From: Mobula birostris
Lineage: Eukaryota
Reading direction: 5' to 3'
Length of the DNA: 64,000 bases
Assembly (NCBI RefSeq): GCF_030028105.1
Contig: NC_092377.1
Location: 98,276,865-98,340,864, forward strand
The position numbers were made by a program, and so were the translations under genes. Position 1 is the first letter of the stretch. Every line of letters begins with the position of its first letter. Shown here in pieces: positions 1 to 64,000 of the stretch. The notes below the pieces were generated by a model. It worked only from the letters and a program-made list of their open reading frames with translations. It did not search any database and was not told where the DNA came from.

Positions 1-1478
1 TCTTTGTGGGTGGTGTTGAGAAACTGCAAGGGTGAATCAAACATTATGAGAATCAAATATAGGCCCCCAAATAGTAGCCAAGATGTGGGGTCGAGTTTGC
101 AAAGGGAGCTGGAAAAGGCATGTAATAAGGGTAATAGGGGATTTCAAAATGCATGGGGATTGGGAAAATTAGGTTAGTGCCTGTGAGATGGCTTTTTAGT
201 GCAGCTTGTGCTTGAGTCTACTTGGGAAAGTAGGCTTAGACTGGGTGTTGTATAATAACCCAGATTTTATTAGGGAGCTTAATGTAAAGAAACCCTTAGG
301 AGGCAGTGAATTTGAGAGGGAGAAGCATAACTCACATGTATCACCATTGCAATGGAATAAAGGGAATTACAGAGACATAAGAGAGGAGCTTGCACAGGTA
401 AATTGAAGGAATATTCTGACGGGGATGACGGCAGAGCAGAGATAGCTGAAGTTTCTGGCAATAGTTCACAAGGTGCAGGATAGGTAAGTCCCACAGAAGA
501 AGTTGTTTTCAAATGGCAGGGATAGGCAACTGTGGCTGACAAGGGAAGTTAAGGACTGTGTAAAAGTCAAGGAAAGGGCACACAAGGTAGCAAAACTGAG
601 TGGGAAGCTGGATGATTGGGAAGCTTTAAAAATACAACAAAAGGCAACTGAAAAGGCTATAAGAAGGGAAGAGATAACATTTGAGGGCAAACTAGCCAAT
701 AATATAAAGCAGGATACCAGTTGTGTAGAGAGTAAAAGGGAGGTGAGAGTTGATATTTGACCACGGAAAATGGTGCTGGTGAGGTAGTAATGGGCGACAA
801 AGAAATGACAGATGAACTTAATGGGTGGAAGACATTAGCAATGTGCCAGAGGTCCGTGAGTGTCAGGCAGCAGGATTGTGTACTATTGCTATTACAAAGG
901 AAAAAATGCGAGGCAAGCTCAAAGATCTTAAGGTGGATAAGGCACCTGGACCAGATGGACTACATCCTAAGTCCTGCGAGAATATAAGGTGTTGTTCCTC
1001 CAATCTGAGTGTGGTTTCATCTCGACAGTGTCACATTTGGCAGCTTTGGGTCTGTACTCACTGGAATTTAGAAGAATGCAAGGGGATCTCATTGAAATCT
1101 ACCGAATGCCGAAAGGACGAGGTAGGGTGGATGTGTAGATGTGTAGAGGTGTTTCCTGCAGTGGGGGTACCCAGAACTAGAGGGCACAGCCTCAAAACTG
1201 AAGGATAACCTTTTAGAACAGAATTAAGGAGGTATTTTTTAGCCAGAGAGTAGTGAATCGGTGGAATGCTGTGCCACAGACTGTGATGGAGGCCAAGTCC
1301 GTGGGTATACTTAAGGTGGAAGTTGATCATTTCCTAATTGTTCGGGGCGTCAAAGGCAATGGCGAGAAGGCAGGTGTAAGGGGTTGAATGGGATCCAGGA
1401 TTAGCCACGCTGGAATGGTGGAGCAGACTAAATAGGTGGAATGGCCTAATTCTGCTCCTGTGTCTTATGGTCCTATGG
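1..1478 (+). mobile_element. Degraded CR1 LINE (EN C-terminus, RT N-terminus, 3' end) with most of the RT deleted
   Basis: ORF pieces VKKPLGGS, WNKGNY, LKVDKAPGPDGLHP and PRTRGHSLK. CR1 3' UTR 'ggaatggcctaattctgctcctgtgtcttatggtc'. The sequence jumps from PGPDGLHP to near LGLYSLE at ~975-1035. Confidence 0.9.
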
Positions 1479-1889
1479 CCTAACTCACTGACCACTTTAC
1501 CAGTAATGAATCATTGTGTCTGTAGATTAGTGGAATATAAATTATGGGTTTCTCTCCTCTTGGCTCTCACTTTAAAAGGTGAAGGATTCCTCAAAAGTTT
1601 TCAACCTACATGCAATAGGTCACGACCCACCTTTATCCTTGTTCGGATTAATCTTGACTCTTGCTGCGATTGACTCTGCACCATGCAACTATAGAACTTC
1701 TGTACCCAATACACTTCTTTCTGTCAAAGTTGAAAATCAGAAGGCTTCTAATCCTCGGTGTCCAAAATGTCTCTGCTGTTTGCAATTGTCCATTTATAAT
1801 GCTGGAAAAACAGAAAGGTTTCAGCATTGTATATGACTCATAAGAAACTAGCAGGTGTACAGTAAATAGTCAAGTAGACTAATATTGTC

Positions 1890-2306
1890 TATTGCAAAGG
1901 GGGAGGCATTTGGATGGAGATATTGTTACAATTGTGCAGGGTGTACATGGAGTATTGAGCATAACTGTGGTCCCCTTACCTACAAAGAAACATCATAACA
2001 TTGAAGGCAGTCCAAAAAACACACACAATATGCTGGAGGAACTCATCAAGCGAGGCAGCATATATAGCTGGGAATGAATAGTTGACTGTTTACTCTCTCC
2101 ATTGACACTGTCTGACTTGCTAGTTCCTCTAGCATTTTGGGAGGTTAAACTGGTTCAGTCTGTGTTCTTTGGAGTTTGGAAGAATAGGGGGTGACCTTTA
2201 TCAAACATACAAGATCCTAAGGGATCAGAACAGGGTAGATATTGAAATATTCTCAGTACGGGGCAGTTTCAAATGAGGGAACATGGTTTCAAGGCACAAG
2301 ACATTT
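1890..2306 (+). mobile_element. Old CR1 3' ORF2 fragment (left half; continues at 4480-4720)
   Basis: Degenerate HLEYCVQFW-like and LGLYSLE/RGDLIE-like sequence, interrupted by three younger inserts. Confidence 0.7.
2015..2140. mobile_element. Short inverted (palindromic) Penelope pLTR-derived element
   Basis: 'tatgctggaggaactcatcaagcgaggcagc' is answered by the inverted 'ctgtctgacttgctagttcctctagcatt'. Same family as 59365-59575. Confidence 0.7.
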
Positions 2307-2310
2307 AGGT

Positions 2311-2640
2311 GGTGGGGTGGAAATACATCTCTACCAAAGGAGGTGTAAGGTGCTCCTTCCCCCTGCTAGCCTGTAGGTCACCCTTGGGCAAGGCCTAGCA
2401 CCTGCTTAGCCCCCCGATCAGGGTCACGTGAAGCCATGGGAGCAGGTGGTGGATGTTCATATGAGCAGCTGGTGCATATTATAAGCAACCACCGACACAA
2501 GGCAGGAAATCTCTGAAGAGTATTATAAAGACTGCGCAGAAGAAGGCAATGGCAAGCCACTTCTGTAGAAATAATTGCCAAGGACAATCATGGCCACCAT
2601 GATTGCCTACATCATACGACACGGTACATGATGATAATAA
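2311..2640 (+). mobile_element. RTE-related SINE / non-autonomous element
   Basis: Contains 'agaaggcaatggcaagccacttc', resembling the BovB/Bov-A RTE 5' UTR motif, and an RTE-like 3' tail 'acgacacggtacatgatgataataa'. Confidence 0.7.
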
Positions 2641-2650
2641 GTCATTTAAA

Positions 2651-4479
2651 CATAGAATATAGAATAGTACAGCACAGTACAGGCCCTTCGGCCCACAATG
2701 TTGTGCCGACCTTCAAACCCAGCCTCCCTTATAAACCTCCAACTTAAATTCCTCCATATACCTGTCCACTAGTCTCTTAAACTTCACTAGTGTATCTTCC
2801 TCCACCACTGACTCAGGCAGTGCATTCCACGCACCAACCACTCTCTGAGTAAAAAACCTTCCTCTAATATCCCCCTTGAACTTCCCACCCCTTACCTTAA
2901 AGCCATGTCCTCTTGTATTGAGCAGTGGTGCCCTGGGGAAGAGGCACTGGCTATCCACTCTATCTATTCCTCTTATTATCTTGTACACCTCTGTCATGTC
3001 TCCTCTCATCATCCTTCTCTCCAAAGAGTAAAGCCCTAGCTCCCTTAATCTCTCATCATAATGCATACTCTCTAAACCAGGCAGCATCCTGGTAAATCTC
3101 CTCTGTACTTTTTCCAATGCTTCCACATCCTTCCTATAGTGAGGTGACCAGAACTGGACACAGTACTCCAAGTGTGGCCTAACCAGAGTTTTATAGAGCT
3201 GCATCATTACATCGCGACTCTTAAACTCTATCCCTCGACTTATTAAAGCTAACACCCCATAAGCTTTCTTAACTACCCTATCCACCTGTGAGGCAACTTT
3301 CAGGGATCTGTGGACATGTAGCCCCAGATCCCTCTGCTCCTTCACACTACCAAGTATTCTGCCATTTACTTTCTACTCTGCCTTGGAGTTTGTCCTTTCA
3401 AAGTGTACCACCTCACACTTCTCCGGGTTGAACTCCATCTGCCACTTCTCAGCCCACTTCGGCCTCCTATCAATGTCTCTCTGCAATCTTCAACAATCCT
3501 CTGCACTATCAACAACACCACTAACCTTTGTGTCATCTGCAAGCTTGCCAACCCACCCATCTACCCCCACATCCAGGTTGTTAATAAAAATCACGAAAAG
3601 TAGAGGTCCCAGAACAGATGCTTGTGGGACACCACTAGTCACAATCCTCCAGTCTAAATGTACTTCCTCCACCATGACCGTCTGCCTTCTGCAGGCAAGC
3701 CAATTCTGAATCCACCTGGCCAAACTTCCCTGGATCCCATGCCATCTGACTTTCTGAATAAGCCTACCGTGTGGAACCTTGTCAAATGCCTTACTAAAAT
3801 CCATATAGATCATATCCACTGCACTACCCTCATCTATATGCCTGGTCACCTCCTCTCCCTTAATATCAACATGCTCCAGAACATCAACCTCACTCATATT
3901 GTCCTCACCATCATCAAGTTCTCTCTCATTGGTGAATACCGAAGAGAAGTATTCATTGAGGACCCCGCTCACTTCCACAGCCTCCAGGCACATCTTCCCA
4001 CCTTTATCTCTAATCGCTCCTACCTTCACTCCTGTCATCCTTTTTTCTTCACATAATTGAAGAATGCCTTGGGATTTTCCTTTACCTTACTCGCCAAGGC
4101 CTTCTCATGCCCCCTTCGTGCTCTTCTCAGCCCCTTCTTAAGCTCCTTTCTTGCTTCCCTATATTCCTCAATAGACCCATCTGATCCTTGCTTCCTAAAC
4201 CTCATGTATGCTGCCTTCTTCCACCTGACTAGATTCTCCACCTCACTTGTCACCCATGGTTCCTTCACCCTACCATTCTTTATCTTCTTCACTGGGACAA
4301 ATTTATCCCTAACATCCTGCAAGAGATCTCTAAACATCAACCACATGTCCGTAGTACATTTCTCTGCAAAAACATCATCCCAATTCACACCCGCAAGTTC
4401 TTGCCTTATAGCCTCATAGTTTACCCTTCCCCAATTAAAAATTTTCCTGTCCTCCCTGATTCTATCCTTTTCCATGATA
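2651..4479 (-). mobile_element. Young 5'-truncated CR1 LINE with an internal RT deletion
   Basis: ORFs with DFSKAFDKVPH, GVPQASVLGP, KLADDTK and HLEYCVQFWSP. CR1 tail 'gggccgaagggcctgtactgtgctgtactattctat'. TSD atttaaa at 2644-2650 and 4480-4486. Confidence 0.95.
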
Positions 4480-4716
4480 ATTTAAAATCGAGGTGCAGAG
4501 AAACTTCTTCCTGCAGAAAGTGGTAAACCTCTGGAAGACCTCTGCCACGGAGAGTTGTGGAGATGAGTTCATTAGAAGCAAGTAGAGTTTGATATATTTT
4601 TCAGATATCAGGAGATTAACGTTTACTGGGTTCAGGTCTGGGGTAGACCAATGGTGTTCATATTGCAGGCTTGAGTGGCTTACACCTATTTCCAATTTCT
4701 TGTGGTTCTGTGTTAT
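4480..4716 (+). mobile_element. Old CR1 3' end (right half of the 1890-2306 copy)
   Basis: 'aaacttcttcctgcagaaagtggtaaacctctggaa' (FFxQRVVNLWN-like) followed by a CR1-like 3' UTR. Confidence 0.7.
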
Positions 4717-5429
4717 AACAACATTCTCAAAGTCCCTGTTGAAATATTTGTTCCAGTTTTATTGTCACTCTGCTTTGACACATGTAGAATCAGAAGGACT
4801 TAAAATGCTTAACACAATCATGAAGTTTCAATAAAGCAAACTGAAGCGTAAACTAAATCTTGGGCAATCTTTAATCCTATGAAATCCAAAATCAGATTAT
4901 TGAGTGATGTCACCTCTGGACATTTCTTTAATTGCATGCCGTTTTAGCCTTTTTTGTGAAATTAATTGTGGATTACTTCCTTTCCCTGCAGCAGTTCCAA
5001 TTTGTTATTGTGCCCCAAATCCTTGATGCATTGATAAGCAAGAATATCAACAGCTTGTGACACCAGTAATCCAGATTTATTGGGGAAAATCTGAAACTTA
5101 TTAGTGAGCAATTAGATCATATTATATTTGCAACAGTTATAAAGAACCATCCTTAATTATGTTTTCCTTAACAGCTGTTAGACTGAAGGATGAAGAATTG
5201 ATTTAGCGGTAGTTGTCATTTGCTTCAGACATCTTCTGGATTTTATGCAGAGAGGAAATGAAAAGAAATTTGGAAGCTTAAATATTAAAGTCAATGAAGG
5301 AAATGACACACCACTCATTTTGCATCCCAGTGAAGTTAAAGTGCAATGTCCTTATTGCTACTGATGTATCGCCTCCAATACCTCACGAATGCTTGTTTCA
5401 ATTAGAATGCAGGCATTGCATTTTTAGCC

Positions 5430-5670
5430 AGCGCTTATTGCCTTTGAGAAGATAGGAGTAAGCTGCTTCCTTGAACTACAGCAATGCAAGATCAAGGGGC
5501 TCCTACAAAATTGTTTCATTAGCTTTAATGATTCGACCCAAAGATGATGAAGCAATGTATCTTAATGTTTGGGAAGCTGTAGCTGGTAGCGTTGCCAAAC
5601 ATCTTCTGTTCCATTTAATGGGTGCTTCATGTTTTGTAGGTGGAGCTTAAGAAGCCCAGTGATTTATCAA
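5430..5670 (-). mobile_element. Ancient CR1-clade LINE 3' fragment (second family; related pieces at 8650-8950, 17360-17625, 19340-19450)
   Basis: Degenerate 'ttattgcctttgagaag...gctgcttccttgaac' motif, similar to 17380-17460. Confidence 0.45.
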
Positions 5671-5674
5671 CCAA

Positions 5675-6290
5675 AACTTCATGCCATCTTAAAAGTTTCT
5701 TTCCCCAGGTAGTTAATCTAACCAACCATTCTATATAGCCTCCCCCAACCACCCTTCTATCTATTACCCCCATCACTGCACTGCATACTTCAAACCACTT
5801 TTTATAATGCTGTTTACATTGTAAATACATGCCTGTATTTAATTCTATTTTAATTTTGAGATACAACATGGTAACATCCCCTTCTGGCCCAATGACCCAG
5901 CGCCACCCTTGTGACAAATTAACCTACTAACCTTTAGGTCTTTGGTCTGTGGGAGGAAACTGGTAACTGAAACACGGGGACAGCATCAGAATTGAACCTG
6001 GGTCGCTGGTGCTGTAATAGCATCATGGTAACCACTATGTTACCATGCCACCCAATTAAACAGACACTACCATTTATTTATTTATGCATATTTTATCCCA
6101 TATCAATCCTTTACCCTCTAACTTTGTTAGCATATATATATATTTTTTTCATTATTTTTATATAATTCTTTAATCTTTATAATCATTAAATGTTGGTTTT
6201 TCTGTTCCATGTTATGCCCTGATCTCTACACCACAACAAATTCCTAATACATGTAAATGAAAATGGTGAATAAAGTTGGTCCTTCTAATC
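5675..6290 (+). mobile_element. Rex1/Babar LINE 3' end, interrupted by a V-SINE
   Basis: 'cttaaaagtttctttccccaggtagttaatcta' (RLxNSFFP-like) and a 3' UTR ending 'ggtgaataaagttggtcctt'. Confidence 0.55.
5855..6055 (-). mobile_element. V-SINE (HE1-like) with CR1-type tail
   Basis: V-domain reverse complement 'gtctttggtctgtgggaggaaactgg' and tRNA-like head 'aattgaacctgggtcgctgg...accactatgttaccatgcc'. Confidence 0.75.
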
Positions 6291-6411
6291 TTTATGTTCC
6301 TTATGCCAATGGATCTCATAGATACAATAACACACAATTAATCTGGCATATTTGGGACTTTGGTGGTGCTCTATTGGCAGATTTTCCAGACTGTTAGAAT
6401 TTGTTTCCAGT

Positions 6412-8348
6412 ATAAGTATAACATAGCAAAGACGAGTGGGAAGCTGGAGGATTGGGAAATTTTTAAAGAGCAACAGAAGGTAAGTAAAAAGGCAATACGT
6501 GGAGAAAAAATGAGATACGAAGGTAAACTAGCCAAGAATATAAAGGAGGATAGTAAAAGCTTCTTTAGGTATGTGAAAAGGAAAAAAATAGTTAAGACCA
6601 AAATTGGGCCCTTGAAGACAGAAACGGGTGAATTTATTATGGGAAACAAGGAAATGGCAGACGAGTTGAACAGGTACTTTGGATCTGTCTTCACTAGGGA
6701 AGACACAAACAATCTCCCAGATATAATAGTGGCCAAAGGACCTAGGGTAATGGATGAATTGAAGGAAATTTATATTAGGCAGGAAATGATGTTGGATAGA
6801 CTGTTGGGTCTGAAGGCTGATAAGTCTCCGGGACCTGATGGTCTGCATCCCAGGGTACTTAAGGAGGTGGCTTTAGAAATCGTGGCCGCATTGGTAATCA
6901 TTTGCCAATGTTCTATAGATTCAGGATCAGTTCCTGTGGATTGGAGGGTGGCTAATGTTGTCCCTCTCTTCAAGAAGGGAGGAAGAGAGAAAACAGGGAA
7001 TTATAGACCGGTTAGCCTGATGTCGGTGGTGGGAAAGATGCTGGAGTCAATTATAAAAGATGAAATTACGACACATCTGGATAGCAGTAACAGGATCAGT
7101 CCGAGTCAGCATGGATCTACGAAGGGGAAATCGTGCTTGACTAATCTTCTGGAATTTTTTGAGGATGTAACTATGAAAATGGACAAGGGAGAGCCAGTGG
7201 ATGTAGTGTACCTGGACTTTCAGAAAGCCTTTGATAAAGTCCCACATAGGAGATTAGTGGGCAAAATTAGGGCACATGGTATTGGGCGGCAGAATACTGA
7301 CATGGATTGAAAATTGGCTGGCTGACAGAAAACAAAGAATAGCGATTAATGGGTCCCTTTCGGAATGGCAGGCGGTGACCAGTGGGGTACCGCAGGGTTC
7401 AGTGCTGGGACCGCAGCTGTTTACAATATACATTAATGATTTAGATGAGGGAATTAAAAGTAACATTAGCAAATTTGCCGATGACACAAAGCTGGGTGGC
7501 AGTGTGAAATGTGAGGAGGATGTTATGAGAATGCAGGGTGACTTGGACAGGCTGGGTGAGTGGGCAGATGCATGGCAGATGCAGCTTAATGTGGATAAAT
7601 GTGAGGTCATCCACTTTGGTGGTAAGAACAGGAAGGCAGATTATTATCTAAATGGAGTCAAGTTAGGAAAAGGGGAAGTTCAACGAGACCTAGGTGTTCT
7701 TGTACATCAGTCACTGAAAGCAAGCATGCAAGTACAGCAGGCTATGAAGAAAGCTAATGGCATGCTGGCTTTCATAACAAGGGGAATTGAGTATAAGAGC
7801 AAAGAGGTCCTTCTGCATCTGTACAGGGCCCTGGTGAGACCACACCTGGAGTATTGTGTGCAGCTTTGGTCTCCAAATTTGAGGAAGGACATTCTTGCTA
7901 TTGAGGGAGAGCAGTGTAGGTTCACAAGGTTAATTCCCAGGATGGCGGGACTGTCATATGTCGAAAGGTTGGAGTGACTGGGCTTATATACTCTGGAATT
8001 TAGAAGGCTGAGAGGGGATCTTATTGAAACATATAAGATTATTAAGGGATTGGACACGCTGGAGGCAGGAAGCATGTTCCCACTGATGGGTGAGTCCAGA
8101 ACCAGAGGCCACAGTTTAAGAATAAGGGGTAGGCCATTTAGAACGGAGTTGAGGAAAAACTTTTTCACCCAGAGAGTGGTGGATATATGGAATGCTCTGC
8201 CCCAGAAGGCTGTGGAGGCCAAGTCTCTGGATGCTTTCAAGAAAGAGATGGGTAGAGCTCTTAAAGATAGCGGAATCAGTGAATGGTGGTGCTGGCTTGA
8301 ATGGGCCGAATGGCCTACTCCTGCACCTATTGTCTATTGTCTATTGTC
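6412..8348 (+). mobile_element. Young 5'-truncated CR1 LINE, almost intact RT
   Basis: ORFs 6360-7310 and 7276-7977 carry SPGPDG, NYRPVSL, LDFQKAFD, GVPQGSVLGP and FADDTK. One frameshift at ~7287 and one stop at 7975. Tail (attgtct)n. Confidence 0.97.
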
Positions 8349-8814
8349 ATGGTCCAACAAGCATTTAATTTGTGTTTCTTTACATGCTATAGCACACAAC
8401 AGTATAGTAATGTTTCCTGTGAACCCAGCAAGCTCGGGTATTGGGACCTCAGTGACGATAAGAGGAGTTTGAGAACCAATGCCCAGTTGAGTTTAAAAGA
8501 AAGAGGGGAAACCAGGCCCTCAGTGAGTTTAGAGGGAATGGAGGAACCAGAAGCCCCAGTATGTTAGTGGGAGTGCAGGGATCAGCATCTGGTGATTCAG
8601 GTCAGACAGATCCACACTGAGCAATTTTGTATCAGTGGGAGAGAGATCAAATGTTCTCAGTCGTAGATGTGTTTTCAATGAAATGGATTTTTTCCTGGAT
8701 GGTCTTGAGCTTCTGGAGTGTTGTTGATGTTGTGTTCATCAAAGCAAGTACAAACTATTGCAACAGTCCTCTGATATCTGCCTTGCAGAATAGTGAAAGA
8801 GGTTTGGGGAGTCG

Positions 8815-8858
8815 GTGTGTATGTATGTGTGTGTGTGTGTGTATATATATATCTATAT
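8815..8858. repeat. (TG)n(TA)n microsatellite
   Basis: Seen directly. Confidence 0.9.
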
Positions 8859-9077
8859 GAGTCATCATGGTATGTGATCTTGTGAACTCTTTGGTCAGCG
8901 GTGGACTGGTGAGATATTGAGATAATGCCGTTGAATATTGGACAAAAATTATTAGTTATTCTCTCTGTTGGCACTTGTGTTTACTGATTTTTACTTTCAC
9001 CTACTGTAACACAACAAAATGAGTTTTCTAGATCTATTACAGACAGACATGCAATGCTACACGGGGTAATTTAAAAA

Positions 9078-9270
9078 AAACACAGAAAATACTGGAAATA
9101 TTCAACAGACCAGGCAGCAACAATGGAGAGAGGAAGAATTCATGTTTCAGGTTGTTTTAGGTTCTTGTGAAAGGGTACTGGCTGTTTCTCTCTCCACATG
9201 TGTTGTCTGACCCACTGAATAGTTCCAGAACTTTCTGTTTTGATTTCAGATTTTGTGCATCTCTATTCTT
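9078..9270. mobile_element. Degenerate palindromic Penelope pLTR-derived element
   Basis: 'cagaaaatactggaaatattcaacagaccaggcagc' with the inverted partner 'gttgtctgacccactgaatagttccagaactttctg'. Confidence 0.6.
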
Positions 9271-9689
9271 TCTGTTTGTTCCTTGCTTTTGCATATAATA
9301 AGATGCCCCTAAAACATCATGCATATGTCCTCATCCCTGACCTTACTGAGGAAAGATCCGTGAAGAAATAGCTGAAAATCTTGTATTTTAAGGACACACC
9401 CCTTAGGGACTCCTAGCTCTAAGATGATAGGCCTTCAGCAACTACAATAATCCTCCATTATGCCAAATATGATTCCATTCTTCTTACATTCCCACTGACT
9501 TCAATTTTACAAAGTTGATTATCTATTGCAAATTACCCATGGTGCAGATAAGAGGAAAGAATCAAAAGGGGCTTGATGGGCAACTGAGAGAGAATAGTAT
9601 GCAGGACTAGAGGAAAAAAAAAGAGAGGACATAGAACTGTGGGATTCTCCTAAAGATAAAGAGAAAGGTTAGCTTTATTTGAACTACTG

Positions 9690-9950
9690 AAACATAGAGT
9701 GAAATGTGCTGTTTGGGTTCATCCCACATGTGTCGGCATGCTTCTGCCTTCAACAAAACATGCCCACTACTTACGACCCCTAATCTGTACGTCTTTAGAA
9801 TGTGCAAGGAAACCGTAGCACCCAAGGGCCACCCATGCAGTCACAGGGAGAACGTAGAAGTTACTCCTTACAGACAGTAGCGGAAATCAAACCCTGATCT
9901 TACAGCTGGTGTTGTAAAGTGTTACACTATCTGCTTGACTACCATGCTTC
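9690..9950 (-). mobile_element. V-SINE
   Basis: 'gtctttagaatgtgcaaggaaaccgtagcaccc...cacagggagaacgta' V-domain plus a tRNA-like head. Confidence 0.75.
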
Positions 9951-10584
9951 TATCAGAGCCAAATGTAGACTTGATAGCTCAAATGGTCCCTTCCTTGTTT
10001 TAATAAAGAAATAATGAGCATTTTGGCTCATTAAAGATTATTGCCAAAGTTACACAGAGGGAATAGAATTTGTTAGAGTCTACAGTTATAGCAAACTCAA
10101 ACTGACGATATAATAATGAAAAAGGAACACTGGAAATATTCTACAGATGAGAGAAATTATTGTTTTACAGATGTATTGAAGAACCCTCATGAAACTGGAA
10201 AAAGTTAGAAAATGATAGCTTTTAGGTAAATATTAGCTATTGAAAGGGGAACAGATCAGGATGTTTGTGAGGAGTTAAATCTGTATCAGAATGCAAGGCT
10301 GCTATAAATAAATGTTAGAAAGAATCATGGTGTAAAGCAAAGTAGTCAAACACTCATTAAAAGATAGATCCATAAAAAATCGTAATCGCATAAGGAACAA
10401 GGGGGATTGTGTTACTTCTTATGCAATGGGATTCAGCAATTCTCTACGAGAAATATAATTTTGGAAAAGCAAATTTAAAAGTAATTACATCAGAACTTAA
10501 AGCAAGTTGGGAAGAAAAAGGCAACATCGCAATATTTCAGGGGAAAATAACTTGAATTGCATATCAAAGATTGAAGGTTAAGAT

Positions 10585-11090
10585 TTCACCTCCTCCCTTA
10601 CCTCTATTCAGAGCCCCAAACAGTCCTTCCAGGTGAGGCAACACTTCACCTGTGAATCTGCTGCAGTTGTCTGTTGTGTCCAGTGCTCCTCACGCAGCCT
10701 CCTCTACATTGGTGAGACCCATCGTAAATAGGGAAACCGTTTCGTCAAGCACCTCCTCTCCATCAGCAAAAAGCCTTACTTCCCGGTGGCCAACCATTTT
10801 AATTCCGATTGCCATTCCTTTTTTGACATGTCAGTCCCTGCCTCCTCTATTGCCAAGATGAGGCCAACCACAGAGTGGAGGAGCAACCTTATGTTCGCTC
10901 TAGGTAGCCTCTAAACTGACAGCATGAATATCGATTTCCCCAACCGGTAACTGTTTTTCCCTCCTCCTCACCTCTTCCTCTATTCCCACCTCTGGCTTTT
11001 ACCTCTTCTCACCTGCCTATCACTTCCCCCAGTCCTCTCCTCCTTCCCTTTCTCCTATGATCCGCTCTCCTCTTCCAACTGGTTTCTTTT
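10585..11090 (+). mobile_element. Penelope-like (Poseidon-type) element: GIY-YIG endonuclease C-terminus and pyrimidine-rich tail
   Basis: Hand translation gives QHFTCESAAVVCCVQCSSRSLLYIGETHRK*GNRFVKHL, then EEQ...LG.L...MNIDF. Confidence 0.85.
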
Positions 11091-11199
11091 TTTGATAGTC
11101 TCTACGGAAGGCTCTGCTGGCACATTTTGTAAAGTGTGGAAAAAGCTGAAGTAGAAATTAGAGGGTGGAAAACAGCCCAAAGCAGAGCTTTAGACTCAT

Positions 11200-11305
11200 T
11201 ATCATCTGCATCAAGGTTTCAACCTGAAACACCAACAATCCCTTTTCTCTTACAGATGCTGCTCGACCTGCTGAGGTTCTCCAGTAGATTGTTTTTGACT
11301 ATTTT
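11200..11305 (+). mobile_element. Penelope pLTR remnant
   Basis: 'aggtttcaacctgaaac...cagatgctgctcgacctgctgaggttctccag'. Confidence 0.55.
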
Positions 11306-11877
11306 CAGTGATGTATATGTGGCCGAACCTAGGAAACTGGCAGAGGTTAATAATAAAAAAAAACAAACAAAAGTAATTGGTATTGTCACCTTTGATTTTT
11401 AAAAAATAATGGGAGGAAAGAATTCTAGTTTTGAAGACCAAGGACAGAATCAATTAGAATAGCTAATGGTCAGTTACATTTACAATAGTTCACATGTTTT
11501 TGTACTAGTAACCACTGAGATGAAAATTTGGTAAAAAGTGAAATATCACTCAGCCTGGTCTTGATGATGCACATTACAAGTGCAGTGTGTATTCCCACAG
11601 GATGAGAAATTCAATTAAAGCATGCAGTTGATAAATATCATTGAAAGTACCTCATGATGAGCAGTGACTTATTGTTAATATTTCCACGCAGCTTACGTTT
11701 GGCCAAAGACACTGTATTTTTTCAAAGCAGGGAAGGTTCTTCGTGCTGCAATTAATTGACAGAACCAGACTGTGCTGATGCCTGCTTGTGCCTCATGGTT
11801 GCCAGTGACAACACTGTCCCATGTCATCCTGGGCTCTCCCTCAACACTCCTCATATGTCAGTCTGGGTGCCACCTCT

Positions 11878-12672
11878 GATCAGGATCAGAATCAGGTTTA
11901 CTATCATTGGCATGTGTCAGGAAATTTGTTAACTTAACAGAAGCTGTTCAATGCAATACATAATAATATAGAAAGAAAGAAAAAATAAATAAATAAATCA
12001 TTTATAGTAAGTATATTAAATAGATTAAAATGGTGCAAAACAGAAATGATATATAAAAAAGTGAGGTAGTGTTCTTGAGCTCAATGACCATTTAGGGATC
12101 GGATGGCAGAAGGGAAGAAGCTGTTCCTGAATCACTGAGTGTGTGCCTGACAGTATCAATGAAAAGAGGGCACGTCCTGAGTGATGGGTGTTCTTAATAA
12201 CGGACGCCACCTTTCTGAGGCATCACTCCTTGAAGATGTCTTGTACGCTACGGAGACTAGTATCCAAGATGAAGCAGACTAATTTTACAACTTGCTGCAG
12301 CTTCTTTCGGTCTGTGCAGTAGCCCCCCACCCCCCCGCCTCCCCCATACCAGACAGTGATGCCTGTCAGAGTGCTCCCCACGGTACATAAATAGGAGTTT
12401 TACAGTGTTTTAGGTGACAAACCTCAAACTTATAATGAAATATAGCCACTTTATAACTACATCGATATGTTGGGACCAGGTTAGATCTACAGAGATCTTG
12501 AAAACCAGGAACTTGAAATATCTCACTCTCTCTTCTTCTGATCCCTCTATGAGGATTGATTTGTCCTCCCTTGTCTTACCCTTCCTGAAGTTCACAATCA
12601 GCTCTTTGGTCTTACTGACATTGAGTGCAAAGTTGTTGCTGTGACCCCACTCAACTAGCCGGTATATCTAAT
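11878..12672 (-). mobile_element. Rex1/Babar LINE 3' part
   Basis: ORF NFRKGK...ERVRYFKFL..ISVDLTWSQH..LYF and tail (ctgatt/ctgatc)n. Confidence 0.85.
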
Positions 12673-14789
12673 GTGCCTGTTATCACCATATGCCAGTAAA
12701 TGCAGTGGTTAACTACTGGACATTTACATTAGTCAGCATCTGTACCGAAAAGTGACCTGTTTTTATTAATACCAGCACAGGAGTGGGTCCACTTCAAATG
12801 GATCACATTGGCTATTACATACGTTAGAATGCCCAGAAGTTATGAAAGATGTTAGAGTTATTCATTTTATTTATTCCTGTTTCTCCTCTTCCAAAATGTT
12901 GCTTTCATTATGTGATACGTGATGTGATGTCTACTTCTGTCTTTCCCCATCTCTAAATCTCCCAGATGCCAAATATGTGCTGCATGCAACACATTGCTAC
13001 AAATCTTGAGATTCTCCCAGTACTAAAAAAAATTCCAGGCCTACCTAAGTGTGTGAAGGAGCATATTCAATATTACGCTGACTTGTTTGATGATACAGTA
13101 CCACAAGCTTTCATCAAGCACTCCTGCGTTCTTTGCATTATTGGGTTCCTCGTGGTTGCTGTGATTCATCATGGGTATTGGGTTCCTCTGCCTGCTATGA
13201 GCTTAAGTTTGCTTCCTTGAAGCAAAAGAGCTGAAAAGTTGGAGTGCTGCAGTCAAAAAAGTATCACGATAAATCACAAGGCATCTGCAGGGAACCTCCA
13301 CAAATCTCCCCTTGTAGCAGCAGTTTCTGCACTGTGTCTGTGAAGAATTAGTCTTCAGGATTGATGAGAACCCCCTTGTCAATAGGGATACCAGGTAGGT
13401 GCTAATAATACCATTCTTTGCTAATTCAACCAAAGAGGTGAAATCCACCAGCCACTCATCCTGGCTAATAAGGTGTAGGTTCACCACCAAGTGCTTTACC
13501 CAATGAATTCTCACTCTGCACACCAGATGGAACCAGGACGAAGATGCTGAGGACAAGGAAGCCTTTAGAGCACAGACAATATTTGCCACCAGGTCCAGCT
13601 TTCTTCATGAAAGCTGGAGAACTCCATAATCACTTGCCAATTCAATTTGAGGCAACCTATATAAGCCCAAGAATTCAGCCTCACATGGTTAGTGCCTCCT
13701 TCATTCCTTTGTTGCTACCCTTTCTGCTGTTCTCCACACAGCTCTTCTTTCAGATGTTTCCTGAATTTATGTTGTGCACTCTTAGGTTATGCTCACATAA
13801 CATGACAACATTTTCATGGATGTTTACAATTTTCCTTCAGCTACGTCCCCTCAATTGCATTGATTACACTCCTCCATTCTGATTTTATTTACTTAAGGGT
13901 TCTAAATATTTGAATAAAAACCTTATCAAAATAAGTATCTTCTGCCAAACCTTTGATGTGCAAACCTGAGGCACATGCTGTAATAACTGGCTTTTGTTCA
14001 GGTCGTGCAAACAAAACTTCAAATATCCACAGGATCTGTGGCACATCCTTCACTTCCTCTCACTGTCAAGAGTGCCAAGCACTGGGGACTCCATCCTGGA
14101 GATGTTAAATTCAAAGGTCAAGAAATTCAATTTAACAGACCTAATTAATGTCTCATAAGGACATTAATTGCTGTGATAAGTATCTACGTGCCTGTGCTAA
14201 TTAAGGTCCCAAATGTAGGAAGAAGACTACTCACAGCATCCAAATGCACCTCTGTCTTAATTTGGAAGCAGACACATTTAAGCTAATCCAAAAGTTATTT
14301 ATTTTAACCATGTACCTGCACCCAATTCACCCGTTCTCAGAAGTCAAAGTTTTCTCTATCATTCCTGATTCTGCAAGGCTTTTGTTACTTGAGTGTTACA
14401 GACTATAATATGTCATCCAACATGCTGTGGAAATTCAGTCACATTTGAATTTCTGCCTCCTGCTAGCTAGATGATCACCAGTGACATTAATGATAGTCAT
14501 GGTGAGGTTTCCAACTGTTACTCTGTCTCTCTTTTAGTTGGTAATGTATGAACAGTGGCAGTCTATCTGCAGGGGAAAAACACAGATTAAAAATTGGCTA
14601 TTTTTTTTTATAATTTCAACTCGTTTCAATAAATGAAATAAACTCTGCTGCAATGCTAGATACAGATGGCTATTGCATTAATCCTTTTGACTGGATATGC
14701 AGATTGTTTAGATGAGAACTTTAACTGGAAAATGAATAGAAATATAGGCAAAGAGTCCAAGTCATTTGTCAAGTAGCAAGCATCAGTTC

Positions 14790-14945
14790 TGGATTAATCC
14801 CATCTTGCAGACTGAGATATTTGTTCTCCCAGTGAAACATGAAAGACCCTGTGACAATGTATAAATAAGAACAGGGCTGTTTTTGCCAGTATCTTGGCCA
14901 ATAAATATCCCTTATCCAGAGTGACTCATAGAGATACTCCAGTTA
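14790..14945 (+). mobile_element. Ancient Deu-SINE (SacSINE1/AmnSINE-like) core fragment
   Basis: 'gaaagaccctgtgacaatgta...aagaacagggc...tcttggccaataaatatccct' resembles the Deu domain. Confidence 0.5.
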
Positions 14946-14986
14946 CCGTCTCTCGTTCGTTTGGTTGTTCGTTTATTTATTTAGAG

Positions 14987-15066
14987 CAGGGGATCCCAAC
15001 CTATTTTATGGAATGGACTCTTACCATTAACCGAGGTGGTCCGTGGACCCCAGATTGAGAACCCTA
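14987..15066. mobile_element. hAT (Charlie-type) MITE, 80 bp
   Basis: TIRs caggggatcccaacct / agattgagaaccct. 8 bp TSD atttagag (14979-14986) / atctagag (15067-15074). Confidence 0.8.
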
Positions 15067-15320
15067 ATCTAGAGATACAGCATGGAACAGGCCAATCCAG
15101 CCAAGTGAGCCACGTCGCTCAGCAAACCATCTCTTTGACTCTAGCCTAATCACAAGACATTTTTGTAATGATCAATTACCCTACTAAATGGTATGTCTTT
15201 GGACTGTGGGTGAAAACCCACACTTTCATGGGGAGAATGTCTTTGCATATGGCTCCTGAATTGAACTCTGAACTCCAAAGCCCCAAGCTGTAATAATGTC
15301 ATGCTAACCGCTGCACTATC
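15067..15320 (-). mobile_element. V-SINE with CR1-type tail (tail interrupted by the hAT MITE)
   Basis: 'gtctttggactgtgggtgaaaaccc' and head 'atgctaaccgctgcacta'. Confidence 0.75.
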
Positions 15321-16489
15321 TGTTCTAGATTCAATTAGGAGACTCTCGTTATCCCATCATGTTGAGTAGTGAGCTACAGAACTTTAGAAGTGTGGTTTTC
15401 TGCCTCATGTATTGTTGTGTTTGTAATATTTGTTTGTAGGTCCAAGTTGATTAAAGAATTGATATTGATCTAAATCATCTATGAATTTTCTTTAAAGTCA
15501 TTGTGTCGTCAAAAGGGCAAAAAATGAAAGTAGAGAATTGTATAATTTTAACATAGATTTCAGCTCCTTTCAGAAGATTAATGGTGTAGTCGCGACAGTC
15601 AGCTGAAGACTAATGTAATGGAAAATTAATAATCATAAGAGATTCTAGCATACTCTAAAAATCTAAAATCAAATGTTAATAATGATTAATTATATGGATT
15701 AAATATAAAATATAAATTAAATGTTACAAAAAGTATTTACTCTAAATCAGCAGCTCTTTGAACACATGCTTGATAGTTAGGGTATGCTTTTATCTCCAGG
15801 CTCCACACTTGGCAGAGAACAGATCTGGAGAAATGTGTTCAATATTTAGTTACTCCAAGAGAATCATTTTCTCTCAAAATACCTTACAACCAATTTCCAA
15901 CAGGGAAATAAATCTTAATGATCCTGTGAAGTATTCCCCTCAATCTAATTACACAATCACGAGTTGACTTTAATAGCTGTCTTTCTGTGCACTGGAGAAC
16001 AGTTAGCAAGACAATTTGATTTGCTTTCTTGTTACAAAATAGATTTTCATTTATGCTTGTTTTAGCAGTTTTCAGATGATTTTTTTCCCCATGTAAAATA
16101 AACAGTATTTCTGTGGCAATCATCACCATTTAAAGATGCATTATTCAACTGAGCTGGGCTTACTACATTTAAACATAAAACATGAAATCAAAATTATGCC
16201 CTTCCTAATGCAGATGATTCTTTCCACAAAGTTATTTGTTTCAACAAAGTTAATGGGATTTTTATTCTGACTGTGTAATGTTTACCAATCACAAGTGTTT
16301 GGCTGAAAATTGCAGAATTTATCAAGTCCTTATCTGTGATGGTGCAATTGCAAGACAAAGCTGCAGATGGTATTACAGAAGGTACATTTATTTTCTTGGG
16401 GGGATATTTTCCTCCATTCTGTGTAACCTCTGCATTCATCTTGGCAACAGTGCACTGGAGTGGAATAGTTTTGCTTCCCTCCAGTTAAC

Positions 16490-16862
16490 CGTGGCTCAGA
16501 ATCAGGAAATAGTGATCATATTCTTCCCTCTAAGACAGACAGAACCACTACAAGGACTTGTGTTCATTCCTAAGCTGACATTGTATCACTATTTCAGATA
16601 AGATGTTAAAGAATGGTTCCATCTGCCCTCTCAGATGATGTATCCCAGATGATGTAATCTTAGAAAAGCCTGATACATTCTCCTCAGGGTCCTACTGGTA
16701 TTTATCCCTCAGCTTACACAAGTAAAACTCATCATCTTATGATCGTTGCATTAATGTCAGTGGGAATGTGCATGCAAATCAGATGCCACATTCCCTGCAG
16801 TATAACTGTAGCTACATTTCAAAAATGGCTAGAAGTTATATATTTCTATACAAATGCATATC
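16490..16862 (+). mobile_element. Ancient Deu-SINE (SacSINE1/AmnSINE-like)
   Basis: 'tttcagataagatgttaaag...atctgccctctcagatg...tatttatccctcagc...gtgcatgcaaat...ctatacaaatgca' follows the Deu domain and an L2-like tail in the expected order. Confidence 0.65.
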
Positions 16863-17664
16863 TCTATTCTTCCATGTTCAGTTTTAGCACTGGGTTGTCC
16901 AGGTCAGGTAAGTAAATTAAAGCCCTGTGCTCATCTAATAATGGAACAACCTCTGTGTCAAAGGACCACCATCAAGTGCATTTTCATGTGACACACCAAT
17001 CGATGTTATGGATTTTGAATGAAATGGAGATTATACCATTAAACATTGATAAGCTTCTTTTGAACTCGTGCATCAAAGCTAGCTTGAGATCTTGAGAACA
17101 AAAGATAAAATACTTTTCAGTGCTCTAATGTACTAGACTATTGAGTCCTTCAAGAAATAATTTTAGAAATGAACTTGGTATTATAAGACTTCATCAATGG
17201 CTGGAATAAATGTCCAAACAAAAAGAATTGTGGTCGTATTTGCATATTAACTACCAAAAGTGTACTGCATACCAAATTGATAAATATGAAAAGAGATATC
17301 TGGATGTAAATTTCTTTGCATTTTCATCTACTTTTCATCTTCTTTGTATTTTCATCTGTTTGTGGAATGTGGGTGTCATTGGCAATCCATTCCAATTTGC
17401 CTTTGAGAGTAACGTGTTGAGTTATCTTTGTGAATCTTTTCAGTTCTACTGATGATACTCGGTCAGTGCTGAAAAGTGGGGAACTCCAGGACTTTGACCA
17501 GTGTTGATTAAAGAGCAGCATATATTTCCAAATCAGGCTGGTGCATGAATTGGAGGGGAACTGCTCTAGTATCAAGCTGGTAGTCATGTGAATGGTAAGT
17601 GTCAAAGAAGTTTGAGTGAGTTGTTGCAATGCTAATAGTGAATAAAGTAAAGATGATGAAGTTC

Positions 17665-19325
17665 ATAGTTCAAAATTTAAAGTCAATTTATTATCAAAAA
17701 AAGTACATAAATGTCATAATAAATGTCACCCTGAGATTAATTTTCTTGCGGGCAATCACAGTAAATACAAGAAACACAATGAAAGACAACAATCATTGCC
17801 CAAAAAAGCAAAAAACTTTGTAAATAAAAAAAGTGAAAAAATAGAAATAATAATCATGATAAAAATAAATAAGCAATAAACATTGAGAACATGAGGTGAA
17901 GGAAAAGTCCTTGAAAGTGAGTCCAGTTCAGTGGGAACAGTTCAGTAATGAGACAAGTGAGGTTGAGTGAAGCCTGATGGTTGAGGGGTAACAACAATTC
18001 CTGAACCTGGTGGTGAGGGTCCTGAGACTCTTCATCCTGATGGATGGCAGCAGCAAGAAGAGAGCTTGGCTGGGATAGTGGGGTCCTTGATGCTGGCTGC
18101 TGCTTTCCTGCAACAGCACTCTGTGTAGATATGCTCAATGGTGGGAAGGGTTTTACCCGTGATGGACTGGGCTGTATCCATTACTTTTTGTAAGCTTTTT
18201 TCATACAAGTGTATTGGTGTTTCCATTCCTGGTTGTAATCCACCACACATCCGTAGAAGTCGGTCGAATTTTTGGACGACGTATCGAATCTTTGCAAACT
18301 TCCAAGAAAGCAGAGGCAGTGCTGTGCTTTCTTTGTAAAGGCACTTGCATTCTGAAATGATTACACCATGGAATTTAAAGTTGCTGACCCTCTCTGCCTC
18401 TGATCCCCTGAAGAGGACTGGCTCATGGATCTGTGGTTACCTCCTGTTGAAGTCAATAGTCATCTCCTTAGTCTTACTGACATTGAGTGAGAGTTTGTTG
18501 TTGTGGCACCACTCAGCCAGATTTTCAGTCTCCCTCCTATATGCTGATTCGGCACCATACATCAATTGGCCAATTATAGTGGCGTCGTCGGCAAACGTAA
18601 ATAAGGCATTGGAGCTGTGCATAGCCTGGCAGTCATAAGTGTAAAGCAAGTAGAGCAGGGGGCTAAGCAAGCTAGGATAGATCGTGGAGGAGATGTTGTT
18701 GCCAATCCAAGCTGATTGGGATCTGCAAGCGAGAAAATCGAGGATCCAGGTGCACAAGGAGGTATTGAGACCTAGGACTTGAAACTTATTGGTTAGTTTT
18801 GAGTTTGATAGTATCGAATGCTGAGCTATAGCCAATGAACAGCATCCTGATGTGTGTATCTTCACTGTTCAGATCTTCCAGGATTAAGTGAAGAGTCAAT
18901 GAAATAGCATCTGCTATTAGCCTGTTGTGATGGTAGGCAAATTGGAGTGGATCCAAGTCGCTTCTCAGACAGGATTTGATATTTTTCATCACCAACCTCT
19001 CAAATCACCTCATCACAGTGATGTAAGTGCTACTGGATGATCGCCATTAAGGCAGGTTACCATGTTTTTCTTAGGCATTGATGTAATTGAAGTTTGTTTG
19101 AAGCATGTGAGTACCTCAGAGTCAAAAGTTATCTGTGAATACTCCTGACAGTCGACCAACACAGGTCTTTAATACCCGGCCAGGTACCCTGTCTGGGCTG
19201 GATGCTTTTTGTGGGTTTGCCCTCCTGAAGGATGCTGTCATGTTGGCCTAAGGGATTAAAATCAGAGAGTTAGCAGGGGCTATGGGAATTGTAAAGGTAC
19301 CTTTATGTTTTGATGGTCAAGGTGA
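17665..19325 (-). mobile_element. Rex1/Babar LINE, degraded RT to 3' end
   Basis: ORFs [41 protein letters not shown] and [10 protein letters not shown]. Confidence 0.92.
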
Positions 19326-20006
19326 TGGGAAACCATTCAAATTGGATATTTTATCCTCGATTGTGTTGGGCTTTTTGAATCTTATTGAAGCTGTGCCCAC
19401 CCAGTTAAGTAGAATGTGTTCCAAGTTATGCTCGTGGCATGTTTTCTCAAAATTTTCCAAACTGTTGGTCTAAACATGTTATATCTCCCATTCTGAAGCA
19501 TACAGGTAATCAAAAGAAGATACAGGAGCTCCTTACTTCAGGAGTCCTCTTGCTGTTTGTTTGAAGAGAACAACAAGCAGAGGATGTATGATGATTTTCC
19601 TGAATAACAGCATTTCCCAAACCACAAGCAACAACTGATTGTACCTGCATTGCATTGAGCACATCCACTGAATTGCATTGAAATGGTTTTTGGAGAGTTC
19701 AGAGATGAGTAATATGTTGCTGAACACTTGATATCTGATGTGCTATAGTAATTACATGGCAGTTCCAGATATGATGACCCCTTAGGCTTTGGAAGAGTTG
19801 ATGAAGTTGATGGAATTTAATATTATGAGCAGGATATTAAATTTTCTCATTAGAAATAGTTAATTTTGCGAGATGAATATTATCTATTCATTTCTGAATA
19901 CAATCTAGATCTTATACTGCATGATGGCACAAATTCCATGAGATAAAATTAAGATGGCTGATCACTAATGTCATAATGTTATCAGTCAATCAAAACCACT
20001 TGACGA

Positions 20007-20231
20007 TTCACCAGCAACTTTTATGTGTGTTGCTTGAATTTCCAGCATCTGCAGAATTCCTGTTGTTTGCGTTTAAATTCACTACTGCGTTCACCAGCAA
20101 CTTTTATGTGTGTTGCTTGAATTTCCAGCATCTGCAGAATTCCTGTTGTTTGCATTTAAATTCACTACTGCGTTCACCAGCAAATTTTATGTGTGTTGCT
20201 TGAATTTCCAGCATCTGCAGAATTCCTGTTG
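20007..20231 (+). repeat. Tandem array, 2.7 x 83 bp, of a Penelope pLTR terminal segment
   Basis: Units start at 20007, 20090 and 20173 ('ttcaccagcaacttttatgtgtgttgcttgaatttccagcatctgcagaattcc'). Flanked by ttgacga on both sides. Confidence 0.9.
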
Positions 20232-21845
20232 TTGACGAGAAATGTGCTCCTTTCATCTTCCTCCTTGCCCCCTTACAGCAGATTCCTCTCTTTGCGGCTT
20301 TGAACGCGTATGATCAGTCAGCTATTGAGAAGATATTTCTCCTTGCTTTTGAACCATTCTTCGGTGCAAAAGAGAGGCTACAGTTGACTCCCCTCTGGGG
20401 ATTGACCATCAGTCTGTGCTTGTGATAGTCTGCCCTTTAAGAGAGGTGGAAGCCCTTTCGGTTTTAGAACTTCTCCAGATTCTGGTGTGCAGTGCTCAGT
20501 GTGATGTAGCCACAGTCAATTGTTCCTTGGACTTTGGAAAACATTACTGTTTTGGAACATCCTCATTCTCACTCTGCCTGATGTTCTCTCCAAAGAAATG
20601 GCAATAGATCTCCATCAGTGAAGAATCTCTTTATCCATCTCTGTTCTGCAGAGTGAGACATGTGATATTTTTTTGACTACCATCATGGCATAGAGATTCA
20701 ACATTAGTGTTACATTCGGCATCACTGGGAGGGCATTCTGCTGAATGCTAGCAGGATTTTCTCCAGCATGAGTTCTTGGAAACCTACTTGCAGAAGAGAA
20801 GTCCCTCGAAGTATTGCTATACAATCACCGTATTGTAGGGTAACTAGATGCAGAAGTCTCTGGTAGAGTAAGTTGCTCTTTCTTTGCTGCCTTCTCCAAC
20901 CTTTACTGAATGGGTGCCTTTCTCTCCTGGGCCTGTGCCTTAATATCAAGCTCTAGGCCCAGAAGTGCAGCCACCAAAGCCTTCTTAATGCTATGAAGCT
21001 GCTGTAAATGTAGATAACTCTATCTCAAGCTTTGGTGTGTTGTCATATCTTAGAAAAGCCACTAACTTTGAACAATTAGAAACTATCGTCTGCTCAACTG
21101 ACTGCCATTCAATTTAGTCACCAAACAAACAGTAAATCTTGAGGACCTTTTAAAATAGCAGTCTGGGAGTTTACCTTCCAGTTAAACACTGTGTTCCCCA
21201 TTCATAATTAACACAAGACATGAACAAGATCACCACGATCCAGTGTGGTAGAGCTGGCATCGATCTGTAGTGCTCAGAGAGTTATCTGCTCTGCATATTT
21301 TCTGCATGTGTATATTGAACACACTAACCAATTCCCAAAGCAACGTAAATTGACTAAAAATATGCACTCGTGATTTGTGGCTGAAATAGGAAGCAAATCA
21401 GCAGCTGGAGCACTGAGAAACCCAATTATATGCCGCACAATTTTGTGGCTGTGGTCTCTGAATATACCAGGGTGAGAATTGGTTCAAAGTCATTAGAGAA
21501 AATAATTTTATGATCCTTTGTGTAAGAGTTGTGAATAATAATTGAAATTTTCACCTTACTTACTTATTTTGTGAAATTGTCAAAGCTTGCATATTACCTG
21601 GTTCTCAGAGGCGTATAATTTTCCATTGAAGTTCACAATGGCATAATAAATTACTTTACAGTGGTTCTTTGACCATAAGACTCTTAATATGATCATGCCT
21701 TTTAAATGTAAATGGTGTGATGTCATTAGACCTTTATTAAAGGGAACAGTTTGTATAATTTAAATGTAGGCTGCCGCTCCCCCCTCCTTTTGAAGACATT
21801 CCAGAACTTCTACTTACATGCAATAACACGTTTCTGTCACAATCT

Positions 21846-24800
21846 TAAGACCATAAGATATAGGAGCAGAAGTAGGCTATTTGGCCCATTGAGTCTGCTC
21901 GTCCATTCAATCATAGGCTGATCCAATTCTTCCAGTCATTTCCCACCCCACTGCCTTCTCCCCATACCCTTTGATGCCCTGGCTAATCAAGAACTTATCT
22001 GTCTCTGCCTTAAATGCACCCATTGGCTTGGCCTCCACAGCCGCTCATGGCGACACATTCCACAGATTTTCCACCCTCTGACTAAAGTAATTTCTCTGCA
22101 TCTCTGTTCTAAATGAACATCCTTCAATCCTGAATTTGTGCTCTCTTGTCCTAGACTCCCCTACCATGGGAAATAACTTTGCCATATCTAATCTGTTCAG
22201 GCCTTTTAACATTTGGAATGTTTCTATGAGATCCCCCCTCATTCTCCTGAACCCCAGAGAATACAGCCCAAGAGCTGCCAAACATTCCTCATATGGTAAC
22301 CCTTTCATTCCTGGAATCATTCTCATGAATCTTCTCTGAACCCTCTCCAATGTCAGTATATCCTTTCTAAAATAAGAAGCCCAAAGCTGCACACAATACT
22401 TAAGTGTGGTCTCGTGAGCGCCTTATAGAGCCTCAACATCACATCCCTGCTCTTATATTCTATACCTCTAGAAACGAATGCCAACATTGCATTCACCTTC
22501 TTCACCACCGATTCAGCCTGGAGGTTAACCTTTAGGGTTTGATGCACAAGGACTCCCAAATCTCTTTGCATCTCTGCATTTTGGATTCTCTCCCCATCTA
22601 AATAATAGTCTGCCTGTTTATTCCTTACACAAAAGCGCATGACCATATACTTTGCAACATTTTATTTCATTTGCCATTTCTTTGCCCATTCCTCTAAACT
22701 ATCTAAGTCTCTCTGCAGGCTCTCTGTTTCCTCAACACTACCCTATCCTCCACCTATCTTTGTAACATCAGCAAATTTAGCCACAAATCCATTAATCCCA
22801 TAGTCCAAATCAATGACCTACATTGCAAAAAGTAGCAGTCCCAACACCAACCCCTGTGGAACTCCACTGGTAACCGGCAGCCAGTCAGAATAGGATCCCT
22901 TTATTCCCACTCTCTTTTCTGCCAATCAGCCAATGCTCCACCCATGCTAGTAACTCCCCTGTAATTCCATGGGCTCTTATCTTGTTAAGCAGCCTCATAT
23001 GCAGCACCTTGTCAAAGGCCTTCTGAAAATCCAAGTACTGCATATCTGCATCTCCTTTGTAATTTCCTCAAAAAAATTGCAGTAGGTTAGTCAGGCAGGA
23101 TTTTCCTTTCAGGAAACCTTGCTGACTTTGGCCTATCTTGTCATGTGCCTCCAGGTATTCTGTAATCTCATCCCTAACAATCCATTCCAACAACTTCCCA
23201 ATCACTGATGTCAGGCTAACAGGTCTATAGTTTCCTTTCTGCTGCCTCACACCCTTCTTAGATAGCACAGTAACATTTGCAATTTTCCAGTCATCTGGTG
23301 CAATGCCAGAATCTATTGCTTCTTGAAAGGTCATTGTTAATGTCTCCACAATCTCTCCGAAGCTCTCTGAAGCTACTTCCTTCAGAACCAGAGGGTGAAT
23401 TTCATCAGGTCCAGGAGATTTATCCACCCTCAGACCATTAATCTTCCTGAGCACCTTCTCGGTCGTAATTTTCACTGCACATTCTTCACTTCCCTGACAC
23501 TCTTGAATGTCCGGTATACTGCAGATGTCTTCCATTGTGAAGACTGATGCAAAATACGCATTCAGTTCCTCTGCCATCTCTGCGTCTCTCATTACAATAC
23601 CTTCAGCGTCATTTTCTATTGGTTCTATATCTACCCTCAACTCCCTTTTACCCTTTATATACTTAAGCTTTTTGTATCTTCTTTGATATTAGTTGCCAGC
23701 CTCCTTTCGTAATTCATCTTTTCCTTCCTAATGACCTTTAGTTTCCTTTTGCAAGTTTTTAAAAGCTTCCTGATCCTCTATCTTCTCACTAGCTTTGGTT
23801 TCCTTGTATGCCTTCTCTTTTGCTTTTACTTTGGCTCTAACTTCACCTGTCAGCCACGGTAGTGTCTTTCTTCCATTCAAAAATTTCTTCTTATTTGGAA
23901 TATATCTGTCTTGCACTTCCTTCATTTTTCACAGAAACTCCAACCATTGCTGCTCTGCTGTCCTTCCTGCTAGAGTCCCTTTCCAGTCAACCTTGGCCAG
24001 TTCCCCTCTCATGCCATTGTAATTTCCTTTATTCCAATGAAATACCGACACATTGGACTTTAGTTTCTCCTTCTCAAATTTCAAAGTAAACTCGATCATA
24101 TTGTGATCACTGTTCCCTAAGGGTTCCTTAACCTTAAGCTCTCTTATCACCTCCGGATCATTGTACAACACTCAATCCAGCACAGCCAACCCCCTGGTGG
24201 GCTCAACAACAAGCTGTTATAAAAAGCCTTCCCTTAGATATTCTACAAATCCTCTCTCTTGAGGTCCAGTACTGGCCTGGTTTTCCCATTCCACTTTCAT
24301 GTTAAAATTCCCAACGATTACCATGACATTGCCCTTCTGACACGCCTTTTCTTTCTCCTGCTGTAATTTGTAATCCTCATCCTGCTCATATACAACTGCC
24401 ACTAGGGTCCTTTTACCCTTTCCATTTCTTAACTCAACCCGTAGAAACTCTACACGTTCTGATCCTATGTCATTCCTTTCTAATGATTTAATATTATTTC
24501 TTTTACATAGGGCCACACCACCCCCTCTGCCTATTAACTTATCTTTCCGATAGACTGTGTATCCTTGGACATTCAACTCCCAATGGCAGCCATCCTTTAG
24601 CCAAGTTTCAGAGATGGCCACAGCATCATACTTGCCAATCTGTAGCTGAATTTCAAGATCATCCATTTTATTTCTTATGCTGTGTGCATTCAAATACAAC
24701 ACTTTCAGTCCAGTATTTGTTGCTTTCTGTTTTAACTGCACCACACCTCTATTGCCTGTAACTCATCCCACTGGCTGTGATTATGTCTCATCTCCTGCCG

Positions 24801-25397
24801 GTCCTTTCTATCATCTCTGCTGTATGCTATCTTTGATTTATTTCTGTTTCGCCCTTCCTCAGCCCTATCACTCTGGTTCCCATTGCCCTGCCAAATTAGT
24901 TTAAACCCTTCCTAATGGCTCTAATAAACCTGCCTGCTAAGATATTGGACCACTTTGGGTTCAGGTGTAACCCGTCCTTTTTGTACAGGTCATATGTGCC
25001 CCCAGAAGATGCCCCAATGATCCAGGAACCAGAAGCCCTGCCGCCTTCACCAGTCTCTCAGCCACGCATTAATATGTCTGATCTTGCTATTCTTGCACTT
25101 GTTAGTATGTGGCACAAGCAGCAATCCCGAGATTACTACCCTAGAAGTCCTACTTTTCAGCTCCCTACCCAACTCCCTGAATTCTCTCTTCAGAACCTCC
25201 TCCCTTTTTCTACCTATGTCATTGGTACTAACGTGTTCTGAGACTTATGGCTCTTCACCTTCAGAATACTCTGTACCAGATCTGAGACATCCCATACCCT
25301 GGCATCCGGGAGGCAACACACCATGCGGGTATCTCTATCAGGCTGACAGAACCTCCTGTCTGTTCCTCTCACTATGGAATCCCCTATGACTACTGCT
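21846..25397 (-). mobile_element. CR1 LINE: 3' part of ORF1 (SGNH esterase) and a nearly complete, degraded ORF2
   Basis: AVVIGDS and CCLPDARV (ORF1); LKVLYLNAHSIRNK, ISETWL and SDH (APE endonuclease); SPGPDE and NYRPVSL (RT); CR1 tail 'ctcctatatcttatggtctta'. Confidence 0.95.
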
Positions 25398-25409
25398 TGT
25401 GAATGTGAT

Positions 25410-26700
25410 ATGAGAAACGAGCAGAATTAGGCCATTTAGCCCATTGGGTTTGCTCTGCCACACGATCATCTCTGTAACCTGTGATGCCTTCATAATAAAG
25501 AACCTCTGCTTTAAATATACCCAACACCTTGCCCACCATAGCTGTCTGTGGCAAATTCCATCGATTCACTCACATCTGGCTAAAGAAATTCCTCCTCATC
25601 TCTGTTCTAAAGGGATGCCCTTCTATTCTGACACTGTGCCTTCTGTCCTAGACTCTCCCACTATTTGAAACATCCTCTCTACATCCTGTCTATTTAGCCT
25701 TTTCAAAATTAGATAGGTTTCAATGAGACCCCTTCCCTGCCCCCATGTCATTTTTCTAAACTCCAATGAGTACAGGCCCAGAGCTATCAAACACTCCATG
25801 TACATTAACCCTTTTATTCCTGGGATCAATTTCGTGACCTCCTCTGCACCTTCTCCAATAAAATCACATACTTTCTTAGATATGGAAACCAAAACTGCTC
25901 ACAATACTCCAAATGTAGTCTGATCAATGCATTCAATCCCTTCCTTGATATTCTAGTCCTCTCAAAATGAATGCTAACATTGTATTTGCCTTCCTTATCA
26001 GTGGCTCAAACCTGCAAGTTATCCTTTAGGAAATCTTGCACAAGGACTTCCAAGTCCCTTTGCACCTCTAATTTTTGAATTTGCTCCCCATTTAACAGAT
26101 AGTCTACACTCTTATTCCTTCTACCAAAGTGCTTGCTCATTCACTGTTTTCTACTTGCCACTTCTGTCCAAGTCCTTCTGCAAACTCCTTGCTTCGTCAA
26201 TTCTATCAACCCCTCTACTTATCTTTGTATCATCTGTAAATGGCTGCAAAACCATAAATTCTATCATCCAGATCATTTTTCATATAATGTGAAAAGTAGT
26301 GGACCCAACACCAACCCCTACAGAACCCTACTAGTAACCGGCGGCCAACTAGAAAGGCTCCATTTATTCCCACTTTTCCCTTCTGACAGTCAGACTATCT
26401 TATTATCTTTCTCGTAATACAATGGGCTCTTTTCTTGTTTAGCAGCTGCATGTGCAATGCCTTCTGAAAATCTAAGTATACAACATCTACTGACTCCCCT
26501 TTGTCTATCATGTCTGTTATTTCCTCAAAGAATTCCAGCATATTTGTCAGGCAAGATTCCCCCCTTAAGGAAGTCATGCTGACTTAGGCCTATTTTATTA
26601 TGTGCCAAGTACCCTGAAACCTCATTCTAAATAATGGAGTCTTAACATCTTTCCAACCACTGAAGTCAGGCCTTTGTCATCCTCCTGATTTAAAGAGTGG
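25410..26700 (-). mobile_element. Older degraded CR1 RT to 3' end
   Basis: SCLTNMLEFFEE...YLDFQKA, LGLYSLEFR and VGESRT. Confidence 0.85.
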
Positions 26701-26774
26701 AGAAATGAGAGCATGTCAGACCTAGTGGACAAGGTACTGAAGTTGTGGATCATTTAAATTGTAATGGAGGGATT

Positions 26775-27004
26775 AAATGACGGGAAATGGTTATAGTTAC
26801 TATAGCTTATAGTCTTTCAAGGGGATGAGATGTAAATCAATCACATATAGGAGGGAGATTGAAAATCTGGTTGAATTGTGCTATAATAACAACCGCTCAC
26901 TCAACGTCACAAACCCAAAGATTATTGATAATAGGCGGGACAAGCTGGATGTCCATGAGAGTATCAGAAGTGGGGAACATGAGTAACTTTAAGTTCCTTG
27001 GTGT
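26775..27004 (+). mobile_element. Rex1/Babar RT fragment (left half; resumes at 31048)
   Basis: 'aggagggagattgaaaatctggttgaattgtgctataataacaacc...tttaagttccttggtgt' (FKFLG). Confidence 0.8.
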
Positions 27005-30000
27005 TGTTGTAATGTGAGCAAAGTCATTGGAGAGACACAGTTGGTAGATATAAAGTGGTCTTTTATTTGGGACACACACACAAACTGACAGCATTTGGAT
27101 TCACACAAGAGAGAGGCACCCTGATCCAACATTATAGCATATTTTTATATGTTAAGGAACAAAGGTGGCAGGACAATTTCTGTAGTTACAATGTCTTCAT
27201 AATGCTTCCTTGGAGTTAAATGTAGTTTTCAAATTCCTGGGCTTTCCCACCAACATACCCAAAATGAGTATTAATCAGTGAGTTAGACTGGCGGGAAGGA
27301 TTTAAGAGAAGAGCGTTTCAGCGAGTTAGACCGGTGGGAAGGACTTAAAAGAAGAGGTTTTCAGCGAGTTAGACCGGTGGGAAGGACTTAAAAGAAGATA
27401 GCTTTTTCCTCAGCAGTTTGATTGAGGCACGACTGCACAAGCGCGTAGATGTCAACAAGTTAGAATGGCGGGAAGGATTTAAAAGAAGACAGCTTTATAG
27501 AGTGGGCGAATAAGTAGGAAGGCTTTGGTTCAACAGGGCTTCGGCGATAACAGGTCGAGGCGAGGTAAGCTACTTGTGAGGAATAGGAAGTATGTCTGTG
27601 AGGCTGGTGTTCTGTACTGGGTGTCAGACGTGGGATGTCCGGAAGATATCTTAGCCTCCCGGACGGCCACATCTGCGCCAGGTGCATCAAGCTGCAGCTC
27701 CTTAGGGACCGGGTTAGGGAACTGGAGATGCAGCTCGATGACCTTTGTCTGGTCAGGGAAAGTGAGGTGATAGAGAGGAGCTACAAGGAAGTAGTCATAC
27801 TGGGGCCTTGGGAGACAGATAAGTGGGTAACAGTAGGAGGAGGAAGGGAAAGAGTCAGATACTAGAGAGTACCCCTGTGGCTGTACCCCTGAACAATAAG
27901 TAGTCCTGTTTGAGTACTGTTGGGGTGGGCAAACAACCTACCTGGGGGAAGCAACAGACTCTGGCACAGAGCCTGGCCCTGTGGCTCAGAAGGGTAGGGA
28001 AAGGAAGAGGATGGCAGCAATGATAGGGGACTCTGTAGCTGGGGGGTGAGACAGGCGATTGTGTGGATGCAGGAAAGAAACATGGGTGATAGTTTGCCTC
28101 CCAGATGCCAGGGTCTGGGATGTTTCTGATCACATCCACGGCATCCTGAAGTGGGAAGGTGAACAGCCAGAGGTTCTGGTTCATATTGGTACCAATGACC
28201 TAGGTAGGAAAAGGGAGGAGGTCCTGAAAGCAAACTACAGGTAGTTAGGAAAGAAGCTGAGAAGCAGGACCTCAAAGTTAGTAATCTCGGTTTGCCTGTG
28301 CCATGTGACAGTGAGTATAGGAATAGAGTGAAAGGGAGGATAAATGTGTGGCTGGGGATTGGATCGGGGGCAGAGATTCAGATTTCTGGATCATTGGGAC
28401 TTTTTTTGCGGCAGGCGTGATGTGTACAAAAAGGATGGGTTTCACTTGAATCTGAGGGGGACCATTATCTTGACAGGGAGGTTTGCTAAGGCTATTGGGG
28501 AGAGTTTAAACTAGAACTTCTGGGGTTGGGAACCGAACTGAAGAGACGGAGGAAGGGGCGGTTGGCTCACAAATTGAGAAAGCTTGTAGGCAGTGTGAGA
28601 GAGAGAATAGGCACATGATAGAGAAGGGATGCGCTCAGATTGATGGTTTGAAATGTATCTATTTTAATGCAAGAAGCCTCATGAACAAAGTGGATGAGTT
28701 CAGAGCGTGGATCAGTACTTGGAGCTATGATGTTGTGGCCATTACAGAGACTTGGATGGCTCAAGGGCAGGAATGGTTACTTAGAGTGCCAGGCTTTAGA
28801 TGTTTCAAAAAGGACAGGGAGGGAGGCAAAAGAGGTGGGGACATGGTACTGCTGATCAGAGATAGTGTCACGGCTGCAGAAAAGGAGGAAGTCATGGAGG
28901 GATTGTCTACTGAGTCTCTGTGGGTGGAAGTTAAGAACAGGAAGGGGTCAATAACTCGACTGGGTGTTTTTTATAGCCCTCCCAATAGTAACAGGGACAT
29001 CAAGAAGCACATAGGGAGACAGATTCTGGAAAGGTGTAATAATAACAGGATTGTTGTGGTGGGAGATTTTAACTTCCCAAATATTGATTGGCATCTTCCT
29101 AGAACAAGGGGTTTAGATAGGGTGGAGTTTGTTAGGTGTGTTCAGGAAGGTTTCCTGACACAATATGTAGAGAAGCCTACAAGAGGAGAGGCTGTACTTG
29201 ATATGGTATTGGGAAATGAACCTGGTCAGGTATCAGGTCTCTCAGTGGGAGAGCATTCTGGGGATAGTGATCACAAGTCTATCTCCTTTACAATAGTATT
29301 GGAGAGGGATAGGAACAGACAAGTTAGGAAAGTGTTTAACTGGAGTAAGGGAAAATATGAAGCTATCAGGCAGGAACTTAGAAACATAAATTGGGAACAA
29401 ATGTTCTCAAGGAAATGTATTGCATGTTCAGGGGATATTTGCGTGACGTTCTGCATAGGTGCATTCCGATGAAACAGGGAAAGGATGGTAGGATACAGGA
29501 ACCGTGGTGTACAAAGGCTGTTGTAAATCTTGTCAAGAAGAAAAGAAAAGCTTACGAAAGGTTCAAAAAACTAGGTAATGATAGAGATCTAGAAAATTAT
29601 AAGGCTGGCAGGAGGGAGCATAAGAATGAAATTAGGAGAGCCAGAAGGGACTATGAGAAGGCCTTGGCAGACAGGATTAAGGAAAAGCCCAAGGCATTCT
29701 ATAAGTATGTGAAGAGCAAGAGGATAAGACATGAGAGAATAGAACCAATCAAGTGCGACAATGGAAAAGTGAGTATAGAACCAGAGGAGATAGCAGAGGT
29801 ACTGAATACTTTGCTTCAGTGTTCACTATGGTGAAGGACCCTGGCGATTGGCGATTGTAGGGATGACTTACAGAGGACTGAAAAGCTTGAGCTTATAGAC
29901 ATTAAGAAAGAGGATGTGCCGGAGCTTTTAGAAAGCATCAAGTTGGATACGTCACCGGGACCAGACGAGATATACCCCAGGCTACTGTGGGAGGTGAGGA

Positions 30001-31047
30001 AGGAGATTGCTGATCCTCTGGCAATGATCTTTGCATCATCAATGGGGATGAGAAAGGTTCTAGAGGATTGGAGGGTTGCAGATGTTGTTTCTTATTCAAG
30101 AAAAGGAGTAGAGATAGTCCAGGAAATTATAGACCAATGAGTCTTACTTTAGTGGTTGGTAAGTTGATTGAGAAATTCCTGAGAGGCAGGGTTTATGAAT
30201 ATTTGGAGAGGCATAATATGACTAGGAATAGTCAGCATGGCTTTGTCAAAGGCAGGTCATGCCTTACGAGCCTGATTGAATTTTTTGAGGATGTGATTAA
30301 ACACATTGATGAAGATAGAGTAGTAGATGTAATGTATATGGATTTCAGCAAGGCATTTGATAAGAGGTTTACAAGGATGTTGCCTGGATTGGGGAGCATG
30401 CCCTGTGAGAATAGGTTGAGTGAACCTGGCCTTTTCTCCTTGGAATAATGGAGGATGAGAGGTGACCTGATAGAGGTGTATAAGATGCTGAGAGGCATTA
30501 ATCATGTGGATAGTTAGAGGCTTTTTTCCCAGAGCTGAAATGGCTAACATGAGACAGCAGGTGCTTGGAAGTAGGTATAGAGGAGATGTCAGGGGCAGGT
30601 TTTTTACCCAGAGGGTGGTGAGTGCGTGGAATGAGCTGCTAGCGATGGTGGTGGAAGGAGATATGATAGGGTCTTTTAAGAGACTCCTGGATAGATACAT
30701 GGAGCTTTGAAAAATAGAGGGCTATGAGTAAACCTAGGTAATTGCTAAAATAAGTACATGTTTGGCACGGCAGCATGGGCCGAAGGGCCTGTTTTCTATG
30801 TTTCTAATCACTGTGGTCTCTGAATTGTCTGATAATTGGATGTCTCCTGGTCTATAATTTGCTTGTGCGGTGTTGATTTCATTCATGTATATGCAGAGAT
30901 ATATTAGTTAAAGTGGATGTTTCCTGGTCTACAATTTACTGTTCGGAGCTGCATTTTGAATTCAAACCACAATCCATATTCAGTTCTGAAGGTTGTTTGC
31001 TGAAGTTAATATTTGCTATATAGCCTAGTTCAAGACATACCCAAACA
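27005..31047 (-). mobile_element. Solo LTR (~510 bp), split by a CR1 insertion
   Basis: Termini TGTT...AACA. AATAAA lies ~60 bp from the minus-strand 3' end. It interrupts the Rex1 reading exactly at FLG|V. TSD is only imperfect (gtgt/gtac). Confidence 0.7.
27278..30804 (+). mobile_element. Full-length-type CR1 LINE (5' UTR, ORF1 zinc finger/leucine zipper/esterase, ORF2) with an internal RT deletion
   Basis: ORF1 starts near 27592 with CTGC...HICARC, LRDRVRELEMQL, IGDS, VHIGTND and DGFHLN. ORF2 has LKCIYFNARSL, ITETW, VGDFN and SDH. TSD taatca at 27272-27277 and 30805-30810. Confidence 0.96.
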
Positions 31048-31770
31048 GTACTATCATATCAAAGGATCTCTCATAGGACCAATATGTAAATTCCATTACA
31101 AAGAAAGCGCAATAGCATCTCAACTTTCTTAGAAGTTAGCGTAGATTTGGCATGTCATCTCAAGCTTTAACAAACTACTATAGCTGCACGGTGGAGAGTA
31201 TCCTAACTGGTGTATCACAGTCTGGCATGGAAACACCAATGCCTATGAATGGAAAAGTCTACAAAAAGTAGTGGATACAACACAGTCCATCACACGCAAA
31301 GCCCTCCCCACTTCTGAGCATATTTTCAAGGAGCACTGCCACAAGAAAGCAGCATCAGTCATCAAGGCCATGCTGTCTTCTTGTTGCTACCATTGGGTAG
31401 GAGATACAGGAGCCTTAGGTCCCACACAGGTCAGGAAAAGTTATTACCCTACAGCCATCAGGCTCCTGACCAGCATGTGTAACTTCACTCACCTCATTGC
31501 TTAACTGACTCCGCAATCTATAGACTCACTTTCAATCGCTCTCCAAATCACGTTCGCAGTGTTATTTATTGACTTATTTATTACTTGCATGATTTGTCTT
31601 CTTTTACACATTGGTTGTTTGTCATTCTTTGTTATTTATAGTTTTTCATAAATCTTGTTGTACTTTATTTTCCTGTAAACGCCTCCAAGAAATGAATCTT
31701 GAGGTGGTATATGATAACGTACAGTCTGTATACCTTGATGAGAAATTTCCCTTGACTTTGAATTTGACTT
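31048..31770 (+). mobile_element. Rex1/Babar 3' end (right half)
   Basis: 'tatagctgcacggtggagagtatcctaactgg' (Y.CTVESILT), LQKVVDT, tail 'ttgactttgaatttgacttg'. Confidence 0.85.
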
Positions 31771-31837
31771 GGTGATCAGTGAAGGGCAGAGGTGCATAAT
31801 GTAGGTCACAACCATTAAGGGAAAAACACTGCATTTC

Positions 31838-32812
31838 TATAAGACCGTAAGACATAGGAGCAGAATTAGGCCATCTGGCCCATCAAGTCTGCTCTACCAT
31901 TCAATCATGGCTGATCCTTTTTTCTATCTCATTTTCAACCCCAGTTCCCGGCCTTCTCCCCATAACCTTTGATGCCATGTCCAATCAAGAACCTATCAAT
32001 CTTTGCCTTAAATACACCCAACGAGCTGGTCTCCACAGCTGCATGTGGCAACAAATTCCACAAATTCACCACCCTTTGGCTGAAGAAGTTTCTCCACATC
32101 TCTGTTTTGAAAGGGTGCCCTCTATCCTGAGGCTGTGCCCTCTTGTCCTAGACTGTCCCACCATGGGAAACATCCTTTCCACATTTGCTCTGTTTAGGCC
32201 TTTCAACATTTGAAAGGTTTCAATGAGATCCCCCCGATCCTTCTGAATTCCCACGAGTACAAACCCAGAGCCATCAAATGTTCCTCATATGATAACCCTT
32301 TAATTCCTGGAATCATCCTTGTGAACCTCCTCTGGACCATCTCTAATGCCAGCACATCTTTTCTAAGAGGAGAACCCCAAAACTGTTCACAGTACTTAAG
32401 GTGAGGCCTCACCAGTGCCTTATAAAGCCTCAGCATATCATATCCTTACTCCTGTATTCCATAGACCTCTTGAAATGAATGGTAACATGGCATGGCATTT
32501 GCCTTCTTCACCACCGACTCAACCTGCAAGTTTACCTTCAGGGTGTTCTGCACAAGTCCCTCTGCATCTCAGATTCCTGGATTTTCTCCTCATTTAGAAA
32601 ATAGAGAGATGCACATTTATTTCTACTACCAAAGTGCATGACCGTGCATTTTCCAACTTCGTATTTCATTTGCCACTTTCTTGCCCATTCTCCTAATCTG
32701 TCTAAGTCCTTCTGCATCCTACCTGTTTCCTCAACACTGCCTTGCTCTCCACCAATATTCGTATCATCTGTAAACTTGGCAACAAAGCCATCTATTCCAT
32801 CATCTAAATCAT
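31838..32812 (-). mobile_element. 5'-truncated CR1 LINE
   Basis: LYKALVRPHLKYCEQFW, SRTRGHSLRI and a CR1 tail. Confidence 0.92.
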
Positions 32813-32879
32813 CTTATTTCCTCTCTAAAGTACATAAGATATCCATTGTACAGTTGGAAACATTAGGAGAATGGGATTA

Positions 32880-33146
32880 TTTTACTTCACCACCACCCCC
32901 CAACCCTGATCTTGATCTCGTATCCCCTTTTGCCTATCACCTGTCCAGCTCTTGTCTCCATCCCTCCCTCTCCTGTCTTCTCTTATCATTTTGGATCTCC
33001 CCCTCCCCCTCCAACTTTCAAATCCCTTACTCACTCTTCCTTCAGTTAGTCCTGACGAAGGGTCTCGGCCTGAAACGTCGACTGCACCTCTTTCTACAGA
33101 TGCTGCCTGGCCTGCTGCATTCACCAGCAACTTTGATGTGTGTTTC
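32880..33146 (+). mobile_element. Penelope pLTR / 3' tail
   Basis: Pyrimidine-rich tract like 10950-11075, then 'cagatgctgcctggcctgctgcattcaccagcaactttgatgtgtg'. Confidence 0.8.
33048..33083 (+). ncRNA. Minimal type I hammerhead ribozyme motif
   Basis: agtc-CTGACGA-agggtctcggcct-GAAA-cgtc-gact: intact core, stem I agtc/gact, short stem II, GUC triplet and minimal stem III. Confidence 0.75.
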
Positions 33147-33196
33147 TTGATAGGAGAGCTATTACCTCTTTTGCCCTCAATATGTATTGAGGTACC

Positions 33197-33440
33197 TGTT
33201 ATTTTTTGTAACTCCAAAACATAAAAACCAATTGAACGGCAAACAAAAGAAATGGGAATGCAAGTCTAACTTCATTCTTCACTTTAAGTGAGGCGCATAC
33301 ATATGACGCGTTGGTTTGATGGTGAACGCTGTTTATGTACTTTGTACATACTGTATAACCATAATGAATTATTTAAAGAACAAAGCATGCTTAATTAAAC
33401 AATATATTTACAATATTACTCATATATTTAGTACACAACA
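33197..33440 (-). mobile_element. Solo LTR, 244 bp
   Basis: Termini TGTT...AACA. 5 bp TSD gtacc (33192-33196) / gtgcc (33441-33445). Strand is tentative. Confidence 0.7.
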
Positions 33441-33814
33441 GTGCCTGTGAAAAGATTTAACACAGTCTCTAAATTCAAAGCAAACTACAAGTCTTCCTAA
33501 AGCTTTTCCTAAATTAATCGGAGATGTTATTCCTGTATAATTGTAATATTCACAGTTACAAAGATTGGAAAGAAATTGCTAAGCTCTCTTGAAACATAGG
33601 GTCTGCTTAAAAATGGTCCAGTATGACATTTATCTATAAAAAGAACTTTGAAAATGGGGAGGTCCATCTTGCTAGTTGTTTGGATCAGATTTCTGTCATG
33701 CCATTCTTTGTAAGCTCAACAACCGGTCAAGTTGCACACTGACAAAAAAAAACTTGTGCTCTGTTGTTTAATTCTTCACATCTCCCACTTAACTGTTTAT
33801 TTTTCCCTTTTCTT

Positions 33815-34810
33815 GCACCCTGTAGACCTCCTGTACCAATTGCACTCTGTACACCCCCTGTATCAATTGACCTCTGTACTGCAATTGGTGCAAGGGGTGT
33901 ACAAGGGTGCAATTGGTCTAGAGGGTGTACAGAATGCAATTGATGCCGGGGATATACAGGATGCAATTGGTGCAGGGGGTGTATAGAATGCAATATTTGC
34001 AGGGGGAGTATAGAATGGAGTTGGTGCAGGGAGTGTATAGAATACAATATGTGCAGGGGGTGTATAGAATGCAGTATGTGCAGGGGGTGTACAGGATGCA
34101 ATTGGTGCAGGCGGTGTATAGAATGCAATATGTGCAGGGGAGTATAGAATGAAGTTGGTGCAGGGGGTGTATAGGATGCAATATGTGCAGGGGGAGTATA
34201 GAATGCAGTTGGTGCAGGGGGTGTATAGAATGCAATATGTGCATGGGGTGTATAGAATGCAATATGTGCAGGTGGAGTATAGAATGCAGTGGTGCAGGGG
34301 AAGTATAGAATGCAATATGTGCAGGGGGAGTATAGAATGCAGTTGGAGCAGGGGGTGTATAGAATGCAATATGTGCAGGGGGAGTATAGAATGCAGTTGG
34401 TGCAGGGGGTGTATAGAATGCAATATGTGCAGGGGAGGTATAGAATGCAGTTGATGCAGGGGGTGTATAGAATGCAATATGTGCAGGGGGTGTATAGAAT
34501 GCAATATGTGCAGGGGGAGTATAGAATGCAGTTGGTGCAAGGGGAGTATGGAATGCAATTGCTGCAGGGGGTGTACAGAGTGTAATTGGTGCAGGGTGTG
34601 TACAGAGTGTAACTGGTGCAGGATGTGTACAGCATGTAATTGGTGCAGGGGGGTACAGAGTTCTTTTGGTGCGGGGGTGTGCAGAGTGCAATTGGTGCAG
34701 GGGGTGTACAGAGTGCAATTGGTGCTGCAGGGGGTGTACAGAGTGTAATTGGTGCAGGTGATGTACAGAATGCAATTGGTGCTGCAGCCTGAGGGTGTAC
34801 ACCCCTGCAA
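33815..34810. repeat. 27 bp minisatellite, ~34 units, with inverted units at the left end
   Basis: Unit gcagggggWgtatagaatgca(atatgt|gttggt). This period explains the 9-aa periodic ORFs on both strands. Confidence 0.95.
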
Positions 34811-35699
34811 CAACATGTTTTCCTGATGTTGCCAACAGCTGTTTATGGCACTGTTTCTTATTCTATTTCCTTATGCATTCTCGTACAATTTGGATTTGCT
34901 GCTCTGTCTCTTTCTGTTAGTTCCCAGTTTGCCACTTGAACACAATCTGTTACAGGTGAATCACAAATGTTAAACAGGCATTTTCAATGCTTCCAGACTT
35001 TTTTTTAAATGAGAGACGCACATATTTGAGCAACAAAACTCACTATAGGTGGTCAGTGTAGAAATTAATCATTTTTGCAGGAAGATGTTATATTACAACA
35101 AAAGACCTGTCGAAAAAAATGAATTATTCCACCTGCTCACAGTACGATACTGAACTGTTTCATATTTGCAGTTCATTTAGTAATAAATTATTCTACATTT
35201 AGAGTAAATCACAGTTGATTCAAAATTTATCCACATTTACTGTCTACTCTCCAGTAATTAATTATCCATATTTACAATAATGTCATGAACGATAATGAAT
35301 TATTTGATATAAATTGACTACAAGACTGTAATAGAAGAAACCTACTTTAATGGATTGTTTACCAATTCCAATATCAGAAAATAATTGCAGAATACAAATA
35401 TAAATTTCCTTTTAAGATATCTTTAATCAGTTTGGTTGCAGTTTATGGAATTTTAAATCTCTTTATCTTTTTCCTTTCTTTCACATTCAGTTTCCTCTGT
35501 GTGTTCCATTTGGATTAATTTCCCTATCTTCTGGGTTGTTCTCCCTTGCTCATCTTCCTGCACCCTCCCCGCCCATCCTTCACCTATATTTTCCCTGCTT
35601 CATCTTCTCCTTTTTGTTTGTCCTTCTCCCTCTCCTTGTCTTGTTTTTCTCCACCCTTCTACACTTTCCTTTCTCCTCTGGCTTCAATTTGTTTTGTTT

Positions 35700-35912
35700 A
35701 TTTTGACGTACAGCACTGTGACAGGCCCTTCCAGCCCAACGAGCCCATGCCACCCAAATATAACCAAGTGACCAATCAGCCTATTAACCTTTGCATCTTT
35801 GGGATGTGGGAGGACACCGGAGTACCCCGAGGAAACGCACACCGTTAAAGGGAGAGCAGTCAGCGGTGGGAATTGAACCTAGCACTGTAAAGCGTTACGA
35901 CAACTGCTATGT
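35700..35912 (-). mobile_element. V-SINE with CR1-type tail
   Basis: 'tctttgggatgtgggaggacaccggagtaccccgaggaaac' and tail 'acagcactgtgacaggcccttccagccc'. Confidence 0.8.
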
Positions 35913-37039
35913 TTCATAACCAACTTTATATTATTTTAGCATCAAAAGATATGTAACTCCATCCAACTAGACTAGAACCATATTCCTTCATACTGCTGTG
36001 CTATAACCCATCTCGTTACAGATCCTACAACCTATTTACTTGGCTCATGTTTCACCCTTTTCATTAAAGGAAGAATTGCATAGATGCAAAAACGAAGGCA
36101 TTCTGATAGCATAAGACCTTAAAATGCAAGAAGCGGTATAACATATCTTCTGACTACACATAAAGATTGCCACATCAGATTCATTGAAACATTTTGACTG
36201 AGTTCAGTCAAAGATGGTAGCAACTTGAGGCAGATTTTCTAACATTTTGATATCTTACACATTTTATTTCCTTCACAATACTGTACCTTAAAGATACTGT
36301 CCTTCAAAAAAAATAAAGCTTTTTGAAAATAACAATGCTTCAGTGAGAGAATTCTTCCAACTTTCTCAAACTGAATTACTGCACGGGTTACAATTGGTGT
36401 GCAGCCCTGGCAGTATTTAGTGCAAATCCACATTCCCTGAGTAATACTACATATTAAACCCCTCTAATTACCATGTAGCCCAGTAACCTTTTGGGATTTC
36501 ATCAGGTAATTATAACTCTGGCTTATTCCTGCATTATTCCTGTAAGAATTCTTAACCAGAAAGGATTATGCAGCACTAATATCCAGGTTCTCCACAAGAT
36601 CCATGCCATTAATTGTTTCAATTAATATTTGGCAGCTCTTCAGTAATTCTTAAGATGCCATTGACTGAAAATGATTCAGTGAAACTCCAAAGTGGATAAG
36701 AAACAAGCTATCTCATTTGGCATTAACATGGTCAGCCAAGTTGTTCGATTGAAATTATTCCTCTAGCTCATCGAGGTATCAAAGGGCCTGATAGCACTAT
36801 TAACTTTCTGGAAAACGGTTCAACAGTCAGGGGATTAGAGATGATGTTTAGCTTAACCTCCCTGCGGTGAGGTTGCTATCAGAGTAATGAAGATATGGAC
36901 AGGAGCCAAAAGCAGAATCTCACAGCAGCCACTGCAGTGTGAGTAAATCTGCAAGATCTAGTGAGACTTGCTTCATCATACCGGTGGAACATATGCTCAC
37001 TGTTTAGAGTTCCAAAATGCCAAAGCAGTTCCACTTTCT

Positions 37040-37225
37040 TTACAATAACAGCTTCCTTTGAAGGAGTGAAACATCCCAAGACGCTTTATAAGAGCATTAT
37101 CAGTGAAAATTTGACACCAATTTATATGAAGCGATGTTAGGACAGGGAAAGATGGACTCAGTCAAAGAGCTAGTTTTAAAAAACATTTAAGAGGAAGAGA
37201 AGGTTAGGGTGGAAGAGGTTTCCAG
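37040..37225 (-). mobile_element. Ancient L2-like LINE 3' end
   Basis: 'gaaacatcccaagacgcttta...aaaatttgacacc...gtcaaagagctagttttaa'. Confidence 0.45.
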
Positions 37226-37227
37226 CA

Positions 37228-37990
37228 ATCTGCAGCTTAGACAAACTTCCTCATTATCCACAATACCATCAACTTTCATATTGTTAGCAATCCCTCCTAT
37301 GTTCACATTGAAGTTTTTGATGTGTGTCATATATATCAAAGGTTGCAGCATAAATCCCTGTGGTACACCACTGATCAGTAAAGTGTCCTTCCACCACTGC
37401 CGTCTGTCTTCTGCCTTCAGCTTTGGATCCAACTTTCCAAATTGCCATGGATCCCATGTGTCTTAACCTTCTGAACCAGGCTACCATGTGGGACATTGCC
37501 AAATCCTATTCTAAAATCTATATAGACACCGTCAACCACATCACCTTCATTGATCTCCTTTGTTACCTTCTCATCTCCATTAAGTTAGTGAGACAGTCTT
37601 TTCCCTTCACAAAACCATGCTAACTATTCCTAAATAGCTCCTGCCTTTTCAGATGGATGTTAAGCTTGTCCCTTAGAATCTTCCCAAGATATTTCCCTAC
37701 CACTAATCTAAGGCTCACCAGGTTGCAGTTACCTGGTTTATCTCTGCTACTCTTTCAAAAGGAACACCATTAGCAATCTTCTAATTTTCTAATGAAGATG
37801 CAGAAATCTCTGAAAGAATCTTATTCACATTATCTCACTTCAGACATAGATTACCCCTTTGGTCACTAAGGAGACCTATTCTTCCCTGGCTGCTTCTTGC
37901 CCCTAACATATTTATCAAATGATGAGGGATTCTCCTAAATCTTACCAGCTAAGTATATTCCATGCCCTCTTTCTACCCTCCAAGTCCCCT
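37228..37990 (-). mobile_element. Old degraded CR1 RT fragment
   Basis: SGVPQG..LQPL and the reverse complement of HGFVKGK. Confidence 0.75.
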
Positions 37991-37997
37991 TCGTCAA

Positions 37998-39512
37998 TAC
38001 ATAGAAACATAGAAAATAGGTGCAGGAGTAGGCCATTCGGCCTTTCGAGCCTGCACCGCCATTTATTATGATCATGGCTGATCATCCAACTCAGAACCCC
38101 GCCCCAGCCTTCCCTCCATACCCCCACAAGGGCCATATCTAACTCCCTCTTAAATATAGCCAATGAACTGGCCTCAACTGTTTCCTGTGGCAGAGAATTC
38201 CACAGATTCACCACTCTCTGTGTGAAGAAGTTTTTCCTAATCTCAGTCCTAAAAGGCTTCCCCTCTATCCTCAAACTGTGGCCCTTCGTTCTGGACTTCC
38301 CCAACATCGGGAACAATCTTCCTGCATCTAGCCTGTCCAATCCCTTTAGGATCTTATACGTTTCAATCAGATCCCCCCTCAATCTTCTAAATTCCAACGA
38401 GTACAAGCCCAGTTCATCCATTCTTTCTTCATATGAAAGTCCTGCCATCCCAGGAATCAATCTGGTGAACCTTCTCTGTACTCCCTCTATGGCAATGATG
38501 TCTTTCCTCAGATTAGGGGACCAAAACTGCACACAATACTCCAGGTGCGGTCTCACCAAGGCCTTGTACAACTGCAGTAGTACCTCCCTGCTCCTGTACT
38601 CGAATCCTCTCGCTATAAATGCCAGCATACCATTCGCCTTTTTCACCGCCTACTGTACCTGCATGCCCACTTTCAATGACTGGTGTATAATGACACCCAG
38701 GTCTCGTTGCACCTCCCCTTTTCCTAATCAGCCACCATTCAGATAATAATCTGTTTTCCTATTTTTGCCACCAAAGTGGATAACTTCACATTTATCCACA
38801 TTAAATTGCATCTGCCATGAATTTGCCCACTCACCCAACCTATCCAAGTCACCCTGCATCCTCTTAGCATCCTCCTCACAGCTAACACTGCCGCCCAGCT
38901 TCGTGTCATCCGCAAACTTGGAGATGCTGCATTTAATTCCCTCATCCAAGTCATTAATATATATTGTAAACAATTGAGGTCCCAGCACTGAGCCTTGCGG
39001 TACCCCACTAGTCACCGCCTGCCATTCTGAAAAGGTCCCGTTTATTCCCACTCTTTGCTTCCTGTCTGCTAACCAACTCTCCACCCACACCAATACCTTA
39101 CCCCCAATACCGTGTGCTTTAAGTTTGCACATTAATCTCCTGTGTGGGACCTTGTCAAAAGCCTTTTGAAAATCCAAATATACCACATCCACTGGTTCTC
39201 CCCTATCCACTCTACTAGTTACATCCTCAAAAAATTCTATGAGATTCGTCAGACATGATTTTCCTTTCACAGATCCATGCTGACTTTGTCCGATCATTTC
39301 ACCGCTTTCCAAATGTGCTGTTATCACATCCTTGATAACTGACTCCAGCAGTTTCCCCACCACCGACGTTAGGCTAACTGGTCTATAATTCCCCGGTTTC
39401 TCTCTCCCTCCTTTTTTAAAAAGTGGGGTTACATTAGCCACCCTCCAATCCTCAGGAACTAGTCCAGAATCTAACGAGTTTTGAAAAATTATCACTAATG
39501 CATCCACTATTT
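37998..39512 (-). mobile_element. Young 5'-truncated CR1 LINE
   Basis: 259 aa and 234 aa ORFs with all RT motifs (FADDTK), broken by in-frame stops near 38728 and 38650. Tail (ctatgttt)n. Confidence 0.97.
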
Positions 39513-39549
39513 CTACTATCCACTATGTATCCACTATCCACTATTATTT

Positions 39550-39695
39550 TTTATGTGATTGTATGTTTACTGATATCCTATATGTGCCTTGTGCTGTGCT
39601 CTGCACCTTGGCTCTGGAGTCATGCTGTTTCATTTGGCTGTATTTATGGGTATTCATGTATGCTTGAATAATAGTTAAACTTGAACTTGATTGAA
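39550..39695 (+). mobile_element. Short LINE/SINE 3' tail ending (aacttg)n
   Basis: Highly similar to 44250-44395. Confidence 0.65.
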
Positions 39696-39959
39696 GTTGT
39701 CTATACCCATCATGAGCTTCCTCTTTTTCCTGTTCAAACCAACAATAACCCTTATTATCCAGGATTGCCTAATATTGCCATACTTGCTGTTCACCCTTAC
39801 TGAAACATGTTATCCCTAAGTCTTGTTAATTCTTTTATAAAAGACTACCATTTGTCAGAAGTTGTTTTACACGCAAGCATTTCCTCCCTGTCTGCTCTTG
39901 TCAGGTCCTCACTTGTGCTGTCAAAACCAGCTTTCTCCCAGTTCCAGGCCTTAACTTGT

Positions 39960-40600
39960 AAACACATGAGATTCTGCAAATGCTGGAAATCCAGAGCAAT
40001 ACACACAGAATGCTGGAGGTCAGGCAGCATTTACGGAGAAGAAGGGACAGTCGATGTTTAGGACCGAGACCTACATCAGGACTGAAAAGGAAGGGGGAGA
40101 AAGCCAGAATAAGAAGGTGGGGGGGGAGGAGAAGGAGTACAAGCTGGCAGGTGATAGGTCAAACCAGGTGAGGGGGAAGATGTATGGGTGGGTGGGAGAA
40201 GGGGATTAGATTATTAGATTCGATTAGATTATGAGGACATGCAGTCCTCTTTTATTGTCATTTAGTAATGCATGCATTAAGAAATGATACAATATTCATT
40301 AAAGGAAGAACCTGGGAGTTGATAGGTGGAAAGGAAAGGGCTGATCAGTGAGGAGAGTGGACCATGCCAGAAAGGGAAGGAGGAGGGTCATAGGAGGGAG
40401 ATGATGGGCAGGTGAGAAAAGAAGGGGTGGGAGGAGAGCCTGAATAGGGAATGTAAAGGAGAGGAGAGGGAGGGGGAAATTATCAGAAGTTAGAGAAATC
40501 AATATTCATGCCATTAGGTTGGAGGGTGCCCAGACAGAATATGAGATGTTGCCCCTCTAACCTGAGAGGGCTCATCTTGTCGTAGAGGAGGCCTTGGACC
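39960..40600 (-). mobile_element. Penelope-like element 3' end with pLTR and a degenerate hammerhead
   Basis: Minus strand reads QHLIFCLGTLQPNGMNIDF. Degenerate 'cagtcctgatgtaggtctcggtcctaaacatcgactg' at ~40048-40085. A short (aatct)n-tailed insert sits at ~40205-40298. Confidence 0.85.
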
Positions 40601-40821
40601 TTGTGAACCAGGCTTACTGCTTTCCATAGCTACCTTGAGACTTGGGAAATTATGGCCCCTCCAATGCGATGGATCTCTGTCTCTAACCATGTCTTTGCTG
40701 CTTTTTATTGTGCTTTCCTGTCTGTGCTTGCTACTCTTTCTCCTTCCCAGGCTATTTCTGCAGTTCTTCATGTGCCTCTCTTGTTTCTCTCTCCCTATTC
40801 CTGCTGCTCTTTCTACCTCAC

Positions 40822-41339
40822 TTCTGCTGAGGATATGCTATGAGTCTGTGGTGGCCAGTGCTATCATGTTTGCTGTTGTGTGCTGGGGCAGCAGGCTGAG
40901 GGTAGCAGACACCAACAGAATCAACAAACTCATTCGTAAGGCCAGTGATGTTGTGGGGATGGAACTGGACTCTCTCACGGTGGTGTCTGAAAAAAGGATG
41001 CTGTCCAAGTTGCATGCCATCTTGGACAATATCTCCCATCCACTACATAATGTACTGGGTGGGCACAGGAGTACACTCAGCCAGACACATTCCACCGAGA
41101 TGCAACACAGAACGTCATAGGAAGTCATTCCTGCCTGTGGCCATCAAACTTTACAACTCCTCCCTTGGAGGGTCAGACACCCTGAGCCAATAGGCTGGTC
41201 CTGGACTTTTTTCCTGGCATACTTTACATATTACTATTTAACTATTTATAGTTTTATTACTATTTATTATTTGTGGTGCAACTGTAACAAAAACCAATTT
41301 CCCCCGGGATCAATAAAGTATGACTATGACTATGACTAT
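40822..41339 (+). mobile_element. Young Rex1/Babar 3' end
   Basis: LLRICYESVVASAIMFAVVCWG...INKLIRKA...SHPLH, TERHRKSFLP and tail (tatgac)n. Confidence 0.9.
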
Positions 41340-42514
41340 TCCTCTCTCCCTTCTCTTACTGCCCTCTTTCTCTATCTTGAATTTCTGCATTCTCCTGGTT
41401 GCAGCTGCTTTTTCTCTTTCTCTCTCTTCCTGTCCTGTGTTCTCCTCTCTCAATCCTTTTTGTGTTTCTACCTGTTGTTCTCTTTTCCTGTGTTCAATGC
41501 CATTTTCCCTTTCCATGTCTGTCAATCACCCTGGCTCTGACCCTTTCATTTCTCTGTGTTTGCCGATGATGCTAATGGGAAGTGCTGAAGACATAAACCT
41601 AGAAGCATTTTGACCTGGCAGAGATCTGGAGACTCTGAAGACAGTCATACAATCTCACCCCTAGGAGACTGCAGTAACACTGTGGGAAGTGAGCTTCCTG
41701 ATCTCCCTCCTGCCACCTCTGGTTCTGAGACCTTAGGGCCAGAACCTAGGAACTGTTGGTTCTCAACAGTGCAGCCAGTCCTTCTTCCCCAGAGTGCGGT
41801 GACACTGGCTCCCTCTCAGCCTGAAAGATCTACACTGACATTAATATCCAGACAATAAACAGTTTCGCTGGATTGGGAGCCGAACACTACACATAGGACA
41901 CATGACACAGGGTTGCGAGCCTGGAGCTACTGGGTTCAAAGAACTGTTCCTTGCACAGTATGGATCTGGAGGGTAATTCAGGGTCAGAGCAAGATTGTGA
42001 AGAACTGGGGAAGTGAGAGATTGCCAGTGCAGAAAGGATGATCTCCGAATGTTTACATCCTGTGATAGTGTTCAGTTCTCTAAGTTCCACTGGGAAGCTG
42101 ACACATTCTCCACCTGCCCCCGGCTCTCCCCCTCTTGCTCTCACTCTTTCTTTTGCTCTCTTGCACTCTGGCACTCTCTCACTCGGTCACCATCTCTTTC
42201 TGTCACTCGAGCTTGCTCTCACCTCCAGTCTTTCTCGTTCTCCTCAACCACCACTCATAGAGGTTCCCTACTGTAGGCAACAGTTACCAGGAACAGCATC
42301 AGAATCAGCTTTGTTATCACCAAACTATGTTGTGAAATGTATTGTTTTGCAGATACAGTGCAGTGCAAGACATAAAAATCACTGAAAGTTACAAAATATT
42401 CTGCTGCTGCAGCAGGGTGGTGCCTGTGGAGAGGAAGGTGCGGGCCCAGGTGGCTACTGTGCCAACTGAGCCCAGGTGGCTACTGTACCAGCTGAGCTCA
42501 GATCAGCCCGAGAT

Positions 42515-43411
42515 CTTTCTTTTCAAATCTTTTTATTGTTATATTATACAAAAGAAATAACACAAGTACATCGAAGTAACAACACTTACAATGTCTCAAA
42601 GAAAAAAAAAATTATCTTAAAGACTGAAAAAAAATTTGTGATAATAAAAGAAAAACCCTACTAAGCAGAAAAAGCGAGTGGAAAAAAAACCATTAGGTGT
42701 ACAACCCCAGAGCCATGTGTCACACAAAAAGCTTCTAAAAATAAACATCAAACTGCCAGCGAGAAAGAAAAATATACCAAAAAATTTACAATTAGATCAT
42801 GGAGAAAATCTATCAATTAGCTCAAATGATAATAAAGAGCAAATGAGCCCCATCTTTTCTCAAAATCAAATAAAGGTTCAAAGGTTCGACTTCTAATTTT
42901 CTCCAAACTAAGCCATAGCATCACTTGAGAGAACCATTGTGACAAAGTGGGAGCTGATGTATCCTTCCACTTCAACAAAATGGCCCTCCTAGCTATCAAC
43001 GCAACAAATGCAATAACATGTTGGTCAGACACAGAAATACCATGAATATTTTGAGGAATTATTCCAAAAAGCACAGTTAATTTATTAGGTTGTAGATTAA
43101 TTTTAATTGCATTAGAATTTGTTGAAAAAACTGACTTCCAGAACTGTTCCAATATAGAATAAGACCAAAACATATGTGTCAGTGCAGCTATCTCAGTTTT
43201 ACATCTATCACAATAACTATCAACATTAGAAAATATTTTAGAAAGTCTCTCCTTTGTAAAATGGTAATGATGTACAATTTTAAATTGAATCAGTGAATGA
43301 CTAGCATAAATTGAAGAAGAGTTAACCAACTTCAAAATCCGCGTCCAATCCTCCATCATAAAAGTCAAATTGAGTTCTTTTTCCCAATCCTGTTTAATCT
43401 TAGATAAAGGA
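42515..43411 (-). mobile_element. L1-clade LINE 3' end (ORF2 C-terminal zinc-binding domain)
   Basis: WEKELN, IQFKIVH, CDRC...LTHMFW.Y. AATAAA plus an A-rich tail. 10 bp TSD agcccgagat (42505-42514) / agcccaagat (43412-43421). Confidence 0.92.
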
Positions 43412-43699
43412 AGCCCAAGATTCACTGGGGGTTATTTTATGGCAGCTTAGTACAGTCTCACTGATACAGGTTGGAGGTACATCTATATCCAAGCAGGGCT
43501 TATCTCCAACTACTCTCAATGATCAGAGCCCTTTGGATGAGCAGACTGTCCAGTGGAATGAAAGGCTTATCTCTTGCAGCATTCACTTTTAGTACTTCCT
43601 TCACAGACTGGCATACTTGGTAAGGAGGCAGCATGTTCAATCACATTAGCTTCTATGGGCCCAACCAAAGGTGTTACTGTCCTTTTAAAATGTACTTTA

Positions 43700-44396
43700 T
43701 GATTGCAAAACCCTACTGGACGTTAAGAACTTAAAGTACTGTGTGTCTACCCCATCAACGAGTTGCTCATTGGTGGAGAAACTGAAGGGTCTGGCCTTAG
43801 TGTGGATCGTGCTACCGCCCACATCAGAAGGGCGTTGGAGGAGTTGGTGCGCAAAGGCAGTGTGCAGTTTAACAACAACTGATCGTCTTAGTCATTTTTC
43901 TTGTGATCGCAACTCCCTGTTGGGCATTGTTAACGTGGAATCCTGCAAGTCCAATTCACTGATTTGTTGGTAGGAGGCAGGGATGGATGGCAAGGGAACT
44001 GTGTGGCCTTGGTCATAGCAAGGACTAGGCCTCAAGCCGCAGTGATTCCTGCTTACAGCCATCCAGGAGAGAGGCACTGGAGCCTGTGCACTCATCCAGA
44101 GGCGGGTGTGGCGTGGCATCCTAGCTGGAGCCAGTGCTGCCCCCAGTCTTCGCTCAGCAAAAGTCTAGCTGTGTTGTGTTCGACTGCGGACTGCTGCAAC
44201 ATTCATGGACTCAGGGTCTTGGACTATCTATTTTTTTTTGTTTAGTTTGTGTGACTGTATTTTGCTGATACCTTATATGTGTTATTTGTGCCTTGTGTAT
44301 GTGCGGTTGGTGGTACTGTGTTTTGCATCTTGGGTCTGAAGCTGTTTTATTTGGCTGTATTCATGTATGATTGAATGACAATTGAACTTGAACTTT
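43700..44396 (+). mobile_element. Non-coding GC-rich interspersed element with an (aacttg)n LINE-type tail
   Basis: 3' 150 bp matches 39550-39695. The body has no recognisable ORF and the 5' boundary is uncertain. Confidence 0.5.
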
Positions 44397-46499
44397 ATGT
44401 TGAGGAGACAGTACCACACACCTGTGTCTTAAAGGCATGCAATTCAGCGTAAGTATATCAAGCGGACACTGTGACTGTACATGCACTCAAATTCCATTCC
44501 CATGCCAATGGAATGGAGCAATAGATTATGATGCATGTGACATGCCATGTATGTCTGAGGTACCTGTATTATGAGAATCCTTCCTGTGACTGTGATATAA
44601 ATATCTGGTTGAGCCTTACAATTAGGGCATACTAATAATCTTGGCTCGTCGTTGGTGATTGAAAATTCTTGTCTCTAAGAGCACACCAAGCGGTGCTGCC
44701 ATTCCAGGGTCATTAGCTTCAGTATGAGCTCATCTCTCAGATATAAGTAACAGATGGTTCCTTCGAACGTATCCAAAAGTCAATATTTGAAGAAACAGGG
44801 CACTACAAGAGCTCTGATGCCTGTTGTGAGACATGCTTGACACTGAGATTTAATCTCTGTTCGTGAATGTTTCTGTGGGATCATTCTTCTTAGGAGCTTC
44901 CCACCTTTTGCAGATGATGCACCAGGTCCAGCCAACTGCCCGGTTAAGCTGCAGGAGGTTTTTGCAGAATGCCCCATTGCCCTCGTCTGCCTGTCCCACA
45001 GAGTTCTAGCTCACTGTGAGGGAAAAGCTCAGAGGGGCACTTCACACAAGAAGGAAGACCTTTGATAGTGAACTGCGGCTAGGCAGGAGGGGTAGGGGAC
45101 GTCCTAGAGAGGTTCTGTATAAGTTGAGCACAGTCAGTAGAGGGATCAGGTGAGCCCACATCGTCCAGCTTCTCAGACCAATCTACCTGAAGAAGCGCAG
45201 TATTAGATACAGGAACCCAAAAGTGCTGTTTTATTCTAATAATTCAAAGCTAATTTACTCGTTTTGTTTCTTCCTTCATTCTACGGTTAAGTCCGTGTTC
45301 CCTTTTGATGCATTTTTAAGTGCTGAGGTAATTTTGTAATGATCGATGGTTAACATTGTACAGTTTTACTGACAGTTAATTACTTAATTACAAGATATTC
45401 AAATACTACATGAGAACTGAGGAGGAGGAGGAGGAGGTAGAATAACTGTGTTGCTTTTCATTTCGTATCAAACGTCACATAACATCTAAATTATCTGTGG
45501 TGGGGGTGGGGGATGAGTTGAAAGTGTGATCTGGCTGTGATCTGCCGGTTGTAAAGGTTGTCAGGAAGAAACCCTCTCATTATATTTTGTACGATATTTG
45601 TAAGTGTATTCTTTGAGAATATGTTTGAAAATTTGGAGGAAATATGAAAGAAGAGTACAACGAAAGCATTCTTCCAGTTGTCAGGGCAAAGCAGCCAGAT
45701 ATTTTATCTCTCTACTATGTTCAGTCTTAAAATTTGATTTGAGTCAATGATATTTAATGTTACAATTATCCTCCCGTTAAAACAGTTGCATGCAGCTTCA
45801 AACCTCTGCAATCAGCATTTGCACAACTTGACTATTATACTTACACTTGGTACCCAGATTTTCTCGACAATTTGTTCCTTTCTTTCATCATCATCACCCT
45901 AAATCTATGGTTTAGTCTTTGTCTTCCATAAATATACTGTAGTTGCTCATCTTACTAAAATTTGTCCAAAGGCATAAATATAAATGTCTATTAGAAAAGT
46001 GTGGTCTGATGTTCTATCTGGCTATACCTTCCCATGAGATTGGAATTACCTACAGTTACTGTTTATTCCATATTTTTGAAATAAATTCACATAAAATTGC
46101 CTATTCTGAGTAATAAAAACCACAGATGGTTTTTGCAATTCACAGGTCTACCAGCACTTCAGCCAGTGGAAAGGTGAGCCGTACTGATGAGAACAGGTGC
46201 AGGCTCATCCTCCAGAATGGGTTGAATTGGTACATCCAAAGATAGGCATCAAGTTGATATGGGAAAAGTGAATTATCAATCCATTGCACAGCCCTGTTTG
46301 AAAATGCTATCATACAGAATTGGGTGTACTTAGAACTGTAGTTAGTTAACCTGTCACCATTCACTGTGAGAGTACTCACATGACTAATGACCACAGGTAT
46401 GAGCTAACAGGCAGCACTAATGTGACAACATCCGCTAAGGTCACCTCCAGGAGAGGAAAGGGTTACTGATAATAGGAAAATATATATTATGAATAATGG

Positions 46500-47392
46500 T
46501 AGGTTCCAACTTCAATACTGTAATTCCTAGCAATCTCATATATAGGACTTAATAACTCGCTTTGCAGCCGGATACCCTGACTTCCTGACCAACTGATTGC
46601 AATCAATAAGGACACACAGCAACACCTCCTCCACAATTCTCCTCAATACTGGTGCCCCACAAGACTGCGTCCTCAGCACCCTACTGTACACTCAAGACTG
46701 CGTGACCAGATTCTGCTCGAACTCCATCTGCAAGTTTTCAGGTGGTACCATAGTAGTGAGCCGTATCTCAAATAGCAGTCACTCAGAATACAGGAAGCAG
46801 ATAGAGAGCCTAGTGACATGATGTCACAACAACAACCTTTCACTCAATGTCAGAAAAACAAAAGAGCTGGTCATTGACTTCAGGAAGGGGTAGCTCTCAA
46901 GCTTCTGTTCACTTCAGTCGTGCTAAGGTCAACAGAGTTAAGAGGTTCCGCTTCCGAGGAGTGAATATCATCAGTACCTCGTCCTGGCCCGACCACATAG
47001 ATGCCATGTCCAAGGAAGCTTCCCAGCACCTCTACTTCCTGCAGACGCTAAAGAAATTTGGTATGTCCCCTTCAGCCCTCACCAATATTTATTGATGCAC
47101 CATAGAAAGCAACCTCTCCATAGACATCACAGCCTAGAGTGTATTGTAGCTGCTCTATCCATGACTGGAAGAAACTGGAGAGAGTTGTGGACACAGATCA
47201 GCACATCACAGAAACCAGCCTCCCTTTCATAAACTCTATCTAGGCTTCTCACTACCTTAGTAGAGCAGCCTACACAATCAAAGACCCCATGCACCTCTGA
47301 CATCCCCTCTTCTCCCCCCTCCCACTCCCATACAGGAGTATGAAATGTACCATTAGCTTGAAGGGCACCTTCTATCCCATCCTTATAAGACC
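46500..47392 (+). mobile_element. Degraded Rex1/Babar RT to 3' end
   Basis: LNTGAPQDCVLS, SICKF, KTKELVIDFR and HLYFLQTLKKFG. Confidence 0.85.
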
Positions 47393-47744
47393 TTCATCTG
47401 AGTAATTTCCACTCTTACAGCACATGTCTGGAGCCAGTTCAAATACACGGGATTTGTAGCTACTAAGCCCAGTAAACAATTTACAATTCCCAAGAGCAGT
47501 ACTGCTGGCGTAACAATCCTTTGATAAATCAAATGCATCTAACTGTTTAGAGAAAGTTCAGATGAAGTGTCTGAACCTGAAATTCCAGTGTCCACTTCCT
47601 TCACTTATTAAAAGCATCTTTTTTATATGTAAATAGTGACAAAATCTGCCTGTCATGTATAGAATGCAAGAAAATTACAGCACAGCAGGAGGCCATTCAG
47701 TCTATTGTGCTGATGTTGACTCTTTTAAGGAGCGTTTGTGCCCG

Positions 47745-47932
47745 TTCAGAATCAGGTTTATAATCATTGTCGCGTAATTTGTTGTTTTGCAGCAGCAGTA
47801 TATGCAGTACAAAATACTTCAAACGACAATGAGAAGCACACTATATATATTCAAATTCTGCATTAAATTAGTGCAAAAGGAGAGTGAAAATAGTGAGGTA
47901 GTGTTTGTAAGTTGGTTCACTGTCCATTTAGT
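47745..47932 (-). mobile_element. Rex1/Babar 3' tail
   Basis: 'tcagaatcaggtttataatca...' matches 11885-12090. Confidence 0.65.
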
Positions 47933-48989
47933 CTTATGTCCTTTCTATAGGCCTTAGTCCTGTAAATTTCTCTTCATCAAATATTGTCCTGCTCCTTTTT
48001 AAACATTATTTATGGAGGCAGCTTACGCCATCTTCTGGAGTCATCTTCCCTCTTGGGCTTTCAGAGGAGGACTCTCAAGTATGTCAGAGACTTTTGTTTT
48101 CCATTAGCCCTTTATTGTTGGATAAATTTGAGCAGGACCAAACCTTCAATGGTCTGTGCAATGAATACATTGTCTCAACGAGGTTAGGTACATCCTTGAA
48201 TAACAATAATGTGAAGTCTGGTGATAACAAAGGCAAAGGCAGTTTTCATTTTAGTCTCAAGTAATACACAAGATAAATTAGTCACTTTAAAGATGAAGTC
48301 TAGTTTTACTTGATTGTTGTCTATTTCTGCCATCTAAATTTAAGTCTTCAGACTAAAAGGAGTGAATTCCCATTCACAATGCCAAATAGTTCCGTTCACT
48401 TTCTGGGGTGGGGGGAGGATGAAATGTGAACTGAGTTGGAATGTCTTTCGGATTCCTTTGGAGCAGTGTATTGAATGGGTAGGTTATCATAGGCATTTGC
48501 TTACATTTCATTCTTATATGTCCGGACCTCAAATTTGGAGCTACTAAGCCCAGTGATTTACTCCTAAGGGCAGTGCCATTGGCGTAACATTTGTTACCAG
48601 GACAAATGCATGTCTCTGTTTCCCTCAAAAATTCAGATGTACATTGGTTGTATTGGTTATGAAGTTGGAGCTTTGAGAACACCACTAAATAGGGCTCCAT
48701 TGCACCCATAGCTTCAACATTATGGTCAGAATTTCTTATAAGAATTGCAGAGTCCATCAAATTAATCAGCATTGTGGCTCATATTGATCATGTGTAGTGG
48801 AAGTATACAGAATAGGTAGAATTGAAGGTAATCCTCAGCTAATGTTGAGGGACACTGTTTTTAAAAAATTAGACTGTGATAAATCTTTCCAATACCATGG
48901 TTAAGCATCCTGAAGGACCCAGTATTTATTAGCAGTGTGTGCACTCACCACCTTCACTTCATGCACGCACAAAAACTCTACTATGTTCT

Positions 48990-49078
48990 CTCTCTCACAC
49001 AAACATACATGCATGCATGCACTTGTGTGTGTGCACACACACACGCATACACACACACACACACACACACACACGCGC
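48990..49078. repeat. (CA)n microsatellite
   Basis: Seen directly. Confidence 0.9.
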
Positions 49079-49409
49079 AAAAAAACATGCATTATTTAGA
49101 CAAATTCTCATGAAAAAATTATCACGAATAAGGTTTACTAGAAATTATTTTGGGGTAATATTAGAGTTTAAGAAGTCACGAAGGGGGTCTTTGGCTTGTC
49201 ATATGGTTTAATGGGAATCCAGATCAGTTCCAGTCTAATGTGGATGAATTTGGTAGCTATAACACTAGTCCGTAGGCATCTGTGGAGAACAGGGTGTACT
49301 GCAGAACAGAGTCACATGATAGAAAGGGAAGAAGAAGAAAGAGGAGAGAGAGGATTGCTGTTTAAGAAGAGGCTCTCTCCTCAGTTGAATTTCCAGAAGC
49401 AATTTGACA

Positions 49410-50440
49410 TCAAGTGAACCATGGAACAGTGTTTTTGGAGACACTACTTATCCATGCTGCAGGACTGCTTCGATGACGTTGACTAGAATGTCTTCCATGA
49501 TGAGAATGTCTCTGAGTTCACTGATGGAGTTATGTGCTTCATGCGGAAGTGCATCGACAATGTTGTCCCCCAGAAGCCGGTTAGAGTCTTCCTGAACCAG
49601 AAACCCCAGATCAATAGTTCTGTGTGAGCAGCACTTACAGCGTGACATCAAGCTTACATCGCTGGAGATCAACTAGAGTTCAAGAAAACCAGCTATGATC
49701 TACGCAAAGCTATCAAAGCTGCAAAACAACAACATAGGGAGAAGATCGAGTCAAGATTCACAACATGACTTTTGGTGAGGGCTTCATATCATCGCAGACT
49801 TCAAAGCCAAATGCTGTGGTGCCTCCAACATCACGGCCTCTCTCCCAGATGAGCTCAATCGCTTTTACGCTCCGTTCAATGTCGCTAACTCTGAGTGTTC
49901 GAGGAAAGCCACCACTACAACCTGCAACCTGGTCATCTCTGAGGCTGAGGTACACAGATGTTTCCAACGAGTGGACAGTCGCAAGGCTGCGGGACCAGAC
50001 GGCATCCCAGGGTGAGTACTCAGGATGTGCACAGCACAACTGGCAGGTGTTTTTACTGACATTTTTAATCTCTCTCTCTCTCCCAGTGTAGAGTGCCCTC
50101 CTGCTTCAAATTATCCACAATTGTCCCTGTACCAGAAAAGACCAAGGTAACATGCCTGAATGACTGGCATCCTGTCACACTCAGCTCAATAATAAGCAAA
50201 TGCTTTGAGAGGCTGGTCAAGGACTACATCTACAGCTTGCTACCCCCCAAAATGGACCCCCTACAATTCGCCTACCGACATAACCGTTCGACAGATGACG
50301 CAATAGCCACTGCTCTACATACCGTCCTTACATGTCTGGAGAAGAAGGATCTCAGCATTCAACACCATAGTTCCATGCAGGCTTGACAAGAAGCTCTGAG
50401 ACCTCAGCCTTGACTCTGCCTTGTTCAGCTAGATCCTTGG
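49410..50440 (+). mobile_element. Rex1/Babar ORF fragment (linker and RT N-terminus)
   Basis: [39 protein letters not shown] and DPLQFAYR. Confidence 0.9.
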
Positions 50441-51039
50441 AGACGGCAGAGCACTGGATTACTTGATTGAACTCCAAACTGTAAGTCATAGCTCCAACAA
50501 TTTTCGAGACAAATTAAGATAAAAAGACGTAGGAAAAGTGAAATAATTGACTGGAAAAGGTCTTGATCAGAGACCTCACCCCTCTCCCCAGCAAAAAATT
50601 ATGGTAAATATACAGGATCTAGGTGATACCATGTCTCCTGTATCTCGTGAACACAAAGGTCTGGTGAGCCTGCTGTTTTTTTGAGCCGACATATCAGACT
50701 AGAGGACGTTACGTTGGGACAAGGCATATTTACAGAACCTCTAGTTCAACATAGATATGAAGTTCAAAGTAGATGATGCACAGAAAATAAGCTATGTTGT
50801 AGTAACTGTAGACTTTTTCTTTTATTTATTCATGTTTAGGTGTTGGCGCTTCACTGCAAAGGCAGCATTTACTACCCGTCACTTATTTTATTCAGAGTCA
50901 TCCCTGTTTTCCTCCTTCAGGATTCTTCCATTGGTGGAGATATAGCAACATCTATCCTGGAATAAAATCACTCCTCATTCTCTGAAACATGGAGAATAAA
51001 ACTGTACCTGTACTTATCCGTGCAGTGTCTGGTGATCAC

Positions 51040-51938
51040 CTGAGCTCGGACTCAGAGACGGACGTCAGAACATCTTTCAAGAGGATGAACCCTTCGATGT
51101 GTTAAGTCCTGATGGTGTACCTGGTAGGGCATTGAACGTCTGTGCCAACCAACTGGAGGAGTGTTCAAGGATATCTTGCATCTGCATTCAGAGGTTCCCA
51201 CCTGTTTCAAAAGGGTGTCAATTGTACTGGTGCCCAGGAAGACCAGGATGAGTTGCCTCAGTGACTATCAGCCAGTTGCACTCACATCTACTGTGATGAA
51301 ATGCTATGAGAGTTTGGTCATGGCCAGAATTAACTCCTACCTAGGTGAATCCATTGGATCCACTGCAATTTGCTAATCGCCACACTAGATCCACAATAGG
51401 TTTACAGTGTTGCAATTTCACAGGCTCTCCACTAGATGCTGGACCAATTGGACAACAGCAATACCTATGTCAGGCTGCTGTTTATTGATTAGAGCTCAGT
51501 TTTCAACACCATTATATCGTCAACAAGCTCCAAAACCTGGTCACTGTACCTCTGAAACCAAATCCTTGACTTCCTTATTAGGAGCCAGTGTGGATTGGAA
51601 ATAACATTTTCTCCTCACTGACAGTCAACACTGGCACACCTCAAGGATGCATGCTTAGCCCACTGCTCTACTCTGTCCGCGTCCACGATTGTGTGGCTAG
51701 GCACAGCTCAAATGCTATCTGTAAATTTGCCGATGACACAACTATTGTTGGCAGAAATTCAGATGGAGACAATGAGGCATACAGGAATGAGATAGATCAG
51801 CAAGTTGAGTGGTATTGCAACAATAACCTTGCACTCACCATCAGTGGGACCAAGGAATTGATTGTGGATTTCAGGAAGGGGAAGTCAATGAGGATGAGTG
51901 TCCTTAATGAAGGATGCTGCCTTTCTGATCCTGATTGA
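51040..51938 (+). mobile_element. Rex1/Babar RT fragment
   Basis: DYQPVALTSTVMKC, TGTPQGCMLSPLLYS, KFADDTT and TKELIVDFRK. Confidence 0.9.
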
Positions 51939-52089
51939 TTCACTACATGTGGCTAAATCTAAAATAATGTGTTCTCTGCTAAGTCCTGTGAAGTATTACT
52001 GCAAGCAAAAATTCCTGATAAACTGCACAAATTCTTTTGCAGTCTCCTTACCAGTTTGATTAGTCTAATCAGTGTACCGATTAAACCCA

Positions 52090-53060
52090 TCCATACTTAC
52101 AATTCACTTCTTATATGCCTTTGATATACCTCGATTTAGGCCTTGTTTTATTAACCAGCAACACATGGGAGGGGGGGCTGTGGCTATGAACAACTTCCGC
52201 ACATATCTTCTTTTCCCTAATATTCACTACTTCCATCCAAACTGATTCCACATCATTCTCCACTCCATCTGTATCACAACTCAGCACGGTGCTGACCCCA
52301 TCCTTGAGTAACAAAGCAACCCCACTTCCTTTCCACGTTTGCCTTCTCTGTAGAATATGAACTAACCTGGAATATTGACTTCAATGTCTTGGTCACCCTA
52401 TAATAACACCTCTGTAATAGCTGTTAGATCATACTCACAAGTTATATTTGTGGTGTCAGGTCATCCATCTTGTTACAAATGTTACATGCATTCAGGCAAA
52501 AGCTTTGACATGTTGCTCTTACATGTTACTCAAAGACTATTTCTTGCTTCACACCTTTGCGTATATTTTCTGCCCTTTCTTGTCAGGTTTTGATTTTCAT
52601 TTCCCTTCAATATCCTGTGCCACTAACACCCCCAACCCCTCCCCTAATTCCAGCTCTATTTACCCCACTGTTGTAATTTTCCATGACACTGGTCCTGGCA
52701 TGGTTAACATGAAGCTCCTTCCCCAGTAGAAGCGCCAATCACCAATGAATCAGAGCCCATTTATCCACACCAACAAGCCACAGAATTGCTTATTTATCTG
52801 CTACCACCTTCCACACTGCTAATGTAATAATTTATGGATTATCATTCCTGTGGTTCTGTTTTTCAGTTTTTCTCCAAGCTGCTCATAATCCCCCAGCAAA
52901 TACTCCTTCTCCATTTTCCCTACGTCATTAGTGCCTGCATGGATCATACCAACTGGGTCTTCCCCCATCCTATTTCTTCTCCAGCCCAGAAGAGATTACC
53001 TTATCCCTGGGATTAAGTGGGAAATACAGCCTTTGGAATCCCCTTGTGTTTGCTGCAGAG
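52090..53060 (-). mobile_element. Very old CR1 endonuclease/ORF1 region
   Basis: VESVWMEV and a degenerate 'gctattacagag' (AITE) motif. Confidence 0.55.
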
Positions 53061-53084
53061 AACAGTGTCTCTTCCTATAACGGT

Positions 53085-55480
53085 GTCATAGAGTCATAGA
53101 GCACTATACAGAGACATAGCCCTTTGGCCCATCTAGTCCATGCTGAACTGCTGTTCTACCTAATCCCATTTGGACTATAGCCCTCCCTGCCCCTCCCACC
53201 CATGTACCTATCCAAATTTCTCTTAAGTGTTGGAATCAAACCTGCATCCGCCACTTCCACTGGCAGCTCATTCCACAATCTCGAAATCCTCTGAGTGAAG
53301 AAGTTCTCCCTCATGTTCACCCTTAACCTGTCACCTCTAGTTCTAGTCTCACCCAAACTTAGTGGAAAATTGCATTTGCCCTATTGATACCCTCATAATT
53401 TTGTATACCTCTATCAAATCTCCCCTCATACTCCTACACTCCATGGAATAAAGTGCTAACCTGTTCAACCTTTTCCTACAGCTGAGGTCCTGAAATCCTG
53501 GCAAAATCCTTCTAAATTTTCTCTGTACTCTTTCAAACTTATTGATAGCTTCTGTGTAGGTAGGTGAACAGTGCTGCACACAAAACTCTAAATTAGGCCT
53601 ACCAATGCCTTATAAGCTTCAACATAGCATCCCAATTCCTCTACTCAGTACTTTGATTCATGAAAGCCGAAGTGCCATAAGCTCTCTTTACGATTTTATC
53701 TACCTGTGATGCCATTTTCAATGAATGATGGATCTAAACTCCCTCTGTTCTACTACACTCCTCAATGCCCTACCATTCACTGCATAAGTCCTATCCTCCC
53801 ATGATGCAACTGTCACACTTGTCTGCATTAAATTCCATTTGCCTTTCCTCAGCCCATTTTTCCAGCTGCAAGCTTTGATAGCTTTCCTTGCTGTCCACTA
53901 TGCCCACAATCTTGGTGTCATCCATAAATCTGCTGATCCAGTTTACCACATTATCATCCATATCATTGATATAGACGACAAATGACAATGGACTCAGTAC
54001 CAATCCCTGAGGCACACCACTAGTCACAGGCCTTCAGTCAGAGAGGCAACCATCTACTACTACTCTCTGGCTTTTCCTGCAAGCCCAACATCAAATCCAG
54101 TTTACAATCTCATCCTGAATGTCAAGAGACTAAACACCTTGACCAACCTCCTATGCAGGTCTCTGCTACAGGCCCTGCTAAAGTCCATGTAGACCACTTC
54201 CACTGCCTTTCCTTCATCAACCCTCTCGGTCATCTCGTCGAAAAACATGAGGTATTTTATACACAACCTCCCATGCACAAAGTCATATTGACTATCCCTG
54301 ATCAGGTCCTATCTACCCAAATACTTATATATCCGGTCCCTTAGAATACCTTGCAGTAATTTACCCACTACTGACATCAGGCTGACTGGTCTATAAATTT
54401 CCTGGCTTTTTCTTAGAGCATTTCTGGAACAATGGAACAACATTAGCTATCCAGCACCCATGGTTACGGATGTTTAAGTTTCTCTGCTATGGCTCCTGCA
54501 ATTTCTGCACTAACCTCCCACAAGGTTCAAGGGACACCTTGTCAGGCCTTGGAGATTGATCTACACTAATTTGCTATAAGACAGCAAGCAGCTCCTCCTC
54601 TGTAATTGTATACAGTCCACAACCTCACTGCTGTTGTGCCTCCATTCAATGGACTCTGTATCTATCACCTGAGTAAATACAGATGTAAAAATTCCACTAG
54701 ATTTTACCATCTGTTCCGGCTCCATGCAAAGGTAATCATACTGATCTTCAAGCGGACCAGTCTTGTCCCTTGTTATCCATTTGCACTTAATAGATCTGTA
54801 GAAGCCCTTGGGATTGTCATTCACCTTGTCAGCCAGAGCAGCCTAACTACTTTTAGCCCTCCTAATTTCCCTCTTAAATGGTCTCTTGCATTTCTTTTAC
54901 TTCTTAAGTACCTCATTTTTTCCTTGCGGCCTGTACCTGCTATGTACACCCTTTCTACTTCTTCTTAACCAGGACCTCAATATCCCTTGAAAACCAATGT
55001 TAGTCTTTCCTTTTATTCTGACAGCAACATACAAATTCTGTACTCTCAGTGTTTCACTTTTGAAGGCCTCCCACTTACCAAGCATCCGTTTGTCACAAAA
55101 CAACCTATCCCAAGTGACACTTTCCAGATCCTTTCTGATGCCATCAAAACTGGCCATTCTCCAATTTAGAATCTCAGTTTGAGGACCAGACCAATCCTCT
55201 CCATAACCATCTTGAAATTAATGGAATTACGATCACCTGATCCAAAGTGTTCCCCTTCACGCACTTCCATCACTTGCATTCTCATTGCCCAAGAGACGAT
55301 CCAGTATCACACCCTCTCGAGTTGGAACCTCTGTATATTGATGCAAAAATCCATTTAAGGTTTCCCCATCTCTCTGGCTCCATGCTGTCTTTGAATGTAG
55401 GCTTAACCCCATCTTTCCTCACAACCATCCACTATCTGCGCTGGCACTCTGGTTCCCACTCCCCTACAACTCTATAGGTC
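53085..55480 (-). mobile_element. Degraded CR1 ORF2 to 3' end
   Basis: TSGVPQGLVLSP, FMDDTK, FFTQR, NPKGFY and tail (ctatgact)n. Confidence 0.88.
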
Positions 55481-55821
55481 CACCAGTTCTCACATCTGGC
55501 AATGAGTTGTCCCACATGGGTTGTATTTAATTATGTTAACCTGCTACACTGCTTGTCTTCACTAGTAGCTCTAATTTAAATCTCACTCCCACTTCACCTC
55601 CGGAATTCAGCCTTGTAGTCTATGCACAGACGTGTGTGGAATGAGGTGTGGAGCCAAATGTTCCAGGCAAACTACAAACTGGGCATCGATGACCAGATTA
55701 TTGATACATAAATGCCAATAGATAGCATTGTCAGTGTCATTTTCCAACACTCTACTGATGATTGAGAGTATAAGGTTCGTCCATCGTCATCGATGAAGAC
55801 CTGGACACCATTAGTACTTCT

Positions 55822-55957
55822 AGTGAGGTTGAGTTGCTAGCTCGACACTCAACCCGGCACGGATGGAAAACGTGCCCGGGAGCGGCGCGACTGGATTCGA
55901 ACTGGGGAACCTTCGCTCCTGGAGTCCAGCGCTGATATTACTGCGCCACCAGCCGGC
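55822..55957 (-). mobile_element. tRNA-derived cassette / short SINE inside the ribozyme-headed element
   Basis: A-box-like TGGCGCAGTAA and B-box GTTCGAATCC, followed by the hairpin gttgagt-gtcgagctagca-actcaac. Confidence 0.7.
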
Positions 55958-56285
55958 TATCTTTTTGATGGTGTCGAAACTAGTGCTTGATTTGGATTTA
56001 AGGGAGAGTTGCACAGCGTCAGCCTCACTCTCTCTTCCCAATTCCCATCTGGATCCAGTGGCAAGACAAGAGTTGAGACAGCTGGAGATGGGACTAGGTG
56101 CAGTGGATGACCAGGACGTCTTCTGTGTCTTGTCCTGCTGTACACATTCTACGACGCTTGCAGAGACCGGCTTCTTGACCGTTAGACCTTCCATTAGTCT
56201 TGTCCGCTCAATCCACCGGAGTCTCTCTTCACGTGCTGGGGTAGACATCCCTCTATCTCACTGAAGGTTTGAGACCCATCGGCTA

Positions 56286-56470
56286 CCCTCACCTGGTTTA
56301 GCCGGCTTGTCGAAGCCGTTGCCCGGGGTGTGGCCGCTGTCGCATGCTAACAGCTACCAGGAGCCACAGGTGAGAGCTGAGTGCCAGGTGGGGACCAAAG
56401 GTGGACAAACCGCCTTGAAAAGGATGTGACATGTTCCCCCACCAGAGATGCTACCCCTCCCTGACACCCC
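56286..56470 (-). ncRNA. HDV-like (nested double pseudoknot) ribozyme candidate
   Basis: P1 GGGGTGT/ACACCCC; P2 CTCTCACCTG/CAGGTGAGGG; P3 GGC/GCC; L3 starts TCC; then GG-GCAA; P4 CGGCTT/AAGCCG; J4/2 GCTAA. Confidence 0.75.
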
Positions 56471-56896
56471 ATACACTCCTGATTGACAGTAGATTGATAA
56501 GGAACTAATTGGCAGGGTTGGATTTGTCCTGCTTTGCTGTGAACAGGTGATATAGGGCAATTTTCCTCACTGTCTGGTGGATTCCAATGTCCTATAAGAT
56601 CCGGAGCAGCTTGACTCGAGTCAGGGCTACTTTTGGAGTGCATGTCTTCAGTTCCACAGCTATGCTATTGTTTATTCTGCTACTCCTTGCTGCATCCAGT
56701 TCTGTAACCTTTCCTTGCTGTTACGTGGCGTGAATCGAATTGATTATTATGATGGGGAATATATCAGGCAAAGGGCCAGACAGATGGTGAACTCAGTTCT
56801 TTTGGTTGAAGGTTTTGCGAATATTTCAGCCTTGTCTATAGCACTAGTATGCTGGGCCCTGCTGTTGTTGAAGATGAGGGTTCCCTTGGATCCTAC

Positions 56897-57192
56897 GGCA
56901 TGGTAGCGTAGTGATTAGCGTGATGCTATTACAGTGGCGGTGATCACCAACCAGGGTTCAATTCCTGCAGTTATCCGTGAGGAGTTTGTACTGCATGCTC
57001 AGGTTTTTTCCTGCATTCCAAAGATATACAGTTAGGGTTAATGAATTGTGGGTTTGCCATGTTGAAGCTGGAAATGTGGTAACACTCGTGGGCTGCCTGG
57101 CACTATCCTTGCTGATTTGATTTGACTTAAATGACATATTTGACTCTATGTCTATGTTTTGCTGTACATGTGAGAAATAAAACTAAACTTTT
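56897..57192 (+). mobile_element. V-SINE with Rex-like tail
   Basis: Head 'ggcatggtagcgtagtgattagcg...gggttcaattcc' and tail 'gtacatgtgagaaataaaact'. Confidence 0.75.
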
Positions 57193-57740
57193 AAAATTTT
57201 TAGTAATTAACTGTTTAATTGTCTACCATTATTCAGAGCTAGATGTGACGAGGCTGATTTGGTCTATTGGTTGTGAAATTGCTTAGTTCTATCGATTATG
57301 TACTATTAATACTCTTTAGTGTGCACAGTACTGTATTTGTCAACATGGAGCAGAGAGTGAGTTTGTACACCTGGCGGGAGCAAAGGATGTAGGGACGGCG
57401 AGGATGGAGCACTGCAGGAAGGGTGTGGGACAGGTGGCAGTGAAGGAGAGCCGGGGCGAGGGGTTGTGTGATGGTGCGGGTGCAGACACATCCAGCCCTG
57501 GGACACCAGGCAAGATCATTTGATTCCAAATAGTTGATTATTGATTATTACAGAACGTCTCTCTGGTGCTTCCCGCTCCTTCCCCTCTCCCTCCCCCTTT
57601 TCCCAACCATGACTCTCCTCTCCCTGCCCCCTTCCCACTCTCTGTCCACAGTAGAGACCCATATCGGAATCGGGTTTATCATCACTCACATATGTCAAGA
57701 TTTTTTTTGTAGCAGTGCAGTATAATACAGAAAATTACTA

Positions 57741-57808
57741 CAGCACTATGCAAAAGTCTTAGGCACCTTAGCTACATAAACGTGCCTAAGACCTTTGCAC
57801 AATAGCAT
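57741..57808. mobile_element. Tc1/mariner-type mini-MITE
   Basis: TA followed by TIR cagcactatgcaaaagtcttaggcac, a 15 bp spacer, and gtgcctaagacctttgcacaatag. Confidence 0.75.
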
Positions 57809-59364
57809 GTGCTGTATTGCAATCTCATAAGCTGGCTCCTATCCAGCCCTTCTACACTCTGTATTCAACCAGAGTTGATTTCCTGGCTTGGTAATACTAT
57901 TAGAATGAGAACTATTCTGGGCCTCAAGGTTACAAGTCATGGTACAGTGCATCTTGCTACTGCTGATGCTTTACAGCTTCTCATGGATGACCACTTTTGA
58001 GCTGTTATATCTATTATGATCCTTTCCCATTTAGTGGACTGTATTACTATATAACACAATGGAGAGAGCCCTCAGTGTAAAGATAGGACATTATCTCTAT
58101 AGAAGTGGTCAAGGGCACATAGGTACGTTTGCCACAGGTAGAATGGGAAGGACAGGGTCAAGTCAGTTCATCCTTTCCGTTGGTTCACTTGCTACCTGTT
58201 GCAGACCCAGAACATTGCCTTATCAGTGAATGGTGACCTGACCAAGGCACCAAATCAGCAAGTGTTGATTGCTCAGAGAACTTTGACTCGGGGTTGATGA
58301 GCTCGGCAGAACTTTCAATACAGCCGCTCATTAATAAAATCCTTATTGGTCTGTATTGTCAAAATACTGTAAAGAGTGATTGTTGTGCTGTCAATAAACA
58401 TGCCATTACGCAGGATCAGTAGTCCATGCATTTGGGAGCAATTGGCGATGGAGTATGAAGAGAAAGCAAAGGAAGATGAAGAAGCTGAGGAAAGGGTGAG
58501 ACAATGTTACAAACTCTATTCGCATTGCATTTTCAGCAAAATGACTCCTTTGCGGTTCTGCAGAGAATGAAGCAGTCTATGCCTGTATGCGGCAGAACCT
58601 GGACAATATTCTGGTCTGGGCTAGGAGGGGGTGCTGTATAAATACCAGACAATTTTTATGTACAAAGGTAAGTACATGCTAATTTGTAATCATCTGTCAC
58701 TGACTTCCTCTTGGTGTGATCATCATGTACCAGAACTTACTATAATTCCTGTGGGTACAAGAGTGGTTAGGAGGCTGGGTATCCAACGAAGAGAGGCACA
58801 CCTTCATACTCCCCATAGCCTGTCTATGATCTACAAGGCATCAGTTAGGATTGTAATAGAGTTTTCATCATTTGTCTAGGCGAGTACAGTTTCAAAAGCT
58901 AAAAATTTGGTATAATCCAGAACAAAGACGTTAGTTGATTGGGTTGCCATCCACTATCTCAAACATTCATTTCTTCCACTGTTAATGCAGCAGAGCAGCA
59001 GTATGTTCCAGCCATGCACTGCTGCATCTTGCCATGCCTACCTCGACAGCTCCTCACCAGCTCATGACCTCTACCACTTAAAAATGACAAGTCAGGAAGC
59101 GCATTAGAACATCAACAGTCGCAGGTTGACCTCCTAGCTGCAGACAATGCAGACTCAAAACCCTGGAACCCCATACCCCAATAATCTCTGGGAGTTACTT
59201 ACCGGGCCTATGGTATTCAAGAAGGTGACCCCCCCCCCCCCCACACTCCAACCTTATCAAGTAGAATTAAGGATAGCCGTTAAATGACTTTGGCCAGCAT
59301 GGGTTGCATTCAAAAATGAATGCAAATAAAGAAAAGATATTTACAATTTTAACAGAGTTCCTAT

Positions 59365-59578
59365 TTTGCTGGAGAAACTCAACAGGCCAGGCAGCATCCA
59401 TGGAAAAGAGTAAGCGATCAGTGTTTCAGGACAAGACCTTTCATCAGGACTCTTGGTCTCGGCTCGAAACATTGACTGTTTGCTCATTTCCATTGATGTT
59501 GCTTGGCCTACTGAGTTCCTCCAGCATTTTGTGTGTGTTGCTTTGGATTTCCAGCATCTGCAGATTTTCCCTCGTTTT
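59365..59578. mobile_element. Inverted Penelope pLTR pair with hammerhead core on the minus strand
   Basis: Long imperfect palindrome. Minus strand agtc-CTGATGA-aaggtcttgtcct-GAAA at ~59420-59452. Confidence 0.8.
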
Positions 59579-60284
59579 AGAGTTCCCATTTTGTTTTTCG
59601 TCTCCTGTTTCCCACAAGTTAGAGAGTGGATTATACCTGTATCAAGAATTCAGTGCTTGTTTTTCACTTTGGCCTTGTGTATGTTAGTAATGATATTAAT
59701 TTCATCCCCTGACTTTGATTCCAATGCAGGATGCGTGTCATTGATTGACTTCATTAATGTGCTAATTCAGAATTAATGTGACTGCATAATTAATGTGCAC
59801 AGGCTAAATAAAAGTGGCAGCTTCAGCTGGGTGATGTAGGTCAAAGTAGCTTGATTTGCCAAGGACTAAATATTGAGTTCTTGGTTCTTGGACCAGAGCA
59901 AAAGGATCTTCACAGACAGTGAGGCTTAGCCAAAATTATAAAAGGGGCGTCTGCTGTTTTTGTGAAATTTGGATTCCTTTGTGACTGCATGCATTGACCA
60001 TGAACGTTTTGTTGTCGGACGCTCAAGTCATGTGTGTGTTTACAGATCCTAGTGATGAGCACTGATTGTTTTCAAAGTTGTACTTTTGCTGCTGGTAAGT
60101 TCCTCCATGTCAGAGACTGCTGAAATGTTTTCCTGCAGGCATGATGGATATACAGACCCATGGCTAGATGCACTGAACAAAGAAACTTGGCTGAAATTAC
60201 TGTGGCTAGAGGTCTTGAGACTAAGAATGTTGCCATTCTGTAATTTGTTCAGGAATTGGTGTGGAGAGAACAGTAACATTGTTT

Positions 60285-60800
60285 ATGAGTAACGGTTTGA
60301 CATGGAAACACCAAATTCCAAGATTGGAAAAGGCTAACAGAAGGTGGTGGATACATCACAGGCAAAGCCCTCACCAACCACTGAATACATTTACGTGGAG
60401 CACTTCCACAAGAAAGCATCATCCATCATCAAAGACCCTGACCATCTAGGCTATGCCCTCTTCTCACTGCTACTATCAGACAGGAGGTATAGAAGCCTTA
60501 GGTCCCACACCACCAGGTTCAGAAACGGTCTTTATCATACAACTATCAGTATTCTGAACTGGCATGGATAACTTCAATCAACAGTACTTTGAGCTGTTTA
60601 CACAACCTACAGGCTCACTGTCAAGGACTTTGTAACTCATGTTCTTAGTATTTTTTTTAACTGGCACAGTTTGCCTTCTTTTGCACATTGGTTGTTTGTC
60701 AGTCTTTGTTTATTTACAGTTTTTCATAAATTCTATTGTATTTCTTCCCTGTAAATGCCTGCAAGAAAATGAATTTACTTTGACTTATTTTGACAATTTA
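60285..60800 (+). mobile_element. Rex1/Babar 3' end
   Basis: KASSIIKDPDHLGYALFSLL.S.RRYRSLRSHTTRFRN. Confidence 0.85.
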
Positions 60801-63504
60801 AAGATTTTTTTCTGGTTTGCCCTGTGAAACTAGAAGGCAAGCTGGAGGACACCTATATGTCCTTGGTTAGTGGCACTGGCTGCAAGCCACTCCTTAGACT
60901 CTGCCCAACTGAGAAAACTGAGCCACACTGGGAATGCCAATGAGCCGCAAGCTGCACAAAATTGAATGCGTGTCCTCTGTATGTTCTACTTGATTTTCTG
61001 GGCACTTTGATCTACCATTAGGCATCGTTGTTTTATCACTCCTGTGCATAATGTTGGTCATATGGGTCTAACAAAATGCCTTCGGTACAGGACTCAGCTA
61101 CAGTATACTGTCCACAGTTCGTTCTTCATCTCCTATTGTCGTCCTTTGAAAAGGTACATGTTCCTCCTGTGTCATTTTGCACCAATTACCAAATTATTGC
61201 CAGCCATTACTGATTTTACAGTTTTCAATAGTAACCAGTAAAAAGGTCATTTAAAGCTGATTGCCAAGACGATTTTACATATTTTTCCCTTAAATTTACT
61301 ATCTGGTCTATGGCTGGAGTATATTTTACAGCAAGGTAGAACTCCAGCGTTGCTGGGGGAAGAAAAATCCAGTTCTTATTTCAGCAGCTCCATTTCATGC
61401 TCCAGAAACTTTCTGTTAGCTTTCAACAGATAGTTTTCTACAACTTGAGTATAGAAGTTAATTTGTGCCCCACTGGCAGGACAGAAATTAGCTCCAATAA
61501 ACAGCCATCCCAACCTGAAAATTCATTTGTGGTCATGCTTCTCAGAATAGTTTGAAGAGCGCAAATTATTAAAGTGGCATGAGTGATTTGTGGTTTGACA
61601 TCTAGCTGGATATTTGCTCCTATGTGGACTGGACTTCCTCAGCTTCTGGGTGTGGGTGTCCTTCAGCTGTGATGGACAGATCGCCCACCTGGCTGGCATA
61701 AGGATGGTCCTCGCTGTGCCAGAAGTGATCACGATCTGTCAGCTTGTTGATCAGCCCAGGACGGACATGAGGATGTGAAAAATGTTCGCTGCTCAGGACA
61801 GACCATCAGAGAGCAGAGTCGGAAAAATAATGGCATAATAGAGATGGGGTACAGTATTGATCAGAGTAGAGGGGGCGTTTACTGTGTTTTTGACCATGCT
61901 AAAATCCTGGTACCAACCTCTGTCACCTTGATGAGCATAATTCGTAAAAGAAAGTTGCCATTAATAAATTATTTGGTACATTTTGATGTCTGTCACATTG
62001 CAGCAGCATATCAAGTAGCTGAGATGACATAAAATTGACAGGCAAGCAGTGGTGGCTTATTAACATCATCTCAGCCATAATTGTGTTACGCTCCTGGAAG
62101 ACATTTTGGAAGATATCAATCTTTGTAATACGTTACATTATAGCAATTTTTGACCTTTTTCACGACGTTGGTATGCAGCAAACTTAGGACTTCAAAAGGG
62201 CAGCTTTTGCACCATATGCACAAGAAGTGATGCTGTCTCATGTGATTACACAATACGCATTATGATTTGATTCACTGACTGGTGAAGGAAAATATCTGCC
62301 TCTCTATTTATAATATTGTTAATGCCATGATACAATCCCATAAACTGAGCCTTGAAACACAAGAGCAGGTTGTGATGTCTTACATGTGTTGAGTGCGCCC
62401 CCTTCAGTTTCTGAAGGAAGGTACCGCTATAAACAAAAGGACAGAAAGGATAGATGTGTTACTAAAGTAAAATAACTAGCAGACCTTGATTGGAAACTGA
62501 ATAGATTTTAATCCCTGTGAAGATTTAGTTTGGCAGGTTTATCTTGTGAGCCATTCAAATATATGGCCGCTTGCCATTTCCCAGAACATTCTGTTTGCTC
62601 ACTTCTTCTGTGCGCTGCATAAAAGGGGACATTGTTTGCTGTATTCCAGCAATGGCTGAATTGCCTTGCACTGCGTGTGAATAGGAAACGCTCCCTTTCA
62701 TGACTTAGTGACAGTTGGCGCAAGCACCACAATATCCATGGCAGCAGCCAGCAGCAGTATAAAAATTGATTCTTTCAGCAGTGTTCCATGCTGTAATTGT
62801 GCCCCCAAGACTGAAGCACAAAGCGTGACTTCAGCCCTTCGGTGTGAGTGATGCTCTGTTTAGCAGGCTGTCTGAAAAGGATTGCAGGAATTGCTTGCTT
62901 TGCCAGGCTTTAATGCAACTTGTTGTTCTGCCGGGATACAGTAAATTTCAGTGAAAGAGGTTTAGCCCGTCTTAATTCATTCACTTAGACTGTGTGTGCA
63001 TTTGAAACAGAGGCCATTTCATCCATTGTTTTTCATGTTTTCCATTTTGAAATTAAAAGTAGGCTCTAAAATTTCCAGCACCAACTAAATATTTTTACAT
63101 CATTTTGCATTTAAACGTATTTTTGTTTTGTGACTGCAGTTTATTCATACAAGATTTTATTTTCTCATAGCCATTATTAGTGATTAGTATGCAGGCAGCA
63201 TTTTAATTTGATCGCTGAAAGGAAACAACATGCAAAGATGGGATTTGGCCCATGGATTCTATGCTGGCTCTGTCGAAGTACAATCTAACTACACCCTCTC
63301 CTATTGCAACTCTAGTTTTTGCTTTCCTTTCAACCACTTAGCTTAAATGTTACTATCGAATAGCTACTCCCTTTCTACCAGTCTCTCCGGGACTGCATTG
63401 CAGATCTGAAAAAACTTAAAGTAACTATTTCTTCTGGTTGCTTTGATAATCTTAATCTTTCCACCAATGGTAACAATTCTCCCAAAATGCTCTGACTAGA
63501 ACCT

Positions 63505-63830
63505 TTAGATTTACTTTATTTGTCACACGTACATCGAAACGTCAAAACATACAGTGAAATACATCATTTTGCGCCAATGACTAACACAGTCTGAGGAGTG
63601 TGTTGGGGGCAGCCCGCAATTGTCGCCACACCTCTGGCGCCGACCTAGCAAGCCTCGCTAACTCTAAATCTAACCACATGTCTTAAGAACCTGGAAGGAA
63701 ACCAGAATACCTGGAAGTATGGGGAGAACATGCAAACACCTTACAGACGGTGGCAGGAATCAAACCCCAATCAGTGATTGCAGGTGCTGTAAATCAATTG
63801 CACTAACTGCTACACTACTCTACCATCCAG
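63505..63830 (-). mobile_element. V-SINE with Rex-like tail
   Basis: 'ggaaaccagaatacctggaag...gggagaacatgcaaac', tRNA-like head and tail 'tttatttgtcacacgtacatcg'. Confidence 0.8.
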
Positions 63831-64000
63831 TATTCATTAATGATTTACAAAATACACTGCAGTTGTATACTTTGACTGCTTTGACAGCACCTTCCCAGGA
63901 ATCAAACTCCGATCAGTGATCGCCAGCCTTCATGGTTTTGAAGTTTTTCATCTCACCCCTTCTCAACTTCCTCCGTTGAAATAAGAATAACATCAGTCTA

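What the first reader, a model, noticed from the sequence alone, without database searches (positions are those of the whole stretch)
55771..56479. Non-autonomous retroelement headed by a complete HDV-like ribozyme with an extra L3 hairpin
Seen (minus strand): P1 GGGGTGT (56470-56464) pairs with ACACCCC (56331-56325). P2 CTCTCACCTG pairs with CAGGTGAGGG. P3 is GGC/GCC. L3 opens TCCTGGTA, so its CC can form P1.1 with the GG after P1. Then come GCAA, P4 CGGCTT-cgac-AAGCCG and J4/2 G-C-T-A-A, with the C75-equivalent at 56301. This matches the HDV order GG-GCAA-P4-GCGAA. The predicted cut site lies only 9 nt inside a 12 bp TSD, so it almost defines the element's 5' end. Unusual points: a 5 bp hairpin (GCTGT/ACAGC) inserted at the end of L3, a ~90 nt J1/2 holding a second CACCTGG that could compete for P2, and no coding capacity. 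Established: R2, RTE and L1Tc elements use 5' HDV-like ribozymes to cut themselves out of read-through transcripts. Inference: a promoter-independent SINE-like family released by self-cleavage and mobilised by an RTE LINE.
Basis: partly seen in the sequence, partly recalled or inferred. Interest (0 to 1): 0.85.

Follow-up and report, generated by a model that had tools for sequence, protein, structure and literature searches.

The report
Ribozyme-headed short retroelement in a ray
This is one copy of a very abundant short jumping element of ray genomes whose front end has all the parts of a hepatitis-delta-type self-cutting RNA, a known arrangement that here carries an unusual extra hairpin in the catalytic loop and has not been shown to cut.

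Summary
A generic HDV descriptor finds this one site in the window and none in 400 simulated windows. Contigs of three ray species show that 55771-56479 is a highly repeated family with sharp edges. The insertion is shared by two species and absent from a third, an empty site. It is therefore a real retroelement with an HDV-like head.

Three corrections follow. The cut site is thus either the element's first base, 56479 (P1 6 of 7 pairs here), or 56470. Second, the "~90 nt J1/2" is one stable hairpin, z -3.18, that contains the supposed P2 competitor. It resembles the P1.2 domain of large mosquito HDV-like ribozymes. Third, about 150 nt (55816-55965) is an extra SINE-like module that other copies lack.

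Rfam gives only a sub-threshold match.

This scan had already flagged the same family on other DNA of this genome. Verdict: a new structural variant of a known kind, of moderate interest.

The parts
55771..56479 (-). Whole element copy, 709 nt, 5' end at 56479
   Evidence: Contig depth jumps from about 8-20 to 1e4-3e5 at both edges in X1, X5 and X9 (table 2). Paralog records stop at 56476, 56476, 56480 and 55769 (table 8). The flanking direct repeat abuts both ends.
56480..56491 (.). Target-site duplication, copy at the 5' side
   Evidence: 11 of 12 identical to 55759-55770 (D1). The chance is about 3e-4 given the edges.
55759..55770 (.). Target-site duplication, copy at the 3' side
   Evidence: As above. 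The empty-site contig of organism C joins 55759 to 56492 (table 8, record 25). Only 6 nt of the repeat can be placed there.
56473..56479 (-). Terminal candidate P1 5' strand; the cut would lie before 56479, the element's first base
   Evidence: Pairs 6 of 7 with 56331-56325, with A56477 opposite C56327. Duplex energy is -5.5 kcal/mol. It is compatible with the full J1/2 hairpin.
56464..56470 (-).
   Evidence: 7 of 7 pairs with 56331-56325, -11.8 kcal/mol. Six of its bases are also the base of the J1/2 hairpin.
56379..56469 (-). J1/2 peripheral hairpin (P1.2-like), 31 pairs
   Evidence: Folded alone, 56472-56377 gives -44.5 kcal/mol, z -3.18. 1 of 200 shuffles folds as well, and the MFE structure holds 41% of the ensemble.
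56367..56376 (-). P2 5' strand
   Evidence: 10 pairs with 56295-56286, -15.8 kcal/mol. It is also formed in the pseudoknot-free MFE.
56363..56365 (-). P3 5' strand (GGC)
   Evidence: 3 pairs with 56334-56332.
56335..56362 (-). L3, 28 nt. It opens TCCTGG, holds the hairpin 56354-56336, and ends in G
   Evidence: The hairpin alone is -5.4 kcal/mol. The CC at 56361-56360 can pair with the GG at 56324-56323 to form P1.1.
56332..56334 (-). P3 3' strand (GCC)
56325..56331 (-). P1 3' strand (ACACCCC)
56319..56324 (-). J1/4 GGGCAA, including the P1.1 GG
   Evidence: It is aligned to the consensus of Rfam RF02682 in the sub-threshold match.
56303..56318 (-). P4 stem-loop, 6 pairs with a 4-nt loop
56296..56302 (-). 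J4/2 GCTAAAC, with the candidate catalytic C at 56301
   Evidence: GGCUAA is also the consensus of RF02682 at this place.
56286..56295 (-). P2 3' strand
55966..56285 (-). Non-coding middle section shared with the family
   Evidence: Depth is 1e5-2.6e5 at 55972-56195, with a dip to about 6e3 at 56196-56251. Short ORFs of other copies match it. No Pfam family.
55816..55965 (-). Extra SINE-like module with a tRNA-T-arm-looking motif, absent from other copies of the family
   Evidence: Contigs in all 3 species join about 55797-55819 directly to about 55964-55968 (tables 5 and 5c). Depth drops to 1.4e4 at 55916-55971. Over 150 contigs per run share 55825-55869 but differ beyond it (table 7). No tRNA by ARAGORN or Rfam.
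55771..55815 (-). 3' tail of the element, with no poly-A
   Evidence: bin 55748-55803 has depth about 1e4, and a paralog record stops at 55769.

Best explanation
Window 56479..55771, minus strand, is one dead copy of a very abundant non-autonomous non-LTR retroelement of myliobatiform rays.

Its first ~195 nt form a large HDV-like ribozyme with these parts:
- P1.
- A long closed J1/2 hairpin (P1.2-like).
- An extended 10-bp P2.
- P3.
- An L3 that keeps the U-C-C...G core but carries a 19-nt hairpin.
- P1.1 and P4.
- A J4/2 with the catalytic C at 56301.

Inferred mechanism. The element has no promoter of its own and is transcribed as part of longer host transcripts. The head folds during transcription and cuts the RNA at or next to the element's first base. 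The freed RNA is then copied into new sites by a LINE's reverse transcriptase, which recognises the short 3' tail.

That uses the terminal P1 strand 56479-56473 and leaves the hairpin intact. In this copy that P1 has an A-C mismatch.

Shown here: the fold on paper, its rarity by chance, the repeat family, its edges, the target-site duplication and the empty site.

Inferred: cleavage, the cut site, read-through transcription and the LINE partner.
For: - All helices are present.
- My descriptor finds 1 site in the window and 0 in 400 simulated windows.
- The fold sits at the 5' edge of a repeat family present in 3 of 3 ray DNA runs laid (table 2).
- Organism B shares the insertion: its flank contigs run 27 and 25 nt into the element (records 18 and 24). 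Organism C has an empty site (record 25).
- The TSD is 11 of 12.
- The 5' edge lies at 56476-56480 in 3 of 3 listed paralog records. In the diverged copy P0029, BLASTP similarity starts at 56478.
- The J1/2 hairpin has z -3.18.
- Large natural HDV-like ribozymes with a structured J1/2 domain and a 12-bp P2 cleave fast (PMC4908430, part 1 read).
- P1 and P1' lie 23 to over 700 nt apart in R2 ribozymes (PMC3774820, section 18).
- Of the 40 of 174 difference rows shown, the 4 in the head, where this copy departs from the family majority, all fall in unpaired places.
- The head differs from the majority at 4 of 200 places and the middle at 19 of 308, Fisher p 0.029.
- The sub-threshold Rfam match to RF02682 aligns GGCAAC-P4-GGCUAA.
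- Contigs of a run guessed to be RNA cover the head (records 12-16).
Against: - No Rfam HDV family reaches its threshold. There were 0 matches at gathering over 64 kb and none at E<=10 over 1.2 kb. The only match is 13.2 bits against a gathering score of 44, E 3.6, on 221 nt.
- L3 is 28 nt. The descriptor quoted in PMC6326823 has 7 nt.
- The position that descriptor fixes as C23 is G here, and R53 is U.
- The terminal P1 has an A-C mismatch. A also stands at that place in P0029 (Lys against Glu codon), so the mismatch may be ancestral.
- An alternative local hairpin, 56359-56331 at -11.6 kcal/mol, would consume P3' and part of P1'.
- No covariation could be tested, because no DNA of other copies could be fetched.
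- 134 of the 174 difference rows were not shown.
- The empty-site contig lacks 11 nt of the 12-nt repeat.
- The run called RNA is only a guess, and contigs cannot show RNA ends.
Confidence: 0.5

Rival explanations
1. The ribozyme uses the perfect P1 at 56470-56464 and cuts before 56470. The 9 nt upstream are a leader that is removed. Copies that keep it descend from uncleaved RNAs, or from RNAs started by an internal promoter at the element's first base, as in L1Tc.
For: - This P1 is 7 of 7 at -11.8 kcal/mol, against 6 of 7 at -5.5 for the terminal strand.
- At the four bases of this P1 that the amino acids of P0029 fix, pairing with its own P1' is kept. The terminal strand of that copy would pair at only 4 of 7. 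This is a by-eye reading, on one decayed copy.
- L1Tc combines an internal promoter and an HDV-like ribozyme in its first 77 nt (PMC3383444, abstract seen in the listing).
Against: - An RNA cut at 56470 cannot pass on 56471-56479, yet these bases are shared by paralogs and by P0029.
- This P1 must open 6 pairs of a hairpin worth 13.3 kcal/mol, from -44.5 to -31.2.
- No promoter was tested.
Confidence: 0.28
2. The head descends from an HDV-like ribozyme but no longer cleaves. The hairpin in L3 and the G at the usually conserved C of L3 have disabled it. It is kept as a structured 5' end for another reason, such as binding of the LINE protein, RNA stability or translation-like functions.
For: - L3 departs from the quoted descriptor in length and at one fixed base.
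- No Rfam family reaches threshold.
- The review PMC6765202 (passages) says that the R2 protein binds a pseudoknot within the ribozyme region, and that HDV-like ribozymes may promote translation.
Against: - The catalytic C, the P1.1 partners, the U...G spacing in L3 and the A-A of J4/2 are all kept. That would not be expected for a mere scaffold.
- The fold sits at the 5' end, where cleavage is useful.
- The family reached a very high copy number with this head.
Confidence: 0.18
3. A chance look-alike. The helices are accidental complementarities in a G+C-rich repeat and have nothing to do with HDV-type ribozymes.
For: - The whole-head MFE is not exceptional: z -1.82, with 14 of 200 shuffles folding as well.
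- My descriptor was written after seeing the site.
- Two database scans with core 21-22-mers found only chance matches in bacterial DNA.
Against: - 0 of 400 simulated windows hold a match, even with P2 of at least 6 and P4 of at least 4.
- The site lies within 0-9 nt of an independently defined element 5' end.
- The J1/4-P4-J4/2 string aligns to an Rfam HDV-type consensus.
Confidence: 0.04

Closest known systems
R2 SIDEs (short internally deleted elements of Drosophila R2)
   Same: Non-autonomous derivatives that keep only the 5' HDV-like ribozyme and the 3' sequences recognised by the LINE protein (PMC3774820, introduction passage; PMC3414825, abstract in the listing).
   Different: SIDEs insert only in 28S rRNA genes and are few. 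This family is dispersed, with variable flanks, and very abundant. Its LINE parent was not identified here. L3 carries a hairpin.
drz-Agam-2 large HDV-like ribozymes of Anopheles
   Same: A structured J1/2 domain (P1.2) joined by short linkers, plus an extended P2. Together these 'pinch' P1 and P2 and speed cleavage (PMC4908430, part 1). Here the hairpin has 91 nt, the linkers would be 3 and 2 nt if the terminal P1 is used, and P2 has 10 bp.
   Different: No sequence similarity was tested. No Rfam drz-Agam match appeared. The L3 hairpin is not described in the part of the paper that I read.
L1Tc / NARTc (and SIDER) of trypanosomatids
   Same: A dispersed LINE and its non-autonomous version both start with an HDV-like ribozyme that frees the RNA from co-transcripts (abstracts of PMC3383444 and PMC4035085).
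   Different: L1TcRz is a minimal 77-nt ribozyme that doubles as a promoter. The hosts are protists. Here the head is about 195 nt, in a vertebrate.
RTE and Baggins LINEs with 5' HDV-like ribozymes (Ruminski et al. 2011)
   Same: Promoter-less LINEs processed from read-through transcripts by a 5' HDV-like ribozyme, as told in the review PMC6765202 (passages) and in the discussion of PMC3774820.
   Different: The primary paper is not held, so I could not compare structures. RTE parentage of this element was not tested here. It is claimed only by earlier unchecked notes of this scan.
Rfam RF02682 (HDV ribozyme from F. prausnitzii)
   Same: The J1/4-P4-J4/2 string GGCAAC...GGCUAA aligns to the model consensus.
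   Different: 13.2 bits against a gathering score of 44, E 3.6. Only the 3' half aligns. This is not a member by Rfam's rule.

Membership tests
HDV-like self-cleaving ribozymes | Nested double pseudoknot in the order P1-J1/2-P2-P3-L3-P3'-P1'-P1.1-P4-J4/2-P2' | tested here: met
   All helices are present in that order. My own descriptor gives 1 hit in the window and 0 in 400 simulations.
HDV-like self-cleaving ribozymes | P1 of 6-7 bp whose first base is G paired with a pyrimidine (G1-Y35 in the descriptor quoted in PMC6326823) | tested here: met
   56470-56464 gives 7 of 7 pairs with G1-C. The terminal alternative 56479-56473 gives 6 of 7 pairs with G1-C (descriptor passages).
HDV-like self-cleaving ribozymes | P1.1: two C of L3 pair with two G after P1' | tested here: met
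   CC at 56361-56360 and GG at 56324-56323. This is complementarity in the sequence only.
HDV-like self-cleaving ribozymes | L3 core U19...C23 G24, with U and G spaced for the reverse wobble, in a loop of about 7 nt | tested here: not met
   U and G are present at the right spacing (U-C-C-U-G-G). However, G stands at the place of C23, and L3 is 28 nt with a 19-nt hairpin. PMC3774820, section 16, notes one active R2 ribozyme with deviant L3 spacing.
HDV-like self-cleaving ribozymes | Catalytic C in J4/2, in the context C-R-R-A | tested here: inconclusive
   The C at 56301 is followed by U-A-A, so R53 is U. The Rfam RF02682 consensus also reads GGCUAA at this place.
HDV-like self-cleaving ribozymes | Match to a curated covariance model (Rfam HDV-type families) at the gathering score | tested here: not met
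   0 matches at gathering. The best match is RF02682 at 13.2 bits against 44. Rfam models hold no pseudoknots, and the two long inserts are penalised.
HDV-like self-cleaving ribozymes | Helices supported by compensatory changes across relatives | not testable with these tools
The collection scans found only chance hits.
HDV-like self-cleaving ribozymes | Site-specific, Mg2+-dependent self-cleavage that depends on the catalytic C | not testable with these tools
   This is a bench assay.
Non-autonomous non-LTR retroelement (SIDE/SINE-like) | Dispersed multi-copy family with defined ends and differing flanks | tested here: met
   Depth is 1e4-3e5 inside against 8-20 outside in X1, X5 and X9. Paralog records leave the stretch at 56476-56480 and at 55769 and run on into unlike sequence.
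Non-autonomous non-LTR retroelement (SIDE/SINE-like) | Target-site duplication and an empty site in a relative | tested here: met
   The repeat is 11 of 12. The contig of organism C joins 55759 to 56492 (record 25). Caveat: only 6 nt of the repeat can be placed in that contig.
Non-autonomous non-LTR retroelement (SIDE/SINE-like) | No reverse transcriptase or endonuclease of its own | tested here: met
   The longest ORF, 142 aa, has no Pfam family. phmmer found only 6 short ORFs of other copies and 3 spurious bacterial repeat proteins.
Non-autonomous non-LTR retroelement (SIDE/SINE-like) | 5' head and/or 3' tail shared with an autonomous LINE (here claimed: RTE) | not tested
   None of the LINE pieces in the window resembles the element. 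Full-length ray LINE loci could not be fetched.

The most novel reading that the evidence does not exclude
The master copies of this family are active HDV-type ribozymes that tolerate, or need, a stem-loop inserted in the catalytic loop L3, together with a P1.2-type clamp. That would be a structural class of HDV-like ribozyme not described in the papers I could search. With contig depth 1e4-1e5 times that of the flanks, it may also be the most abundant self-cleaving ribozyme family known in a vertebrate genome. It would have been active recently enough to give insertions that differ between ray species.
Probability: 0.35. Interest if true: 0.6.

Novelty: new variant of a known kind. Interest (0 to 1): 0.42.

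Why it matters
HDV-like ribozymes at the 5' ends of LINEs and of their deletion derivatives are established for R2 and its SIDEs, L1Tc and NARTc, RTE and Baggins.

What this case would add, if the head cleaves:
- A vertebrate family of very high copy number.
- A hairpin tolerated inside L3, the loop that builds the active site.
- A natural second example of the P1.2 'pinch' architecture.

It also gives a clean test of how the cut site relates to the inherited 5' end, because two P1 strands lie 9 nt apart. Insertions that differ between species, shared by organisms A and B and absent from C, could serve as markers for ray phylogeny.

If the head is inactive, this is an ordinary abundant short retroelement.

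Tried and rejected
- Rfam over the whole window at gathering found nothing. At E<=10 on 1.2 kb it found only a chance miRNA match. On 221 nt it found a sub-threshold RF02682 match.
- The tRNA reading of 55880-55960 has no support from ARAGORN or Rfam. I call this piece SINE-like only because of the depth, the joints and a T-arm-looking motif seen by eye.
- There is no second copy in the window (blastn, word size 7).
- Protein route to other copies. The head's open frame gave no candidates. The 142-aa ORF gave none at E<=0.001 among 24 candidates. phmmer against the representatives gave 9 hits. Six are short ORFs of other copies with no source names. Three are long bacterial repeat proteins, which I dropped as spurious after Pfam.
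- P0029 reads through a diverged head. I used it only for where the similarity begins. It is too decayed to test pairing: it has a 10-nt loss in L3 and a changed J1/4, both read by eye.
- Collection scans with core strings returned one bacterial contig each. They were alike over 22 and 25 nt only, so these are chance matches.
- Other P1 partners for the 5' terminal bases were enumerated. Only 56479, 56471 and 56470 pair with the strand that precedes GGGCAA.
- I considered reading the L3 hairpin as P3. I rejected it because it leaves 12 and 4 unpaired nt around P3 and no CC for P1.1.
- Papers. Ruminski 2011 and Webb 2009 are not held. Supplements are closed, so Figure S2 of PMC3774820 and the descriptor tables of the primary papers could not be seen. 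They may show L3 variants.
- That an L3 hairpin is not in print rests only on the listings. That ray or shark HDV-like ribozymes are not in print rests (2 papers, both off the subject by title).
Full report
WHAT IS THERE.

- P1: 56470-56464 with 56331-56325, 7 of 7.
- P2: 56376-56367 with 56295-56286, 10 pairs, one of them G-U.
- P3: GGC/GCC.
- A 5-bp hairpin, 56354-56350 with 56340-56336, inside L3.
- P4: 6 pairs.
- J1/4 GGGCAA and J4/2 GCTAAAC, with the C at 56301.

L3 opens U-C-C-U-G-G. So the two C can pair with the GG after P1' to form P1.1. The U and the second G stand at the spacing of the reverse-wobble pair in the descriptor quoted in PMC6326823 (passages).

IS IT MORE THAN CHANCE?

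I wrote a generic HDV descriptor with liberal lengths: J1/2 up to 100 nt, L3 7-30 nt, P2 at least 6 bp and P4 at least 4 bp. It hits one site on both strands of the window, which is this one. It hits none in 400 simulated 64-kb sequences. The descriptor was written after seeing the site, so the figure is generous.

The position of the site is an independent point in its favour. It lies within 0-9 nt of an element end that other data define.

Rfam does not recognise the site:
- 0 matches at gathering.
- Nothing of the HDV type at E<=10 on 1.2 kb.
- On 221 nt, only RF02682 at 13.2 bits against a gathering score of 44, E 3.6.

That weak alignment does show that GGCAAC-P4-GGCUAA is also the consensus of a curated HDV-type family. 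So U after the catalytic C is within known variation.

IT IS A MOBILE REPEAT.

No second copy lies in the window. I therefore laid contigs of four public runs on 55300-56950 at 80% likeness.
- In the three DNA runs (organisms A, B and C), summed contig depth is about 8-20 in the flanks and 1e4-3e5 from about 55771 to about 56476.
- Organism A's contigs match the flanks without a difference.
- Organism B's flank contigs, about 1.6% different, run 27 and 25 nt into the element. B therefore shares the insertion.
- One 757-nt contig of organism C, 5-7% different, lies on 55429-55759 and then directly on 56492-56917. This is an empty site.

The element is flanked by a 12-nt direct repeat, 11 of 12 identical. 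The chance of that is about 3e-4 once the edges are known to +-5 nt.

One thing does not fit. The empty-site contig has room for only 6 nt (GATTGA) of the repeat. Either organism C has an 11-nt indel at a short tandem repeat, and its flank does carry 30 gap letters in 331 nt, or the true duplication is shorter.

THE 5' END AND THE CUT SITE.

- The 3 listed paralog records that reach this edge stop at 56476, 56476 and 56480 and then run on into unlike sequence (table 8).
- P0029 is an ORF from an unnamed assembly that reads through a diverged copy. It is alike from the codon at 56478 onward and not before.
- The direct repeat abuts 56479.

An RNA cut at 56470 could not hand down 56471-56479.

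Enumeration of all partners shows a second P1 strand at 56479-56473. It pairs 6 of 7 with the same P1', with A56477 opposite C.

The 96 nt between it and P2 fold alone into one long hairpin:
- Energy -44.5 kcal/mol and z -3.18.
- 1 of 200 shuffles folds as well.
- The MFE structure holds 41% of the ensemble.

Its 3' arm holds the 'competing' CACCTGG.

Adding the helices:
- Terminal P1 plus the full hairpin: -50.0 kcal/mol.

With the terminal P1 the linkers are 3 and 2 nt and P2 has 10 bp. This is the layout that Webb et al. found to speed cleavage in large mosquito HDV-like ribozymes: a P1.2 domain, short linkers and an extended P2 (PMC4908430, part 1).

Against the terminal site:
- It has the mismatch.
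- P0029 also has A at that place, so the mismatch may be old.

PMC3774820 (section 18) describes how duplicated P1 strands shift R2 cleavage sites. It also reports P1-P1' distances of 23 to over 700 nt, so neither feature is foreign to the family.

FAMILY-LEVEL HINTS OF CONSTRAINT (WEAK).

One search showed 40 of its 174 difference rows. Of those 40, 29 lie in the element and mark places where this copy departs from the family majority.
- 4 of 200 positions differ in the head, against 19 of 308 in the middle (Fisher p 0.029).
- All 4 in the head fall in unpaired places: the L3-hairpin loop, and an internal loop and the apical loop of the J1/2 hairpin.
- Two of the four are CpG decay.
- 134 rows were not shown.

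I treat this as suggestive only.

ANATOMY OF THE REST.

The element is a mosaic. Contigs in all three species join about 55797-55819 directly to about 55964-55968 (tables 5 and 5c). Depth falls to 1.4e4 at 55916-55971. So other copies lack about 150 nt, 55816-55965.

That piece has a T-arm-looking motif. Its 3' part, 55825-55869, is shared with over 150 contigs per run that continue differently and often end in poly-A (table 7). I read it as an extra SINE-like module. ARAGORN and Rfam see no tRNA there.

Without it the element would be about 560 nt. That matches the 555-564 nt that earlier notes of this scan give for other copies.

Over 200 contigs per DNA run share 56252-56403 but have another 5' part (loose end at 56403). 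Many low-depth joints delete different stretches between head and middle. So several deletion forms exist.

The 142-aa ORF has no Pfam family. It matches only short ORFs of other copies.

THE LINE PARTNER.

The partner was not tested.
- The window holds LINE pieces: RT at 6360-7977 and 37942-39507, and endonuclease at 28615-29472. None resembles the element.
- The endonuclease piece has its best relatives in Hypanus sabinus and Mobula hypostoma. This places the window in a myliobatiform ray.
- The RTE label therefore rests only on unchecked earlier notes.

EXPRESSION.

A run guessed to be RNA (X16) has contigs on the head and none on the flanks. Contigs cannot show RNA ends, and the run may hold DNA.

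COMPARISON WITH WHAT IS KNOWN.

The arrangement is that of R2 SIDEs and of NARTc: a 5' HDV-like ribozyme plus a LINE 3' tail, with no ORF. Reviews state that RTE and Baggins LINEs and some SINEs use HDV-like ribozymes.

What is unusual:
- The hairpin in L3.
- The G at the usually fixed C of L3.
- The copy number in a vertebrate.

My searches for an L3 insertion and for elasmobranch HDV-like ribozymes found no report. I saw listings only, and the two primary surveys are not held.

VERDICT.

- This is a new structural variant of a known kind.
- Activity and cut site remain open.
- The same family had already been noted many times by this scan.

Noticed in passing
window 6360-7977 (+), 28615-29472 (+), 37942-39507 (-), 42817-43425 (-): Decayed LINE pieces: RVT_1, Exo_endo_phos and zf-RVT by Pfam. 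The endonuclease ORF is 74% identical to an uncharacterised protein of Hypanus sabinus and 60% identical to one of Mobula hypostoma. None shares sequence with the ribozyme-headed element.
   Followed up: partly
window 55412-55523 and 56868-56950: Two further short, highly repeated stretches in the flanks of the element. Depth is up to 2.9e4 and 1.6e3, against about 10 around them (table 2). They are unrelated to the element.
   Followed up: no
window 56252-56403 (-): More than 200 contigs per DNA run share this part of the head but diverge upstream of 56403 into another, mutually similar 5' sequence (table 7). This is a sister subfamily or the parent LINE, with a different P1 and J1/2 region.
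   Followed up: no
window 55825-55869 (-): This tail piece is shared with an abundant SINE whose copies carry a different tRNA-T-arm-like stretch upstream and end in poly-A (table 7).
   Followed up: partly
window 33727-34835 (-): Three overlapping ORFs of about 300 aa lie in different frames of one strand. Two were scanned and have no Pfam family. This looks like a compositionally odd or repetitive stretch.
   Followed up: no
window 22001-26000 and 28001-30000: Strong G/C strand skew, -0.35 and +0.39. The second stretch coincides with the LINE endonuclease piece.
   Followed up: no
L001 10865-10886; L002 2674-2698: Bacterial contigs that share 22 and 25 nt with the ribozyme core by chance. 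Both lie in what looks like coding sequence, and there is no HDV-like fold around them.
   Followed up: yes
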